Shown here: positions 1 through 64,000 of the stretch, one piece after another
Layout: every line of letters begins with the position of its first letter
How positions within the stretch are numbered: position 1 is the first letter of the stretch
Assembly: GCA_963807955.1 (NCBI GenBank)
Contig: CAWEDQ010000003.1
Span: 32,578 to 96,577 of the forward strand
Length of the DNA: 64,000 bases
Source of the DNA: Terriglobia bacterium
GTDB lineage: Bacteria > Acidobacteriota > Terriglobia > Terriglobales > Acidobacteriaceae
Direction: 5' to 3'
The notes under the pieces: generated by a model
The model's database searches: none
Seen by the model: the letters and a program-made list of their open reading frames with translations, nothing else
Told to the model about the DNA's origin: nothing
Made by a program: the position numbers and the translations under genes

Positions 1-549
1 GGCGACGACTCCAACGCAGTGTTCTACCTGCAAAAAGGCAAAGTAAAACTGGCCGTGATTTCCAAGCGGGGCAAGGAAGCCACGATTGCGCTGCTTAGCG
101 CCGGGGACTTTCTGGGCGAAGAATGCATTGCCGCGGTCCAACTGCATCGCAAAGCCACTGCCACTGCGTTAACTCCCGCCACCATTCTTAAGATTGAACG
201 CAAAGAGATGATACGCGTGCTCCGTCAGGAGCAGGCCTTCTCGGAAGTTTTTGTGGCTTTCATGCTGGCCCGTAATGCACGTATTCAGGAAGACCTGGTG
301 GACCAACTCTTCAACTCCAGTGAAAAACGCCTTGCCCGCGCCCTGCTCCTGCTGGCGCAGTTCGGCCAGGATGGCGTCCCGGAAACGGTGATCCCAAGGA
401 TCAGCCAGGAAACTCTTGCAGAGATGATCGGCACAACCCGCTCTCGCGTAAGCTTCTTCATGAATCGCTTTCGCAAACTGGGATTCATTGAATATAACGG
501 TCATTTAAGCGTACATAGCTCCCTGCTCAACGTGATCCTTCACGATTAG
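1..549 (+). CDS. Crp/Fnr-family transcriptional regulator (N-terminus outside window)
   Basis: Frame 1 is open from base 1 (GDDSNAVFYLQKGKVKL...). A cNMP-binding-type segment is followed by a C-terminal HTH, ISQETLAEMIGTTRSRVSFFMNRFRKLGFI, which is the Crp/Fnr layout. Confidence 0.85.
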   Translation, partial: GDDSNAVFYLQKGKVKLAVISKRGKEATIALLSAGDFLGEECIAAVQLHRKATATALTPATILKIERKEMIRVLRQEQAFSEVFVAFMLARNARIQEDLVDQLFNSSEKRLARALLLLAQFGQDGVPETVIPRISQETLAEMIGTTRSRVSFFMNRFRKLGFIEYNGHLSVHSSLLNVILHD

Positions 550-697
550 AACCGCTACGCATCTTAGATTCTCCACCCTCGTTCCGGTTTCCAGAGCGGG
601 TGTCTCGTTTTGCTCAGACACTCTGCCTTAAAAAATGCTAACTATAGGCATGAGTTCCAGGAATGCCCGGCTTCTTTAACCGAGGGCTGGAGGGCTT

Positions 698-1099
698 ATG
701 TTAAGAGAATCGAAGCACGAAATTCTGATTGTGGATGATGACGCTGGCGTTCGAAATACCATGGGACTGTTGCTGCATGCGGCTGGCTATGACGTCAGCC
801 TGGCCATCAATGGCTCTGACGCGCTCTCGCAGTTGAAACGCCGCGTTCCGGCCATCGTGTTATCGGATCTGAACATGCCGGAGATGTCAGGGTTCGAATT
901 ACTCCCAGTGGTGCGCAGTCGCTTCCCACAGATTTCCCTCATTGCCATGAGCGGCGTCTATCAGACCGGCGACGCGGCGATTGGTGGCGTGATTGCGGAC
1001 GCATTCTTCGCCAAAGGCCAGGGCGGTCTACGGGTACTCTTACAGACAATCGCAAATCTAGTGGGCAACACGGAACCGCGCCCTGCTGCTGGCCACTGA
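698..1099 (+). CDS. single-domain response regulator (canonical CheY-like receiver)
   Basis: 133 aa. All canonical receiver positions are readable: ILIVDDD (acidic pair), IVLSDLNMPEMSG (acceptor Asp), LIAMSG (Ser/Thr), FFAKG (Lys). No output domain. Confidence 0.85.
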   Translation: MLRESKHEILIVDDDAGVRNTMGLLLHAAGYDVSLAINGSDALSQLKRRVPAIVLSDLNMPEMSGFELLPVVRSRFPQISLIAMSGVYQTGDAAIGGVIADAFFAKGQGGLRVLLQTIANLVGNTEPRPAAGH

Positions 1100-1558
1100 T
1101 AATCGTGCAGGCCACAGCCGGATGAGCTTAGGCTGGGCTAGGAATGCCTCTGCTTGGGATTGCAGGCATGGCTCAAATACTCTTCGGCGTCGCGGCAAAG
1201 CATCTGGCATTTGTGACAACGGATGGGTCCCTTCACCACGGTCTTCGGACGCACGGCTGCTTCGGTCATCGACTTTTGTTCAGGCATAGTGTGAGACTAC
1301 GCTATTTTTCGCGCTGAAACACGCTTAAACACAAAGATGAGCAAATTAAAGGTATGTCTTAGAACTAAGGCTTTGCGCCGAAAGGTGTCAACATAAACTC
1401 ACTATTCTGGCTCAATCAATGCTATACTTGGATCTCCAGTTAAGTGATTCACCAACGGTTAGCGAGCCGGTCCAGCCTTCAAGCGACAACCCCCTCACAA
1501 ACACCAAGTCAATCTTCTCAGCAGGAAATATCAAAAAGAACAAAGGAACATATCAACA

Positions 1559-1762
1559 ATGGAACAAGGAATTGTGAAGTGGTTTAACGACGCAAAAGGT
1601 TTTGGATTCATTACCCGCAATAGCGGCGACGGAGATGTCTTCGTGCATTTCTCCGCGATCCAATCCAGCGGATTCCGTAGCTTGCCGGAAGGCCAGGCCG
1701 TGGAGTTTACCGTCACCAAAGGCCCCAAGGGCTGGCAGGCGGAAAACGTAAAAGTTCTGTAA
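1559..1762 (+). CDS. cold-shock protein (CspA family)
   Basis: 67 aa. Cold-shock-domain motifs KGFGFI (RNP1) and VFVHFS (RNP2). Preceded by a long AT-rich non-coding leader region (about 1290-1558). Confidence 0.95.
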
Positions 1763-1785
1763 GACCACAGATCTCAAATAAGATT

Positions 1786-1812
1786 GCCCGGAGTGCACGC
1801 AGCGCTTCGGGC
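1786..1812 (+). terminator. possible stem-loop terminator after the csp gene
   Basis: GCCCGGA (1786-1792) pairs with TTCGGGC (1806-1812): 7 bp including one G-U, 13-nt loop. Followed by a T-rich tract (ATTTCTGCGTTT). Weak. Confidence 0.35.
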
Positions 1813-1915
1813 ATTTCTGCGTTTGGCCGTTTTGTTTCTACATTCCAGGAAGAGGAATCCTGGCGCCACGACACTCCCTGGGACCTGCCAAATCGTGTAC
1901 ACAACGACGGCGAAG

Positions 1916-2119
1916 CTACTCGAATGAGCCGGCTGCTCTGGCCTTGCCATTGCCCTTTGTGGATCTCTTGTCGTTGTCTGAAGGTGGCTCTGGCTCTGAA
2001 TGTACGTTTGTCTTTTTCGAAGGCGCGGAGTCTTCCGCTCGGCGTTTCAATATCCGGGACATGCGCTCCTGGTCTTCAGCGTTCTGCACTTTCCTGTTGA
2101 TTGGATACTCTTTACTCAC
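1916..2119 (-). CDS. hypothetical small charged protein
   Basis: 67-codon ORF with a Lys/Arg/Glu/Ser-rich product. Its start overlaps the stop of ORF 2116-2607 by 4 nt (ATGA). Positional evidence only. Confidence 0.3.
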   Translation of the reverse strand: MSKEYPINRKVQNAEDQERMSRILKRRAEDSAPSKKTNVHSEPEPPSDNDKRSTKGNGKARAAGSFE

Positions 2120-2607
2120 AGGGCCGCCTTTCCTCGCGCTGAAGAATTGCTGTCCGTATCTGCATCCTGCGCCAGTTCTAACGACAGCGCGTCGATCTCA
2201 GGTTCTTTAGCTGGCTCGATGGGCTCACTCATCCATTCCCATTGGAATGGGCGAAGATGAGTCACCGCAACAGGGATGCGACTGGTCTCCACTTCAGGCC
2301 GCACGCCGCATGACAGACAAATACCCGGGACCTTACTGATTTCGCTCTCTCTGGTAATATCATCTGCCCGCCGGCCGATCCATCCCGAGAGGACCGGGCC
2401 TTTACATTTATCGCAAGCCACAGCCGAGAGATGAAGATAGTGAGTTGCGCGTTCTGTTGCTTTGACTACTGTGCCGGCCCAGGTACGGGGCACTGACGCT
2501 CGCGCAGAAATCTTTGGAACGTTCTCAAGCACTTTCGCTGCAGACATATCGCCTTCTTCATTGCACCGGACATTCGAACCGCCGACTGTTATCTGACCTT
2601 TGCCCAA
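2116..2607 (-). CDS. hypothetical protein with two CxxC pairs (zinc-ribbon-like)
   Basis: 163-aa ORF (alternative start M21 at 2547). ACDKCKG and CLSCG pairs. Overlaps both neighbouring small ORFs, which looks operon-like. No family recognised. Confidence 0.5.
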   Translation of the reverse strand: MGKGQITVGGSNVRCNEEGDMSAAKVLENVPKISARASVPRTWAGTVVKATERATHYLHLSAVACDKCKGPVLSGWIGRRADDITRESEISKVPGICLSCGVRPEVETSRIPVAVTHLRPFQWEWMSEPIEPAKEPEIDALSLELAQDADTDSNSSARGKAAL

Positions 2608-2774
2608 AAGCGGACTGGAGCTCTCATCCGCGTGAATGACACATGTTGAAAGAGCAGAACCGAAGCCCCAATAACGACCAGTGAGATCATGACGGGAACA
2701 GCAGCCATCCTGTATTGAAGAACCAGCTGCAAAATCCAGCCAAAGATTACAAGTTTGAAAGTCGTATATAGCAT
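2589..2774 (-). CDS. hypothetical small membrane protein
   Basis: Likely start is M13 of ORF 2589-2810 (MLYTTFKLVIFGWILQLV...). Two hydrophobic helices. 19-nt overlap with the next ORF. Confidence 0.4.
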   Translation of the reverse strand: MLYTTFKLVIFGWILQLVLQYRMAAVPVMISLVVIGASVLLFQHVSFTRMRAPVRFWAKVR

Positions 2775-2917
2775 TATTGCACCTTCTTGAACTCTTCGGG
2801 CTCGAACCAAAAGAGCACCACCTGTAAGTATGTTCCTTTGCGCAAAGAAAGAGTGTGCAATATTGATCTAAGGTCTCTGAGCCTCGCTGGTCTGGGCCTT
2901 CACGGGTCTATGACGCG

Positions 2918-4069
2918 CTAGTACACCGCCCGTTGCTGCTGCCTCTGTTTCGACTTCAGTGAAAATCTCGGCTCCGCTGCTGCTTTCCCAATCACCTGAC
3001 TTACCAGGTAATCGCCGACTGCCGGTCCATGTTTAAAACCGTGCCCCGATCCTCCGCCCACCATCCACACATTTTCCGCCTGGGGATGACGATCTATCAG
3101 AAAGTCGCCATTCCATGTGTTCTCGTACTGACACACGCGCGTTTCAACAATCGGCGCATGAGCCAGCGACGGAATATGCCGGGCGACGAATGCACGCAAA
3201 CGCAGAACGGAAGCCTCCGAAACCACGCGCTGGTCAAGATCAGGATCAATCGCATCACCATGCAGATCAAAGGCAAGCTTGAATCCGCGGCCTTCAATAT
3301 CGGGCAGCGCATACGGAATATAAGGATGCTGATGATAGAGCCACACCGGCATGCGCGGCGGCCCAAAACTGTTGCTGCCTGCCGGCGGACCAAGAAAGAA
3401 GATTTCCTGGCGACTGGGAAAGATGCGGCCGGCCAACAGATCAGGAAAAAGTTTAGGCAGCCATGGTCCACAGGCAAAAATAAACGTGCCCGCCGAAATT
3501 TTGTAACCTTCCGCGGTCTTAAGTTCAGCCAGGTTCTGGTTCATCTGAACTGGACCAACCGTGGCATGCCGGTAATCCATGCCTTCTCGTTTGAGTTGTT
3601 CGACCAGCGTCTGCACAGACCTGCGAGCCATGAGCAGCCCGCTCTCCTGCTCCAGCACGCCCCATGACACGTGCTCAAAATGAAGTTCAGGATACCGGTT
3701 TCTAATTTCGTCCTGACCCAGCCGTTCGCAAGCCACACCCTGCTGCTTGAGGACCTCCAGCATCCTCAACGTGTAAACATCGGAGTCTTCGCTGAGCCAC
3801 AGCACGCCGCTCTGATGAAACATCTGTACTCCCGTCTCAGACTCAAGCTGGCGCCATGCCGGCAATGACAGTATGGCCCAGCGCGTGTACAAATCGTCCG
3901 GCCCATAGCCCATGCGGATCACACGCGTTTCCCCACCCGAACTTGCGCGACTGTTCGCCGGGCCATACGCATCGATGAGAATTACACTGGCGCCTGAGCG
4001 TCGAAGCTGACGTGCCGTCCATGCTCCAAACACGCCTGCGCCAATTACAGCAAAGTCGTAAGTTGTCAT
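2918..4069 (-). CDS. FAD-dependent oxidoreductase (sarcosine / pipecolate / N-methyltryptophan oxidase-like, DAO family)
   Basis: 383 aa. N-terminal dinucleotide-binding motif DFAVIGAGVFGAWTA, then ASSGGETRVIR, and a C-terminal GGGSGHGFKHGP segment typical of monomeric sarcosine-oxidase-like flavoenzymes. Confidence 0.85.
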   Translation of the reverse strand: MTTYDFAVIGAGVFGAWTARQLRRSGASVILIDAYGPANSRASSGGETRVIRMGYGPDDLYTRWAILSLPAWRQLESETGVQMFHQSGVLWLSEDSDVYTLRMLEVLKQQGVACERLGQDEIRNRYPELHFEHVSWGVLEQESGLLMARRSVQTLVEQLKREGMDYRHATVGPVQMNQNLAELKTAEGYKISAGTFIFACGPWLPKLFPDLLAGRIFPSRQEIFFLGPPAGSNSFGPPRMPVWLYHQHPYIPYALPDIEGRGFKLAFDLHGDAIDPDLDQRVVSEASVLRLRAFVARHIPSLAHAPIVETRVCQYENTWNGDFLIDRHPQAENVWMVGGGSGHGFKHGPAVGDYLVSQVIGKAAAEPRFSLKSKQRQQQRAVY

Positions 4070-5037
4070 GCCTTCTTCTCGCGACTAATGTCCTCGCCGC
4101 TAATGCTCTCGCCGCTGATGGCACGATGATAAATCAACTGCGCAGTTACCAGGTCTTCCAGCGCGCAGCCCAGACTCTTGAATAACGTGATTTCTTCACG
4201 CGTCCGCCTGCCTGGTTTTTCTCCGCTGGCAATCTCATGCAGATCGGCCACAATGTGCGATTTGCTGATCGTCTTGTTGCGCAGCGGAATCAGAAGGTCT
4301 CCGGCTTCGGCCAGAGCGCCGCCATATGTATCCACCACCACGCGCGCGTGGGCTACAGTGAAGTCATCAACCTCACGTGCGGCCGGCTGAAATGCTCCCA
4401 CGGCATTGATGTGTGCTCCCGGACGCAGCCATTCCCCCGCGAATACTGGAACCGTGGAGGTGGTGCAGGTGCAGATCACATCGGATTCCGCCGCGCACGT
4501 GCGCGCGTCCACCGGTTCAATCCGGATTCCCAGCCGTTCACGCATCGCTGCCACAAACAGGACAAGGTTGGCGCGTCTGGAACCGCAAACCAGATACCGC
4601 TGAAACTTTCGCACCCGGGAGACAACGTCAAAATGAGCTTCTGCCTGCCGCCCGCTGCCAAATATTCCCAGGGTATGCGCGTCAGGACGAGCCAGAAGAT
4701 CCGTAGCCACAGCCGACGTCGCAGCAGTTCGGACGTCCGTCAGGTAATTCGCCTGCATGCGCGCGAGTGGCAAGCCGCTCTCTCGATCAATCAATTCGTA
4801 ATTGGCGCTCACGCCGCTCGCTTTTGTCACCGTAACAGTCTTCACGCCGGCGGCGCCGATCGCGCTGTCAACGGCCGGCATAAGAAGAAGCACTCCGCCT
4901 TCGCCCAGACTGAGTGCTGTCCGCACGGGCATCTGCAATGTGGAAGCATAGTCTCGTGTGAACGCCGTGCGGATTGCAGCGATCACTTCATCAGGCCGGA
5001 CAAGCTCGCGGACCTGATCATCAGTGAGCATGAGCAT
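4066..5037 (-). CDS. ornithine cyclodeaminase / mu-crystallin family protein
   Basis: 323 aa. Family-like over the full length, with NAD motif GIFGSGRQAEAH. 4-nt overlap with the downstream FAD oxidase gene. Confidence 0.85.
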   Translation of the reverse strand: MLMLTDDQVRELVRPDEVIAAIRTAFTRDYASTLQMPVRTALSLGEGGVLLLMPAVDSAIGAAGVKTVTVTKASGVSANYELIDRESGLPLARMQANYLTDVRTAATSAVATDLLARPDAHTLGIFGSGRQAEAHFDVVSRVRKFQRYLVCGSRRANLVLFVAAMRERLGIRIEPVDARTCAAESDVICTCTTSTVPVFAGEWLRPGAHINAVGAFQPAAREVDDFTVAHARVVVDTYGGALAEAGDLLIPLRNKTISKSHIVADLHEIASGEKPGRRTREEITLFKSLGCALEDLVTAQLIYHRAISGESISGEDISREKKA

Positions 5038-5045
5038 GGATTGAT

Positions 5046-6821
5046 TTATTTTTTGCCTGACTTAGCCAGGACTCTCCTGATCTTCTTGGGCGACACCTTC
5101 AGCACTTTGGCCACCCGCGTGATCTTCTTCCCTTCTCTCTCCCAAACGCGGGCGATCACCACTTCAGCAAATTCCTCCGTCAGCGCCTGAAAAGTCTTCC
5201 CGTCCGTCACGCCCTGTGACCATGCCCGCAATTTAGGATCAATGCTGCCCCGCGCCATTACTTTTTGTTTCAAGAGGTTTAGCTCACGGAACACGTCTTC
5301 ATCTTCCGCCGATTTCATGAATGTGGCAGCCCGGTCAAGACACTGGCGTGCGTCTTCAAGGTCATGAATGGCGGGATGAGCGGCGGTGAGTCCCCGCCAT
5401 ATATAAGCACGCGCCAGCAAACGCTGATTCTGTGTGTGAGTGGCCGATTCCACGGCATCGCGGGCGTAGTCACGCGCCGCCTGCGCGTGCTCCCATGTGT
5501 TCGTGCTGCCCTCTATTTCCTCATCCAGTTGTGCGTGTTCAACTTTGCATTGCAGCAGGCGCGCCCGGGCCATCACAATGGAATCATTCTCTTCTTTTCC
5601 CACATCGTAAGCCCGCGCTCCTTCACCGGCAGCCTTGTCCAGCTCTCCGCTATCGAGATAGAGCAGGCCACGGTTTTCCAGAACGTTTCCTATTCCATGA
5701 TGGTGATGGTGGTGCGTGTAAATTGTTTCCGCCTGCTCAAGGTTGGCGAAGGCGCTGGCTCGCAGCTCTTCATACTGTTCCCGGCGTGTCTGCTGGCGTC
5801 CGCGTGATGCGGCGGGCTTGGCTGACTTGTTCTTGCGCTGCCGCTCCGCCTCGGAATCCATCTGTTCGACAATCTGCGCGGAAATCAGCCTCTGCACGTA
5901 AGCGATATTCGCCAGCGATCGCGCCAGATTGCGGTGCTGCGGATTGCGTTTCCTGAAATGTTCAACGGCCCTTGAGAAATACTTCAGTGCCTGGTTGTAC
6001 TGGCCCTGGCGGCGAATCATGCGTCCATGCGCGGAATAGATGTTGCCCAGCGTGATGTCATCGTCGGTGGCTGAAAGATCGGATTCAGCGCGATCAAGAA
6101 TGCGCGTGGCTTCCCTGAACTGGCCCTTTTGAAAGAACAGCCAGCTCTCCAGCACGCGCATCACGGAAGCCATCCTGGAATATCCCAGCACCTGCGCCAG
6201 CTCACGGCCCACTCCGGCACGCTTGAGCGCTTCGTCATACTCGCCCTTTTTGCGATGACAACGCGCATTCCAGAAATGGACAATCGCCACCACTTCCTTG
6301 TCTGGAATTTCCTCCTGCAGCAGCAGCACAAGATCAAAGTGGCGCAATGCGTCATCAGGATGGTCATGCAGGTGCGCCAGCAACCCTTCCGCGGTGCGGA
6401 GTTGGAGATAGTCTGCCACCGGAAGCCGGTTGCGCTGTTCGCGGGAGAAACGTTCCAGAAGTTGTTCCAGCAATTCAGCGCCTCTGTATCCTACGTCAAT
6501 CCATTGCGCCACCGTGCAAACCAGCGCCGCGGCATGCTCCTGCAATGGATCGAGAGAAGCGAGCGTGGCAGTATGGCGATCCAGCAGGGCGATACCCTGT
6601 GTGATCTGCCGGGCTACAAGGTGCTCGCGCAATGCGCCCAGCAGCTCGTCAACCGGCGACGCGGAAACCGCCGTATGCGCGGCAGCCCGCTTGCCGCCTG
6701 GTTTTCCTGCGGCTCTATTTGGAGCTCGTCTACTGTTGGAAACGGTAGCCACGGGTGAATTGTAGATGATAGATGACAGCCGGGTGAATGATGGAAGATT
6801 GACGATAGGAATAGACGTCAT
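5046..6821 (-). CDS. TPR-like repeat protein with C-terminal Fis-type HTH
   Basis: 591 aa. Helical TPR-like repeats in the central part. The C-terminus KITRVAKVLKVSPKKIRRVL resembles the Fis/NtrC-type HTH. Internal HHHHHH run. Its stop is 8 nt before the OCD-family gene start. Confidence 0.65.
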   Translation of the reverse strand: MTSIPIVNLPSFTRLSSIIYNSPVATVSNSRRAPNRAAGKPGGKRAAAHTAVSASPVDELLGALREHLVARQITQGIALLDRHTATLASLDPLQEHAAALVCTVAQWIDVGYRGAELLEQLLERFSREQRNRLPVADYLQLRTAEGLLAHLHDHPDDALRHFDLVLLLQEEIPDKEVVAIVHFWNARCHRKKGEYDEALKRAGVGRELAQVLGYSRMASVMRVLESWLFFQKGQFREATRILDRAESDLSATDDDITLGNIYSAHGRMIRRQGQYNQALKYFSRAVEHFRKRNPQHRNLARSLANIAYVQRLISAQIVEQMDSEAERQRKNKSAKPAASRGRQQTRREQYEELRASAFANLEQAETIYTHHHHHHGIGNVLENRGLLYLDSGELDKAAGEGARAYDVGKEENDSIVMARARLLQCKVEHAQLDEEIEGSTNTWEHAQAARDYARDAVESATHTQNQRLLARAYIWRGLTAAHPAIHDLEDARQCLDRAATFMKSAEDEDVFRELNLLKQKVMARGSIDPKLRAWSQGVTDGKTFQALTEEFAEVVIARVWEREGKKITRVAKVLKVSPKKIRRVLAKSGKK

Positions 6822-6950
6822 CCCGAAGGGCGTAAGCGTGGCTAGCGCTTTCTTCAGCTCGCACGCAGCCCTGAGGGACCTTGTGCTTGATTCGAATCAA
6901 AACCAAAATCTAGGCCCCTCAGGCTACCGGCTAATTCTCCTAAACCACTT

Positions 6951-7169
6951 TTACGCTTTCGCTTTCTTCCATCTTGCCCAGCGGGCTTTGGCTGCGTCAG
7001 AAATCTTCTTGCGAGCAGCGGCTGACATGTGGCGTCTGCGGCCATTCCGCGGTCCCGCCTTCGCTGCGGCTTTCCCATAGCGGCGTGCGCCGCCTTGCAA
7101 GGCTGTTATCGCTTTCTTTATTTTTTCAAGCTGCTCTTCGAGTTGGGCGACAATCTCGGCTGTATCCAT
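6951..7169 (-). CDS. hypothetical small basic protein
   Basis: 72 aa. N-terminal coiled-coil-like segment, then a Lys/Arg/Ala-rich tail (SAAARKKISDAAKARWARWKKAKA). No family recognised. Confidence 0.45.
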   Translation of the reverse strand: MDTAEIVAQLEEQLEKIKKAITALQGGARRYGKAAAKAGPRNGRRRHMSAAARKKISDAAKARWARWKKAKA

Positions 7170-7356
7170 TTCTTCTCCGTTTTCTCTTTATGTCTCTTTG
7201 GGCTCCAGTTACTCGGGATTGTACATGAGAGCACATGAAGCCACCGCATAAGGGCCTCTATGTCGCAATACGAATGTTGATCATCTCAACCGTTGGGCCA
7301 AAAAGAGGAAGGAAGACATACGGATGGGTGCAATAAAGTTAGAGTCTTGTGCTGCT

Positions 7357-7707
7357 TTATGCCAATCGGCGTTTGGGTAACGCCTTGCTGACATCTTCGA
7401 GGAACATAGGAGCCGTACTGCAAGCAGGTGTGCACCCAATTGCGTCAACGTTAATGGCCGGCACAGCGAGACATAGAACCGGTAAGTCGGGCTGGGTTGA
7501 TTTAACTTCTGCAATCAATCGCTCTTGCTCTTCGGCCGGGACTGAATGACATATCACAAGAAGATCAATGGAATGTTGTCTAATTGCCCCCTGGGCCTCA
7601 GAACAGGAATACGCCTCTTCCACTTGATAGCCATGGCGTTGCAACAACAGCGTGCGGATGTGCATTAAATTTGAATCGTAGCCAAGCGACAATATGACAA
7701 ATCTCAT
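7357..7707 (-). CDS. receiver-like single-domain protein, acceptor Asp replaced by Cys (LLVICHSVP)
   Basis: 116 aa with a REC-like alternating beta/alpha pattern (RFVILS..., GYQVEEA, IDLLVICHSVPAEE, LPVLCL). No DD pair and no acceptor Asp. Start is 1 nt after the stop of ORF 7709-7921. Confidence 0.7.
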   Translation of the reverse strand: MRFVILSLGYDSNLMHIRTLLLQRHGYQVEEAYSCSEAQGAIRQHSIDLLVICHSVPAEEQERLIAEVKSTQPDLPVLCLAVPAINVDAIGCTPACSTAPMFLEDVSKALPKRRLA

Positions 7708-7708
7708 G

Positions 7709-7921
7709 CTACAACCTCGCCTGCTTCCGCTCTGAAGTTGAATTGTTTTCAGACTTACTCCGTAACTTGCATGTAGCGCGATGCGCCATCTCCATTAGAG
7801 CAATATTGAATTCAGACCGGCTCGATGCGACGAACCGAGTGCATTCAAGGCAATAAGACTCAATTAAGGCGTGGCTGTGATGAGAAGATACGTGCCAGAA
7901 TCGAGGAGGGGCTTGCTGCAT
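7709..7921 (-). CDS. small Cys/His protein, paralogue family member 1
   Basis: 70 aa. PPRFWHV...HALIESYCLECTRFVASS...MEMAHRATC. Clear paralogue of ORFs 9912-10106 and 32517-32720. Sits immediately upstream of a receiver-like gene. Confidence 0.6.
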   Translation of the reverse strand: MQQAPPRFWHVSSHHSHALIESYCLECTRFVASSRSEFNIALMEMAHRATCKLRSKSENNSTSERKQARL

Positions 7922-8175
7922 TTTGTGACCCCGTAATGAGCACTGGCGGGGGCGAGGCGGCAGTGCGAATTATTTGAAATTCTAGCGAAAAGGAAATCGA
8001 GAAATCTGTTCGGTACCAGACGGAACGTTCAAGATAAGGGAATTCTCACAAACTCGTAGCAGTCCCGCTGAGTCTGACCTCAGACAGACCTAAATGTTAA
8101 GTTGTGATAATTTGCAAGCAGGGTATCCCACGTCTAACATCCTCTGCCCCACGAGGTTGGACGTGCTAGAACACA

Positions 8176-8598
8176 ATGCCTGGCTCAAGAAGAATTCCTA
8201 ACGTGTTGGTTATCGAGCGCTCCCGGAAGGATGAGCGGGCATTGTCGCGAGTACTCCACTCTCTTCGGGTTGAGACTATTACAAGCTTCGCTGACAGCAA
8301 ACACGCGAGAAGCTTTCTCGAAGAGGCATTACATCGGAATAGAGAGCGCCCTGATCTCATCCTCATTGGCCTTGATTCCACGGTTGAGGGTGTTTTAGAA
8401 GATTTACTTTTTTATAAGACGCATCCTAAATTGCAAGAATGCAGGATCCTGGTTTGGACGCGGATGGAACAAACCGAATCGGAATTGCACAGGCTTTTCG
8501 GCGTCCAGGTTGTATTGAAGCAGCAGGGAGAGGCAAGGCTGTTTGAGGTTTTATCCAAAGTGGCCACCCCATTCACACAAGCCGCAGGGGCACAATAA
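8176..8598 (+). CDS. receiver-like single-domain protein, degenerate (Gly at acceptor position)
   Basis: 140 aa. VLVIERS, RPDLILIGLDSTVEG, CRILVWT, VVLKQ follow the receiver beta1/beta3/beta4/beta5 pattern, but the acidic pocket is incomplete. Confidence 0.65.
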   Translation: MPGSRRIPNVLVIERSRKDERALSRVLHSLRVETITSFADSKHARSFLEEALHRNRERPDLILIGLDSTVEGVLEDLLFYKTHPKLQECRILVWTRMEQTESELHRLFGVQVVLKQQGEARLFEVLSKVATPFTQAAGAQ

Positions 8599-8611
8599 GG
8601 TCTTATTCTGC

Positions 8612-8733
8612 CAACCTCAAAGAACTCCATACGACACAGTTCAGTCACAGTCCTTCGAATCAAGCAGTAATAACGGCACTTCCTCCTTGACCCAATCGTC
8701 CGGATTCGGGCATACAGCCCATTTTGAAGCCCC
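8612..8733. repeat. ~120-nt duplicated non-coding element, copy 1
   Basis: CAACCTCAAAGAACTCCATACGACACAGTTCAGTCACAGTCCTTCGAATCAA ... ATCGTCCGGATTCGGGCATAC aligns with 10164-10280. The flanks match well by eye and the middle ~30 nt has diverged. Confidence 0.8.
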
Positions 8734-8810
8734 TGAAAAATATTGAGTTTCCAAGGGGTTATTTTTTGGTTGGATTGTGCTTGTGGTGCTCGATGGTGGG
8801 CTTTGGTGCC

Positions 8811-8836
8811 CGATTAGACACAGTTCAGACACAGCC
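8811..8836. repeat. partial third copy of the CACAGT-N5-CACAG core
   Basis: CGATTAGACACAGTTCAGACACAGCC matches the core of the 8612 and 10164 elements. Confidence 0.6.
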
Positions 8837-9121
8837 ACCTGCTTGATGAGCACTAACCTGCGTGTCAGTGCGAGATTCCCTATAAGCGTAACCACATTTG
8901 GAATGCTCTGTCTGTTCTGTGCCAGACGTAGCGACGAATATTGTTCCTTTACAAGTTTCCTTATAAGCGCAAGGAATTGGGACGTCAGTACAAAATAAAC
9001 TGTCACAAACATCCGAATTCTGTCTTAAAATTTTCAGCACAGACCCACTATTCTGAAGTGCCTCCTCCTGTGAATGCTTCCCGGCACGGTGCGGCGTTTT
9101 AAAAGGCAGATGTGAACACAA

Positions 9122-9496
9122 ATGGCCGTCGGCTATTCAATTTTGAGCATTGCTCGCTACGAAGGGCTGCAAAAAACACGAACGCTGATTTTAAGTCAAG
9201 CTGGCTACGATGTGTGCGAAGCAATCACTGATCAAGAGGCAATCAGATTTCTGGAAGGTTCCATCGCCTTCGACCTCGTTCTTATCTGTCACTCGGTTCC
9301 CGAACCTAGCAGATTGCTCCTTGCGGCAAAGATCAAAGCCTCGCATCCCGAGATGCCAATCTTAATGGTAGTTGAGGGGTATCAAACTACCGCGGCTCAG
9401 GTGGACAGCTTCGTGCAAGGACTTGAATCGCCTACGGCTTTGCTCGTTAAAGTTGGTGCTCTGATGACGAAAAGGGTGAAACCAGCAGGTCTGTAA
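9122..9496 (+). CDS. receiver-like single-domain protein, acceptor Asp replaced by Cys (LVLICHSVP)
   Basis: 124 aa. GYDVCEA, FDLVLICHSVPEP, MPILMVV. Paralogue of 7357-7707 with the same Cys-His substitution. Confidence 0.7.
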   Translation: MAVGYSILSIARYEGLQKTRTLILSQAGYDVCEAITDQEAIRFLEGSIAFDLVLICHSVPEPSRLLLAAKIKASHPEMPILMVVEGYQTTAAQVDSFVQGLESPTALLVKVGALMTKRVKPAGL

Positions 9497-9548
9497 AAAA
9501 GCCCTTGCGATTGATGACGGAGAAGTTTTCCTCGCATCACACCTACAC

Positions 9549-9851
9549 ATGGGGAATCAGAAGTCTCGCCTCCAGGTGGTACATTCGCGGTCGGTTACGG
9601 GACCCATCTCAGAATTGTATGAAACCGGGACAGTTATCCCGGTGACGGGCATCTATAGGGTGGTGCATTCTGCCCACCGTTTACCCCACGAAGCCCTCAT
9701 AATCCAGGGGCAGCGATTCCCAAAATGCCAAAAGTGTGGGGATGTTGTTTTTTTTGAACTGATTCATCCCGCCGCTGATTTGTTTAGCCACATTACGTAT
9801 TCCATTTGTGAAATCCCAGTAATCGAGGAAGACGAAGACACTGCGGCCTGA
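9549..9851 (+). CDS. hypothetical small His/Cys protein
   Basis: 100 aa. GIYRVVHSAHRLPHEALIIQGQRFPKCQKCG motif and an acidic tail. Same strand as the flanking genes, with gaps of 52 and 60 nt. Confidence 0.5.
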   Translation: MGNQKSRLQVVHSRSVTGPISELYETGTVIPVTGIYRVVHSAHRLPHEALIIQGQRFPKCQKCGDVVFFELIHPAADLFSHITYSICEIPVIEEDEDTAA

Positions 9852-9911
9852 TCGGACGAGAGTGCGAACAATTCAACATCCTGGGTGGACGATTTCTTCA
9901 TCTAAAACCAG

Positions 9912-10106
9912 ATGCCGCAAGAGCCGCCGAAGTTCTATAAATTCAACTGCGTCTACGATCAGAGAATCACAGAGGTGTATTGCCTCCGATGTTCAAAGTT
10001 TCTAGCGGCAAGCCCGCATCGCCTGATCTTATCGATAGTGGAGTCTCTTCACCATTGCCCAAAGAAATCTCAACCTTCGTTTTGGAGTAGCCAAACCCGG
10101 TCTTAA
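9912..10106 (+). CDS. small Cys/His protein, paralogue family member 2
   Basis: 64 aa. PPKFYKF...RITEVYCLRCSKFLAAS...VESLHHC aligns with 7709-7921 and 32517-32720. Confidence 0.6.
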   Translation: MPQEPPKFYKFNCVYDQRITEVYCLRCSKFLAASPHRLILSIVESLHHCPKKSQPSFWSSQTRS

Positions 10107-10163
10107 TTGGGCAAAGCGTCTTCGTCCTCGATTCACCCAGCGAATGGCCTGAGAAACGGGCTG

Positions 10164-10280
10164 CAACCTGAAAGAACTCGATAAGGCACAGTTGAGACAC
10201 AGTCTCCCGAATCAAACCGGAAAAACGGGGCGTATCCGTTTTAAGCCACTCGTCCGATTCGGACTACCTCATTTGCCCCC
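10164..10280. repeat. ~120-nt duplicated non-coding element, copy 2 (upstream of aceA)
   Basis: CAACCTGAAAGAACTCGATAAGGCACAGTTGAGACACAGTCTCCCGAATCAA ... CTCGTCCGATTCGGACTAC. Internal perfect hairpin AAAACGG-N7-CCGTTTT. Outer CCGAATC/GATTCGG pairing. Confidence 0.8.
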
Positions 10281-10363
10281 GCCCTGCCATGTGGCATCTA
10301 ATCGTCTCGGCTGGCAGAGAAACTTACTTTCTCGCCCGACCTGATCAGCAGGAGATATCAATC

Positions 10364-11671
10364 GTGGTTCAAGTCAATCAACATCAGCTCAACGAAAAAC
10401 AGCTCGAGACTCTCTGGGCAAATGAAAAACGATGGAACGGCATTACCCGTCCTTATACAGCCAAAGATGTAATCAGACTGCGCGGCAGCATACATATTGA
10501 ACATTCACTGGCCCGCCTGGGCGCTGAGCGCCTGTGGAAGCTTCTGCACGAAGAAGATTACGTCGCGGCCCTGGGCGCCCTGAGCGGCAATCAGGCTGTG
10601 CAGCAGGTCCTGGCTGGACTAAAGGCGATCTACCTCAGCGGCTGGCAGGTGGCGGGTGACGCCAACCTGGCCGGGCAGATGTATCCCGACCAGAGTCTAT
10701 ATCCCTGCAATAGCGTGCCCAACGTGGTGAAGGAGATCAACAACGCCTTCCTGCGTTCTGACCAGATCAATCATGCCGAGGGCAAAAACGGCACCTACTG
10801 GTTCGCGCCCATCGTGGCCGACGCGGAAGCCGGCTTTGGCGGATCACTGAACGCCTTCGAATTGATGAAATCAATGATTGAGGCGGGAGCGGCAGGCGTC
10901 CACTTTGAGGACCAGCTGGCTTCGGCCAAGAAGTGCGGACACATGGGCGGCAAGGTCCTGGTCCCGGCGCATGAATTTGTGCAGAAGCTGGTTGCGGCGC
11001 GCCTGGCCGCCGATATTCTTGGCGTCCCCACCGTGTTGATCGCCCGCACCGACGCGGACAGCGCAAAGCTATTGACCTCTGACAGCGATATCCGTGACGT
11101 CGAGTTTCTTACCGGCGATCGCACTCCCGAAGGTTTCCTGGGATACAAAGGCGGCATTGACGCGGCCATCAATCGCGGCCTGATCTACGCGCCCTACGCC
11201 GACCTGATCTGGTGCGAAACGTCCGAACCGGACATCGACCAGGCCCGCAAATTTGCCGATGCGATTCATGACAAGTTCCCCGGCAAATTGCTGGCCTACA
11301 ACTGCTCGCCATCATTCCACTGGAAGCGCAAGCTAGACGACGTGACGATTGCCGGATTCCAGAAAGAGCTGGCTGCTATGGGCTATAAGTTCCAGTTCGT
11401 CACGCTGGCAGGCTTCCATGCGTTGAACTTCAGCATGTTTGAGCTGGCGCGGCATTACGCCAAGGACGGCATGGCCGCCTATTCACGCCTGCAGGAAAAG
11501 GAATTCGTAAGCGCTGAGAACCATGGCTACACCGCAGTCCGCCACCAGCGCTTTGTGGGCACCGGCTACTTCGATGAAGTGGCACAGACGATTGCCAACG
11601 GTGAGTCGTCCACGGTGGCCCTGGAAGGTTCGACGGAGAACGAGCAGTTCAAACTCGAAAAAGCAGTATAG
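10364..11671 (+). CDS. aceA: isocitrate lyase
   Basis: ICL signature KKCGHMGGK plus a full-length family resemblance. The ORF opens at 10289, but the in-frame GTG at 10364 is preceded by AGGAGA (10349-10354) and gives a typical ~435-aa product. Confidence 0.95.
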
Positions 11672-11694
11672 CTTTTCGCTCAATGCTGATCACT

Positions 11695-11728
11695 CCCTCC
11701 TGCTGAAAGGCAGGAGGGGTTTTTCTTT
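11695..11728 (+). terminator. rho-independent terminator of aceA
   Basis: CCCTCCTGC (11695-11703) pairs with GCAGGAGGG (11710-11718), 6-nt loop, followed by TTTTTCTTT. Confidence 0.85.
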
Positions 11729-11798
11729 ATCTCGAGCATCAGCGAGAGATCCCTATCATCTTTAAAGAATTTAGCTTTGTATTCCTGTCTTCATGAAA

Positions 11799-11829
11799 GA
11801 CCGTAGGGATCCCTCGCCTGGCTCGGGAT
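11799..11829. repeat. REP-like element family A (31 nt, AGGGATCCCT core)
   Basis: GACCGTAGGGATCCCTCGCCTGGCTCGGGAT is the reverse complement (2 mismatches) of 16399-16429. Confidence 0.8.
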
Positions 11830-11840
11830 TAAAAACACAA

Positions 11841-12506
11841 TCAAGTACCAAGCGTCTTCACCAGCAGCTTTGTGTCATCTGAAATAATTCCATCCACGCC
11901 CATCTTCGCGGCGCGAACCATCTTCCTGGGATCATTGACGGTCCAGGTAACAACTTTCTTCCCCGCCGCGTGGATCTTTTGCACCAGTCGCTCAGTTAAT
12001 AGTCGATAGTGCGGAACCACATATTGAACCGGCAACCTGGGCCAGCGATGGAGTTGCCAGCGGGTTTGCGCAAGCGCGCCAAGAACAAGTTCGCCATCAA
12101 CCTGATGAAGTTTGCGCACCACGCCCGGCAAAAACGATGAAATGAAGTACTGGCGGGGCCGTACACGTTTTACCGCCTGCTGGACGATCAGTTCAATGCC
12201 GCGGACCTTGACCTCGATGTTGAGGAATGAGTCTTTGAATTGATCCAGAACGTCATCCAGCGAAGGCGCGTATTCGTCCACTGCTTTGCAGCTTTCGCGC
12301 AGCCGCCGCAGAGTTTGCCGGCCCACGGTGAGCCGGTTCAGCTTGGGGTCATGGCAGATGATGGTGTGGCGATCGCGGGTCAGGCGTACATCAAATTCGA
12401 AGCCGTCAGTTCCATGCTGCAGGGCCAGATCAAACGCCGGCAGCGTGTTCTCAGGGGCATAAATCCGGGCACCGCGATGACCTAGCAATAAGATTCGGGC
12501 GGCCAA
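11841..12506 (-). CDS. glycerophosphodiester phosphodiesterase family protein
   Basis: 221 aa. GDPD motifs LGHRGA...PENTLPAF and GFEFDVRLTRDRHTIICHD. Confidence 0.85.
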   Translation of the reverse strand: MAARILLLGHRGARIYAPENTLPAFDLALQHGTDGFEFDVRLTRDRHTIICHDPKLNRLTVGRQTLRRLRESCKAVDEYAPSLDDVLDQFKDSFLNIEVKVRGIELIVQQAVKRVRPRQYFISSFLPGVVRKLHQVDGELVLGALAQTRWQLHRWPRLPVQYVVPHYRLLTERLVQKIHAAGKKVVTWTVNDPRKMVRAAKMGVDGIISDDTKLLVKTLGT

Positions 12507-12511
12507 GGCAG

Positions 12512-12823
12512 TTAGTCGAGGTCAAAGTCGCGGAGCGGGCGGCCTTCGTCGGGCGACTCTTTGGCTTTCTTCATCGCTTCCTTGAATTTCTTGTCCAGCA
12601 CATCCGCCTTGTTTTTCTCCGCATCAACGGCCTGGCGGAAGATGGATTCCTTGCGCCCTTCCTGCTCGCGCATCGCTTTGGCGGCGGTTTCAAAATCCGC
12701 AAAGGTCTTGGGCTTGACCGCGGCAACGTGGGAGATAACCGACCGGGTGTCCGGGTCCACCTTGAGCGTGGCGGAGCAGCACGGACATGTGATCTCAAAC
12801 AATTCCTGGGAAGACTTAGCCAT
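12512..12823 (-). CDS. hypothetical protein with N-terminal CPCC motif and a charged helical tail
   Basis: 103 aa. EITCPCCSATLKVDP, then a Lys/Glu-rich region. Plausible coding composition. No family recognised. Confidence 0.55.
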   Translation of the reverse strand: MAKSSQELFEITCPCCSATLKVDPDTRSVISHVAAVKPKTFADFETAAKAMREQEGRKESIFRQAVDAEKNKADVLDKKFKEAMKKAKESPDEGRPLRDFDLD

Positions 12824-12900
12824 AGCCCGATTGTAAGCCCGTTTCGCGTCTCAAGCCAATGAAGACATGTGCTCTGCTAGAATTTCAGCAGGCGGGAAAC

Positions 12901-14052
12901 ATGCCCACAGACTCTCATTTTGTAGACGTACCCACGGCCATTGAAGAGATCCGCGCCGGCCGCATGATCGTCGTGGTTGATGACGAAGATCGTGAAAACG
13001 AAGGCGACCTCACATTGGCCGCGGAAAAGATCACTCCGGAGGCAATCAACTTCATGGCCAGGTTCGGCCGCGGCCTGATCTGCCTGGCAATGACGCCGGA
13101 GCGGCTGGACCATCTGCACATCGGGCCCATGACGCGCGAGAACACCTCGCCTTACGGAACTGCTTTTTACGAAAGCATCGAAGCGCGCGATGGCGTGACC
13201 ACCGGTATCTCTGCCTTCGACCGGGCACGCACGATCCAGGTTGCCATTGATCCCACCAGCCGGGCTTCTGATCTGGTACGGCCCGGACACGTCTTCCCGC
13301 TGTGCGCACGCAAAGGTGGAGTACTGGTGCGCGCCGGGCAGACAGAAGCGTCCGTGGATCTGGCCCGGATGGCTGGACTGGTTCCTGCCGGCGTGATCTG
13401 CGAGATCATGAATGAAGATGGCACCATGGCGCGTGTGCCTGACCTGATTGAGTTCTGCAAGCTGCACCAGTTAAAGATGCTCACCGTAGCTGAGATCATT
13501 CGCTACCGCATGGAAAATGAGCGCTATGTCACACGCGTGGGTGAAGCCATTCTTCCCACACGTCATGGTGAGTTCAGGATGATCGCATTCGCCAGCGAAC
13601 TGGACGGCGAATCCCACGTGGCGCTGGTACGTGGCGACGTTGAGATGAGGCAGGGTCCCGTGCTGGTGCGCATGCATTCGCACTGTCTGGCGGGTGATGT
13701 ATTTGGCGGATCACTCTGCGACTGCCAGACCGTGCTTGACCGCTCACTTGAAATGATTGCCCGTGAAGGAGTAGGAGCGCTGGTTTATCTGCATCAGGGA
13801 TCAAAAGGCTTCAGTGTGGAGGAAGGCAGCCGTCTTACGTTTCATCGTGAGCCCAGAAAAGTCACCACGCCGGCGCACCAGAGAAAGACGCAACGTGATA
13901 TCGGCGTGGGAGCGCAGATCCTGAGCGACCTGAACATCCATACCATACGGCTGCTCACCAATCATCCCAAGCGTGTTGCCGGCCTGGAAGGTTTTGGGAT
14001 CAGCATTGTGGAACAGGTGCCGGTGCCCACCGCAAAATCCGTCGCCGGTTAA
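12901..14052 (+). CDS. ribBA: bifunctional 3,4-dihydroxy-2-butanone-4-phosphate synthase / GTP cyclohydrolase II
   Basis: DHBP synthase motif [14 protein letters not shown]..., followed by a GTP cyclohydrolase II half ([17 protein letters not shown]). The ORF opens at 12859; the ATG at 12901 is preferred. Confidence 0.92.
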
Positions 14053-14079
14053 GTTCGGCGCCGGTTAATTCAGCCGCTT

Positions 14080-14343
14080 CTAATTTGGACGCTTGGGCAT
14101 CACCTTTTCATCGTGAATCATGAATTGGGCTGAACAGACGTTGGATCCGCAAATCACTGGAACCAGTCCGCGCATCTGTTTGCGAGTGATCAGGCCCAGC
14201 GTGCCGCATTCCGGACACGACAGCACGGCCCAATAAGGATCGTCGTGATCGCCAACCTCACCCGCATTTTCCAGAACAAAGATTGCGCCTGGCTCCATCT
14301 GCTCCGGAATCCATTCCGTCACGATATTTAATTGCGCCACCAT
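14080..14343 (-). CDS. hypothetical small Cys-rich protein
   Basis: The internal ATG at 14343 is preceded by a strong SD (GGGAGGTGGAAC). 87 aa with CPECG ... CGSNVC. No family recognised. Confidence 0.5.
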   Translation of the reverse strand: MVAQLNIVTEWIPEQMEPGAIFVLENAGEVGDHDDPYWAVLSCPECGTLGLITRKQMRGLVPVICGSNVCSAQFMIHDEKVMPKRPN

Positions 14344-14456
14344 GTTCCACCTCCCGTCGATTTCTCTCCCGTTCCTGCTTGCTCTTTCTGCCAAAATTCT
14401 TGCCTGCCGTTCCTCTGTTGATAAGATGCCCCGTTCCCTTGTTCGCTGACGCCAAC

Positions 14457-14924
14457 TTACGAAGTCTTACGTTTCACGCTGCGGCGCAGGCCCTGCTTTT
14501 CTGCAGGGCGGCGGTTGAAGAGTTCCGCGCGCACATCACGCACCGCATCACTCAGACATACCCCGAACAGCGGCTGCCGGGAATTCTTCAGAATGTCAAT
14601 CACCTGGCTGTGCGAATTCTCAACATAGATCCGTTTCCCATCGGTGAGAAGGTGATATTCGGAACCGGTTGTAACCGCCTGCGCCAGCCGCCCGCCAAAT
14701 TCTTTTTGCAGAAATTTCATAATGCGGCGTACGCGCTGCAGGGGAAACCCTTTTTTGCGCAAGGCACATAGCACGGCGATTTCCGTTACATCGTCTCCGG
14801 AGTACAACCTTCTTCTTCCCTGGCGCTCCGGGACCACAATCCCCCTCTCATCCCACCATTGCAGCTGCCGTGGCGTGATGCCGGTGATCCTGATAACTTC
14901 CGCGGATGTGACATGCTTGTTCAT
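14457..14924 (-). CDS. MerR-family transcriptional regulator
   Basis: 155 aa. N-terminal MerR-type HTH: TSAEVIRITGITPRQLQWWDERGIVVPERQGRRRLYSGDDV. Confidence 0.85.
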   Translation of the reverse strand: MNKHVTSAEVIRITGITPRQLQWWDERGIVVPERQGRRRLYSGDDVTEIAVLCALRKKGFPLQRVRRIMKFLQKEFGGRLAQAVTTGSEYHLLTDGKRIYVENSHSQVIDILKNSRQPLFGVCLSDAVRDVRAELFNRRPAEKQGLRRSVKRKTS

Positions 14925-14933
14925 TTAGTTTAA

Positions 14934-14952
14934 GAAATGTTTTAAACATTTC
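14934..14952. promoter_or_regulatory. perfect 9-1-9 palindrome upstream of the MerR-family gene (candidate operator)
   Basis: GAAATGTTT-T-AAACATTTC lies 10 nt upstream of the start codon at 14924. An extra half-site GAAATGTTT sits at 14959-14967. Confidence 0.5.
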
Positions 14953-15128
14953 ATCCAGGAAATGTTTGAGTTATTTTATGGAGAGAACCATGAAAGTCAA
15001 CCCAAAGTTGACACTAGATACGCGATTAAGACGGAATTTTTGTCGGAACGGGAGCGGGCGGTAAGGCTAAGGCGTGATCGATGGCGGAGGCAGAACCGCG
15101 GAAGGTGCTGCAACCGGCAAACAGTGGA

Positions 15129-15338
15129 TCAAATCCCGCCACCGACAAAATGAACGATCTCCAGTCTGTCACCGGTATGAAGGGCGGTATGTTCCCATAG
15201 GCCTCTCTGAACGATGGATTGGTTCAGTTCCACCGCAACCCGATCAGGCTTCATGCCAAGCTGAGCGACAAGCGTTGCCAGAGTAAGACCTTCAGAAAAT
15301 TCCTTTTGTTCACCGTTGATGTGCAGGACCAAGACCAT
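15129..15338 (-). CDS. thiS: ThiS/MoaD-type sulfur-carrier protein
   Basis: From M44 of ORF 15129-15467: MVLVLHINGEQKEF...DRLEIVHFVGGGI, 69 aa. ThiS-like length and pattern. The C-terminal Gly-Gly is followed by one extra residue. Confidence 0.7.
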   Translation of the reverse strand: MVLVLHINGEQKEFSEGLTLATLVAQLGMKPDRVAVELNQSIVQRGLWEHTALHTGDRLEIVHFVGGGI

Positions 15339-15405
15339 AGACAAATTGTATGACATGGCTGGCAATGGCGGGACGGCATGCACATTTAAGAGTTTGCTGA
15401 GGCAT

Positions 15406-16389
15406 TCAGTATCCTCGTCGCGTATCAACGCGGTTGAGCAGCGGATTACCCGCCATGAGACGGCCAAGGTTCTCCACGATCAGCTCATAGTGCCGGTCCC
15501 ATAAACGTTCGGTGACGGCAGCGGTATGAGGGGTAATCAACAGGTTCTTGAGCGACCATAATGGCGAATCAGCCGGCAGTGGTTCCTCTACAAAAACGTC
15601 CAAGGCGGCGCCGGCAATGCGGCCCGTTTGCAAAGCGTTGCACAGGGCAGCTTCTTCAACCAATGGCCCCCGCCCAACATTGATGAGATAAGCATCTGGC
15701 TTCATCTTATGAAGACGGGATTCGTTGATCATGCCCGAAGTCGCCGGAGTCACGGGCGTACTGAGAAGAACGTAGTCAGCGCGAGGGAGGACCTGGTCAA
15801 GTTCTGTTACAGAGACCACCTCATCGGCTTCGCCTCTTCCCTTTTTCACATCTTCCCGCACCGCAATCACGTGCATGCCAAAGTGTTTCGCATGCCGGAT
15901 GAAGGCGCTTCCGATCCCTCCCACTCCCACCACAACCACATTGGCGCCGGAAAGCTCGCGAGGCCGCGGCCTTTCATTCCACAGCAACGTCTGCGCCCAC
16001 TTCTTTTCTCTCTGGTATTGCATCGCCTGAGGGAGCCGCTTGGCCAGCGCAAGAAGAATTGCAACCGCATGCTCCGCCACCACCGGACCGTGGACATTGC
16101 TGGAGTTGGTAACAACTACATCGCTGGCGATGAGTTCGGGATACATCAGCTGATGCACGGCCGCCGCGGGCGAGTGTATCCAGCGCAGCTTCTTAGCAGC
16201 AACAAACTGTTCCGGCCGTAGCGACCAGCCAATAAAGACGTCAGTATCCGCGATCTCCTGGGGAACCCGATCGTAGTCTTCAAGCTGGAGAAATTGGAAG
16301 TCGGGAAAAGCCGACTGCAGCCGGTCGCGCAACCATGGAGGCGCATGCCAGAGTTCGAAACGATGATGGTGGACGATTAACACTTTCAT
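15406..16389 (-). CDS. D-isomer-specific 2-hydroxyacid dehydrogenase family protein
   Basis: NAD motif VVVVGVGGIGSAF, plus RGPLVEEAAL and PHTAA motifs. Start moved to MKVLIVHH (16389), because the longer ORF N-terminus is a translated REP element. Confidence 0.85.
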   Translation of the reverse strand: MKVLIVHHHRFELWHAPPWLRDRLQSAFPDFQFLQLEDYDRVPQEIADTDVFIGWSLRPEQFVAAKKLRWIHSPAAAVHQLMYPELIASDVVVTNSSNVHGPVVAEHAVAILLALAKRLPQAMQYQREKKWAQTLLWNERPRPRELSGANVVVVGVGGIGSAFIRHAKHFGMHVIAVREDVKKGRGEADEVVSVTELDQVLPRADYVLLSTPVTPATSGMINESRLHKMKPDAYLINVGRGPLVEEAALCNALQTGRIAGAALDVFVEEPLPADSPLWSLKNLLITPHTAAVTERLWDRHYELIVENLGRLMAGNPLLNRVDTRRGY

Positions 16390-16398
16390 TTTTTTCAC

Positions 16399-16429
16399 AT
16401 CCCGAGCGCAGCGAGGGATCCCTACGGTC
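16399..16429. repeat. REP-like element family A, inverted copy
   Basis: ATCCCGAGCGCAGCGAGGGATCCCTACGGTC. See 11799-11829. Confidence 0.8.
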
Positions 16430-16466
16430 TTCGAGGTTTGCACTTGGGATAAAGAGCAGGTCAATC

Positions 16467-18071
16467 TCAGCCGGCTTTCTTCACCCGCAGATCTTTCCCT
16501 GTCATCTCGGCAGGTTGGCTGAAGCCCAGCATGCCCAGCACCGTGGGCGAGATATCCTGCAAGGATCCATCTGGACGCAGCGAGAATTTCTGCGCATCTT
16601 CACCTACTACGATGAACGGAACTGGATTTGTCGTATGCGCCGTGTGCGGGCCGCCGGTGGCAGGGTCAATCATCATCTCGGCATTACCATGGTCGGCAGT
16701 GATGAGCATGGAGCCACCCACCCGCTTCAACGCTGCATAAATCTCGCCCAGGCAGGCATCCACGGTCTCAACAGCTGTTACGGTGGGCGGAATCTTGCCG
16801 GAGTGTCCCACCATGTCAGCGTTGGCAAAGTTCACGATCACCACGTTGAAAGCCGAGTCGCTGGCAGCTTTGACCACGGCTTCCGCGATTCCCGCTGCAG
16901 ACATTTCCGGCTTCAAATCATACGTCGCCACTTTCTGTGACGGTACCAGCACGCGGTCTTCTCCCGGGAACGGCTTTTCTATGCCGCCATTGAAGAAGTA
17001 CGTAACATGGGCATATTTCTCAGTCTCGGCCACACGCAGATTACGCAACTGGTGGTCCGCCATCACGTTGGCCAGAATGTTCTTGAGCGAATCCGGCTGT
17101 ACGACAAACGGCAGGGTGAACTGCTTGTCATATTGGGTCATGCAGATGTACTTCAGATTTTTGGGGACTCGACTGCGCGGGATGGTTGCGTCCAGCGCCT
17201 CGGCATCAGGTAGGCCGCGGCCTCCGTCGGCGGTTAATCCGCTTTCCCGGGCCAGACAACGCGTGATCTGGCGGGCACGGTCAGCCCGGAAATTAAAGTT
17301 GATCACCGAATCATCGTCGCGGATTACGGCGTTGGGCTGTCCCTGATTGTTGACGCACGTAAACGGGATGATGAACTCATCTGTAACGTCGCGATTGTAT
17401 GATCCCTTGATTCCCTGCACCGGATCAACAAACTCGCCACCTTCGGCCTTGCCGGTGATCATCGCGTCAAAGGCCTTGAGCTCGCGGTCCCATTTTTTGT
17501 CGCGGTCCATAGCGTAATAGCGGCCACTCACGCTGGCAACTTTGCCCACGCCCAGCTCGCGCATCTTCTGCTGGAGCTGGTCCATATAAACCGCTCCGTT
17601 GGTGGGCAGCGTGTCACGCCCGTCCATGAATGCGTGGACGTATGTGCGGTCAACGCCGCTCTGCTTCGCCATACGCAGCAGCGCATAAAGATGGTTCTGG
17701 TGTGAATGGACGCCGCCGTCAGAAAGCAATCCGCACAGATGGAGCTGGCGTCCGCCGTTGCGGGCGTTTTTCATCGCCTCGCCAAGGACCGGGTTGGAGT
17801 AGATGTCACCTTTCTCGACCATGAGATCGATCTTGGTGATGTCCATGTACACCACGCGCCCGGCGCCAATGTTGAGGTGGCCGACTTCACTATTTCCCAT
17901 CTGTCCGTCGGGCAGGCCGACGGCGAGCCCGCTGGTGCGTATGAGCGTGTTGGGAAATTCTTTGAGCAGACGATCATACGTCGGCTTGTGGGCAAGTGAG
18001 ATGGCGTTGGCAGGCGAGGGTGGAGCATAGCCCCAACCGTCCAGGATAATCAGAACCAGAGGCTTATTCAT
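16467..18071 (-). CDS. gpmI: 2,3-bisphosphoglycerate-independent phosphoglycerate mutase
   Basis: 534 aa. [22 protein letters not shown] and ADHGNAE motifs, with a full-length iPGM resemblance. Confidence 0.95.
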
Positions 18072-18220
18072 GGCAGACCGATGATTGTAAATCAGTGAAA
18101 GAGCTTGGGAGTTGCAAAGAGAAAGAGACCGGGCATTTGCAAAAATAATGCCCAGGCAGGATTAATTGCTGGGGCATGTTCCAATTGCGAAAGCCATCGC
18201 GCGACTTTTGCTCCTTAAGG

Positions 18221-18282
18221 CTTGTCATCCTGAGCGCAGTCGGAGCGCATGCGACGACGCAGTCGAAGGATCTATGCATTTT
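18221..18282. repeat. REP-like element family B (62 nt)
   Basis: CTTGTCATCCTGAGCGCAGTCGGAGCGCATGCGACGACGCAGTCGAAGGATCTATGCATTTT matches 25246-25307 with 5 mismatches. Confidence 0.85.
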
Positions 18283-18355
18283 TTATCACACAACACTGAT
18301 TCCCAAAATGCATTGATCGTTCAACTACCGCGCAGGCGGTGCGCATGTCGCGCCG

Positions 18356-19360
18356 TTATGGCTTACTCGCCTGCTTCAAATTGATCAGTCCCACGGCTTC
18401 AGCGCCGTTCGGATCAACCGCGTGCGCCCACACATTGGTGAAAGCTTCTTTCAGTTCCGGATATTGTGCCACCACTGCATTGGCCAGGCCGCGTGCGTCT
18501 GCCTGCGTCCCGTTGAAGTCTGCCGTACTTGGCACCGAATACTTAATGCTGAGGTCAAAAGTGTTCCCGGTGTACAGCGGACTGATCTCAGTGATGTTGT
18601 AGGTCTTCCCGTTGGCACTGAATGCCACGGGAGTACCACCCACGGGTACGTCCTTGGGCTGGACCGAATTTGACTCCTGCGTGACCTTGGACAGCATCAC
18701 GGTGTTCATGAACGGCACCGGAGCAATCAGATTCCATGACGTGAGGTAGTAGAACCAGGCATTGTGCGCCTGCCCCTTGGTCTTGTATTCGCGGGCACGC
18801 TCCAGATACCAGAAACCATCGTGTCCCACAGCCGCGACCGAATGCACGCGGAAGCCCGCCACCTTCCATCCACTCATGTCCTGAAAGATGGTGGTGAGAA
18901 CATATGGGCCTTTACTGCCGACGATATCCTGGATGGCGATGCCATACTTCCCCACCGGCAGGTTCGGGATATCAAACTCTGCTCCGTTGGCGCCCATGCC
19001 GCGTGCGCCGAATACTCCGCAGTAGAACTGGCCATCGGCGCTGGGAGTTGGACCTGTATCCAGAAGAAAAGAGGTGCGTATCTCCGGCTTGGCGCCGGCA
19101 AGCGCCGGCTGATTATCTTTGACTGCTCCAGCAATGTCGCCGAAGTTGGACTGCAATGACGGGATGGCGTCAGCCCGGAGCGCCGCGGCATCACCGCGAC
19201 TGGCTTCATCAAACGCTTTCTGCGCGGCAGCCTCAACGGCGGAGCGCACATCGGGGGCAATCTCTTCCCGGGTCTGGCAGCTTTGTGCCCAGACCGGAAC
19301 GGTAACGCCGGCTGCCAATGTCGCGACTAACAGAAGCTTAAGGGTTAAACTTTTGAGCAT
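18356..19360 (-). CDS. hypothetical secreted protein
   Basis: 334 aa. N-terminal signal peptide MLKSLTLKLLLVATLAAGVTVPVWAQ. Normal coding composition. No family recognised. Confidence 0.7.
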   Translation of the reverse strand: MLKSLTLKLLLVATLAAGVTVPVWAQSCQTREEIAPDVRSAVEAAAQKAFDEASRGDAAALRADAIPSLQSNFGDIAGAVKDNQPALAGAKPEIRTSFLLDTGPTPSADGQFYCGVFGARGMGANGAEFDIPNLPVGKYGIAIQDIVGSKGPYVLTTIFQDMSGWKVAGFRVHSVAAVGHDGFWYLERAREYKTKGQAHNAWFYYLTSWNLIAPVPFMNTVMLSKVTQESNSVQPKDVPVGGTPVAFSANGKTYNITEISPLYTGNTFDLSIKYSVPSTADFNGTQADARGLANAVVAQYPELKEAFTNVWAHAVDPNGAEAVGLINLKQASKP

Positions 19361-19676
19361 TGGATGGTTCCTGGATTCTTCTTTGCTAATACATTATAGA
19401 AAGACAGCCGTTCTGATATGAAGACGGGCTACTCTCATCACGTCTCTATGATGCGATCCGGCAAAGTCCAGATGTATTGGCCTGGTTGTGGAGATGGCCT
19501 GTAAGTGGTACAAAATGCAAGGCTGATAGTCAGTCTGCCTGAGTGCGTCACCCAAAAGGCACGAATAGCTTCAGGTACTATTAAAATTCCAGGGCAAGTC
19601 TTGATTGCAGGCCCGTTCAAGTGTTGAGAAGAGTAAAATTCAAAAGAATCCCTACAGAATAGAGTTCGGCCATTTC

Positions 19677-20558
19677 ATGAAGCTTTCTCCACCACTGGTT
19701 CCCGTCTTGCTGATCTTTGTGTGTACATCTGCCTGGGGGCAGTCCACACCGCCGCCGCAACCACAGATGCGCACGGGCATCAACGCAGGCACACCGCAGG
19801 CGCCGGCAAATAACAGCCAGACAAAGACTTCTCAGACGAACACTTCTCAAACGAACACCAGGGGAATGCGTCCAGCAGTCAAACCGACTCCCACTCCTGT
19901 ACCGGCGACAACGCCGGTTCCAAGTCCCACGCCGATGCAGGCAATGAAGCCGTCGGATATGCCTCCGGTTCCGCCGCAGGTCACCTTCAGGAACGGTCTG
20001 CTCACGGTCAACGCCGTAAACTCAACACTATCGAGTCTTTTGACGGCGATTCGCAACAAAACCGGAATCGAGTTTGAAGGCGCTGAGCTCGCCGGCCAGG
20101 ACCGCGTGGCCATTTCCATGGGTCCGGCCTCGGAAGGTGAAGTCCTTGCCAGCATACTGAGCGGGTCGTCATTGGATTATGTAGTGATGGGCCGGCCTGA
20201 CAGCCCAACGATTGTCCAAAGAGTGCTGTTAACGCGACGCAGCAAGCCAGGCGCTGCCACGGTCGCCAACGGACAGCAAACGCCCAATCCTAACGCGCAA
20301 CAGGAAGGCGACGAAGAAGGTCAGGACGAGAGCGCTGCGGATGCAGAGCAGCAGCCGCAGGATACCGCTGCCCAGCCGCCGCCAGTGCAACAACAACAGC
20401 CCGAAGGCCAGGCCCAGCCGCAGCAGACACCCGCGGATCAGTCGGCCCAGCCCAAGACTCCGGAGCAGTTGCTGCAGGAACTGAAAGAAATGCAGCAAAA
20501 GCAATCCGGGCAGACGCCCGATCCGAACTCGGCGCCACGCAAGGTACCGCCAAGGTAG
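19677..20558 (+). CDS. hypothetical secreted protein with Pro/Gln/Thr-rich low-complexity flanks
   Basis: Start at MKLSPPLVPVLLIFVCTSAWGQ (signal peptide). SQTKTSQTNTSQTNT repeat. Short globular core, then a Q/P/E-rich tail. Confidence 0.65.
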   Translation: MKLSPPLVPVLLIFVCTSAWGQSTPPPQPQMRTGINAGTPQAPANNSQTKTSQTNTSQTNTRGMRPAVKPTPTPVPATTPVPSPTPMQAMKPSDMPPVPPQVTFRNGLLTVNAVNSTLSSLLTAIRNKTGIEFEGAELAGQDRVAISMGPASEGEVLASILSGSSLDYVVMGRPDSPTIVQRVLLTRRSKPGAATVANGQQTPNPNAQQEGDEEGQDESAADAEQQPQDTAAQPPPVQQQQPEGQAQPQQTPADQSAQPKTPEQLLQELKEMQQKQSGQTPDPNSAPRKVPPR

Positions 20559-20669
20559 AAAATTTGGTAATTGAATAAATTGGTAATTGGGTAATTTGGA
20601 ACCCCGCCCGGCTTTGCGGCCGGTGAGCGCGCAGGGCACGAATTCAAAGACAACTCAGCGACAACAGAT

Positions 20670-20846
20670 TTAATGGGGAGCTGGGATGACGATCACGGCA
20701 GTAGCCGAACCTGCATGGGATTTCCCTGACTGGTGGGAGAAAGCCCGAAGTATTGAACTAATGACTGCGTAGCCGCAAGCGATGCCGAATACGAGAGAGC
20801 AAACTATGGTGATCAGGACGGTAGAAGAAGCCAATAGGGTTCGCAT
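20670..20846 (-). CDS. possible 58-aa membrane mini-protein (below the ORF-track cutoff)
   Basis: Hand translation: MRTLLASSTVLITIVCSLVFGIACGYAVISSILRAFSHQSGKSHAGSATAVIVIPAPH. One clear hydrophobic helix. No other support. Confidence 0.25.
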   Translation of the reverse strand: MRTLLASSTVLITIVCSLVFGIACGYAVISSILRAFSHQSGKSHAGSATAVIVIPAPH

Positions 20847-21178
20847 CGTGTGTTCGGTACTCTAAATAAGATGTCAGTTCCAATTTACCGGTTGGTTTCC
20901 CCGGCAATGTGATTGTCGGCTAATTAGCTGCAAAAGTATTCATTACTGATGTTGCTGGACCGCCGATACGCCATCATGCCCCTTCGTCATTTTGTCCGCA
21001 AGTAACTGATGTCACAGGGTTAAGACCTTACCATCCCCTCAGGAATTGACCTGTGACATTCCCGCGCCATAAGATACGGAGTAGAGCTGTGCATACTCCC
21101 TCGCGGACCTTACTGTGCGTTTCCCCAATATTTCTGTCGCGGGAGTGAGGCTTTGCTCTGCCCAAGGTACCGGTCTTA

Positions 21179-23974
21179 ATGGCAATTAGCAGCATCACTG
21201 TGCGCGGCGCCCGCCAGCACAACTTAAAAAATATTTCGGTCGAGATACCGCGCAACACTCTCACGGTCATCACTGGCTTGAGCGGCTCGGGAAAATCCTC
21301 TCTGGCCTTCGACACCATTTATGCCGAAGGGCAACGCCGTTATGTCGAAACGCTGTCAGCCTACGCGCGCCAGTTTCTCGACCAGATGGAGCGACCCGAC
21401 GTTGATTCCATTGACGGGCTCAGTCCGGCAATCTCTATTGAACAAAAGACTACATCGCGCAGCCCGCGTTCGACTGTAGGAACAATCACTGAAATCTACG
21501 ATTATTTGCGCCTGCTTTATTCGTCAGTGGGTGTTCCGCATTGTCCGCAGTGCGGCAAGCCAATCAGCCGCCAGTCGGCCGAGCAGATCGTGCATCAGGT
21601 GATGTCATTGAAACCCGAAGACCGCGTGATGGTGATGGCTCCTCTCGTACGCGGGCGCAAAGGTGAGTTCAAACAGGAACTGGCTAAGCTGGCGCAACAC
21701 GGCTATGTGCGCGCACGCATTGATGGCGAACTGCGCAATCTGGACGAAGAACTGGATGAAATCCAGCTGGACAAGCGCAAAAACCACACCATTGAAGTGG
21801 TGATTGACCGTCTGCTGGTGAAGCCGGGAATTGAAAAACGGCTGGAGCAATCCGTGGCCACAGCGATGAAGCTGGGCAACGGCCTGGTACAGGTTGCGGT
21901 GATAGGCGGCGAAGAGCACCTTTATTCTTCGCGCATGGCGTGTCCGGATTGCGGTATTAACATTCCTTCGCTGGAGCCGCGTTCATTTTCGTTTAACAGT
22001 GTTTACGGCGCGTGCAAGGAGTGCAACGGCCTGGGCAGCAAATACGATTTTGATCCGGCCAAGCTCGTGGTGGACTGGTCAAAGCCGTTGCTGGATGGAG
22101 CACTTGGTCCGGGATCGGGATCAACCTATCTTCAGCGCATGCTGGACATCGTAGCTACAGCCTTCAAGATCGACCTGTCCACCCCGTTTGAAAAGCTTCC
22201 AGCCAAGACGCAGAACCTGCTGCTGTACGGTCCGGAAGAACGCGAAGCACCGCGTCTGGGTTTTCGCGGCGTGATTGGCTTCCTCAAACAGAACATGGAA
22301 GAGTCCACGTCAGAGGGCTATCGCGAATGGCTGCTGGGATACATGTCCGCCACCACGTGCCCTGCCTGCCATGGCATGCGGCTGCGCCCGGAAAGCCTGG
22401 GCGTGAAGGTGAACGGGCTTTCCATCGCCGAATTCACCGGTCTTTCCGTGGGACGGGCGGTGGAGGCGGCGGCCAGGATTCAGTTGAGCGAGCGCGAAAA
22501 AGCCGTCGCCGGCAGAGTGCTGCATGAGATTCGCGAACGCCTGCAGTTCCTGAATGCGGTTGGATTGGGATATATCTCACTCAGCCGCTCAGCGGCAACG
22601 CTATCCGGCGGCGAAGGCCAGCGCATACGGCTGGCAACGCAAATCGGATCACGGCTGCGCGGAGTTCTATACGTGCTCGACGAACCCTCCATCGGGCTGC
22701 ATCATCGCGATAACGATCGTCTGCTGCAAGCGCTGGAAGCATTGCGAGACCTGGGCAACACCGTCCTCGTGGTGGAACATGACGAAGAAACCATTCGTCG
22801 CGCCGACTACGTCATTGATCTTGGTCCGGGCGCAGGCCTGCATGGCGGCGAAGTGGTTGCTTCCGGCACGCCAGAACAGATCACCCATGAGCCAGGCTCG
22901 CTCACCGGGCAATACATCGCCGGCAGACGCAGCATCAGCACGCGCTTCGAACCCCGTCCGACGAACGGGAAGGCCATCACCATTCTGGGAGCCCGTGAGA
23001 ACAACCTTCGTGGGCTGGACATCACCTTCCCGCTCGGCGTATTAAACGTGGTCACCGGCGTTTCCGGATCAGGTAAGTCAACGCTGGTAAATGACATTCT
23101 GTACAAAGCGCTGGCCCAGAAACTGTATCGCTCACGGGAAGATCCAGGCGCGCACAAGTCAATCAGCGGCACCGAGCACATTGACAAGGTCATACGAATT
23201 GACCAGTCGCCCATTGGAAGGACGCCGCGTTCTAATCCCGCAACGTATACGGGTGTCTTCACACATATCCGCGATCTTTACGCCATGCTGCCGGAGTCAC
23301 GCGAGCGCGGATATAAAGCCGGGCGGTTCTCCTTCAATGTCTCCGGGGGCCGCTGCGAACATTGCCAGGGTGAAGGTGAACGTCGCATTGAAATGAACTT
23401 TATGCCGGACGTGTACGTGTTGTGCGAGGTCTGCGGCGGCAAGCGCTACAATCGCGAAACTCTGGCCGTCAAGTTCAAAGACCGCTCAATTGCCGACTTG
23501 CTCGAGATGTCTGTCTCTGACGCATTGCCGATTCTGGAAGACATTCCTCAGATCCGCCAGCGTTTGCAGACTCTGGAAGACGTAGGCCTGGGTTACATCA
23601 AGATCGGCCAGTCCGCCGTGACTCTCTCGGGCGGTGAAGCCCAACGCATGAAGCTGGCCAAAGAGCTCTCCAAGAGGCAAACCGGACGCACACTCTACCT
23701 GCTGGATGAGCCTACCACTGGCCTGCACTTTGAAGATGTAAGTAAGTTGCTGGAAGTGATTCATCGCCTCACCGATCTGGGAAATTCTGTGATCATTATT
23801 GAGCACAACATGGATGTAATCAGAAATGCCGATTGGCTGATCGATCTTGGTCCGGAAGGCGGCGAGGATGGAGGCAGACTTGTTGCTCAGGGAACTCCGG
23901 ACCACGTTTCGAAAATCAAGAAGTCATACACCGGGCAAGCGTTGGCTGATTACATGCGTCGGGCCCGCAAGTAA
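21179..23974 (+). CDS. uvrA: excinuclease ABC subunit A
   Basis: 931 aa. Two ABC ATPase modules ([36 protein letters not shown]) and the zinc-finger Cys clusters of UvrA. Confidence 0.97.
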
Positions 23975-24097
23975 CTGAAAACAAAGTCGCGTGATCGAGG
24001 CGTTCTAAATTCAGAAAACTTTAAGGTAAATGTTGGACAATGCGAATTGTCCCTTACAGTTCTCTCAACCTTCTCCTTATACCTGGGCACAAATGAA

Positions 24098-24138
24098 GGG
24101 GTAGCGAACTTTGGCTTCCAACGTTTTCTCGCTACCCC
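24098..24138. other. 10-bp perfect stem-loop between uvrA and the CPBP protease gene
   Basis: GGGGTAGCGA (24098-24107) pairs with TCGCTACCCC (24129-24138), 21-nt loop, then TTT. Could be a distal uvrA terminator or a 5'-UTR structure. Confidence 0.35.
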
Positions 24139-24219
24139 TTTGACCTTCCCGAGCGAATGACCTTTCTGGACGAATTCCCACAATAGTGTAGATTTATAAA
24201 AGTTCGCCCCGGCATCGCT

Positions 24220-25068
24220 TTGGACTATCAGGACCCAATTCCGCAGAACCACACCGTTCCTCAACTCCCCTTAGAGATGGTGACACCTGCTGCGCCTCAG
24301 GAAGTCGACCTGATCGACGTAGCGCTGATTCTGTGCGTGGCGGTGGGCGCATTCTTTTTGAGCACCCTTGTCGCCATGTTGATTTACAGCGGCTTACCGG
24401 GCCGGAGGATTTCTGATCCGAAATTGCTCGTGCAAAACGTGGCATTTGTGCTGCCCGCGCAGCTGGTTGCCTATCTGATGATTGTCGGATTCATGGCTTT
24501 CATTGTCGCGGCCAGACACAACAAAACTCTGGCCGAAGCCATTCATTGGAATTTTCCATCGGGTTCTCGCTGGGTGGGCGCAGTGGCTGGCGGCGCGGTT
24601 TTGGGATTGGGATCTCAGGTGGCTTCCTCTTTTCTGGGCCGATGGATTCCCAAGACGCTGCCAATCGACCAGTACTTCCGTGACGCTGCTTCCGCCTACA
24701 TGCTGGCTGCATTCGGAATCTTCATCGCTCCCCTGGTGGAAGAGCTATTCTTTCGCGGCTTCGTTTATCCAGCGCTGGCGCGATTCTTCAACCACTTTCT
24801 CTTTCCGGCTTTTGACGTCGCTTTCGCCAGTGCTCTTTCCATCATTCTGACCGCAGCTGCTTTTTCTCTGCTGCATGAAGGCCAGTTGGCGCATGCGTGG
24901 GTGCCGCTGCTGGTGCTGTTCAGCGTGGGTGTAGTACTCACATTGGTGCGCGCACGTACCAACTCGGTGGCCATGTGCGTTCTGGTCCATATGGGCTACA
25001 ACGGCGTGCTGTTCGGAATGCTGTTCTATTTCACTGACGGATTCCGCCACCTCGAAAAAGCCGTCTAG
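24220..25068 (+). CDS. CPBP-family intramembrane glutamic endopeptidase (CAAX protease-like)
   Basis: Multi-pass membrane protein with the CPBP motifs EELFFRG, LLHEG and VHMGYN. The ORF opens with TTG at 24220; an ATG at 24277 is an alternative start. Confidence 0.85.
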   Translation: MDYQDPIPQNHTVPQLPLEMVTPAAPQEVDLIDVALILCVAVGAFFLSTLVAMLIYSGLPGRRISDPKLLVQNVAFVLPAQLVAYLMIVGFMAFIVAARHNKTLAEAIHWNFPSGSRWVGAVAGGAVLGLGSQVASSFLGRWIPKTLPIDQYFRDAASAYMLAAFGIFIAPLVEELFFRGFVYPALARFFNHFLFPAFDVAFASALSIILTAAAFSLLHEGQLAHAWVPLLVLFSVGVVLTLVRARTNSVAMCVLVHMGYNGVLFGMLFYFTDGFRHLEKAV

Positions 25069-25070
25069 TT

Positions 25071-25102
25071 ATTTTGTCGCTTCGCTCTCAACCGCTGGAA
25101 AG
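25071..25102. repeat. REP-like element family C
   Basis: ATTTTGTCGCTTCGCTCTCAACCGCTGGAAAG. A second direct copy is at 25303-25335 and inverted copies are at 35.0-35.2 kb. Confidence 0.75.
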
Positions 25103-25245
25103 TCAATATCCTGGCCACGTCGCTGAAGGCTCCTGTGGCAGCGGGCTCGGCGCGCAAGTCGGCCTCGCCCTGATGTATTCCAACATGCCCGCAATGTTTC
25201 CCGTGACCTTGAAGAGCCACGGCTGCCTATCGACAATGTTTACAT

Positions 25246-25307
25246 CTTGTCATCTTGAGCGCAGTCGGAGCGCAGGCGACGACGGAGTCGAAAGATCTAT
25301 GTATTTT
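25246..25307. repeat. REP-like element family B, second copy
   Basis: CTTGTCATCTTGAGCGCAGTCGGAGCGCAGGCGACGACGGAGTCGAAAGATCTATGTATTTT. See 18221-18282. Confidence 0.85.
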
Positions 25308-25335
25308 GTCGCTTCGCTCCAAGCCGCTGGAAAAC
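25303..25335. repeat. REP-like element family C, second copy (abuts family B)
   Basis: ATTTTGTCGCTTCGCTCCAAGCCGCTGGAAAAC. Confidence 0.75.
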
Positions 25336-25387
25336 AATTCTCTCTCGAGGCTTTTTGCCCCAGTTGCGATAAAGTAATCCTGACGCT

Positions 25388-26065
25388 ATGAACGACTCTT
25401 CCCGCGAACAGCTTCTGCAACTTCTTGCCCGGAACTCTTTCCGCCTTGGCGATTTCACTCTTTCCTCCGGTATTAAGAGCGATTACTACGTTGACTGCCG
25501 GACCACAACTCTTCACGCAAAGGGTGCTGAGCTGACAGGCCACGTCTTCTATGACCTGATCCGCGCGCAGGGTTGGAAAGCCGATGCCGTTGGCGGATTG
25601 ACCATGGGAGCCGATCCCATCGTCGTCGCTGTTTCCGTGATCAGCTCGCAGGCAGGTTCACCGATTCATGGCTTCCTGGTCCGCAAGTCAGAAAAAGCGC
25701 ACGGTATGGGCCGCAAAGTGGAAGGCTTCCAACAGAAAGGCGCCAACGTCGTAATCGTAGACGACGTGTGCACCACCGGCAGCTCAACCATTCAGGCCAT
25801 CGAGTCAGCTCGCGAGTTCGGCTTCATCATCGTTGGCGTGGCCTGTCTGGTGGAACGTGAAGAAGCCATGGGACGTCCTGACGTCGAGAAGGCGGCAGGT
25901 TCGGTTCCTTTTATTTCGGTCTTCAAATCAGGCGAGGTCAAAGCCGCGCACGTAAACTGGAAAAATAATCCCCAGACATTTGCTTATGCCGGAACATGCG
26001 AAATCTGCGGACGCCCCGCCGTAACAAACTCTCCGCGGCTGCGCTGCGAGGCGCACAAGCCCTAG
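25388..26065 (+). CDS. pyrE: orotate phosphoribosyltransferase with a short Cys-containing C-terminal tail
   Basis: FRLGDFTLSSGIKSDYYVDCR and PRPP-binding VVIVDDVCTTGSST motifs. The tail TCEICGRPAVTNSPRLRCEAHKP is extra. Confidence 0.9.
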   Translation: MNDSSREQLLQLLARNSFRLGDFTLSSGIKSDYYVDCRTTTLHAKGAELTGHVFYDLIRAQGWKADAVGGLTMGADPIVVAVSVISSQAGSPIHGFLVRKSEKAHGMGRKVEGFQQKGANVVIVDDVCTTGSSTIQAIESAREFGFIIVGVACLVEREEAMGRPDVEKAAGSVPFISVFKSGEVKAAHVNWKNNPQTFAYAGTCEICGRPAVTNSPRLRCEAHKP

Positions 26066-26114
26066 GCTGGCAGACGATCAGATTCCTATAATGGCTTCAT
26101 ATAAAATCTAAATA

Positions 26115-27167
26115 ATGATCAAAACCATTGAATGGACCAATGAGGGTGTTCGCTTCATTGACCAGAGACGCCTTCCCACCGAAGAAGTTTACGAAGTTTG
26201 CACGAGTTATGAAGAAGTAGCCGCGGCCATTCGCGACATGACGGTCCGCGGAGCGCCGGCCATTGGCGTGGCTGCTGCCATGGGCGTCGCTCTGGGAATG
26301 CAGCAAAGCACGGCTACGGACCTGGCGGGTTTGCGCCAGCATTTTGATCGCGTCGCAAAACTGATCGGTGAGACCCGTCCCACGGCGGTGAATCTTTTCT
26401 GGGGCATTCGCCGCATGAAAGCGAAGTTTGATTCTCTTTCAGGTCACTCGATCCCTCAGATAAAAGACGCTCTTGTTGCCGAAGCCCAGATCATGCTGGT
26501 GGAAGACATTGCCTCCAATCAAGCCATGGGCAAACATGGCGCTGTGTTGATGCCGAGTTCCGGTAGCGTGCTCACCCATTGCAACGCGGGCGCACTGGCA
26601 ACCTGTGGTTATGGCACGGCTCTCGGCGTGATTCGCGCGGCAGTCGCCGCCGGCAAACAGATTCATGTATTTGCCGATGAGACTCGTCCTTTTCTTCAGG
26701 GGTCACGGCTCACGGCGTGGGAGCTGATGAAGGATGGCATTCCCACCACGGTGATCGCTGACAATATGGCTGGCGCGATGATGCGTCAGGGTAGGATTCA
26801 GGCGGTAATCGTAGGCGCGGATCGTATTGCCGCCAACGGCGACGTGGCCAATAAGATCGGCACATACTCTGTTGCGGTGCTGGCCAGGGAACACGGCATT
26901 CCGTTCTATGTGGCTGCGCCGTTTTCAACCGTTGACCTGAATACTCCAGACGGCGAGCATATTCCCATTGAGCAGCGGTCGTCTCTTGAAGTTACGCACC
27001 ACGCGGGAAAACAGGTTGCGCCAACTGGAGTGATGGTGGAGAATCCCGCATTTGACGTAACACCCAGCAAGTACGTTGCGGCCATCATCACAGAACGAGG
27101 GATCGCCAAAGCACCGTTTGCCGAATCATTAAAGGACCTGGCCAGCGCGGCGGCAACAATCGCCTGA
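26115..27167 (+). CDS. mtnA: S-methyl-5-thioribose-1-phosphate isomerase
   Basis: 350 aa. [37 protein letters not shown]: the eIF-2B/MtnA family pattern. Confidence 0.92.
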
Positions 27168-27224
27168 TGCGCAACAGGCTTATCCGCAACGTGCTGATCT
27201 GCAACATGCTGATCTGCAACATAA
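27166..27224. repeat. short tandem repeat (15-nt unit GCTGATCTGCAACAT)
   Basis: Two perfect units at 27193-27222, preceded by degenerate copies (GATGCGCAACA, TATCCGCAACGT). Starts at the mtnA stop codon. Confidence 0.7.
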
Positions 27225-27259
27225 AGCCCCTTGCTGCCAAAACCTGAAGGCGATCCGGC

Positions 27260-27472
27260 TTATGACGCCATCCGTTGTATGGTTATGCCGGCGCCGTTGG
27301 CTTCGTATCCTTCGTCCCTAAGAGTCTTGAGCGCTGACTGGCGCAACGCGGCATCGTCGGCATTCTTCGGCAGATCGCAGTAACGGCGAATCACTTCTTC
27401 ACCTGCCTGTATGCGGACCGCCCATTTGGATTTCGTCCCATCCCAGATTACTTCCACTCGATCAGCTTGCAT
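27260..27472 (-). CDS. hypothetical small protein
   Basis: The ATG at 27472 is preceded by AGGAGG. 70 aa: MQADRVEVIWDGTKSKWAVRIQAGEEVIRRY.... No family recognised. Confidence 0.5.
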   Translation of the reverse strand: MQADRVEVIWDGTKSKWAVRIQAGEEVIRRYCDLPKNADDAALRQSALKTLRDEGYEANGAGITIQRMAS

Positions 27473-27522
27473 GGTTCCTCCTGGCTGGATCTTCTTTTCG
27501 CGGCACCCTGACAAAGATGGCT

Positions 27523-28218
27523 CTAGCAGAGCATAGTTTTCAGATTCGGACTCACAATCAGCTTTGCTTCCGTAGCTTTCTGTACATCTGCCGCCGTCAG
27601 TCCCTCGGCGATCTCTTCCAGCACCAGCCCCTGCGGCGTCACACTGATGTATGCCATCTCAGTCACAATTGTGTTCACCACCTTCAAGCCGGTAAGCGGC
27701 AGCGTGCATCTGGTCAGGATCTTTGGCGCGCCCTCTCTGGTGGTGTGCTCCATGGCGATCACGGTCCTGCGCGCTCCAGCCACCAGGTCCATGGCGCCGC
27801 CCATGCCTTTCACCATCTTGCCCGGGATCATCCAGTTTGCCAGATTGCCTTCTTCATCCACTTCCATTGCGCCCAGCACGCTAAAGTCAATGTGCCCGCC
27901 GCGGATCATGGCAAAAGAGTCTGCGCTGGAGAAATATGCCGTGCCGGGAATTTCCGTCACCGTTTCCTTGCCGGCATTAATCAGGTCAGCGTCCTCTTCG
28001 CCTTCAAAGGGAAAAGGCCCGACCCCGAGCATTCCATTTTCGCTTTGCAGCACCACTTCCACGCCCTCAGGAACGTAGTTGGCCACCAGTGTGGGCATGC
28101 CGATTCCCAGGTTCACATAGAAGCCATCGCGCAGATCGCGGGCAATGCGTTTCACGATCCGTTCCCGCTTCTCCACGTCTTTCTGTTTTTCCTGCTTGTT
28201 CAGAGGTGTTGTCGCCAT
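27523..28218 (-). CDS. scoB: 3-oxoacid CoA-transferase subunit B
   Basis: 231 aa. LQSENGMLG (catalytic Glu region) and GAMDLV motifs of family I CoA-transferase beta subunits. Confidence 0.92.
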
Positions 28219-28220
28219 AA

Positions 28221-28739
28221 TTAGTTTTCTTCCCTGATCTCATCGCCCACACAGATCGGGCCGCTTTGCAGTATCTCTGCCCGTAAACCACCGCGATGCT
28301 TCAACGCTCGAATCACTTCTTTGCTGGTCAGTTTCTTCAGATGACTGCAGGGCTCGCAGAGTTTTAGTCCGCGCAAGCGAACTTCGCCAATGCGAAACTC
28401 TCGCCCCACCAGATGATTCAAGGCGATGCCCATGGTGAGAATATTGCGTCGCGATTCCGCTGCACTCAACTCCAGTTTGTAATCTCGAGCAGCTGCGTCC
28501 AGAGCCTCTTGTTCGATCAACGTAACCTGATTGCTGGGCAGCTTTTGCGAAAACGTTCCAGTTTCGCGCGCGTAACGGTCGCCTTCCAGCCCTACTCCGC
28601 TGATCGCTTTTACTTCAGGCACCGGCATCATCGGCTCCATGCGTTCAGGGCCGACGTGAATGGCCACTACAACGCCATTGTTTACACGGCGTTTCAAATC
28701 CACCAGTGGCTGTTCCCGCACTTCACTGTTGCCTGGCAT
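28221..28739 (-). CDS. MOSC domain-containing protein
   Basis: 172 aa. [46 protein letters not shown] (conserved MOSC Cys). 6-nt and 2-nt gaps to the flanking CoA-transferase genes. Confidence 0.85.
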
Positions 28740-28745
28740 ACGGCT

Positions 28746-29459
28746 TTACTCCACTAATGCCCGTTTACGTACTGTGCGCTTTTCAATTCTTTTCTCGCCG
28801 CCCGTCGCAAGCACAACTCGCTTCACGTACACGCTGGGAACATGGATTCCATCTGGATTGAGAGCTCCGGTTTCCACGATCTCCTCAACTTCGGCGATGG
28901 TAACTCTTGCCGCCGTCGCCATCACCGGATTGAAATTCCGGGCGGTCTTGCGGAACATCAGGTTGCCCCAGCGATCGGCCTTCCATGCTTTCACCAGAGC
29001 AAAGTCCGCCTTGAGCGCCTTTTCCATTACATAAAGACGGCCATCAAAGTCGCGCGTCTCTTTGCCTTGCGCCACAAGGGTTCCCGCGCCCGTGGGTGTG
29101 AAAAACGCCGGAATGCCCGCTCCGCCGGCGCGAATCCGCTCTGCCAGTGTTCCCTGTGGATTGAGTTCAAGCTCCACCTTGCCGGTCAGCACCATCTGCT
29201 CAAAGACTTTGTTTTCGCCCACGTATGAGCCAATGTGCTTTCTGATCTGCCCGGTATGCAGAAGCTTTCCCAGGCCGAAGGTATCCACACCGGCATTGTT
29301 GGAGATAGTGGTAAGGTTCCGGACGCCCTTGCGAACCAGCGCTTCAATCAGCTCTTCCGGAATCCCGCACAGGCCGAATCCCCCGACCATGATGGTGGCG
29401 CCGTCCTGCACATCGCGGACCGCCTCGTCTGCATTGGCAACGACTTTATTCATAAACAC
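28746..29459 (-). CDS. scoA: 3-oxoacid CoA-transferase subunit A
   Basis: 237 aa. [16 protein letters not shown] and SYVGEN motifs of family I CoA-transferase alpha subunits. Confidence 0.92.
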
Positions 29460-29569
29460 AAGATTCTATAGAGCGTGGAGGAGGGCTGCAAATGGCAGTG
29501 TCTCGATTACGTATTTCCAACGCGCAGCAGTTTTCACCGATTCATTGCGCGGTAGCATTGCTTGCGGTC

Positions 29570-31639
29570 TTAAGTGGCGTGCCGCCGCAGCGAGTCGTTG
29601 ACCAGCGTGTGCGCCTGCGAGATCTGTCCAGTAGACATGCGGCGTTCGAGCGCAGCACTCTCGGCGCGACTGCGGCCGTCACCGACGGCCGCTCCCAATA
29701 AAAACCATTGGTCAGCTAAGACTAAATTGGGGACAGAACCGATCCCTTGCTCATACATCATGCCAAGCCTGTAGCGGGCGTCTCGCGTTTCGCTCGGCGT
29801 CAAGCTGCGAGTCAGCGAATCCATGGTTGCCCTATCGATCGCCTGGCCGGCATTTCGGGCCATGGCCAGCCATACATACGCGGCGATACGGTCGTCCGCT
29901 ACTCCGCCGTTTTGCAAAGAGAGTGCGAGCCCCAGCCGGCGCTGTGCAACAGAATCACCTTTGGCAGCCGCTTGCTCATATAGGGCCAGTCGGTGCCGGT
30001 CAGTCAGCAATCCCGTCACTTCATCCACTTCTGAAGATTGCTTTGCTTCCGATACGCGCTGCCCGCCATTCGAAGCCCGGTGCGAACTGGGAGCCCATAG
30101 ATAAAAGAACATCACTGCCAGCGCAATGATCACCGCGAAAACGACTGCGGCCTTCAATGCTAACCCTGAACTCGGCTCTTCAACTGTGTGTGTCCAATGC
30201 AGGCCTGTCTCGCTCACTGATTTTTGCTTGAGATCTGCCTCTTGATTGATCTCTGGTTCGGTTGCCGGTTCCTGGTCTTCGTGCCGGCGATTTTCTGAAC
30301 CCGCTTCTCGAAATTCCTTGATCCAGGGCAAGCCTGTCTCGCTCGCAGGTTCTTGCTTCAGATCTGCTCTTTGATAGAGCTCCGCCTCTTGATAGAGGGC
30401 TGGTTGAGATGCCGGTTCCTGACCTTCATTCTTCGTCTGGGGTTTAGCGTCCGCTTCCTGCCGCCTGGGAATCAGTGTGTGCGACTCAAGCGTTGGTTCA
30501 GGGCCGACCCGTGAGAGTGTAATCATTCGCGGCCGGCCGGGAGAGCGCTGGACGGTAGCGGCGATGCCACTCTTGCGTAACTCTTGTGTGCGATTTTCAA
30601 CCGCATCAGAAATCTCTTCCACCGAAACGCCGGTATCGGCCGCAAGCTCACCGATCGTGCCGGACCACATTCCCTGACGATCGGTTGCCCATGCGGCTAT
30701 TTGCTGCACGTGTGCCGCAGTTGTAATGGACCTCTCATTCACCGACACATCAATTCGTGCGATGGGCTTCTCATTCAGCGGTGTTTCCACTGGAGATGCA
30801 CCAGAAGTATCTACTCCGGGTGCGTCAGGTTGATCAACTCGAAGTGCATCCTTAATCCGCTGTTGCCAACTCTCGGTTTGCGGGGGAAGTTCGCCGCAGA
30901 GCCTGTCAATATTCCGCAACACTCCGCCACTGCTGGCCGCGATTTTTGCTGACTGTTCGGGACTGATAGGGCCTCTGCCAAGCGCAGTTATCCGGGCGCG
31001 GATGTACTCGACCGTTTGCTCCGCGTTCAATGGCGCAATTGTCCTGACTCCGGCGGTTCGTTCCCGTATCCCGCTTGCGTCTGGCTCTGCCAGCAGATCA
31101 TGCAGGCCGGGCAGCCCGGCCAGCAACAGGGTGAATCTTGGTGGACGGGCAGTGTCGCGGTCGAGCAGAGCAGAAAGGCTTCCCAGGGTGGCGGGGCTGA
31201 GGTTGTGCGCGTCGTCAATGGCCAGCACCAGCCTCTTTCCGTCTGCCTCTGCATGGCGTAGCAGGTTTTCAAACTGGCCTTGCGCGGCCTTCAGGTCAAG
31301 TGGAGGCGGTTCACTTGATCCCATTTCAGACAACAGGTGTTCAATGAAATCCTTAGGTTCGAACAGAGTCCAGAACACGAACGCGGTTCGGGCCTCTTCC
31401 TTCATTCGCTCGACTGCGGAACGCAGCAGTACTGTCTTGCCAAGCCCGGGGGCGGAAACCAGCACTTTCACGTTGGCCAGGCCGGCCACGGGTGAGCACA
31501 GGGAATCCAGGATCTCAGCGTATCCGCCGCCAAGATACAACCACTCAGGATTTCCAGTGGCCCCGCCCCTGGTTGTGGTTGGCGGTTCACGCTCGAAAGA
31601 GCTGGACAAAAAAATCTTCCTTGCAGCGTTAAAACCCAT
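29570..31639 (-). CDS. ExeA/GspA-like AAA+ ATPase, TM helix, C-terminal Sel1 repeats
   Basis: Walker A SAPGLGKTVLL and Walker B LVLAIDDAHNL (AAA_22/ExeA-like). Central charged tandem repeat ADLKQ(E/K)..SETGL.W. TM segment AAVVFAVIIALAVMFFYLWAP. Sel1-like repeats (AAKGDSVAQRRLGLAL..., ARYRLGMMYEQGIGSVPNLVLADQWF). Confidence 0.8.
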   Translation of the reverse strand: MGFNAARKIFLSSSFEREPPTTTRGGATGNPEWLYLGGGYAEILDSLCSPVAGLANVKVLVSAPGLGKTVLLRSAVERMKEEARTAFVFWTLFEPKDFIEHLLSEMGSSEPPPLDLKAAQGQFENLLRHAEADGKRLVLAIDDAHNLSPATLGSLSALLDRDTARPPRFTLLLAGLPGLHDLLAEPDASGIRERTAGVRTIAPLNAEQTVEYIRARITALGRGPISPEQSAKIAASSGGVLRNIDRLCGELPPQTESWQQRIKDALRVDQPDAPGVDTSGASPVETPLNEKPIARIDVSVNERSITTAAHVQQIAAWATDRQGMWSGTIGELAADTGVSVEEISDAVENRTQELRKSGIAATVQRSPGRPRMITLSRVGPEPTLESHTLIPRRQEADAKPQTKNEGQEPASQPALYQEAELYQRADLKQEPASETGLPWIKEFREAGSENRRHEDQEPATEPEINQEADLKQKSVSETGLHWTHTVEEPSSGLALKAAVVFAVIIALAVMFFYLWAPSSHRASNGGQRVSEAKQSSEVDEVTGLLTDRHRLALYEQAAAKGDSVAQRRLGLALSLQNGGVADDRIAAYVWLAMARNAGQAIDRATMDSLTRSLTPSETRDARYRLGMMYEQGIGSVPNLVLADQWFLLGAAVGDGRSRAESAALERRMSTGQISQAHTLVNDSLRRHAT

Positions 31640-31652
31640 ACAGCACCTTGAG

Positions 31653-32003
31653 CTAGCTGGCTACGCGCTCTTTCGTCTCATTGTTCGTAAGTGCGCTACG
31701 GAGTTTGTCGCGCACAGCTCCCGGCAACTCGTCAAACCTTCGCAGGATCCGTTCGGCCGCGGCAAGAGTCTCGAACTGCTCGCGCACATCCGGATCATCC
31801 ACCTCGTTGATTCCCCCTGCCACCCGGGAAACTTCGATTGCGGTAATGAATGCGGTACCTGCCTCCACAGCACTGGCGATGTCAGTCAGCTCTGCTTTGC
31901 TGGGATCGAATCGGGTCCAGGCCCTGATTTGCAGTTTGTAATAGCTGTCGGGTGAAGTGGCCTTGACTGGCGCGAGTGCGATGTCCTGAAGATTTTCTGG
32001 CAT
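31653..32003 (-). CDS. hypothetical protein, upstream partner of the AAA+/Sel1 gene
   Basis: 116 aa with protein-like composition. SD AAGGAA upstream. Its stop is 13 nt before the ATPase start. No family recognised. Confidence 0.55.
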   Translation of the reverse strand: MPENLQDIALAPVKATSPDSYYKLQIRAWTRFDPSKAELTDIASAVEAGTAFITAIEVSRVAGGINEVDDPDVREQFETLAAAERILRRFDELPGAVRDKLRSALTNNETKERVAS

Positions 32004-32359
32004 GTAGAGATTCCTTGATGAGGGAGCTAGTTTGAGTCGGCTGGCCGCAGAAGACGTGCCGTGCTGCGGCTTGCTACTCGAAGTTTGCCGGCTAGTATAC
32101 AGCAGCTATTTGCGCTCGTCGGCGGGTTCAACCAAATCTTCCAGCTACTCACAGCAGCTACTCTGCTAAATGATGTGACACCTGACATTATTGCGAAGCT
32201 AGAACTAAGGCGGATGGAGTGGTCCTTTGCTGGGCAATAAGTTGAGAGAACAACAATTCCAGTGAGTACAAATGCCAGGGAGGTTCTTAGTTTGTTCATA
32301 AAGTTCTTAGTCTCGGGAAGACAACGAACTCCCTTGCCTCCAAGCCGGAGTGCCGTTTT

Positions 32360-32375
32360 ATGAGAATGTTCTCAT
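32360..32375. promoter_or_regulatory. 7-2-7 perfect palindrome in an AT-rich divergent intergenic region
   Basis: ATGAGAA-TG-TTCTCAT, between the minus-strand operon (start 32003) and the plus-strand small Cys/His gene (32517). Confidence 0.35.
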
Positions 32376-32516
32376 TGCACCGGGACTGGGCTTCGCGAAA
32401 GTCTTCGCGTGTGCAAAAGTGAACAGCCTAATGAGTTTCAGTCGGATATTCTTTTTTCAACTGCAGCTGACCACAACCTGGGAGCTGTTTTATCTGTTCG
32501 ATTTATAGAGGCAATA

Positions 32517-32720
32517 ATGTTTACCAGCCAATCTTTCCATTTTATACACCAGGTCTATCCAGGGAACCACGCAATCACAGAGTCGCGTTGTTCCCAATGT
32601 TGTGTTCTGGTTGCAGCAGGAGCTGAGGATAAGTACCTGGCCATTGCCGAAGCCGTCCACAAATGCAGGATTATCGCCGCCCCGCGTCTTACCCGGGAGG
32701 ATTTCACAAGCTTGCACTAA
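32517..32720 (+). CDS. small Cys/His protein, paralogue family member 3
   Basis: From M37 of ORF 32409-32720, 67 aa: ...NHAITESRCSQCCVLVAAG...AEAVHKC aligns with 7709-7921 and 9912-10106. SD-like AGAGG upstream. Confidence 0.5.
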   Translation: MFTSQSFHFIHQVYPGNHAITESRCSQCCVLVAAGAEDKYLAIAEAVHKCRIIAAPRLTREDFTSLH

Positions 32721-32777
32721 CGCAACCGTGTGGGGAGAGCAGTGGGTATTCCCGCTGCTTAACACTGAGCGATCAAC

Positions 32778-33434
32778 TCAAGGCGTGATACTGATTTTCT
32801 TTTTCGCGTTTTCTATCAAGCCGTTTTCAACCGTAGCCCACTGGTCGTGCGCTTTGCCGCCTTCGCGCAGTTCGTTAGCGGTGAAGCCGGTTGACGCAAC
32901 ATCTTCGCCATAAATGATCATCATCTCTTTGCGTCTTTGCGCATCCATCAGGTGCACCAGCCGAACGTAGGCCATTCCCGCCGGCATGCTCAATCCCTTC
33001 GCCCTGATAAGGGCCTCAACATGCTCCCTGTCCGAACCGGCCGTGATCTTTTCCTGGTCCGAGCGCACCCATGTATCCACAAAAAAATCCATTCCGCCGA
33101 TCGTGACGTGCCGCGTGGAATCGTATTCGTAATGCAGGTCCGGCTTGGACGGAATGTATCCCTCGAACTGTATCCAATACAGCGCCTTCACATTGTTCTG
33201 TCTATCGGGTTCCGCGAAGGCATGCAGCTCGCAATCAGCCACTCCGTAAAGAGTCCACCTGTCCGCTCCGGCATACTTCACCGCCTTCGGCAACTGGATG
33301 CGCACTGCCGGGTCATGAGTAGAGCTGACGATGGATCCATCGACTTTGCGATCGGGCTTCTGTGTCTGGCCCACAAGCCCCGCGATCAAAATAAAACTGC
33401 CGAAGCACGCCTTCAGTAAGTTTTTCATCTTCAT
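32778..33434 (-). CDS. hypothetical secreted protein
   Basis: 218 aa. Signal peptide MKMKNLLKACFGSFILIAGLVGQ. No family recognised. Confidence 0.7.
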   Translation of the reverse strand: MKMKNLLKACFGSFILIAGLVGQTQKPDRKVDGSIVSSTHDPAVRIQLPKAVKYAGADRWTLYGVADCELHAFAEPDRQNNVKALYWIQFEGYIPSKPDLHYEYDSTRHVTIGGMDFFVDTWVRSDQEKITAGSDREHVEALIRAKGLSMPAGMAYVRLVHLMDAQRRKEMMIIYGEDVASTGFTANELREGGKAHDQWATVENGLIENAKKKISITP

Positions 33435-33522
33435 CGTGTCTTGGACGTGAGACCGGGTGAAAGGTTTAAGCGTGCGGCTCGGCGTTCGATCATCAGATCT
33501 CCCGATTACCAGAAGGCTCCGG

Positions 33523-34926
33523 TTACTCGCCCTCCGCCAGCAATCGCAACAGCCGCTTCCCTTCCGGCCAGTCGCCTAGACCGGAGTCGCCATTCACGTG
33601 CCCGGCCATGCCGATATCCACCAACCGGCTGCCCCACATACGCGCAATCTCCTTCGCCCTGTCCATGGCGAGATAAGGATCATTTCTGCTGGCAACCACC
33701 GTGGAAGGAAATGGCAGAGCTTTTTTCGATACCGGACCGAAGCTCTTGAGTTGCTGAGGAGTGTCTTTGCGGTCCACGTCCGCCGGCGCCACCAGAAGCG
33801 CTCCCTTGACCTTTTGTGCCAGTTGCGGCTGCGCTTCAACCCAATGTGCAATGGCGATGCAGCCCAGGCTATGGGCCGCGAACACAATCGGTCCCGGCGC
33901 CTGCTTCACTTCGTCAGTAATTTTTTCCAGCCACCATTCCCGGCGCGGGGCGTCCCAGTCTATTTGTTGTACGCGCAGGAAGATTGGGTTCTGCTGTTCC
34001 CATAACGTCTGCCAGTGTCGCGGTCCGGAGTTCTGCCATCCCGGGACCACCAGCACGGTGGACGCAACCTCTTTGTTTCCGAGTTCGAACTTATTCGCCC
34101 GCTCAAACTCGTCGCGCAACTCCGGTGTTCTGAGATTTTCGCGGATATGCGCGAGTCTCTGCTCCAACTGGTGCAGTGCCTTGCCGATGTTCTTCTCATT
34201 GGTGTAAGCAATGTCGCGCCACATGGAATATGGGCTTGACGATATGCGCGTCATCTCACGCAGCGCCCTGCCGCCGATGGCGTGCAGGTCAGGACTGTCC
34301 GCAAATTCTTCCACCAAAGTGGCAGCCAGGGCAGTGGAAATCATCTGGGGGACGTGGCTTATCCACGCACAAAGATGATCATGCTTTTCCGCTTCCATGC
34401 TCACCTGCCTGGCGCCAATTTTTTCCAGCAGTTCCCGAAAGAACTTGATCCTGCCGTGCTCCGCGTCCTGTCCAGGCTGCTTCACCAGAAGCCACGTGGC
34501 ATTGAGAAACAGTCTGGAATCGGCATTCTCAATGCCACCATGTTCTTTTCCCGCCATGGGATGGCCGCCGAGAAAGCGCACTATTGATTCAACCCCAAAG
34601 ACTGAGCGTGCGCGATCGAGAATTTCTTTTTTGGTGCTTCCCACGTCAGTGATGAGAGCGTTTGGCGATGAAAGCGGCCCGATCCGCTCGATGAGGTCGA
34701 TGATGGCGCCCACGGGAGTAGCCAGCACAATCAGGTCGCTTGCCTTTATGGCTTCCACTGGATCTTCCGTGCCCTGGTCGATGGCGCGCATCGCGCGTGC
34801 CCTGTCCAGAACATGCTGACGGTCGCAGCCGACGATCTTGCAACCGATCCCCGCCGCTTTCACGGCCAGTGCAAATGAGCCGCCGATCAGGCCCGTTCCG
34901 ATGATCGTGATCTGCTTGAATGGCAT
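33523..34926 (-). CDS. tyrA: prephenate dehydrogenase fused to a C-terminal RBBP9/YdeN-type alpha/beta serine hydrolase
   Basis: N-terminal part: ITIIGTGLIGGSFALA, GGHPMAG, HDHLCAWISHVPQ (TyrA). From about aa 289: VLVVPGWQNSGPRHWQ, AHSLGC (nucleophile elbow), SRNDPY, AGHVN. This is the YdeN-like hydrolase pattern with a Ser/Asp/His triad. Confidence 0.85.
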   Translation of the reverse strand: MPFKQITIIGTGLIGGSFALAVKAAGIGCKIVGCDRQHVLDRARAMRAIDQGTEDPVEAIKASDLIVLATPVGAIIDLIERIGPLSSPNALITDVGSTKKEILDRARSVFGVESIVRFLGGHPMAGKEHGGIENADSRLFLNATWLLVKQPGQDAEHGRIKFFRELLEKIGARQVSMEAEKHDHLCAWISHVPQMISTALAATLVEEFADSPDLHAIGGRALREMTRISSSPYSMWRDIAYTNEKNIGKALHQLEQRLAHIRENLRTPELRDEFERANKFELGNKEVASTVLVVPGWQNSGPRHWQTLWEQQNPIFLRVQQIDWDAPRREWWLEKITDEVKQAPGPIVFAAHSLGCIAIAHWVEAQPQLAQKVKGALLVAPADVDRKDTPQQLKSFGPVSKKALPFPSTVVASRNDPYLAMDRAKEIARMWGSRLVDIGMAGHVNGDSGLGDWPEGKRLLRLLAEGE

Positions 34927-34980
34927 TCTGAGAGACCAGTATATTATCGCGGATCAGCACTCATCGCAGACACGGTAATC

Positions 34981-35224
34981 AGCGAGTACCAAAGCGGCGA
35001 CAAAATTTAAATCACGGCGGGGGAAAGTATCCCTAAGGGCGAGGCCGAGCCTTATCACCGTAGCCACGAATCGCGCTCACAAGCGGTTTGGAGCGCAGCG
35101 ACAAAATAAAGAGTTATCCATAAGGGCTGCGGCCGAACACGCGCCGTCAGCCCGCTGCAACTGGAGCCTTGTCACCGTAGCCACGAATCACGCTCTCAAG
35201 CGGGTTGGAGCGGAGCGACAAAAT
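34981..35224. repeat. tandem REP-like array (units of 101 and 117 nt plus a truncated unit), each ending in inverted family C
   Basis: GAGCCTTATCACCGTAGCCACGAATCGCGCTCACAAGCGGTTTGGAGCGCAGCGACAAAAT (35047-35107) and GAGCCTTGTCACCGTAGCCACGAATCACGCTCTCAAGCGGGTTGGAGCGGAGCGACAAAAT (35164-35224). A truncated end is at 34981-35006. Confidence 0.85.
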
Positions 35225-35226
35225 GG

Positions 35227-35529
35227 TTAGACCGATTTCTTATGGCTCTGCTCTTCCGCAGCCGCCACGATTTCATGTTTCTGTATGTTGCGCATCACTT
35301 CAATCACTCGCTCATAGACGTGGTGAATGTCCTCATCCGGCAGCGGACCATGGTTGGCCTTGCGCACATTTTCAAAAATCATCTTTTCACGATGAGGCTC
35401 ATAGATTGGCATGCTCGTATTGCGCTTGAGCTTTCCGATTTCACGGGCGGCGTGGGCCCTCTGATTCAGTAGATCAACCATGCGGCGGTCTAATTCATCG
35501 ATCTTTTGGCGCCAGTCGACAATATCCAT
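35227..35529 (-). CDS. chorismate mutase (AroQ class)
   Basis: IDELDRRMVDLLNQRAHAAREIGKLK...PIYEPHREKMIF is the AroQ helical pattern. The ATG at 35529 is preferred over the TTG at 35547. Confidence 0.85.
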   Translation of the reverse strand: MDIVDWRQKIDELDRRMVDLLNQRAHAAREIGKLKRNTSMPIYEPHREKMIFENVRKANHGPLPDEDIHHVYERVIEVMRNIQKHEIVAAAEEQSHKKSV

Positions 35530-35611
35530 GGGGCAAGGCTCTTTCAAACCACAAAGTATTTACCGGGTAAACCTCACCTTATTAATATACACGACGGTTC
35601 ACTTAACTATG

Positions 35612-36427
35612 TTAGCTGCGGGAGTTTGGCGCGGCGGCGGCGACCTTAGTGCGCAAAGCCGTGATCAGTTCCGCAACTGCGTCAGCTTCGCGACCCTGGT
35701 TCTGTTCCACCGCCTGCACAATCGCACTTCCGACCGCGGCTGCGTCAGCGACTTTGCCTACTTCCTGAAAATGCTCTGCGGTCGATATCCCAAATCCCAC
35801 AACAATCGGCAGCTTCGTGTGCTTGCGAATCCGTTTCACCAGATCGCCGGCCTCACCGGCAAGCTGCTTCTGTTGTCCGGTAACACCCGTGCGCGAAACT
35901 GCATAAATAAATCCACTGCACGACTGGGCAATCTTCTTCAGGCGCGCGTCCGGGCTGGTTGGCGCAGCCAGAAAAACTGTATCCAGGTTGTGCTCCGCCA
36001 TTACACGACGATATTCGTCCGCCTCTTCAAGGGTCAGATCAGTGATGAGCGCTCCATCCACGCCTGCTCGCACACACTCTTCGGCAAAGCGCCTGATCCC
36101 CAGGCGAAGCACTGGGTTGAGATAGGAAAAGATGATCATCCCTGCTTCACTCTGTTCGCGAATCTCGGCAGCCATGTGCAGAACGTCCATCAGCGACGTC
36201 CCATGCCGCAGCGCCCGCTCGCTCGCCCGCTGAATGACCGGCCCGTCGGCCACAGGATCGCTGAACGGAACGCCGAGTTCAATTACATCGGCGCCGGCGC
36301 GGATCGCGGCCAATATGATCGCCTTGGTCGTTGCCAGGTCCGGATCGCCGCACGTGACATAGACCACCAGACCAGGTTTACGGGCGAAATGAATACGGCT
36401 GGTCGATTTTCCCTTACTCTGCGTCAT
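35612..36427 (-). CDS. trpA: tryptophan synthase alpha chain
   Basis: VVYVTCGDPDL and ELGVPFSDPVADGPVIQ motifs. The ATG at 36427 has SD GGAGA and gives a family-typical N-terminal length. The ORF itself opens at 36478 (TTG). Confidence 0.92.
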   Translation of the reverse strand: MTQSKGKSTSRIHFARKPGLVVYVTCGDPDLATTKAIILAAIRAGADVIELGVPFSDPVADGPVIQRASERALRHGTSLMDVLHMAAEIREQSEAGMIIFSYLNPVLRLGIRRFAEECVRAGVDGALITDLTLEEADEYRRVMAEHNLDTVFLAAPTSPDARLKKIAQSCSGFIYAVSRTGVTGQQKQLAGEAGDLVKRIRKHTKLPIVVGFGISTAEHFQEVGKVADAAAVGSAIVQAVEQNQGREADAVAELITALRTKVAAAAPNSRS

Positions 36428-36470
36428 TACTTTCTCCGTCTTCATTTCTCGATCAACTTGTTTTGCATGT

Positions 36471-37673
36471 CTAACCAATCTGAAGATTTTCTCGCAGAAT
36501 CCCTATGTCCTTATCGCCACGGCCGGAGACGTTCACAATCAGCACATCTGATTTCTTCATCTTCGGCGCGCGCTTGATGCATTCCGCCACGGCGTGGGAA
36601 GACTCCAGCGCGGGAATAATACCTTCTGTCCTCGCCAGCCTGACGCAGGCTTCGAGCGCTTCCGAATCAGAAGCCGCCACATACTCTGCGCGGCCGGAAT
36701 CGGCCAGCGCGGCGTGTTCCGGTCCAATCGAGGGATAATCCAGGCCCGCCGACACCGAATGAGTGGCGGCAATCTGCCCTGCCGCATCTTGCAGCACGTA
36801 AGAAAACGTTCCTTGCAGCACGCCGGCGGCGCCACCACGGAATCGCGCGGCATGATCGCCTAGTTTGTCGCCGCGTCCACCCGCTTCCACGCCCACCAGC
36901 TTCACTTTTTTGTCCTTGATAAACTCGTGGAAGATTCCAATCGCATTGGATCCGCCCCCGACACACGCAATAATCTGTGTGGGCAGCTTACCTTCCAACT
37001 TGAGAATCTGCGCACGCGCTTCGCGACCGATGACAGAATGGAAATCGCGCACCATGGTGGGATACGGATGAGCTCCCAGTACGCTGCCCAGCATGTAATG
37101 CGTGGTGCGAACATTGGTGACCCAGTCGCGCATGGCTTCATTGATGGCATCTTTCAATGTCTTTGAGCCGGATTCCACGCCGCGGACGTCCGCACCCAGC
37201 AGCCGCATGCGAAACACGTTGGGCTCCTGGCGCCGCATGTCTTCCACACCCATATACACCACGCACCCAAAACCGAACAGCGCGCAGACCGTGGCCGTGG
37301 CCACGCCGTGCTGTCCGGCGCCTGTTTCGGCGATGATCCTGTGCTTGCGCATGCGCTGCGCCAGCAACGCCTGGCCAATGCAGTTGTTGATCTTGTGCGC
37401 GCCGGTATGCAGCAGGTCTTCCCGCTTCAAATAGATTTTGGCGCCACCCAGCTCTTTGGTCAGTCTCTGGGCCAAGAACAACGAAGTTGGCCGTCCGGCA
37501 TATTCTTTCAGCAACCGCGCGAATTCCGCCTGAAACTTCTTGTCCTTGCGCGCTTTGGCGTATTGCGCTTCCAGCTCTTCCAGCGCCGCCATCAGCGTTT
37601 CCGGAACGTATCTGCCGCCATACACGCCGAACCTTCCAACCTGTGGCCTGGTCTTCAATGCCGCGCTACCCAT
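36471..37673 (-). CDS. trpB: tryptophan synthase beta chain
   Basis: [24 protein letters not shown] (PLP Lys) and GGGSNAIG motifs. The ATG at 37673 has SD GGAG. The ORF opens at 37706. Confidence 0.95.
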
Positions 37674-38331
37674 TTTTGTTCTCCGCTTTTCGTACCGAGT
37701 CCACAAAAGCCTTCAGCTTTTGCGGATCTTTTTTCCCCGCCTGCAACTCAACGCCGGAAACCACGTCCACGCCCCAGGGCGATAGTGTTCTGATTGCGTC
37801 GCCAACATTTTCGGGTGTGAGCCCGCCCGCCACAATGATCTGCGTTTCGGCAATGCCGGCGAACGCATTAGCAACGTCTTTTGCAGCAGCCCAGGCAAAA
37901 GTCTTGCCGCTTCCCGTGCCGGAATCAAGCAATACACAATCCGGCGGGCGTACTGCATTCATCACACTTTGCAGTTCATAGCGAAAATTGTCTTTGACCA
38001 GAACCGTCCTGATCACGCGGAAATCTTTATGACTGACGCGTTTCTCCGCAAGTCGGGCTGTATCGCCGCTCGACTCCTGACCATGCAACTGTACGCCCGT
38101 GAGTCCCGCTGCTTTCACCATGGACAATATATTTTCTACTTGCTCATCCACGAAGACGCCAATCTTCTCTATTTCGTCCGGCAATTGTTTCGTAATCGCC
38201 CTGACCTCAGTTGCGGTCACCTGGCGCTTGCTTGGAGCAAAGATAAAACCAAGGGCGTCCGCTCCCGCCGCAATCGATGCCATGGCATCAGCGAGAGACG
38301 TGGTACCGCAAAACTTGATCCAGGTGCGCAT
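37666..38331 (-). CDS. trpF: phosphoribosylanthranilate isomerase
   Basis: 221 aa. IKFCGTT...[30 protein letters not shown]. Confidence 0.9.
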
Positions 38332-38363
38332 AAAAGTATGTCAGAAAAAAAGATGTTCGCGGC

Positions 38364-39203
38364 TTACTGGACTGTGCCACGCCAATGGGGGGAAGAAGAC
38401 GCTGAGGGTGAATACCAGCCGGCATCATGCAGCAGTTGCTGGAGTTGTTGCCCTGGGTCTTCAGCGCGCATGAGCGCTTCACCAATCAAAAACGCATGGT
38501 AGCCGGCCGCGTGCAGTTCGCGGATGTCAGAACCCTTATCGATGCCGCTTTCGGCGATGCGCAAAACATGATTGGGAATGCTCTCAGCCATCTCGATCAG
38601 AGTGTCCAGACTGACATGGAAGGTCTTGAGGTCACGGCTGTTCACGCCGATCACGTCTGCGCCGCCTTCCAGCGCGCGCTTCAACTCCTCCATATTGTGT
38701 ACTTCGCACAACACGTCCAGGTCCATGGCTTCGGCCCGGTCAAGCAGGTTCCGGAAAGCAGCATCGTCCAGCGCCGCCAGGATAAGCAGGATCGCATCAG
38801 CGTTGTGGGCCCTTGATTCGAGTATCTGAAATTCATCCACGATGAAATCTTTGCGCAGGCACGGAAGTTCGGTAGCGGCAGACGCTTCCAGCAAGTTAGT
38901 CAGCGATCCCTGAAAGAATTGTTCGTCCGTAAGTACGGAGAGGGCGGATGCGCCGTTCCGGGCCAGTTGGTTGGCCAGCAATCCAACGGGAAATGTTCCG
39001 CGGATCACGCCTTTGGAAGGCGACGCCTTTTTCAGCTCAGCAATGACGGCCGGCCCAAGCTGGGCCATGGCCTGAAGACGTTTGCGAAACCCGCGCGGTT
39101 CGTGCGATGCAGCCATCTGCTCCAGCACGCGCATATCTGCAGCGGCGCGGGAACGTTCTACCCGTTCGCGGGTTGCGGCAAGGATCTCATCTAGTTTACT
39201 CAT
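38364..39203 (-). CDS. trpC: indole-3-glycerol phosphate synthase
   Basis: 279 aa. AVIAELKKASPSKG, LRKDFIVDE, IGVNSRDL and ESGI motifs. Confidence 0.92.
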   Translation of the reverse strand: MSKLDEILAATRERVERSRAAADMRVLEQMAASHEPRGFRKRLQAMAQLGPAVIAELKKASPSKGVIRGTFPVGLLANQLARNGASALSVLTDEQFFQGSLTNLLEASAATELPCLRKDFIVDEFQILESRAHNADAILLILAALDDAAFRNLLDRAEAMDLDVLCEVHNMEELKRALEGGADVIGVNSRDLKTFHVSLDTLIEMAESIPNHVLRIAESGIDKGSDIRELHAAGYHAFLIGEALMRAEDPGQQLQQLLHDAGWYSPSASSSPHWRGTVQ

Positions 39204-39290
39204 GAGGCTTGAGTGCTTAGACCATCCAGTATATGTGATCGCATGGAAAAATCGAAACCTGAATCCGTTCTGATCAAAACGCCGGAGCCG

Positions 39291-40127
39291 CTAGGGTTGC
39301 TTGCCCCAATCGAATGAGAGATGCGGAGCACAGCCCTTGCTGGTTGCGCTTACCTCGATGGTGCCCGAGGTCCGGCCTTTGACGAACGGCGTCAGCTGCG
39401 CATGAAAGTGTCCGCTCTTGTCCGGCAGCACGGCGGCAGTGTGCACTTCCTGAAAAGATTGCGTTTTAAAAATCACGTCAGCGCCTGGTTCAAAGCCTTT
39501 CCCGCGAACCGCAACCAATTCAAAGTTAGGGCTCAACCGGATCGCTTCCAGACTGCAGGCTTTTTCGCTCGCGATGATTGGATCGGGCACGATGGAAAAG
39601 AAAGCTCTGGCCTTCTTGTCCTGTGAGACCAGCGCATGCCGGTAAATCTCGCCCTTCTCCGGGGCGTAGTTAAGCTTCAGCTCCGCGCCTTTGAAGCGTT
39701 GCGCGCAGCTGTTGGTGGAATCCGCCGGACAGCCAACCGTGCCATCTTGTGCAATCACCAGGCCATCCATCATCACGACCGGAGCGCCCATGGTGATCGG
39801 CCACACCATCAGTTTGTATATCTGATTATGCGGCGCACCGCTCACCTTCAGCCGATATTCGAAAGCCTGGTGCCCCCGCACTTCTGCTTTCTTGAGCAGT
39901 GTGGTTGTCGCCTTCACGCCCGCCGATGACGACTTTTCCCAGCTCATAGTTGCTTCAACGGTTGCAGCGGCGCGTTGCTCGTCGCTCACTGGCCTGGGCG
40001 TGGCAGCCGCGTTCGGTGCAGCTTTGGCGGGGGCTTTCGCGGGTGGCTTGGCCGGCTGTTGCGCTGAGCCAGCCGCAACAAACGAAGCAAGAAATAGGAA
40101 CGCGGATATCAGTAATTTTGTACGCAT
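39291..40127 (-). CDS. hypothetical secreted protein
   Basis: 278 aa. Signal peptide MRTKLLISAFLFLASFVAAGSAQ, then an Ala/Pro/Lys-rich linker and a globular part. No family recognised. Confidence 0.7.
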   Translation of the reverse strand: MRTKLLISAFLFLASFVAAGSAQQPAKPPAKAPAKAAPNAAATPRPVSDEQRAAATVEATMSWEKSSSAGVKATTTLLKKAEVRGHQAFEYRLKVSGAPHNQIYKLMVWPITMGAPVVMMDGLVIAQDGTVGCPADSTNSCAQRFKGAELKLNYAPEKGEIYRHALVSQDKKARAFFSIVPDPIIASEKACSLEAIRLSPNFELVAVRGKGFEPGADVIFKTQSFQEVHTAAVLPDKSGHFHAQLTPFVKGRTSGTIEVSATSKGCAPHLSFDWGKQP

Positions 40128-40224
40128 GAAGCCGTGAGAATATCACAAGAAGCCGCCCTTGGTTGCTCCGGCGCAACGCCCTCTGTATAGTGGCCTTTCC
40201 ACACGCTCGATTACGAGGAGGCTC

Positions 40225-42237
40225 ATGTTCAATAGCTTATCCGGAAGCGCGAAGCTCATCTCCACCTTTCTTCTCTTCACAGTTTTATCGCCTCTTGCTG
40301 TCGCGCAAACGAATGCGGCACAGGATTCCGCTTCCGTTAAGAAGCCGTCGCATGAGGCGCATGAAGCCTTGCTGCATACGCTCTTCTCTGCGCGAGGTTT
40401 CGGCCAGGTTTCGATCTCTCCGGACGGGAAACGCGTTGCGTGGGTGGAGGCGACAGCGGGAAAGTCATCTTTGTTCGTTTCGTCCACCGCTCCCGGCGAC
40501 AAGCCTCGTCGCATCACGATCGGCATGGTGATCGGACAACATTCAGAAGACTCTCCGGCATGGTCGCCTGACAGCCAGCGCCTTGCTTTCCTCTCAGACG
40601 TAGCAAAGCCCGGACAATCACAGCTCTACGTCACCACCCTGGGCGCGAGTCCCGCCCGCAAAGTGACAAACGTTAAAGGATTGCTTGCCGCACCGGCATG
40701 GTCGCCGGATGGAAAGCGCCTGGGCATTCTCTTAACGGAAAATGCGAACCGCGCCGCCGGACCGCTGGTGGCTGAAGCCGCGCAGACCGGTGTGATCAAA
40801 GATGCAGTCACCGAACAACGGCTCGCAGTGGTCGATGCCGCCGGTGGCAAACTGAATCAGATTTCTCCGCCGGACATGTATGTGTACGAATTTGACTGGT
40901 CGCCTGACAGCACGCGCTTTGTCACCACCGCCGCACATGGCAACGGTGACAACAACTGGTATATCGCGGAAATCTACACGGTGAGCGCAAGCGGCGGCGC
41001 CATGAAATCGATTTACAAACCGACGCTTCAGGTGGCCAACCCCGCATGGTCGCCGGATGGTAAATCAGTTGCCTTCATCTCTGGACTGATGAGTGATGAA
41101 CCTTCAGTTGGTGGTGACGTTTACGTTGTACCGGCCGAGGGCGGCGAAGCACGCAACATTACGCCGGAAATGAAAGCCTCAGCCAGTTGGCTCACGTGGG
41201 CCGGTCCGCAAACCATCCTCTTTGGTGAGGACGTGGATGGAGAAACCGGCGTCGCCACCGTGGATGTTACTGGTGGAAAGATTGAAACGCTGTGGCACGG
41301 CCGGGAACTGATCTCGGCCGATGGGTCAGGTTCGGTCGCGAAAGACGGAAAAATGTCCGCCGTTGTGCGCCAGTCACTCAGCCAGCCGCCGGAAGTATGG
41401 GCTGGGCCCATCGGGCAGTGGAAACAAATTACCTCAGCGAATCGCGATCTCAAGCCCGTGTGGGGGGAAGCAAAAAGCCTGCATTGGTCCAATGATGGTT
41501 TCAACCTTCAAGGCTGGCTGCTCTATCCGCAGAATTTTGATCCCAGTAAGCATTACCCCATGGTTGTTTCTGTGCATGGTGGACCTGGCGCCATGCTCCA
41601 TTCATCGTGGCCGGGCCCGCACAGCTTCGCTGTAGCGCTCTCCGCGGCAGGATATTTCGTTTTCTTCCCCAACCCTCGCGGAAGTTTCGGCCAGGGTGAG
41701 GCCTTCACCCGCGCCAACGTAAAAGATTTTGGCTACGGAGACTTCCGCGACATTATGACGGGCGTGGACCAGGTGCTCAAACAAGCACCCGTCGACGAAC
41801 ACCGGCTGGGCATCACCGGGTGGAGCTATGGCGGTTACATGACCATGTGGGCCGTCACGCAGACTGATCGATTTGCGGCAGCCGTGGCCGGAGCCGGCCT
41901 GGCGAACTTTCAAAGCTACTATGGCCAGAACCAGATTGATCAGTGGATGATCCCCTTTTTCGGCGCGTCAGTCTATGACGATCCCCAGGTTTACGCGCGC
42001 AGCTCACCCATTACGTTCATCAAGAAAGCCAGGACGCCAACACTTGTCGTGGTTGGTGATAGTGACGGCGAATGTCCAACGCCGCAATCGTACGAATTCT
42101 GGCATGCTCTGAAGACACTCAACGTTCCTACCGAGCTTGTAGTGTATGAGCACGAAGGACACAGTTTCGCCGATCCCAGACACCAGCGCGACGTTATTGA
42201 ACGCGTGATGGAGTGGTTTGATGGCCGGCTCAAATAA
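40225..42237 (+). CDS. S9-family serine peptidase (prolyl oligopeptidase / acylaminoacyl peptidase-like) with an N-terminal beta-propeller
   Basis: The ATG at 40225 follows GAGGAGG and gives a signal peptide. Repeated WSPDG(K) propeller motifs. C-terminal GWSYGG nucleophile elbow, GDSDGECP (Asp) and HEGHSF (His). Confidence 0.9.
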   Translation: MFNSLSGSAKLISTFLLFTVLSPLAVAQTNAAQDSASVKKPSHEAHEALLHTLFSARGFGQVSISPDGKRVAWVEATAGKSSLFVSSTAPGDKPRRITIGMVIGQHSEDSPAWSPDSQRLAFLSDVAKPGQSQLYVTTLGASPARKVTNVKGLLAAPAWSPDGKRLGILLTENANRAAGPLVAEAAQTGVIKDAVTEQRLAVVDAAGGKLNQISPPDMYVYEFDWSPDSTRFVTTAAHGNGDNNWYIAEIYTVSASGGAMKSIYKPTLQVANPAWSPDGKSVAFISGLMSDEPSVGGDVYVVPAEGGEARNITPEMKASASWLTWAGPQTILFGEDVDGETGVATVDVTGGKIETLWHGRELISADGSGSVAKDGKMSAVVRQSLSQPPEVWAGPIGQWKQITSANRDLKPVWGEAKSLHWSNDGFNLQGWLLYPQNFDPSKHYPMVVSVHGGPGAMLHSSWPGPHSFAVALSAAGYFVFFPNPRGSFGQGEAFTRANVKDFGYGDFRDIMTGVDQVLKQAPVDEHRLGITGWSYGGYMTMWAVTQTDRFAAAVAGAGLANFQSYYGQNQIDQWMIPFFGASVYDDPQVYARSSPITFIKKARTPTLVVVGDSDGECPTPQSYEFWHALKTLNVPTELVVYEHEGHSFADPRHQRDVIERVMEWFDGRLK

Positions 42238-42355
42238 ACGTTCAAAGCCGACTTCCACTTTCACTCCGGCACCGGGTTACAGAGAAAGGGTAATAGACGT
42301 TACATGCCCAGCCAGTTACTCTGAGGAATCCTCCTGGAGAATTTTGAGGTTTCGC

Positions 42356-42730
42356 ATGTGCCCGGCGCATTATAAGCCCAGTATCCTTCTTGTGAACGGC
42401 ACCGCAACCGTACAGAACCTGCGCCTGCTCATGCTCCGCATGCGAGGTTATACGGTCCATGGGGCACTCAGTCTCAGCGATGCGCGCCGCCTTCTGACAG
42501 CACAATCTTACGAACTGGTGATCGTGGACGTTGGGCATTACGCCGGGCCCGGGCTGGCGTTCTGCGAAGAGGTGCGGACATCGCATCCGCACGTGAAAGT
42601 AATGCTCCAGGTGGAAGATAACCTGCTTCCCTTTAAGCATGAGTGCCCGGATAAAGTGATACCCAAGCAGGAAGGGCCTCAAGCTTTTGTGAGTGAAGTG
42701 GAAAAAGTGCTGGCGACCGGCGCAAGCTGA
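42356..42730 (+). CDS. receiver-like single-domain protein (partly degenerate)
   Basis: From the ATG at 42356, 124 aa: SILLVNGT (no acidic pair), GYTVHGA, YELVIVDVGH (Asp present), VKVMLQV. Resembles the 7357 and 9122 proteins. Confidence 0.55.
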   Translation: MCPAHYKPSILLVNGTATVQNLRLLMLRMRGYTVHGALSLSDARRLLTAQSYELVIVDVGHYAGPGLAFCEEVRTSHPHVKVMLQVEDNLLPFKHECPDKVIPKQEGPQAFVSEVEKVLATGAS

Positions 42731-42760
42731 GGAGTAGACCCACGGCTAAAGAACAAAGAC

Positions 42761-43264
42761 CTATGACCTCTTTGGCTTCCATTGATCCAGAAAGTCGATC
42801 ACGTCCTGTTCGGTGAGCAGATGTGCTTTCTCAAACTCGCTGCTGGAAGTCACCAGGGCGTTTTTCCCATCAATCACTGCGACTGAAGGCACGCCCTTGC
42901 CAAGATCAACATGGTACTGTTTGGCCAGAGCCAGGTTCCTGTCATATTGCCCCACGTCCACATGAACCACCACGTAATTTCCTTGCAGCAGCGGCGCCAC
43001 ACGGGGCTGGTGGAAAGCGCGTTCCAGTATGTGGCAGTCAATGCACCAGTTTGCCCCAAAGACCAGCAGGACACGCTTATTCTGCTTCAGCGCTGCTGCT
43101 CTGGCTTCCTGAATTTCTTTGGGCGCATTCACGCCTTCACGATAGAGCTTGGGGTTGATGGTTGCAGGCCGCTCAAGCGGCGCGGGCTTCCATTGAGCTG
43201 ACGCCACTGACGCCGCTGTCGCCAAACCGCACAACAGAAACGCCACCGCGCCCAGCCACTTCAT
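42761..43264 (-). CDS. secreted thioredoxin-fold protein (CxxC)
   Basis: Signal peptide MKWLGAVAFLLCGLATAASVASAQ. Thioredoxin-like VLLVFGANWCIDCH active-site motif. Confidence 0.8.
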   Translation of the reverse strand: MKWLGAVAFLLCGLATAASVASAQWKPAPLERPATINPKLYREGVNAPKEIQEARAAALKQNKRVLLVFGANWCIDCHILERAFHQPRVAPLLQGNYVVVHVDVGQYDRNLALAKQYHVDLGKGVPSVAVIDGKNALVTSSSEFEKAHLLTEQDVIDFLDQWKPKRS

Positions 43265-43299
43265 TCTACGGACCATACTCCGATTTTAAATCCAACCGC

Positions 43300-44232
43300 C
43301 TACTTGGGCGAAACCACGCGTCCGTACTCTGACGCGCGCGATACCCGGTCAAAGTAGCTGTAAGTAAGCTCGGCAATCTTTCGGATCGCAGCCGATCCGT
43401 CTTTTTCGTCCTTCAGGTACGTGGTCATCACGCAAAGAATATAAGGACGGCCTTTGATAAAGATGATCCCTGAATCATTGCGCACAGCTTCCAGTTCACC
43501 GGGCTTGTTCGCGGCGACGGCATCATCCGGCATCCCTTGCAGCATGGAACTCTCTTTATGAGTGCTCAGGATTTTGATGAAGTCAGCGGTCAACTCCTTA
43601 TTCAGCAGCTTGCCGCTGTAGACGGCTTCCAGAAGCGTCATCATTTCTCGCGGAGTGGAAACGTTTTCTCGTCCTTCCGAGGCGGCATTCAGGTCCATCA
43701 TCTTTCGCCGCAGGCGAGTGCTCTTCAGCCCCACATTGACCAGCATGGCGTTGATATCATCCATGCCTAGCCGCCCTATGAGAACGTTGGTGGCGCTGTT
43801 ATCACTTACCGCAACCATGATGGTGGCCAACTCGCGCAACGTCAGCCGCGTAACGCCCGGCGTCATTCCCAGCATGATGTCACTGCCTGACACCAGATCT
43901 TCTTTGCGAACCACATAATCATCGGTCAACTTGATTTTGCCGTGCTGCGCCTGAAGAAATAGATCGGCCAGAACTGCAATCTTGATAGAGCTGGCCTGTG
44001 GCATGATCTCGTCGCCGTGCAATAGAAATTCCTTACCGGAGGCCAGGTCTTTAATTGCCACGGCCAATACTCCATCCAGGTTGGTATCGACTTTTGCAAT
44101 GTTGTCCTGCAGCTTGCGCCAGAGAATTTCCTGCTTCTCTGCTTCGGGTTGGTCAGGACAGCATTGCGCGAAGGCGGCCTGCCCCGCGGAAATCGTTAAA
44201 ATCAACATCAATGCGGCTTTGGCTTTAATCAT
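43300..44232 (-). CDS. class A beta-lactamase-like serine hydrolase
   Basis: Signal peptide. SSIK (S-x-x-K), SDN, an E-x3-N loop (EGREN), and KPG in place of KTG/KSG. Confidence 0.85.
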   Translation of the reverse strand: MIKAKAALMLILTISAGQAAFAQCCPDQPEAEKQEILWRKLQDNIAKVDTNLDGVLAVAIKDLASGKEFLLHGDEIMPQASSIKIAVLADLFLQAQHGKIKLTDDYVVRKEDLVSGSDIMLGMTPGVTRLTLRELATIMVAVSDNSATNVLIGRLGMDDINAMLVNVGLKSTRLRRKMMDLNAASEGRENVSTPREMMTLLEAVYSGKLLNKELTADFIKILSTHKESSMLQGMPDDAVAANKPGELEAVRNDSGIIFIKGRPYILCVMTTYLKDEKDGSAAIRKIAELTYSYFDRVSRASEYGRVVSPK

Positions 44233-44315
44233 GGAGATGTGCAGTGTACATCAATCGCCTCGACCATCAGAATGCACAGCCGGCCGAACGAGCTGCCGGG
44301 CGTATACTCGATGGC

Positions 44316-45098
44316 ATGGCGCATATCGAATCGCATGCTCCGGGATCTTTCTGCTGGATTGAATTAGGAACCACAGACCAACAAGCCGCAAAAACTTTCT
44401 ATGCAAAACTATTCGGCTGGAGTGTAAATGAGTTTCCCATGGGACCAGGAGAAACCTATTCGGTCTTCCAGTTGAACGGGCGCGATACGGGCGGCGGCTA
44501 CACTTTGCGCAAGGACCAGCGCGACCAGGGAGTTCCCCCACACTGGATGCTCTTCATTGCCGTGCAAGATGCTGATGCTAAGGTCGCCAAGGTCACCAGC
44601 GCCGGCGGCAAGGTCGTGATGCCGGCAATCGACGTAATGGAACTAGGCCGCATGGCGGTATTGCAGGATCCCACGGGAGCCCTGTTTTCCATCTGGCAAG
44701 CCAAACAACACGGCGGCATCGGCGTCAAAGGCGATGGTACGCTCTGCTGGGCGGACCTGAATACCTCAGATCCTGCGCGCGCGGCCAGATTTTACTCTGA
44801 CGTTTTTGGATGGCAGGTGACCAAGGGCGAAAACGACCCGTCTGGCTACCTCCATATAAAGAACGGTGAACATTTCATTGGCGGCATGCCGCCGGCAGGG
44901 ATGTCTGGAGCAAATGCTCCGCCACACTGGATGTTGTATTTTCAAGTGGCAGACGTCTCCGCAACCGTTAAGCAGGCTTCAGCAGCGAACGCCATGGTCA
45001 TGATGCCGTCAACGGATATTCCCAACGTGGGAACCATGGCTGTGGTTGCCGATCCGCAAGGAGCAGTGTTTGCGTTGTTCAAGTCAGCGCGGGGATAA
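44316..45098 (+). CDS. two-domain VOC (glyoxalase/bleomycin-resistance) family protein
   Basis: Duplicated module: FCWIELGTTD..AKTFYAKLFGW and LCWADLNTSD..AARFYSDVFGW. The ATG at 44316 is preferred over the GTG at 44244. Confidence 0.8.
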   Translation: MAHIESHAPGSFCWIELGTTDQQAAKTFYAKLFGWSVNEFPMGPGETYSVFQLNGRDTGGGYTLRKDQRDQGVPPHWMLFIAVQDADAKVAKVTSAGGKVVMPAIDVMELGRMAVLQDPTGALFSIWQAKQHGGIGVKGDGTLCWADLNTSDPARAARFYSDVFGWQVTKGENDPSGYLHIKNGEHFIGGMPPAGMSGANAPPHWMLYFQVADVSATVKQASAANAMVMMPSTDIPNVGTMAVVADPQGAVFALFKSARG

Positions 45099-45557
45099 AT
45101 GGCAAATCAGCCGTATAGGCTCCTGCATGAGCAGCTTGTTCGCCGTCCGCTCGAAGAGGTTTTTGAATTCTTCGCGCGCGCGGAAAACCTTGAGACGCTT
45201 ATACCGGAATGGCTGAATTTCAAAATCGACAGCATCAATCCTGAGCCGGTGCAGAAAGGCACGTTGATTAACTACAAGCTGCGTGTCCGCGGATTGCCTT
45301 TGCGCTGGACCAGTGAAATTCAGGAATGGAATCCACCCGCCGGTTTTGTAGATTTGCAGACCCGCGGCCCTTACAAACTCTGGCACCACACGCATAAATT
45401 TATCGCCGAAGGCAATAACACCAGGATCATCGATGAGGTCCTTTATGACCTGCCATTCGGGCCGCTGGGAAAAATTGCTCACACCCTGATGGTGAAATCG
45501 GATGTGGAAAAGATTTTTCAATACAGGGAAATGAAAATTCGGGAATTATTCGGGTAA
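45099..45557 (+). CDS. SRPBCC-superfamily protein
   Basis: 152 aa. The pattern RPLEEVFEFF...NLETL.P.W......GPYKLWHHTH.F is typical of the cyclase/dehydrase-like SRPBCC fold. The start directly abuts the VOC gene stop. Confidence 0.75.
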   Translation: MANQPYRLLHEQLVRRPLEEVFEFFARAENLETLIPEWLNFKIDSINPEPVQKGTLINYKLRVRGLPLRWTSEIQEWNPPAGFVDLQTRGPYKLWHHTHKFIAEGNNTRIIDEVLYDLPFGPLGKIAHTLMVKSDVEKIFQYREMKIRELFG

Positions 45558-45640
45558 GCAGAGTTCTGCAATAGCGCCCTGGTATCTCTTGCTTTACAAT
45601 CCCTTGGCAACTGCATCTTACCTTTGTTGATGTCACTTCG

Positions 45641-46153
45641 ATGAGTTCTCATCCTAAAGGCTTTTTTGTCCGCAATTTCGGACTCCGAGGCATCGCCATT
45701 TTTGAGGCCCTGAAGGGCCTGGCGGCGCTGGCCATCGCTATTTGGGTGCTTACCCTGTTGCACAAAGATATGGTCCGCGTGGCGGAGCGTCTGCTGGAGG
45801 CCCTGCATATCGGCCTGGACCGCCATTTCGCCCAGCGCATTCTGCGGGCCGCCGGACGCATCACGGACAAGAACCTCTGGATGTTCATCAGTGTGATCGT
45901 TGTGTATACCTCGGTCCGATTCACTGAGGCTGTGGGCCTGTGGCTGGAAAAGGAATGGGCTGAATGGTTCGCCCTTCTCTCCGGCGCACTGTACATGCCA
46001 TACGAAATCTTTGAGCTGCTCCGGCACGCCACTGCTTTGAAGTGGGGAATCTTCGGGACAAATCTCATTATCGTCGTTTATATGGCGTGGCTGCTGAATG
46101 ACTCACGCAAGCGCAAGAACCTCGCTGTCCAAAGGGCCGAGCTGTCAGACTAG
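45641..46153 (+). CDS. DUF2127-like membrane protein
   Basis: 170 aa, four hydrophobic helices. N-terminal GLRGIAIFEALKGLAALAIA pattern as in DUF2127 proteins. Confidence 0.7.
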   Translation: MSSHPKGFFVRNFGLRGIAIFEALKGLAALAIAIWVLTLLHKDMVRVAERLLEALHIGLDRHFAQRILRAAGRITDKNLWMFISVIVVYTSVRFTEAVGLWLEKEWAEWFALLSGALYMPYEIFELLRHATALKWGIFGTNLIIVVYMAWLLNDSRKRKNLAVQRAELSD

Positions 46154-46202
46154 CCCTGACGGCCGTCTGGATGACGATGTTTTTAGACAGTCGTCATCAA
46201 CT

Positions 46203-47927
46203 CTACTTCGTCTGGTACACCGTTTTGCCGCCAACTACCGTGCGCAATACTTTGGTTTTGAGAATCTCCTGCGGTGCAACTTTGGTTATGTCACGATCCA
46301 GGACCACCATGTCGGCGACCATGCCGGGTTTCAACACGCCCTTGGAATTTTCGGCAAATTCGGCGTAGGCAGCGCCAGTGGTATAGGCGGCAATCGCCTG
46401 ATGGATATCGATCTTCTGTTCCGGAAAATATTCTTTGGTGCCGGCTTCATTTTTGCGCGTTACGGCACAGTAGATGCCGCGGAACGGAGTGATTGGTTCC
46501 ACAGGATAATCAGTCCCGAAAGCCAGAACGACCCCGTCATCCAGAAACTCCTTCCACGCATACGAATGGCGTGCCCGTTCGGCGCCGATATGTGACACGG
46601 CCCAATTCATGTCCGTCAGCAGATGGTTTGGCTGCATGGACGCGATCACACCCAGATCTTTGAATTTCTTGTAATCTTCCGGCGCCACGACCTGTGCATG
46701 CTCAATACGAAAACGGAAATCGCGCTTGCCGCTTTGCTGTTCAGCCAGAGCAAATGCGTTCAGCGCCATGCGTGCTCCGCGATCGCCAATGGCATGAAAG
46801 CCCATCTGGAATCCGGCTTTCGCCCGCTCCACAGCCAGTTGATTGAGCTTGTCCTGTTCATAGCGAGGAATGCCGGCATTCTTAGGGTCATCGTCGAACG
46901 GGGCCAGCATGGCCGCGGTACGCGATCCAAGTGAACCGTCCATGAAGCCCTTGAGCATCGTGGTGTGCAGCATGGGATCGCCGGCAGGATGGTGATCGCG
47001 CGAAGCTATCAGCTTTTCAAGTGGCGCATCAAAAGGCAGCCATTCAGCGATTCGCAGCGTCAGCTTGCCTTCTTTTTCCATTTGCTCATAGGTCAGGAAA
47101 TCTTCCCAGTCAGAGTTGTCCTGGGCAGAGGTGATGCCATGTTGAGCGGCGTCCTGCAGAGCCAGTTCAGCAGCCTTTCTGCGCAGCGCCATTGTGGGCG
47201 CAGGAATCTTTTCACCAACTAATCCCATTGCCGTTTCGCGCAAAATGCCTGTGGGTTCGCCTTTTTCGTCTTTATCAATCTTTCCGCCATGAGGATCCGC
47301 GGTACTTGATGTAATGCCCGCTGCTTTCAATGCTGCACTGTTCGCGATGGCAATGTGCCCGTCCACGCGATTGAAGATTGCCGGATGATCGCCGGTGACG
47401 GCATCGATGTCAGCCCGCGTGGGCGTCTCCTGCACGGCCCACAGTGTATGGTCCCAGCCGCGGCCAGTGATCCACTCACCTGGCGCTGCCGTCTTCACCC
47501 GCGCGGCAATGCGGCCTTTCATATCTGCCAGTGATTTGACCCCGACCAGATCGACGTTCAGTTTTTCAAAGCCACCAGATCCCAGGTGAACGTGCGCGTC
47601 ATTGAATCCGGGCATGGCAAAATGGCCGCCGAGATCGACGACCTGGGTTTTTGCCCCTTTTAATTTCTGAATGTCCGAGTTGGATCCGACGGCGATGATT
47701 TTGCCATCAGCGATGGCGACGGCCTGGACCCGCCCAGATACCATGGCGCCTGCAAACTGAGGGTCAGCGCCGCTTTTGTTTACCCCCGAGACGGCACCCG
47801 TATAGATATCGCCATTCACGAAAATTACGTCAGCGGTGGATGGCTGTTGTGCTTCTGCAAGGCTTGTCATTGTTTGTCCAAGAAACGTGATTCCCAGTAA
47901 CGGCACAAGGGTAGCGATCAATCTCAT
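46203..47927 (-). CDS. secreted amidohydrolase-family metallohydrolase (YtcJ-like)
   Basis: Signal peptide. PGFNDAHVHLG metal-binding motif, HAIGD and FGTDYPVE motifs of the amidohydrolase_3 type. Confidence 0.88.
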   Translation of the reverse strand: MRLIATLVPLLGITFLGQTMTSLAEAQQPSTADVIFVNGDIYTGAVSGVNKSGADPQFAGAMVSGRVQAVAIADGKIIAVGSNSDIQKLKGAKTQVVDLGGHFAMPGFNDAHVHLGSGGFEKLNVDLVGVKSLADMKGRIAARVKTAAPGEWITGRGWDHTLWAVQETPTRADIDAVTGDHPAIFNRVDGHIAIANSAALKAAGITSSTADPHGGKIDKDEKGEPTGILRETAMGLVGEKIPAPTMALRRKAAELALQDAAQHGITSAQDNSDWEDFLTYEQMEKEGKLTLRIAEWLPFDAPLEKLIASRDHHPAGDPMLHTTMLKGFMDGSLGSRTAAMLAPFDDDPKNAGIPRYEQDKLNQLAVERAKAGFQMGFHAIGDRGARMALNAFALAEQQSGKRDFRFRIEHAQVVAPEDYKKFKDLGVIASMQPNHLLTDMNWAVSHIGAERARHSYAWKEFLDDGVVLAFGTDYPVEPITPFRGIYCAVTRKNEAGTKEYFPEQKIDIHQAIAAYTTGAAYAEFAENSKGVLKPGMVADMVVLDRDITKVAPQEILKTKVLRTVVGGKTVYQTK

Positions 47928-49162
47928 TCGTCAACTCCGGTCAGTGCCAGCAGCGTAAGCAGGATTCTCTTCAGGCCCAAATCGCGATTCGTACAGTCAA
48001 ACCATTCCCGCAGCGTGTGCGCGCCGCCGCCATCGCCCCCGCAACCAATCGTAGTAGCTTCCCGTCCCAGCGCCAGGGGCACGTTGGCATCCGTGGACGC
48101 AAGCCGGGGAATCGACTTGATGCGGAGATGAGCATCCACTGCACGAATCACTTTTATCATGCGCGAGCCTTCTGGCAATTCAGCAGCAGGCCTGTCACCG
48201 ATGGTCTCAATGGTAAATCGTACTTTGGCTTCGCCGGCCCGATAAGACAATGGCACCTCGCTCCACGCTTCATCGATGCACTCGCGCAGCCTGGTTTCAA
48301 GTCGCTGCAATTCCTCTTTGGAAGCGGAGCGCAGGTCCACACGTGCAGTGGCCGATTCGGGAATCGAATTCACTGAGGTGCCGCCCTGAATTACGCCGAC
48401 GTTGAACGTGGTGCGCGGGCTTTGCGGAACTTCTCCTTCACTGAAGCGCGCCAGCGCACGCGCCAGCAGCAGAATTGGATTGGGAATCCCAAAGTCGCTC
48501 CAGGAATGCCCGCCGGGACCGCGAAAGGTCACTTCGAATCGCCGGCTGCCCAACGCCTGCGTGACATATGTGTCCGTTCCCGCGCCATCAATCACCAGCA
48601 GCGATCGCAGAGTCTCTTTCCATGGCGGCGAAGCAAAAAGGTGGCGCATACCGCGCAGGTTACCCTCGCCCTCTTCACCTACGTTTCCAATGAACACCAC
48701 GTTGGATGACAAGCGCAGGTCAGAGCGCTTAAGCGCCGAAGCCAAAGCCAATATCGCCACCAGGCCGGCGGCGTTGTCGCTGATTCCCGGACCAAACAGG
48801 CGGTTCCCTTCTTCACGCGTTTCCAAACGCGTGCCCATGGGGAAAACTGTGTCGAGGTGCGCGCTCATCCCGAGGACCGGGAGAGCTGACGGAGGTTGCA
48901 GATAGCCGAACACGTTGCCCAGTTCGTCGACGCGTACCTGCTCCAGCCCCAGCGCGGTAAATCTTTCCGCCAGCCATTGGCTGCGCGCCGCTTCACCAAA
49001 GGGAGGCGCAGGAATTTCCGCGATTTCGCGCTGCCAGCGTCGAAACTCCAATTCCTGGTTGTGAAGGTAGAGGAACGCCGAATGAACAGCTCGCATTTCC
49101 GCAAGTCGAAATACCTCTTTTTGCGGAAGGGTTGCAGAATTTTCGGCTGAACGGCTGGGCAT
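47924..49162 (-). CDS. M20-family metallopeptidase
   Basis: 412 aa. SAHLDTV, DNAAG and GEEGEGNLRG motifs of M20 peptidases. 4-nt overlap with the downstream amidohydrolase gene. Confidence 0.88.
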   Translation of the reverse strand: MPSRSAENSATLPQKEVFRLAEMRAVHSAFLYLHNQELEFRRWQREIAEIPAPPFGEAARSQWLAERFTALGLEQVRVDELGNVFGYLQPPSALPVLGMSAHLDTVFPMGTRLETREEGNRLFGPGISDNAAGLVAILALASALKRSDLRLSSNVVFIGNVGEEGEGNLRGMRHLFASPPWKETLRSLLVIDGAGTDTYVTQALGSRRFEVTFRGPGGHSWSDFGIPNPILLLARALARFSEGEVPQSPRTTFNVGVIQGGTSVNSIPESATARVDLRSASKEELQRLETRLRECIDEAWSEVPLSYRAGEAKVRFTIETIGDRPAAELPEGSRMIKVIRAVDAHLRIKSIPRLASTDANVPLALGREATTIGCGGDGGGAHTLREWFDCTNRDLGLKRILLTLLALTGVDE

Positions 49163-49235
49163 GTTGGAGTCAATACTATACCTGACCGGGCCTGCTCATT
49201 TTGTTCCAGCCAGCAAACGCAGTCCTAAAGAAGGC

Positions 49236-49262
49236 AAAAAAAACGGCCCGATGCTCAGGCCG
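49236..49262 (-). terminator. probable rho-independent terminator of 49288-49572
   Basis: On the minus strand: CGGCC-N9-GGCCG stem-loop, followed by TTTTTTTT. Confidence 0.5.
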
Positions 49263-49287
49263 CCTTCTGAATGATGATGATCAAGCA

Positions 49288-49572
49288 TTAATTGTTGGGT
49301 GACGGCGAAGGAGAAGCCGCCGGTGAAGACGAAGAGGCAGGAGTCTTCGAGGTACCGCTCTTGGCTTTCTTGTGCTTCTTATTGTGTTTCTTGGTCGTGG
49401 TGGTGGTGGTCTGGGTAGTGGTCTGGTCCGTTGTGGTGGTCTGCGGCGTCGAGCTGCTGCTCTGGCCCGCTGTACTGCTTGAACTCTGTCCAGACGAGCC
49501 ACTGCCGGATTGTGCCACTGCCAAAGCGCCGCCCAGAGCCAGCGCGCCAACTGTCATGAGGATCTTCTTCAT
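49288..49572 (-). CDS. secreted Ser/Thr-rich, Lys/His-rich mini-protein (paralogue A)
   Basis: 94 aa. Strong SD (AAGGAGA). Signal peptide MKKILMTVGALALGGALAVAQ, then S/T-rich runs (TTTQTTTTTT) and KKHNKKHKKAK. Confidence 0.65.
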   Translation of the reverse strand: MKKILMTVGALALGGALAVAQSGSGSSGQSSSSTAGQSSSSTPQTTTTDQTTTQTTTTTTKKHNKKHKKAKSGTSKTPASSSSPAASPSPSPNN

Positions 49573-49683
49573 TGCATTCTCCTTGATGAATAAATAAATG
49601 GGTGTGTACCCTTAGCTGTAAACAATGAATTGATGCAAGAGTTTCGGAGAAAGCAGAGCAGCGCAAAAAAAGCGGAGCAGCAC

Positions 49684-49715
49684 AAAAAAAACAAAGCGGC
49701 CAAGTCAGGCCGCTT
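49684..49715 (-). terminator. rho-independent terminator of 49737-49940
   Basis: On the minus strand: AAGCGGCC-N6-GGCCGCTT (8-bp perfect stem), followed by TGTTTTTTTT. Confidence 0.75.
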
Positions 49716-49736
49716 CGGAAAAAAGTTGCCCCGGGT

Positions 49737-49940
49737 TTATTTGGGAGTTGCAGTTGTGGTGCTGGGAGTGCTGCTCTTCTTGGCCGCCTTCTTGGTGGCT
49801 TTCTTTCCGTGGGAATGCTTGTGCTTGGTGGTTGTGGTGGTTGTGGTTGTTTTGGTGGTGTCTCCGCCCTGGCTGGCTTGGGCAAAGGCAAGGCTCGCGC
49901 CCAGCAACATGGTGCATACAACTGTAAACAGCTTCTTCAT
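49737..49940 (-). CDS. secreted poly-Thr, Lys/His-rich mini-protein (paralogue B)
   Basis: 67 aa. SD AGGAGA. Signal peptide MKKLFTVVCTMLLGASLAFAQ, then TTTTTTTT and KHKHSHGKKATKKAAKK. Confidence 0.65.
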   Translation of the reverse strand: MKKLFTVVCTMLLGASLAFAQASQGGDTTKTTTTTTTTKHKHSHGKKATKKAAKKSSTPSTTTATPK

Positions 49941-50080
49941 CGCAGTCTCCTATTGAGGAATATCACAGTATTGAGGGATATTGCGTGTTAGCAGTTCCCC
50001 GATTAATAAATGAAACCCTTAGAGAGCATGATAGTTGCGGTTGAGCGAGTCGCACCCCGGGCGCAAACCTTAGTCCTTGC

Positions 50081-51334
50081 CTAAACCTTCGCTGAAGTGT
50101 CACTGCAAAATGCAAGGATCTCGTCTTCCGTAAGGCAGCGGTCTGAGGCCTTGGCTGATTGGAAGATGCGATCAACCAACTCGTCACTTGGAGAGAATCC
50201 TTTACGCTCCAGCCAGAAGATCACGTTCGACTTCCCACTCATCGGACCAATTTCAATGACCTGTTCCAGCCCGAAGTAGTGAGAGGGTACACCCGAATAA
50301 ACAGAGTTGGCTAGTTCCCGATCGCCTTTCTTAAATGCTTTTATCACAGCCGCAGCATGTACCCCCGTCGCTGTACGAAAGGCATCTTCGCCCAGCACCG
50401 GATAGTTCCGCGGAATCGGAACGTTTGTGGCCTCAGACACAACGGAGCAGTATTCTTTCAAACTGGTCAGGTCCTGCTGGTCCCATGGCGGCACGCCCAT
50501 CAATTTCAAATTAACCAGCATCTGGTCCATCTGGGTGTTGCCGACTCGTTCCCCGATGCCGAGCGCAGTGGCATGCACGCAATCTGCGCCTGCAGCCAGG
50601 GCAGCCAGCGAATTTGCGACACCAAGTCCGCGATCAGAATGCCCATGCCAGTCCAGGCGGATTTTCTCACCCGAAGGCTTGATGACCTCATCAATCACAA
50701 AACGAATCAGAGCATGAACGCCAGCCGGCGTGGAATGGCCGACCGTATCACAGACAACGATCGCGGTCGCGCCGCAGTGAATGGCCGTCGAATAGAGGCG
50801 CTTCACGGTTTCAGGGTCACAGCGCGATGTGTCCTCGGTAACGTACATAACTTCCAGGCCCAGTGAGCGCGCATACTTTACGGCCTTCTCGGTGGTGGTG
50901 AGAAGAAAGTCATCAGTCCAGTTTTCGGTGTAACGGCGAATGGGGCTCGATCCCAGAAAGCACGCGGCTTCAATGGCGATGCCGGCACGCTGCGAAATTT
51001 CCGCGATGGGACGAATATCATTCTCATGGGTGCGGGCGGCACAGTTAGGCTTGATCTTCATGCGGCTGTTGGCGATCTCACGCGCCAGCCGTTCCACATC
51101 CGCCACTGCGCGCGGCCCGGCGCCCGGCAGTCCGATGTCGAGCATATTAATGCCCAGTTGCTCCATTAGATGAAGGATTCGAATCTTGTCTTCAATGGCC
51201 GGATCTTTTACCGAGGGCGACTGAAGGCCGTCACGCAGAGATTCGTCATTCAGCAGTACGGCATGGCCCGGTTGAAACTGACCGCCTGAAACGGAATTCC
51301 AGTCGTAAATAAGGTGAGAATGTTTGAGCGCCAC
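50081..51334 (-). CDS. HMGL-like (pyruvate carboxyltransferase) domain enzyme of the 2-isopropylmalate / homocitrate synthase family
   Basis: 417 aa. LRDGLQS, HGHSDRGLGVANSLAALAAGA and GIGERVGN motifs. No LeuA regulatory domain is evident. Confidence 0.8.
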   Translation of the reverse strand: MALKHSHLIYDWNSVSGGQFQPGHAVLLNDESLRDGLQSPSVKDPAIEDKIRILHLMEQLGINMLDIGLPGAGPRAVADVERLAREIANSRMKIKPNCAARTHENDIRPIAEISQRAGIAIEAACFLGSSPIRRYTENWTDDFLLTTTEKAVKYARSLGLEVMYVTEDTSRCDPETVKRLYSTAIHCGATAIVVCDTVGHSTPAGVHALIRFVIDEVIKPSGEKIRLDWHGHSDRGLGVANSLAALAAGADCVHATALGIGERVGNTQMDQMLVNLKLMGVPPWDQQDLTSLKEYCSVVSEATNVPIPRNYPVLGEDAFRTATGVHAAAVIKAFKKGDRELANSVYSGVPSHYFGLEQVIEIGPMSGKSNVIFWLERKGFSPSDELVDRIFQSAKASDRCLTEDEILAFCSDTSAKV

Positions 51335-51371
51335 TTTTTAAACTCCAAAGCGTCTTTCCGTACATTTTACT

Positions 51372-52958
51372 TTAGAGCGGCTTACGCTTAAGGAACGATT
51401 GCGTGCTTTTCAGGGCTCCTGACATCTTTTTTGTTAAGCGCCCTGCGAAAAGCAGATTAATAAACCCACTCATCTGCTGGCGGAAGCCTGGGCCGTAACC
51501 GTACCACCATAGCTTTTTCATTCGCGGCAGACGGTCAGAATCCACATACTTTGGCCAGACCGTCTCTTCCAGCCCAAATCTTCCATGTGTGCGGCCGATG
51601 CCACTGGCCTTGACTCCTCCATGTGGCGCTTCGCTGATGCCGAAGCAGGCAATCACGTCATTCACCATCACCGTACCTGCCTTGATGCGGCCGGCGATCA
51701 TTTCGCCGTGGGAGCGGTTCCGGGTCCACACGCTGGCAGCCAGGCCAAACTCGGAGTCATTCGCCATGGCGACGGCCTGATCCTCATCGCGAAAACTGCA
51801 GACCGGAAGCACCGGGCCAAACGTCTCTTCGCGCATGACGTTCATGGAGTGGGTCACATCCGCAAGGATCGTCGGCGAAAAAAAGCATGGACCAAGTTGC
51901 GAGACAGCGTTGCCGCCCGCCAGCAATCGCGCGCCGTGAGCAATAGCATCATCCACGTGGTTCTGCACAGTACGTAGTTGGCGTTCATGAATCATTGGGC
52001 CGATATCCGTCGCTGGATCACTGCCATCCCCTTGCTTCAACTTCGCCGTTTTCGCTACACACGCCTGCAGGAACTGTTCATAGATTGAATGATGGACATA
52101 GCAACGTTCAACGGAGAGGCAGGTCTGCCCGGAATTCATGAACGCACCCCAGATGGCCGCACTGGAAGCAACGTCCACATCAGCGTCCTCCAGCACAACC
52201 ATGGGATCTTTGCCTCCGAGTTCCAGCACCACTGGCAGCAATCTGGCGGCGGCGGCCACGGCCACCTTCTTGCCGGTTGCCACGCTTCCGGTAAAGATCA
52301 GCTTGTCGATGTTCGACTCGAGCAAGGCGCCGCCCGCTGCGCCTTCGCCTGTAACCACCTGTAACAAATCCGCATCGAGTCCCGCCAGGCGAAGAAGACG
52401 TTGCAGTTCCAGGGAAGAAAATGGCGTGAATTCTGAAGGCTTCAGCACCACGGCGTTACCCGTGATCAGCGCCGTGAGCGTCTGGACCGAAGGCAGACTG
52501 AAGGGATAGTTCCACGGGCTGATGATGCCGATCACGCCGTAAGGCTCGCGCACAAGAATTCCCTGTTTGAGCTTCATGATGGGATTGGCGTGCGGCACCC
52601 GCTCTGGAAGCAGAAATTCCGGAGCATGATCGACGAGAAATTTGATTCCGTCCAGGACTACCAGCACCTCAGTGGACAAAGCTTCGGCCATGGGCTTGCC
52701 GGCTTCGCGGGTGATGACTTCGGCAACTACATCCTGCTGTTCGCACAGGAGCGCTTGAAAACGCTTTAAGACTGCCACCCGTTCCGCAATGGGCGTGGCC
52801 GCCCAGCGCTGCTGCGCGGTATGCGCGCGCGTCACGGCCTGGGCAATCTCTTGTGCAGTCGCGATTGGGACTGTGCCAATCATCTGTTGCGTAGCTGGAT
52901 TGGTCACGGCAATCTCACTCGTCGGACGCGGCAACGCTGCGGTGGAGACAGGATTCAT
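51372..52958 (-). CDS. NAD(P)-dependent aldehyde dehydrogenase family protein
   Basis: 528 aa. FTGS, ELGGKDP and the catalytic Cys region GQTCLSVER, plus EETFGPV. Confidence 0.92.
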   Translation of the reverse strand: MNPVSTAALPRPTSEIAVTNPATQQMIGTVPIATAQEIAQAVTRAHTAQQRWAATPIAERVAVLKRFQALLCEQQDVVAEVITREAGKPMAEALSTEVLVVLDGIKFLVDHAPEFLLPERVPHANPIMKLKQGILVREPYGVIGIISPWNYPFSLPSVQTLTALITGNAVVLKPSEFTPFSSLELQRLLRLAGLDADLLQVVTGEGAAGGALLESNIDKLIFTGSVATGKKVAVAAAARLLPVVLELGGKDPMVVLEDADVDVASSAAIWGAFMNSGQTCLSVERCYVHHSIYEQFLQACVAKTAKLKQGDGSDPATDIGPMIHERQLRTVQNHVDDAIAHGARLLAGGNAVSQLGPCFFSPTILADVTHSMNVMREETFGPVLPVCSFRDEDQAVAMANDSEFGLAASVWTRNRSHGEMIAGRIKAGTVMVNDVIACFGISEAPHGGVKASGIGRTHGRFGLEETVWPKYVDSDRLPRMKKLWWYGYGPGFRQQMSGFINLLFAGRLTKKMSGALKSTQSFLKRKPL

Positions 52959-52964
52959 AGTCGC

Positions 52965-53756
52965 TCAATATTCTACGCTTACCAGAAATAAGCCATGCGC
53001 CGGGGCAGTAGCGCCGGCGGCGGAGCGGTCACGCTCCGCCAGAATTTTCCGTATGTCCACAGCAACTGGCCCGCGCTTCCCTGTCATCAGGAACGTCCCG
53101 ACCAGGTTCCGCACCATGTGATGCAGGAAGCCGCTGCCTCTGACTTCATAAATGAGTTCCGGCCCCTGGCGGCTCCATTGCGAAGAAAATATCGTCCGTA
53201 TATTCGCAGGCGCAATGGTTTCACCATTGAATTCTGAATCGTTTGTACCGGCAAGAGCATCTCTACGCTCGGGATCGACTGCGGCAAATGAAGTGAAATC
53301 ATGCGTGCCGACAACGAGTGCGGCGGCCTCCATTATGTGACCTTCATTTAGCGGGTAGGGATGGTGGTACACGTAACGGGCAAGAAAAGGCGGACAGATT
53401 TCGTCGCGATAAATTCGATAACGGTAGGTTTTCGCCCTGGCCGCTTTGCGCGCGTGAAAGTCGCGCGATACGTCTTCCACGGAAAGGATACGAATGCTTT
53501 TCGGCATTACGTCATTCAAGGCTTTGCGCAGATTGTCCGGCGGAATCGGCGACTCGATGCTGACCGTGGCAACCTGGGCCAGCGCATGCACTCCGGCGTC
53601 AGTGCGACCGGAACCCTGTGGCAGCGTCTTTTCGCCGGTCAGGTGTTCGATTGCGGACAGTAAAGTGCCTTGAATGGTCGCGAGGCCCGGTTGGACCTGC
53701 CATCCTGCAAAATCCTGGCCATCGTACGCCAAAATGATTTTCAAATTACGCGCCAT
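52965..53756 (-). CDS. truA: tRNA pseudouridine synthase A
   Basis: 263 aa. YDGQDFAGWQ, GSGRTDAGVHA (catalytic Asp) and FLHHMVRNLVG motifs. Confidence 0.92.
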   Translation of the reverse strand: MARNLKIILAYDGQDFAGWQVQPGLATIQGTLLSAIEHLTGEKTLPQGSGRTDAGVHALAQVATVSIESPIPPDNLRKALNDVMPKSIRILSVEDVSRDFHARKAARAKTYRYRIYRDEICPPFLARYVYHHPYPLNEGHIMEAAALVVGTHDFTSFAAVDPERRDALAGTNDSEFNGETIAPANIRTIFSSQWSRQGPELIYEVRGSGFLHHMVRNLVGTFLMTGKRGPVAVDIRKILAERDRSAAGATAPAHGLFLVSVEY

Positions 53757-53948
53757 GGAGTTTGGAAAAACACTTTTTAACGCCGTTGATGCTGCTGAGC
53801 CGATATACTAACGAGTTTCCGCTAGTCATTACTGTTACGCCATCTGGAACTTCAGGTGAGGCTGTTACGTATTCAGGGTGACGGAAAACAGGATTTCCAG
53901 TCTCTATACATTACTCGAACCACATTTGCTTGAGTTGGGAGAATAAGA

Positions 53949-56066
53949 ATGTCCGTGGCTTTTATCCGTAGTGGCTTCGCCAAGAAGCTGGTAGCACTGG
54001 TCTGCCTTTTTACATTGACCGCGGCAGCGCAGCAGACAAACACGTCATTGTCGATTCAGCCGTCGGCGGAGCAGGGCTCAACCCCGAGCGGGCAAAAGAC
54101 TGCCGGGGAGCCGACGGGCGCCCATGAACCGAATTACAACCTGCCCCACCCGACAGGCGTTGACTATTCCGTCCCGGTCAAGCTGCTTCCCAACCCGTTC
54201 GCTCGTTATTCGCCGCGGAGCGTACCAGCACCCGCATTCACCAATGCGCCCAAAATCGAACAGCTCATCCAGAACGGCAAGCTGATGCTTTCGATGAATG
54301 ATGCGGTCGCCATCGCGCTCGCGGACAACCTAGATATTGCCATCGCGCGTTACAACCTGCCCATCGCGGATACTGACATCCTCCGCACCAAGGCGGGCGG
54401 CACTCCCCTCGGAGTCAATTCGGGCGTGGTTGCAAACACGCCGGGAGCAGGCACTGGGGGCATCGGCTCAGGCGTGACTGGAGCAGGCGCTGGCGGCACC
54501 ACAGCCGGGGCTGGCGGCGCTGGCACAGGTCAGGGAGGTATTGTGGGATCCACCAGCGGTGCGGGTCCGCTGCCTGATAATTTTGATCCGGTCCTGAGCG
54601 GAAGTTTTCAGATTGAGCATGCAACAATTCTGTCGGCGAACGCTTTTTCTGGAAGTACAGCCGCGATCCATTCGAATTCTACGGCTGGAAACTTCACCTA
54701 TTCTCAGGGGTTTTCTCCCGGCACCGCCCTTACCGTTAGCTATAACAACACCAGAAATTCAAATGACAGCGGGTCCAATTTCTTCAACCCGCAGCTGAAT
54801 TCATCTTTTCGTGCTACAGTCCGGCAGCATCTTTTACAAGGATTTGGACCATCGCTCAACACGCGTCTCATCCGGCAGGCAAAGAACAGCAAGAAGATCA
54901 CGGAAGAAGGCTTCCGCCAGCAGGTGATCTTCACCGTCAGCCAGATTGAAGGAATTTACTGGGACCTGGTCAATGCCTATGAAGACATGAAGGTAAAGGA
55001 AAGATCGCTTGGTCTGGCACAGAAGACCTTGTCAGACAACCAGAAACAGGTGCAGATCGGAACCCTGGCGCCGTTGGACGTGGTTCGCGCGCAGAGCACG
55101 GTCGCAAGCGCGGAGCAGGACTTGATCATCTCCCGAACCAATCTGCAACTAGAGCAGTTGACGATAAAGAATGCGCTCACCCGCAGCCTTCCCAACGGCT
55201 CACCCTTGCTGACAGCTGAGGTGATCCCTACAGATACCGTGCAGATTCCTGCTCAGGAAAACCTGCCTCCTGTCGAGGAGTTGATCAAGATGGCCATGGA
55301 GAACCGTCCTGATTATCGCCAGCTCAAAATAAACCTGCAAAACAGTGAAATTAACATTCAGGGCGCCAATAATGGACTGCGGCCGGTAGTTGATCTGCTT
55401 GGCTTTTACGGTGGGGCGAGTCTGGGTGGAGTTGGCAATCCCAACCCAATTCTTTTGACTGGACAAACACCGCCGCCCATCCCGCCACCCACTGGGTTCG
55501 GCGATTCCTTCACCAACCTGTTCAACTCTACTGCACCAGACAAAGGTGTAGCCATCAACATTCAGATCCCGCTCGGGAACAGGTCAGCTCAAGCCACACA
55601 GGTTCGTTCCCAGCTTGAATACCGGCAATCCCAGTTGAACCTTAAGCAGCAGGAAAACCTGATCGCGATCAACGTCCGCAATGACGCATTCACGGTAGAA
55701 CAGAACCGTGCCCGCGTAACCGCCGCGCAGCAGGCTCGCGAATTGTCGGCACAAACACTGGATGCCGAGCAGAAGAAATACAACCTGGGCGCATCAACTT
55801 ACCTTGCTGTCCTTCAGGATGAACGTGATCTGGCCCAGGCGGAATCAAACCTGGTTTCCGCCATGACCAACTATGCCAAGTCTCGTGTTCAGCTTGATAA
55901 GGACACGGCCCAGACATTGGATCGCAACAACATCAAGATCGACGAAGCGGTTACGGGAAGCGTTAAGACGCTGCCGACGATCCCAGGAACTGTCCAGAAC
56001 AAAACTGCCATCCAGGAGGTGACAGCGCCACCGCAGCCACCCCCGGCGCAGCAGCCACCGAAGTAG
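53949..56066 (+). CDS. TolC-family outer-membrane channel protein with a Gly-rich insert
   Basis: 705 aa. Signal peptide. Duplicated OEP-type helical halves (LSMNDAVAIALADNLDIAIARYN..., QLEQLTIKNAL..., NLVSAMTNYAKSRVQLD). Insert GAGTGGIGSGVTGAGAGGTTAGAGGAGTGQGG. Confidence 0.85.
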   Translation: MSVAFIRSGFAKKLVALVCLFTLTAAAQQTNTSLSIQPSAEQGSTPSGQKTAGEPTGAHEPNYNLPHPTGVDYSVPVKLLPNPFARYSPRSVPAPAFTNAPKIEQLIQNGKLMLSMNDAVAIALADNLDIAIARYNLPIADTDILRTKAGGTPLGVNSGVVANTPGAGTGGIGSGVTGAGAGGTTAGAGGAGTGQGGIVGSTSGAGPLPDNFDPVLSGSFQIEHATILSANAFSGSTAAIHSNSTAGNFTYSQGFSPGTALTVSYNNTRNSNDSGSNFFNPQLNSSFRATVRQHLLQGFGPSLNTRLIRQAKNSKKITEEGFRQQVIFTVSQIEGIYWDLVNAYEDMKVKERSLGLAQKTLSDNQKQVQIGTLAPLDVVRAQSTVASAEQDLIISRTNLQLEQLTIKNALTRSLPNGSPLLTAEVIPTDTVQIPAQENLPPVEELIKMAMENRPDYRQLKINLQNSEINIQGANNGLRPVVDLLGFYGGASLGGVGNPNPILLTGQTPPPIPPPTGFGDSFTNLFNSTAPDKGVAINIQIPLGNRSAQATQVRSQLEYRQSQLNLKQQENLIAINVRNDAFTVEQNRARVTAAQQARELSAQTLDAEQKKYNLGASTYLAVLQDERDLAQAESNLVSAMTNYAKSRVQLDKDTAQTLDRNNIKIDEAVTGSVKTLPTIPGTVQNKTAIQEVTAPPQPPPAQQPPK

Positions 56067-56091
56067 ACAGGCTCTCAACTACTTTTGTACT

Positions 56092-56122
56092 AACCCGGCT
56101 GATCATTCGGCCGGGTTTTTTT
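56092..56122 (+). terminator. rho-independent terminator after the TolC-family gene
   Basis: AACCCGGC (56092-56099) pairs with GCCGGGTT (56110-56117), 10-nt loop, and the T-run continues to 56122. Confidence 0.85.
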
Positions 56123-56299
56123 GTTCAAACGTTCGTCAAACGACAGGCGTGTCTGGCTATCAGTCCACAATCAAGGTGTCTACCTTAGCTTGCTTGAATT
56201 TCCAGCAGCAACTCTGTTCATTCCACATTTTTTGAGATATATTAGGCGCGCATCCCCCCTGCTTAGCCCTGACAACTATCACGCTTGAGGTTGGTTCCT

Positions 56300-58270
56300 A
56301 TGCGATTTCTCCGCCCTGTTCTATGTACTTTATTCATAACATTTTCAGTCCTGGCCAATGCCCAGGACGAGAAATGGGTCCCTATATCTCCGCAGGAGCA
56401 GCAGCTAAGTGCAGTGCCGGGAAATCCGTCAGCGCCGGCGGTTCAGCTTTACTATTCGCAGTATGTTGACCATGCAACGGCCGAGAACGAAGCAGAGTTT
56501 ATTTATCGTCGTATCAAGATCCTCACCGACAAAGGCAAGGACTTCGGCGATGTCAAGGTTGAGCTACCTCCCGGTTCCAAGCTGGCCCATCTGAAAGCTC
56601 GCACCATCCACCCCGATGGCAAGGTCATTGAGATGGATGACAAAGCTTTTGCATCAACTCTGATCAAGGGCCGAGGCTACAAGGTGATGGGAAGTTCGTT
56701 CACTCTGCCTGACGTCACCGTGGGAAGCATTATTGAGTACAAGTACAAGCTTGATCTTCCACCGAACCAACTGTTCGATCCAGTGTGGCATGTGCAGGGA
56801 GATCTGTACGCTCTCAAGGAGATTTTCAAGTTCCGGGCCTACACGGGAGCATTCGTAAACACCGTTGGTTCAGGAATCTCAGCCACCTACAGGCTACCGC
56901 CGGGAATGAAGCCGCAGCGTAAAGGCGAGGGATGGGAACTTGAGGCGGAAAATGTCCCTGCCTTTGAAGCTGAACCTTTCATGCCACCAGGCGATCAGTT
57001 CATCTATCAGGTCAATTTCCGGTATGGCGGCAAGGAAATGGGCAGTGGCGACCGCTTCTGGGTGGACCTCGGCATAAAAAGGAGCCTTGCGGCTGAGAAT
57101 TACATCGGAAACTCGCGTGAGATCAGAGATGCGGCAAGTCAGGCTGTGGCAGGCGAGACCAACCCGGAGAAACAACTTCGAAAACTGTACGCGCGCGCAC
57201 AACAGATCAGAAACCTGACCTACGAACGCCAGCGCAATCAGGAGGAGATGCAGAAAGAGGGGCTGCGGGGAAATCAGACCGCACAGGATGTTCTCTCTCA
57301 TGGGTATGGTGACCGTGACGATGTAACCAAATTCTTTGTGGCATTGGCCCGGGCCGCCGGTTTTGACGCCATACCGGTTGACGCATCCAGCCGCGGTAAC
57401 AAACTGTTCAATAAGAACGAATTGAATGCATCGCAACTGGATACCGAAGTTGCCGTGGTCAAACTGAATGGCAACGATATCTACCTTGACCCCGGCACGC
57501 GTTTCTGTCCTTTTGGCTTGATGCGCTGGATCAGGACCGCCACAGAAGGATTGCGGCTCGACAAAAAAGGCCCCAGCCTCGTGATGCTTCCGCCCTCCGA
57601 CCAGGGAAAAGCCGTTACCGAAAGAAGTGCTGACGTTACGGTTGGGGCTGACGGTACGCTTAAAGGACAGATCACGGTTCAGTATTGGGGAATAGAAGCG
57701 CTGGAAAGGCGGCTTGATGCCCTGGAAACCGATGAGGCGGGCAGGAACAAGAAGCTGGAAGACGATCTGAGTGAGCGGCTCCCCAGGGGCGCCATTGTGA
57801 AGTGCAAGGATTCCAAAAACTGGGAAGGCACTGACCAGGCAATTGAAGTGACTTTCACCGTGGAAATTCCATCCTATGGCGCGCTGGCAGGAAAGCGCCT
57901 GCTTACACCCGTCAGCCTTTTCCAGACAAAACAAATGGATGCCTTTAAGCCGTCTGAGCGAAAGTTTCCTGTGTATTTTTCCTACCCATTTTGCGAGTCT
58001 GACGAAGTCCATCTAAAAGTTCCGGCTGGATTCACCCTGGAAACTGCCCCTCAACAACAAAACGTGACCCTGCCTTACGCCAGCTATCAGAGCGTGAGCC
58101 AGTTCGACGGCAAACAGGTCTTAACACAGCGCCAATTAGTGCTGAACGGCATGTTTTTTCCCGTGGATCGCTATGCGGAACTGAAAGGGTTTTTCAATAA
58201 GGTACAGGCTGGAGACGAACAGCAGGCAGTCCTGCAAGGAGGCAACACCAGTGGTCAAAAAGGTAATTAG
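56300..58270 (+). CDS. secreted DUF3857 / transglutaminase-like / DUF3858-type protein, catalytic triad lost (paralogue 1)
   Basis: The ATG at 56300 gives signal peptide MRFLRPVLCTLFITFSVLANAQ. DUF3857-like N-terminus (EFIYRRIKILTDKGKDFGDV...GSIIEYKYKL). The TGase-core position reads GYGDRDDV, with Arg for Cys. Confidence 0.85.
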   Translation: MRFLRPVLCTLFITFSVLANAQDEKWVPISPQEQQLSAVPGNPSAPAVQLYYSQYVDHATAENEAEFIYRRIKILTDKGKDFGDVKVELPPGSKLAHLKARTIHPDGKVIEMDDKAFASTLIKGRGYKVMGSSFTLPDVTVGSIIEYKYKLDLPPNQLFDPVWHVQGDLYALKEIFKFRAYTGAFVNTVGSGISATYRLPPGMKPQRKGEGWELEAENVPAFEAEPFMPPGDQFIYQVNFRYGGKEMGSGDRFWVDLGIKRSLAAENYIGNSREIRDAASQAVAGETNPEKQLRKLYARAQQIRNLTYERQRNQEEMQKEGLRGNQTAQDVLSHGYGDRDDVTKFFVALARAAGFDAIPVDASSRGNKLFNKNELNASQLDTEVAVVKLNGNDIYLDPGTRFCPFGLMRWIRTATEGLRLDKKGPSLVMLPPSDQGKAVTERSADVTVGADGTLKGQITVQYWGIEALERRLDALETDEAGRNKKLEDDLSERLPRGAIVKCKDSKNWEGTDQAIEVTFTVEIPSYGALAGKRLLTPVSLFQTKQMDAFKPSERKFPVYFSYPFCESDEVHLKVPAGFTLETAPQQQNVTLPYASYQSVSQFDGKQVLTQRQLVLNGMFFPVDRYAELKGFFNKVQAGDEQQAVLQGGNTSGQKGN

Positions 58271-60209
58271 CGCAGGGCTTTTTCTTTTCCTTTTGAACGT
58301 GTTTCCTGCGGCCGCCAGCGCCGGTGTGCCAGACTGGGTGCGATCTCTCGCCCAGCAACCGGTGAAGAAATACGCGGATGATGCTAATGCTGTGGTCCTG
58401 CTGGATGAGAAAGAGACCACCGTCCGGAACAACGGCGAAATGGTTGACCACCAGCGTATCGTTTTCCGTATCCTGCGTCCCGAAGGAAAGCACTATGCGG
58501 ATTTTCCTGTGCACTTTGATCAGGAAACCAAACTGAACTACCTGCGGGGCTGGAGCATCACCACCAAAGGACAGGAATACGAATCCAAGGACAAAGACAA
58601 TTTTGAGCGTAGCGATGCGACCGACGAAGTGTTCTCATCCGCAAAAATGAAAATCGTTGTGCTTCCAGGCGCGGACGTGGGCACAGTTGTGGCATTCGAG
58701 TACGAGCGCAAGCGCCGGCCCTATCTTTTCCAGGACTTCTGGTTTTTCCAGGATACGATTCCGGTTGAAAGAAGCCGTTATACGTTGCGCTTACCGGCCT
58801 CATGGGAATACCGCGCCGACTGGATCAATCACTCCGAGCAAAAGCCTATGGAGCAGGCGGGTACGTATGTATGGGAAGTGTCCGACGTCCCCCGAATCGA
58901 GGATGAACACAACGAACCTCCCTACCGCGCTCTGGCCGGGCAAATGATTATTACTTTCTTTTCGGCCACTGTGCGCAACCAGACGTACCATTCATGGAAA
59001 GACCTTGGCATCTGGTACTCGCAGTTGACCACCGGAGTCCGTGACGCGAGTCCGGCTCTTACAGCCAAGACACAGCAGTTGGCTCCCTCCACAATGCCTC
59101 TCTGGGAGCGAGTCTCGGCTTTATCGCGGTTTGCGCAACGCGACGTTCGTTACGTGGCCATCGAGATCGGCATTGGCGGCTATCGCCCTCATCCGGCCGC
59201 AGACGTCTTTGCTCATCGTTACGGAGACTGCAAAGACAAAGCTACAGTCTTGAGCTCCATGCTGGCACAAATCGGAGTTAAGTCTTTCTACATGCCGATC
59301 CATGCGACTCGCGGGATCTATACCGAGAAGACGCCACCGAATTCGGGCTTCAATCACGTGATCCTGGCGATTCAGCTTCCAGACGGCAGCTATCCCAAGG
59401 GACTGGCAGCCATGGTGGAACATCCCAAGCTGGGTCACCTGTTAATTTTTGATCCCACCAACGAATGGGTGCCGATCGGCCAGTTGCCCTACTACGAGCA
59501 GGACAGCTTCGCACTGCTGGTGACTGACGACGGCGGCGAACTCACACACTTGCCTGTCAGCACGCCTGATCTAAACCGGATTCGCCGAAACGCCAAGCTG
59601 AATCTTCTGCCTGACGGAAGCCTGCAAGGCGAGATTGAAGAAACGTTTTCCGGCTACCCGGCCATGCTGAACCGCGAGTATCTGGAAACGGAAAGTCAGC
59701 ATGACCGCAACAAGAACATCCAGCATTTCCTGGGCAAGAACCAGAACAACTTCCAGGTGGACGCGTTCAACATTGAAAACGCTGACGACATAACCAAGGA
59801 CCTGGTGGTGCGCTTTACATTCACCGCCAACCACTATGCCAAGAACGCCGGCCCGCTTCTGCTGGTGCGTCCGCGGGTGATCGGTGAGATGGCCGGTGCG
59901 TTCGACGGCACAAAACCACGCCACTATGCGTACGACTTTGCCGCGCCATTCACGCGCAGTGACTCGGTGGAAATCAACCTGCCTGAAGGCTATGGCGTTG
60001 ACGAACTTCCAACCTCAGCCAAGGGTGAATTTTCCTTCGCTCAATATCAGAGCAAAACGGAACAGGCCGGCAACATTTTGAAATACAGCCGCGAGTACAA
60101 GATGCAAGCCACCTCAGTCCCGGTGGAAAAGTATGATGACCTGCGCCATTTGTTTTCCCAGATCATCACCGACGAAAAGAACATGGCGGTGCTGAAAAAG
60201 AAGAACTAA
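58251..60209 (+). CDS. secreted DUF3857 / transglutaminase-core protein with intact Cys-His-Asp (paralogue 2)
   Basis: GTG start preceded by AGGAGG (58237-58242), overlapping the previous gene by 20 nt. Signal peptide. RYGDCKDKA (Cys), FNHVILAI (His), LIFDPTNE (Asp). Confidence 0.85.
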   Translation: MVKKVISAGLFLFLLNVFPAAASAGVPDWVRSLAQQPVKKYADDANAVVLLDEKETTVRNNGEMVDHQRIVFRILRPEGKHYADFPVHFDQETKLNYLRGWSITTKGQEYESKDKDNFERSDATDEVFSSAKMKIVVLPGADVGTVVAFEYERKRRPYLFQDFWFFQDTIPVERSRYTLRLPASWEYRADWINHSEQKPMEQAGTYVWEVSDVPRIEDEHNEPPYRALAGQMIITFFSATVRNQTYHSWKDLGIWYSQLTTGVRDASPALTAKTQQLAPSTMPLWERVSALSRFAQRDVRYVAIEIGIGGYRPHPAADVFAHRYGDCKDKATVLSSMLAQIGVKSFYMPIHATRGIYTEKTPPNSGFNHVILAIQLPDGSYPKGLAAMVEHPKLGHLLIFDPTNEWVPIGQLPYYEQDSFALLVTDDGGELTHLPVSTPDLNRIRRNAKLNLLPDGSLQGEIEETFSGYPAMLNREYLETESQHDRNKNIQHFLGKNQNNFQVDAFNIENADDITKDLVVRFTFTANHYAKNAGPLLLVRPRVIGEMAGAFDGTKPRHYAYDFAAPFTRSDSVEINLPEGYGVDELPTSAKGEFSFAQYQSKTEQAGNILKYSREYKMQATSVPVEKYDDLRHLFSQIITDEKNMAVLKKKN

Positions 60210-60256
60210 AAGCGCCGCGCCTGCGGAATCATAGTTTCGGCGAGGAATTACATCTT

Positions 60257-62212
60257 ATGAAGATGTACCTGCAACGTTGTCTTGGATGTCTGGTGATCGG
60301 ACTAAGCCTCGCAGGAAGTGCTCTGCCTTCCGGGCTTTCCAGGACCTGGCTGCCGGTGACTCCGCAGGACCTCAAGCAGGAAGTGCCCGGAGACAAGACC
60401 GCCGCGGCCATCCAGTTGTACTACGCTGACGAAATTGAAGACGTGGATCACGATGAATACTTTTACGAAAGGGTAAAGGTACTCAGAGAATCCGGGAAAG
60501 ACCATGGCAACGTGGAAATTCCGGTCTTGCCCGGCACGTCCATCCATGACCTGGAAGCGCGCACGATACACCCTGACGGATCGATCGTGGCGTTCTCCGG
60601 CAATACCTATGACACCACCGTTTTGCGAGGCAAAGGAATCAAGATACAGGCCAAAACCTTCGCTTTCCCTGAAGTCAGCGTCGGCAGCATCGTCGAATAT
60701 AAATACCGTCTTCACCGTGACGACAACAGCTTTCCCAACCAGACATGGACCGTTCAGCACGATCTCTACACCGTAAAAGATCACTTCTTTTTCCGTTTTG
60801 ACAAACGAAGCGGGCGGGCCGTTTCCTGGGTGACCACAGGCGGATTCAGCCAGGACCCGCAACAAAGGCCCGGCGCGTTTGAAATGGACGCCGAAAACGT
60901 TCCGGCGTTTGAAAAAGAAGAGCTCATGCCTCCGGAGGATGGCTACCGATTTCTGGTGAAGTTTTATTATGGCGGGACTGAGATGGTTTCCGCCTCTGCT
61001 TACTGGTGGGAGTACGGTTCAGGGATCGCGAGCTATTTCAAACAATTTATAGGAGAGCGCAAAGAAATTAGACAGGCCGCAGAACAAGCAATCGGCAATG
61101 AGCCCGATCCTGAGGCCAAGCTCAGGAAACTCTATTCACGGGCCCAGCAAATCGAAAATCTCAGCTTTGAAAGACACCGCACCAAACAGGAACAGAAAAA
61201 GGAAAATTTAAAGAAGAACGAAAACATAGAAGACGTCTTACATCACGGCTACGGCGAAAGTGGCGCGATAACCGCCCTTTTTGTGGGAATGGCCCGCGCC
61301 GCCGGCTTTGATGCTTCTCTCGTGATGGTATCGAGCAGAAGCACCAGGCTGTTTGACGACCGCATCATGTCGATTGGGCAATTGGATTCGCTGATTGCGG
61401 TAGTGTGGATCAATGGGAAGCGGTTTTATCTTGATCCTGGAACCCGGTTCTGTCCCTTCGGCACTCTGCGCTGGATGCACACCGCGACCTACGCAATGGA
61501 CCTGAAACACCCCGGAGACCTCATTCAGATTGCGGGCGACACTTTTACTGCTGCCACCACGAAGCGAGCAGCCCAGTTTGATCTCATGCCGGACGGGAAC
61601 CTTAAGGGTACAGTGACATTGACCTTCACTGGCGCCGAGGCCCTTGAACAGCGACTGGCCGCCCTTGAAACGGATGAACCGGGACGCAATCGAGATATTG
61701 AAAACGAGTTAAAGGACCGCCTGCCGGCTGAGAGCGTGGTCAAGTTCACAGAGTCGAGCGGATGGTCAGATTCACGTGAGCCCCTGACGGCAACATTCGC
61801 TGTAGAGATACCTGGATTTGCATCGTCTGTGGGCAAGCGCCTGTTGCTACCCACAGGGATATTTGACTCCACCAGGAGAGTTCGCTTCACATCTCCAACC
61901 CGCAAGTATCCCATCTACTTTCACTATGCTTATCTGGAGTCAGACAAAGTCACCATCACCGTACCCGATGGCTTCTCCGTGGAAAGCGTTCCCGAACAAG
62001 AGGAAGTCAAGCTGGCCTATGCACGGTATGCCCGGAGAGCAACCGTCAATGGCAAGACGCTGTCCGTGGAGCGGGCCTTGCTGTTCAACGGAGTGTTTGT
62101 GGACACGGACCGCTACTCAGAATTCAGGGATTTCTTTGGCAAGGTGAACAGCGGTGACCAATTACAAAGCGTGCTTCGATCGACCGTATCTGACGCGCAA
62201 AAAGCGAATTGA
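60257..62212 (+). CDS. secreted DUF3857 / transglutaminase-like protein, triad lost (paralogue 3)
   Basis: Signal peptide. Close paralogue of 56300-58270 (EYFYERVKVLRESGKDHGNV, GSIVEYKYRL, DPGTRFCPFG). The core reads GYGESGAI, with Ser for Cys. Confidence 0.85.
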   Translation: MKMYLQRCLGCLVIGLSLAGSALPSGLSRTWLPVTPQDLKQEVPGDKTAAAIQLYYADEIEDVDHDEYFYERVKVLRESGKDHGNVEIPVLPGTSIHDLEARTIHPDGSIVAFSGNTYDTTVLRGKGIKIQAKTFAFPEVSVGSIVEYKYRLHRDDNSFPNQTWTVQHDLYTVKDHFFFRFDKRSGRAVSWVTTGGFSQDPQQRPGAFEMDAENVPAFEKEELMPPEDGYRFLVKFYYGGTEMVSASAYWWEYGSGIASYFKQFIGERKEIRQAAEQAIGNEPDPEAKLRKLYSRAQQIENLSFERHRTKQEQKKENLKKNENIEDVLHHGYGESGAITALFVGMARAAGFDASLVMVSSRSTRLFDDRIMSIGQLDSLIAVVWINGKRFYLDPGTRFCPFGTLRWMHTATYAMDLKHPGDLIQIAGDTFTAATTKRAAQFDLMPDGNLKGTVTLTFTGAEALEQRLAALETDEPGRNRDIENELKDRLPAESVVKFTESSGWSDSREPLTATFAVEIPGFASSVGKRLLLPTGIFDSTRRVRFTSPTRKYPIYFHYAYLESDKVTITVPDGFSVESVPEQEEVKLAYARYARRATVNGKTLSVERALLFNGVFVDTDRYSEFRDFFGKVNSGDQLQSVLRSTVSDAQKAN

Positions 62213-62239
62213 TTTCCAATCCTGGGAGAACCTCGCAAA

Positions 62240-64000
62240 ATGAAACGTGATCGCACTTTGCTGCTTGCCTGGCTCCTGTTGGCGCCGGTGTTGTGCGTTG
62301 GGCAAAGCTATGATTGGGTTCCACTGACCCGGCAAGAGTTTCAATTTAAGGAGGTCCCCGGGAACGCCGGAGCAGCAGCGGCCCTGCTGTACCATGCCGA
62401 CTACATCACATACGTGAGTGATTACGACCAGAGCGAGTTCGTTTACAACCGGATCAAGGTTCTGACGGATGCGGGCAAATCTCAGGGGAATATAGCGATT
62501 CCGCTAGCGCCATGGATCAAGATTCACGATCTTCAGGCACGCACCATTCACCCAGACGGCAGTATTTCTGATTTCAACTCCACGCCTTTTGAAAAGGTCA
62601 TTCTAAAAGGCCGGGACTACAAATATCTGGCGGAGACGTTCGCTCTGCCGGACGTCACCATCGGCAGCATTATTGAATACAAATACCGTCTGCAAAGCAG
62701 CTGGGTACACAGCGACCATTGGGAACTGGAGCACGATCTCTTCACTGTCCGCGAGCATTTTCTTTTCAAACATGCCGGTCCATTTGCCATGTCCTATGTG
62801 GTCTTTGGAAGCAAAGCCCAGCCGGTAAAGAACAGGGAAACTTACGAGCTCGAATTATCGAACGTGCCGGCTTTCGTTTCTGAAGAACAGATGCCCGCAG
62901 CGGAAAACTACAAGGCTGCAGTGAAATTCTTCTACGGCAAAACTGACACTTCGGGCGTCCGGACCTTCTGGACGCAAGAAGCAAGACAGTGGTCGCTCCA
63001 TATCAACAATTTTATCGGGGACTACAGGGACGTCCGGACCGCGGCAGCTGCGGCGATTGGAAGTGCAACTGATCCAGAGGAGAAATTGCGCCGCCTGTAT
63101 GCCCGGGCACAGGAGATTCGGAACCTGGGATGGGAGGGCGAACGCAGCGCCGAAGAAGAAAAGAAAGAACACCTCAAGGACAACCAGAGCTCGGTTGACG
63201 TTCTGAAGCACGGCTACGGTTACGATCGCGACATTACAGAATTTTTTGTCGCCATGGCAAGGGCGTCAGGTTTTGATGCGTCTGTGATACTTGTTGCCAG
63301 CCGGGAACGGCGCTTCTTTCAATCCGAGTATCTTGTCGCTCATCAATATCATTCATCCATCGCGGGAGTGGCGTTAAACGGCAAAAACCTTCTGCTGGAA
63401 CCTGCCACTCGGTTTTGCCCCTTCGGATCTGTTCGCTGGATCAATACCGCGACCTCGGCGCTGAAGATCGGAAAGGAAACATGGTCGTTCTTCATCATGC
63501 CGCCCGCGGGACCGGATCGAGCCTCGGTTTTAAGATCCACGAGGGCCACACTGAATGAAAACGGCTCCCTGCAAGGACGTGTCACCATCACTTTCGAAGG
63601 CGGCGAAGCCCTGGAGCGGCGACTGATTGCCTTGCAGACAGATGAGGCGGGTCGAAACAAGAGCATGGAAGAAGAAGTGACTTCATGGCTGCCCCCGCAA
63701 AGTTCCGTGAAAATGCTGGGCTCACAGGGTTGGCAACAGACGGGAGGACCGGTGATCGTCGATTTTGAAATCAACGTTCCGGGCTACGCGGTCAGCGCTG
63801 GTGATCGCCTGTTGGTGCCGGCTGCGCTATTGTCGACCAGGCGCAAAGATACCTTCAAGCGCGCAGAACGAAAATATCCCGTGTACTTTCACTATGCTTT
63901 TTCCGAGCTGAATCTAGCTATCATTGGAGTGCCTGCCGGTTTTACATTAGAGAATCTTCCGGAACCGATGGACACCAGCACATCCTTTGGGTCGTACCGA
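62240..64000 (+). CDS. secreted DUF3857 / transglutaminase-like protein, triad lost (paralogue 4, 3' end outside window)
   Basis: Absent from the ORF track because it has no stop in the window. ATG at 62240 after GGGAGA. MKRDRTLLLAWLLLAPVLCVGQ signal peptide, EFVYNRIKVLTDAGKSQGNI, GSIIEYKYRL, GYGYDRDI, EPATRFCPFG. The frame stays open to base 64000. Confidence 0.85.
   Translation, partial: MKRDRTLLLAWLLLAPVLCVGQSYDWVPLTRQEFQFKEVPGNAGAAAALLYHADYITYVSDYDQSEFVYNRIKVLTDAGKSQGNIAIPLAPWIKIHDLQARTIHPDGSISDFNSTPFEKVILKGRDYKYLAETFALPDVTIGSIIEYKYRLQSSWVHSDHWELEHDLFTVREHFLFKHAGPFAMSYVVFGSKAQPVKNRETYELELSNVPAFVSEEQMPAAENYKAAVKFFYGKTDTSGVRTFWTQEARQWSLHINNFIGDYRDVRTAAAAAIGSATDPEEKLRRLYARAQEIRNLGWEGERSAEEEKKEHLKDNQSSVDVLKHGYGYDRDITEFFVAMARASGFDASVILVASRERRFFQSEYLVAHQYHSSIAGVALNGKNLLLEPATRFCPFGSVRWINTATSALKIGKETWSFFIMPPAGPDRASVLRSTRATLNENGSLQGRVTITFEGGEALERRLIALQTDEAGRNKSMEEEVTSWLPPQSSVKMLGSQGWQQTGGPVIVDFEINVPGYAVSAGDRLLVPAALLSTRRKDTFKRAERKYPVYFHYAFSELNLAIIGVPAGFTLENLPEPMDTSTSFGSYR

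What the first reader, a model, noticed from the sequence alone, without database searches (positions are those of the whole stretch)
7357..9496. Cluster of stand-alone receiver-like proteins with a substituted phospho-acceptor (LVICHSVP), and no kinase or output domain nearby
Three REC-like ORFs lie within 2.2 kb. I aligned them by eye to the CheY pattern: beta1 acidic pair, beta3 DLhhhD..MP, beta4 Ser/Thr, beta5 Lys. 7357-7707 reads IDLLVICHSVPAE and 9122-9496 reads FDLVLICHSVPEP, so Cys-His occupies the acceptor-Asp position, and both lack the DD pair. 8176-8598 reads PDLILIGLDSTVEG, with Gly at that position. The RR at 698-1099 in the same window has every canonical residue, so the contrast is real. 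The same Cys-His substitution in two diverged paralogues argues for a conserved non-phosphorylatable receiver fold, possibly thiol- or metal-responsive, rather than decay. A fourth relative at 42356-42730 keeps the Asp.
Basis: partly seen in the sequence, partly recalled or inferred. Interest (0 to 1): 0.7.

Follow-up and report, generated by a model that had tools for sequence, protein, structure and literature searches.

The report
Cysteine-for-aspartate pseudo-receiver family in Terriglobia
Two of the three small genes belong to a large, unannotated soil-Acidobacteria family of receiver-like proteins that have lost every residue needed for phosphorylation and carry a conserved Cys-His-Ser motif instead; this is a new branch of the known "aspartate-less receiver" class, and its function is still unknown.

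Summary
7357-7707(-) ("recA") and 9122-9496(+) ("recC") are paralogues with a receiver fold (AF2 pLDDT 84; TM about 0.8 to PhoB, MicA and PorX receivers). Cys sits at the phospho-Asp column and His at D+1. All five phosphotransfer residues are gone and helix alpha4 is missing.

They are not decaying. A profile search finds 504 clusters (E<=1e-10). Among the 150 best-scoring proteins (191 matched domains), 117 domains carry the motif. There His(D+1) is invariant, Ser/Thr(D+2) 93%, an alpha1 Arg 99%, and the acceptor is Cys 91% or Gly/Ser 9%. Orthologues show dN/dS of 0.11-0.35.

Most members are about 125-aa single-domain proteins. Some are fused to a canonical receiver. Both window genes sit beside small Cys/His genes. 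No kinase lies within about 7-10 kb.

ORF 8176-8598 is different: an ORFan with weak Rcp1-like similarity and an ambiguous acceptor (Gly65 or Asp67). It lies in a 907-bp segment absent from the sister genome.

Cys-substituted aspartate-less receivers were already noted (Maule 2015). This family scores below Pfam's threshold, so it would not have been counted there. The thiol or metal-sensor idea is untested, and the recurrent Gly/Ser replacements weaken it.

The parts
7357..7707 (-). recA: 116-aa single-domain pseudo-receiver. Cys53-His54-Ser55 occupy D, D+1 and D+2. DD is Gly-Tyr; T and K are lost.
   Evidence: dN/dS against the sister genome is 0.35.
7709..7921 (-). smallA: 70-aa CxxC-x19-H-x3-C protein. 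Its stop lies 1 nt before the recA start, so the two probably form one operon.
   Evidence: dN/dS is 0.23.
7931..8838 (.). 907-bp segment absent from the sister genome MFD05841. Both junctions carry ATGAGCACT. It contains ORF B.
   Evidence: blastn and junction alignment.
8176..8598 (+). ORF B: 140-aa ORFan with weak similarity to Rcp1/RcpA-type single-domain receivers. The acceptor column is Gly65 by phmmer or Asp67 by MAFFT. It is not a member of the CH[ST] family.
9122..9496 (+). recC: 124-aa single-domain pseudo-receiver with Cys56-His57-Ser58. DD is Ala-Arg, T is Val84, K is Ser103 (Pro104 kept). Helix alpha4 is absent in the model.
   Evidence: Orthologue dN/dS is 0.11-0.29.
9549..9851 (+). 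p100: 100-aa His-rich protein with a CxxC motif and no known family. It adjoins recC orthologues in three different gene arrangements.
   Evidence: dN/dS is 0.17.
9912..10106 (+). smallC: 64-aa paralogue of smallA (CxxC-x19-HHC), last gene of the recC-p100-smallC row.
7170..10106 (.). Low-GC island holding all of the above: GC 0.46-0.50 and GC3 about 0.5, against 0.56-0.59 and 0.63 in the flanking genes.
42356..42730 (+). Distant relative. It is a pseudo-receiver that keeps the acceptor Asp and Lys but lacks DD and T. Its GC matches the host genome.
698..1099 (+). Canonical single-domain response regulator with an S-G-x-Y motif after beta4. It is the nearest canonical relative of the family in this window.
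32517..32720 (+). Third member of the small CxxC..H.C family in the window, with no pseudo-receiver beside it.
8612..8676 (+). 65-nt direct repeat, with its second copy at 10164-10228 (80% identical). Each copy lies just 3' of a gene.

Best explanation
recA and recC are members of a large, mainly single-domain family of aspartate-less pseudo-receivers. The family is so far seen in Terriglobia (Acidobacteriota) genomes and in metagenomes of unknown taxonomy, many of them from soil.

Shown:
- They keep the receiver (beta-alpha)5 scaffold but lack helix alpha4.
- All five residues that carry out His-to-Asp phosphotransfer are replaced.
- The former active-site loops carry a new conserved set: a small residue at D (Cys, sometimes Gly or Ser), an invariant His at D+1, Ser/Thr at D+2, usually Asp after the DD positions, and an invariant Arg in alpha1.
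- The genes evolve under purifying selection.

Inferred:
- They cannot be phosphorylated on Asp, so they act as phosphorylation-independent protein-binding modules.
- Their nearest canonical relatives are alpha4-less, S-G-Y ('FATGUY'-like) receiver-only proteins, and some members are fused in front of such a canonical receiver. They therefore most likely dock onto partners of two-component or phosphorelay networks as adaptors, decoys or modulators.
- In this locus the likely direct partners are the co-transcribed small Cys/His (probably zinc-binding) proteins: smallA for recA, and p100 and smallC for recC.
- The remodelled His/Ser/Arg(+Cys) pocket is the probable regulatory site (ligand, metal or oxidation). 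Which of these applies is not known.

ORF B is a separate, probably recent and possibly non-functional, Rcp1-like receiver remnant.
For: Fold:
- The AF2 model of recC has pLDDT 83.6 and pTM 0.80, with strands and helices in receiver order and residues 85-95 as a loop.
- Foldseek against PDB gives TM 0.74-0.83 to canonical receivers, 478 hits at E<=1e-3.

Acceptor column: fixed by phmmer alignments to 5t3y, PorX and PhoP and by MAFFT with canonical regulators.

Family size and signature:
- 504 clusters at E<=1e-10.
- In the 117 motif-bearing domains (among 191 matched domains of the top 150 proteins): D = C106/G9/S2; D+1 = H 117/117; D+2 = S75/T34; alpha1 Arg 110/111; DD = [G68/S36]-x; K = G/S/T with Pro kept in 72 of 88.
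- 104 of 116 proteins are <=200 aa.

Selection: dN/dS is 0.11-0.29 for recC orthologues, 0.35 for recA, 0.23 for smallA and 0.17 for p100.

Link to two-component signalling:
- 12 of the 116 proteins exceed 200 aa. Eight of them join an N-terminal [C/S]HS pseudo-receiver to a second receiver domain with Asp (six) or Glu (two) at the acceptor. The three read in full (P0031, P0045, P0089) have DDD, D, S and K in that domain.
- One of these lies next to a KaiC homologue and a HisKA kinase.
- Canonical domains recovered by the same profile carry S/T-G-Y after beta4.
- CpdR is among the best NCBIfam matches of recC.
- Missing alpha4 and the FATGUY motif are described for receiver-only phosphorelay intermediates (PMC9981736).

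Partner genes:
- The smallA stop and recA start are 1 nt apart.
- The small CxxC..H.C family is real: 80 clusters, with C24, C27 and H47 conserved and an AF2 pLDDT of 82.
- It lies within about 1 kb of a CH[ST] receiver in the window (twice), in the syntenic L001, and in L003 and L027.
- p100 adjoins recC orthologues in the window and L001, in L010 and L011, and in L016.
Against: - No binding, ligand or phenotype data exist. The partner assignment rests on gene adjacency only, and adjacency is not universal. L004, L010, L018 and other receiver loci lack the small gene. L021-L026, L025 and window 32517 have the small gene without the receiver.
- The KaiC and kinase neighbourhood is a single case; the other fusion contigs were too short to read.
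- The FATGUY resemblance is partial. recC has G-Y but no S/T, and the T column in the family is variable.
- Taxonomy is known for only a few members; most hits are unnamed metagenome proteins.
- Locally the module looks dispensable: recC is frameshifted in the sister genome.
Confidence: 0.6

Rival explanations
1. Thiol switch. The acceptor-site Cys is the sensor. Oxidation, persulfidation, an intermolecular disulfide or metal binding at Cys-His takes the place of phosphorylation and toggles the receiver fold, possibly using the Cys/His residues of the co-transcribed small proteins.
For: - Cys is at D in 106 of 117 family domains and is the only conserved Cys.
- It sits where phosphorylation normally triggers the conformational switch.
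- The neighbours smallA, smallC and p100 are rich in Cys and His.
- Maule et al. proposed redox sensing for Cys-ALRs, and redox-controlled atypical regulators exist, such as RitR and HP1021 (PMC4395418, PMC12632262).
Against: - Cys was replaced by Gly or Ser in about 9% of members, in at least three unrelated branches, while His, Ser/Thr and Arg20 were kept. The family's conserved function therefore does not require a thiol.
- Cys, Gly and Ser share small size rather than chemistry.
- The conserved Cys and His residues of the small proteins look like a self-contained CCH(C/H) zinc site.
- No experiment bears on the idea.
Confidence: 0.2
2. Decay. The cluster is a graveyard of duplicated response-regulator genes that lost their kinase and are drifting toward pseudogenes.
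For: - Pfam scores are below threshold.
- The genes sit in a low-GC island with variable content.
- recC is frameshifted in the sister genome.
- recA and smallA are 54-59% identical where the flanks are 96-97% identical.
- A truncated smallA-like remnant is present in L008.
- ORF B is an ORFan.
Against: - For recA and recC: hundreds of diverged clusters keep the same non-canonical residues.
- dN/dS is 0.11-0.35.
- The fold model is confident.
- Drift would not fix His, Ser/Thr and Arg.
- Decay remains a live option only for ORF B, and for the MFD05841 copy of recC.
Confidence: 0.07
3. Alternative phospho-acceptor. The family is still a phosphotransfer module, but uses His57 (or Cys56 or Ser58) rather than Asp as the acceptor.
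For: - His at D+1 is invariant and Ser/Thr at D+2 is nearly so.
- Some members are fused to a canonical receiver, and one lies next to a kinase.
- Maule et al. speculate about other modifications at the former Asp site (PMC4395418).
Against: - The metal-binding acidic pair, the Thr and the Lys that stabilise the transition state are all absent.
- No precedent exists for such chemistry in a receiver fold.
- Most members have no kinase nearby.
Confidence: 0.05

Closest known systems
Aspartate-less receivers with Cys at the acceptor ('Cys-ALRs'), Maule et al. 2015 (PMC4395418); pseudo-receivers as defined in PMC12632262
   Same: Both are receiver homologues with Cys in place of the phospho-Asp and are presumed not to be Asp-phosphorylated. 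Acidobacteria were already noted as rich in ALRs.
   Different: - The 26 Cys-ALRs of 2015 came from Pfam 26 and clustered by attached output domains (HTH, GGDEF, DsbA, kinase).
- This family is mostly single-domain.
- It falls below the PF00072 gathering score, so it would not have been counted there.
- It has its own invariant His(D+1)-Ser/Thr(D+2) and alpha1 Arg signature.
- It lacks alpha4 and pairs with small Cys/His proteins.
FATGUY-type receiver-only proteins (Sma0114, SdrG, MrrA, CpdR, CckA-Rec; PMC9981736)
   Same: Both are small receiver-only proteins with a missing or degenerate alpha4 and a G-Y/F element just after beta4. CpdR is among the best NCBIfam matches. Canonical domains retrieved by the family profile carry S/T-G-Y.
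   Different: FATGUY proteins have an intact phosphorylation site and shuttle phosphoryl groups. The family here has none of the five catalytic residues, and its motif is only partly kept.
Non-phosphorylatable single or accessory pseudo-receivers that work by binding: FrzS receiver, KaiA N-domain, CikA PsR, ShkA Rec1 (PMC1974792, PMC12632262, PMC7010744)
   Same: In each case a receiver fold is used as a phosphorylation-independent interaction or ligand-binding module. One fused family member lies next to a KaiC homologue and a kinase.
   Different: No specific sequence relationship was found. The 50 best Foldseek hits listed are all canonical receivers. The ligands and partners of those proteins (quinone, c-di-GMP, KaiB/KaiC, SgmX) are not implied here.
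RitR and HP1021-type redox-regulated atypical response regulators
   Same: Both are aspartate-less or atypical regulators in which a Cys has been implicated in control.
   Different: In those proteins the Cys lies in the linker or the alpha1-beta2 loop, not at the acceptor, and they carry DNA-binding domains. The proteins here have no output domain.
Rcp1/RcpA cyanobacterial phytochrome-associated single-domain regulators (for ORF B only)
   Same: They are the best PDB sequence matches of ORF B (E 3e-4 to 9e-4). Size and the aligned T and K positions agree.
   Different: ORF B lacks the second acidic residue, probably lacks the acceptor Asp, has no phytochrome or kinase neighbour, and has no orthologues.

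Membership tests
Receiver domain (CheY-like, PF00072) | (beta-alpha)5 receiver fold | tested here: met
   recC AF2 model has pLDDT 83.6. Foldseek TM is 0.74-0.83 to PhoB, MicA, PorX and others. Helix alpha4 is missing. recA was not modelled, but it is 39% identical to recC.
Receiver domain (CheY-like, PF00072) | Score at or above Pfam's gathering threshold (30.2 bits) | tested here: not met
   recA 21.7 bits, recC 20.1 bits, ORF B no hit, 42356 protein 27.4 bits.
Receiver domain (CheY-like, PF00072) | Five catalytic residues: DD, D, T/S and K | tested here: not met
   recC has A11-R12, C56, V84 and S103 (or G100). recA has G9-Y10, C53, Ala, and no Lys.
Pseudo-receiver / aspartate-less receiver (ALR) | Detectable receiver homology combined with absence of the acceptor Asp | tested here: met
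   Met for recA and recC. For ORF B it is inconclusive: Gly65, Asp67.
Cys-ALR subset (Maule 2015) | Cys at the phospho-Asp column | tested here: met
   for the two window proteins. 106 of the 117 motif-bearing family domains analysed have Cys there.
FATGUY receiver-only class | PFxFATG[G/Y] or FxSGY motif at beta4 and the following loop | tested here: inconclusive
   recC reads PILMVVEGYQ and many relatives read LMLYNGYDPT. G-Y/F is frequent, but the S/T position is variable.
FATGUY receiver-only class | Intact phosphorylation site with an acidic Mg2+ pocket | tested here: not met
   The family is therefore not a member; at most it descends from this class.
RitR-type redox ALR regulators | DNA-binding output domain and a regulatory Cys in the linker | tested here: not met
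   The proteins are 116 and 124 aa, single-domain, with no output domain.
KaiA / CikA clock pseudo-receivers | Association with KaiB/KaiC and specific similarity to the KaiA-N or CikA pseudo-receiver | not tested
   The only lead is one fused family member next to a KaiC homologue and a kinase. No KaiA or CikA entry is among the 50 Foldseek hits listed. No kai gene was found among the window genes examined.
Rcp1/RcpA-type single-domain regulators (ORF B) | Significant sequence similarity and an intact active site | tested here: inconclusive
   E 3e-4 to 9e-4 against PDB but no Pfam hit. DD reads E-R and the acceptor is ambiguous.

The most novel reading that the evidence does not exclude
The CH[ST] pseudo-receiver and its co-transcribed small Cys/His protein (smallA-type zinc knuckle, or p100) form a kinase-independent two-protein signalling module typical of Terriglobia. 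The remodelled His/Ser/Arg(+Cys) pocket senses a ligand, metal or oxidant and controls binding of the partner. The module feeds into phosphorelays through receiver-to-receiver contacts, as the pseudo-receiver-plus-receiver fusions suggest.
Probability: 0.15. Interest if true: 0.7.

Novelty: new variant of a known kind. Interest (0 to 1): 0.45.

Why it matters
How pseudo-receivers are switched on and off is an acknowledged open question (PMC12632262). Acidobacteria are among the phyla richest in aspartate-less receivers, yet almost nothing there has been studied.

This family has several features that make it a workable model:
- It is large and under purifying selection.
- It is invisible to Pfam's threshold.
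- It has a sharply defined replacement signature in the dead active site.
- It has candidate partner genes next door.

It could be used to ask what a receiver fold does once phosphorylation is abandoned. It also shows that censuses of Cys-substituted receivers based on Pfam membership undercount them. The practical importance is moderate, because no phenotype or pathway is attached yet.

Tried and rejected
- Alignment-based scans of genome contigs failed twice for lack of a conserved stretch. A narrower alignment worked, but it found only five loci in genomes and eight in metagenomes, mostly close orthologues.
- hhalign of ORF B against the family profile found nothing, and BLASTP of B against recC found nothing. 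B was therefore removed from the family.
- NCBIfam, PADLOC and PHROGs gave no specific family for any island gene; only generic receiver hits appeared. A defence-island or phage reading of the low-GC island was dropped.
- The small protein's model has no PDB fold match at E<=1e-3, and p100 has no PDB sequence match.
- Rfam and tRNA scans of the island found nothing.
- Look-ups of further fusion proteins to test the KaiC link returned contigs too short to read.
- Cluster look-up gave no organism names.
- Literature searches found no paper on this family beyond the general ALR and PsR work.
- A Cys-based phosphatase-like reading (LMW-PTP or ArsC type) was considered and rejected, because there is no Cys or CX5R in the beta1-alpha1 loop.
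Full report
**What is in the sequence**

The three ORFs exist as described. I call them recA (7357-7707, minus strand, 116 aa), ORF B (8176-8598, plus strand, 140 aa) and recC (9122-9496, plus strand, 124 aa).

recA and recC are paralogues: 39% identity over 80 residues, E 3e-15. ORF B is related to neither, by BLASTP or by profile comparison.

Two small Cys/His ORFs are also paralogues (E 4e-11). These are smallA (7709-7921, minus strand) and smallC (9912-10106, plus strand). A 100-aa His- and CxxC-containing ORF, p100 (9549-9851, plus strand), lies between recC and smallC.

The smallA stop and the recA start are 1 nt apart. The locus therefore reads as two divergent rows, smallA-recA and recC-p100-smallC, with ORF B between them.

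**The acceptor column**

PF00072 matches recA and recC only below its gathering score: 21.7 and 20.1 bits against 30.2. It does not match ORF B at all.

phmmer against PDB sequences gives explicit alignments:
- recC 'dlvlichsvp' pairs with 'dlvltdqnmp' (5t3y) and 'divfldenmp' (PorX).
- recA 'dllvichsvp' pairs with PhoP 'diaivdlglp'.

Cys is therefore the phospho-Asp column, His is D+1, Ser is D+2, and the usual D+4 Pro is kept. A MAFFT alignment with canonical regulators agrees.

The AF2 model of recC, built from a nine-sequence alignment, has pLDDT 83.6 and pTM 0.80. Its elements are beta1 6-10, alpha1 14-26, beta2 30-34, alpha2 37-45, beta3 52-55, alpha3 61-74, beta4 80-84, beta5 96-99 and alpha5 104-116. 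Residues 85-95 form a loop where alpha4 should be.

Foldseek against PDB returns canonical receivers at TM 0.74-0.83, with 478 hits at E<=1e-3.

With the strands placed, the catalytic residues read as follows:
- recC: DD = Ala11-Arg12, D = Cys56, T = Val84, K = Ser103 (Pro104 kept).
- recA: Gly9-Tyr10, Cys53, Ala, and no Lys.

All five residues of the phosphotransfer site are absent.

**ORF B**

Its only relative among 5.8 billion proteins is itself.

phmmer against PDB finds the single-domain regulators Rcp1 and RcpA at E 3e-4 to 9e-4 over 90-117 residues. In that alignment DD reads Glu-Arg, Gly65 sits at the acceptor, and T and K are aligned. MAFFT instead puts Asp67 in the acceptor column with a two-residue bulge. 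The spacing to the following Gly favours Gly65, but the point is open.

ORF B lies in a 907-bp segment (7931-8838) that is absent from the closest genome. That segment is bounded by ATGAGCACT on both sides. I treat ORF B as a separate, lineage-specific and possibly non-functional receiver remnant.

**Where the window comes from, and local variability**

The closest genome is a Terriglobia MAG, MFD05841.bin.1.15, with a 4.0-Mb contig. It is syntenic over window positions 1-19.5 kb.

In that genome:
- recA and smallA are intact but only 59% and 54% identical. The flanking TPR and p72 genes are 96-97% identical.
- The recC orthologue carries an 11-bp deletion that shifts the frame after residue 78.
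- ORF B is absent.

The whole stretch 7170-10106 has GC 0.46-0.50 and GC3 about 0.5. The flanking genes have 0.56-0.59 and 0.63. The locus is thus a compositionally distinct, fast-changing island.

**The family**

A profile built from recC, its orthologues and recA was searched against 1.84 billion representative proteins. It finds 504 clusters at E<=1e-10.

I aligned the best 150 proteins to the profile. They give 191 matched domains, and 117 of those have x-His (x = Cys, Gly or Ser) at D and D+1. In those 117:

| Position | Residues |
|---|---|
| D | Cys 106, Gly 9, Ser 2 |
| D+1 | His 117/117 |
| D+2 | Ser 75, Thr 34 |
| DD | [Gly 68 / Ser 36]-x |
| Position after DD | Asp 86 |
| alpha1 Arg (recC Arg20) | 110/111 |
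| K | Gly/Ser/Thr |
| K+1 | Pro 72 of 88 |

- 104 of the 116 proteins are <=200 aa; the median length over the 117 domains is 128 aa.
- The beta4-to-beta5 segment is short throughout, which agrees with the missing alpha4.
- The Gly and Ser variants fall in at least three unrelated branches and keep His, Ser/Thr and Arg.

The invariant element is therefore His, and the acceptor position tolerates any small residue.

Genome hits with organism names are Terriglobia, Terriglobales and Edaphobacter. Most other members are unnamed metagenome proteins.

**Selection**

Nei-Gojobori estimates from my own script give:

| Gene or comparison | dN/dS |
|---|---|
| recC orthologues (window, L008, L010, L011, L016), pairwise | 0.11-0.29 |
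| recA | 0.35 |
| smallA | 0.23 |
| p100 | 0.17 |
| smallC | 0.53 |
| TPR gene (flank) | 0.065 |

The last five values compare the window with MFD05841. The genes are constrained but evolve faster than their surroundings. This rules out simple decay for recA and recC.

**Context and links to signalling**

No histidine kinase or output domain is present in the Pfam list of the syntenic locus, which covers about 7 kb upstream and 10 kb downstream. None was found in eight large ORFs elsewhere in the window.

Twelve of the 116 motif-bearing proteins are longer than 200 aa. Eight of them join an N-terminal [C/S]HS pseudo-receiver to a second receiver domain with Asp (six) or Glu (two) at the acceptor. 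The three I read in full, P0031, P0045 and P0089, have DDD, D, S and K in that second domain. The fusion P0031 is followed by a double-domain KaiC homologue (PF06745, 4e-72) and a HisKA/HATPase kinase. This is one case only, because the other fusion contigs were too short.

Canonical receivers recovered by the same profile, including window 698-1099 and two regulators just upstream of the CHS gene in L003, carry an S/T-G-(x)-Y element after beta4. CpdR is among recC's best NCBIfam matches. This resembles the alpha4-less 'FATGUY' receiver-only phosphorelay intermediates described in PMC9981736. I count that as a lead on ancestry, not as membership, because those proteins have an intact active site.

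Crp/FNR-type genes recur near family members: window 19-549, L003, L015, L017 and L021-L026. I did not test whether this exceeds chance.

**The small proteins**

The smallA/smallC family has at least 80 clusters of 60-70-aa proteins. Phe8, Cys27, Ala32 and His47 are invariant, and Glu21 and Cys24 nearly so.

AF2 (pLDDT 81.6) gives three short strands and a helix. The CxxC lies at the beta2-beta3 turn and His at the end of the helix, a zinc-knuckle-plus-helix layout. There is no PDB fold match at E<=1e-3.

A member lies within about 1 kb of a CH[ST] receiver in the window (twice), in the syntenic locus L001, and in L003 and L027. It is not found there in L021-L026, L025 or at window 32517. Many receiver loci also lack it. 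The association is frequent but facultative.

p100 adjoins recC orthologues in three different arrangements: the window and L001, L010 and L011, and L016. It has no Pfam, NCBIfam or PDB match.

**Interpretation**

Shown: recA and recC belong to a large, constrained family of receiver-fold proteins that have lost the entire phosphotransfer apparatus and alpha4, and have gained a different conserved set of residues in the same loops.

Inferred:
- They are not phosphorylated on Asp and act by binding partners.
- The fusions and the nearest canonical relatives place them in two-component or phosphorelay networks.
- The co-transcribed Cys/His proteins are the best partner candidates in this locus.
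- The His/Ser/Arg(+Cys) pocket is the likely regulatory site.

It cannot be the family's common mechanism, because Gly and Ser variants keep everything else.

**Comparison with what is known**

Receivers that lack the Asp are a recognised class, called ALR or pseudo-receiver (PMC4395418, PMC12632262).
- Maule et al. singled out 26 'Cys-ALRs' from Pfam 26, mostly with output domains, and speculated on redox sensing.
- They also noted that Acidobacteria are rich in ALRs.

The family here meets the defining features of an ALR and of a Cys-ALR. It scores below the PF00072 threshold, and only 2 of 12 close homologues carry a precomputed Pfam hit, so it would not have been included in that census.

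It differs from the described Cys-ALRs in four ways: the single-domain architecture, the invariant His-Ser/Thr and Arg, the missing alpha4, and the pairing with small Cys/His proteins. I found no paper on it. I rate it a new variant of a known kind.

**Verdict**

- Interest is moderate: a clean, sizeable and unannotated pseudo-receiver family with candidate partners, but no demonstrated function and a precedent for the central idea.

Noticed in passing
window 7170-10106: The whole receiver and small-gene cluster is a low-GC island (GC 0.46-0.50, GC3 about 0.5) between host-like genes (GC 0.56-0.59, GC3 0.63). Its content differs between two closely related genomes.
   Followed up: partly
window 7931-8838: A 907-bp segment carrying ORF B is absent from the sister genome, and both junctions carry ATGAGCACT. 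This fits either an insertion with a duplicated target or a deletion between short repeats.
   Followed up: partly
window 8612-8676 and 10164-10228; 18-nt core also at 8817-8834: A 65-nt direct repeat (80% identical) lies just 3' of ORF B and just 3' of smallC. Its core GACACAGTTSAGWCACAG occurs three times in the island, against 0.01 expected in the window. There is no Rfam match.
   Followed up: partly
L001 10001-10364 (= L002 6001-6364): The recC orthologue of MAG MFD05841 has an 11-bp deletion after codon 78, while the downstream frame still encodes the conserved C-terminus. It is either a recent pseudogene or an assembly error.
   Followed up: partly
window 5046-6821 (-): A 591-aa TPR protein carries a natural run of six His residues (IYTHHHHHHGIGN) and a C-terminal Fis-like helix-turn-helix. 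It lies directly beside the island and is 96% identical in the sister genome.
   Followed up: no
window 6951-7169 (-); L016 5180-5401 (-): A 72-aa Lys/Arg-rich protein (p72) is 97% identical in the sister genome. A homologue again lies beside p100 and recC in an unrelated contig, so it may belong to the module.
   Followed up: partly
window 32517-32720 (+); L025 5001-5204: A third member of the small CxxC..H.C family sits next to a prephenate dehydrogenase / Ser-hydrolase gene in both the window and another genome, with no pseudo-receiver nearby.
   Followed up: partly
L015 4769-8512: A fusion of a CHS pseudo-receiver and a canonical receiver is followed by a double-domain KaiC homologue and a HisKA/HATPase kinase. 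This is a possible KaiC-linked two-component module in a non-cyanobacterium.
   Followed up: partly
window 19-549; L003 3149-4015; L015 1415-3648; L017 802-1428; L021-L026: Crp/FNR-type regulator genes (cNMP_binding plus HTH_Crp_2) recur within a few kb of CH[ST] receivers and small CxxC genes. Whether this exceeds chance was not tested.
   Followed up: no
L008 3764-3970 (-) (also L007, L009): An ORF begins like smallA (MQQTPPRFWHGLVPRNG...) and then diverges. It looks like a truncated remnant upstream of an intact recC orthologue, which indicates turnover of the module's parts.
   Followed up: no
window 42356-42730 (+): This receiver-like protein keeps the acceptor Asp and Lys but has Asn-Gly for DD and no Thr. 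It follows an S9 peptidase gene (40159-42237), not a kinase.
   Followed up: partly
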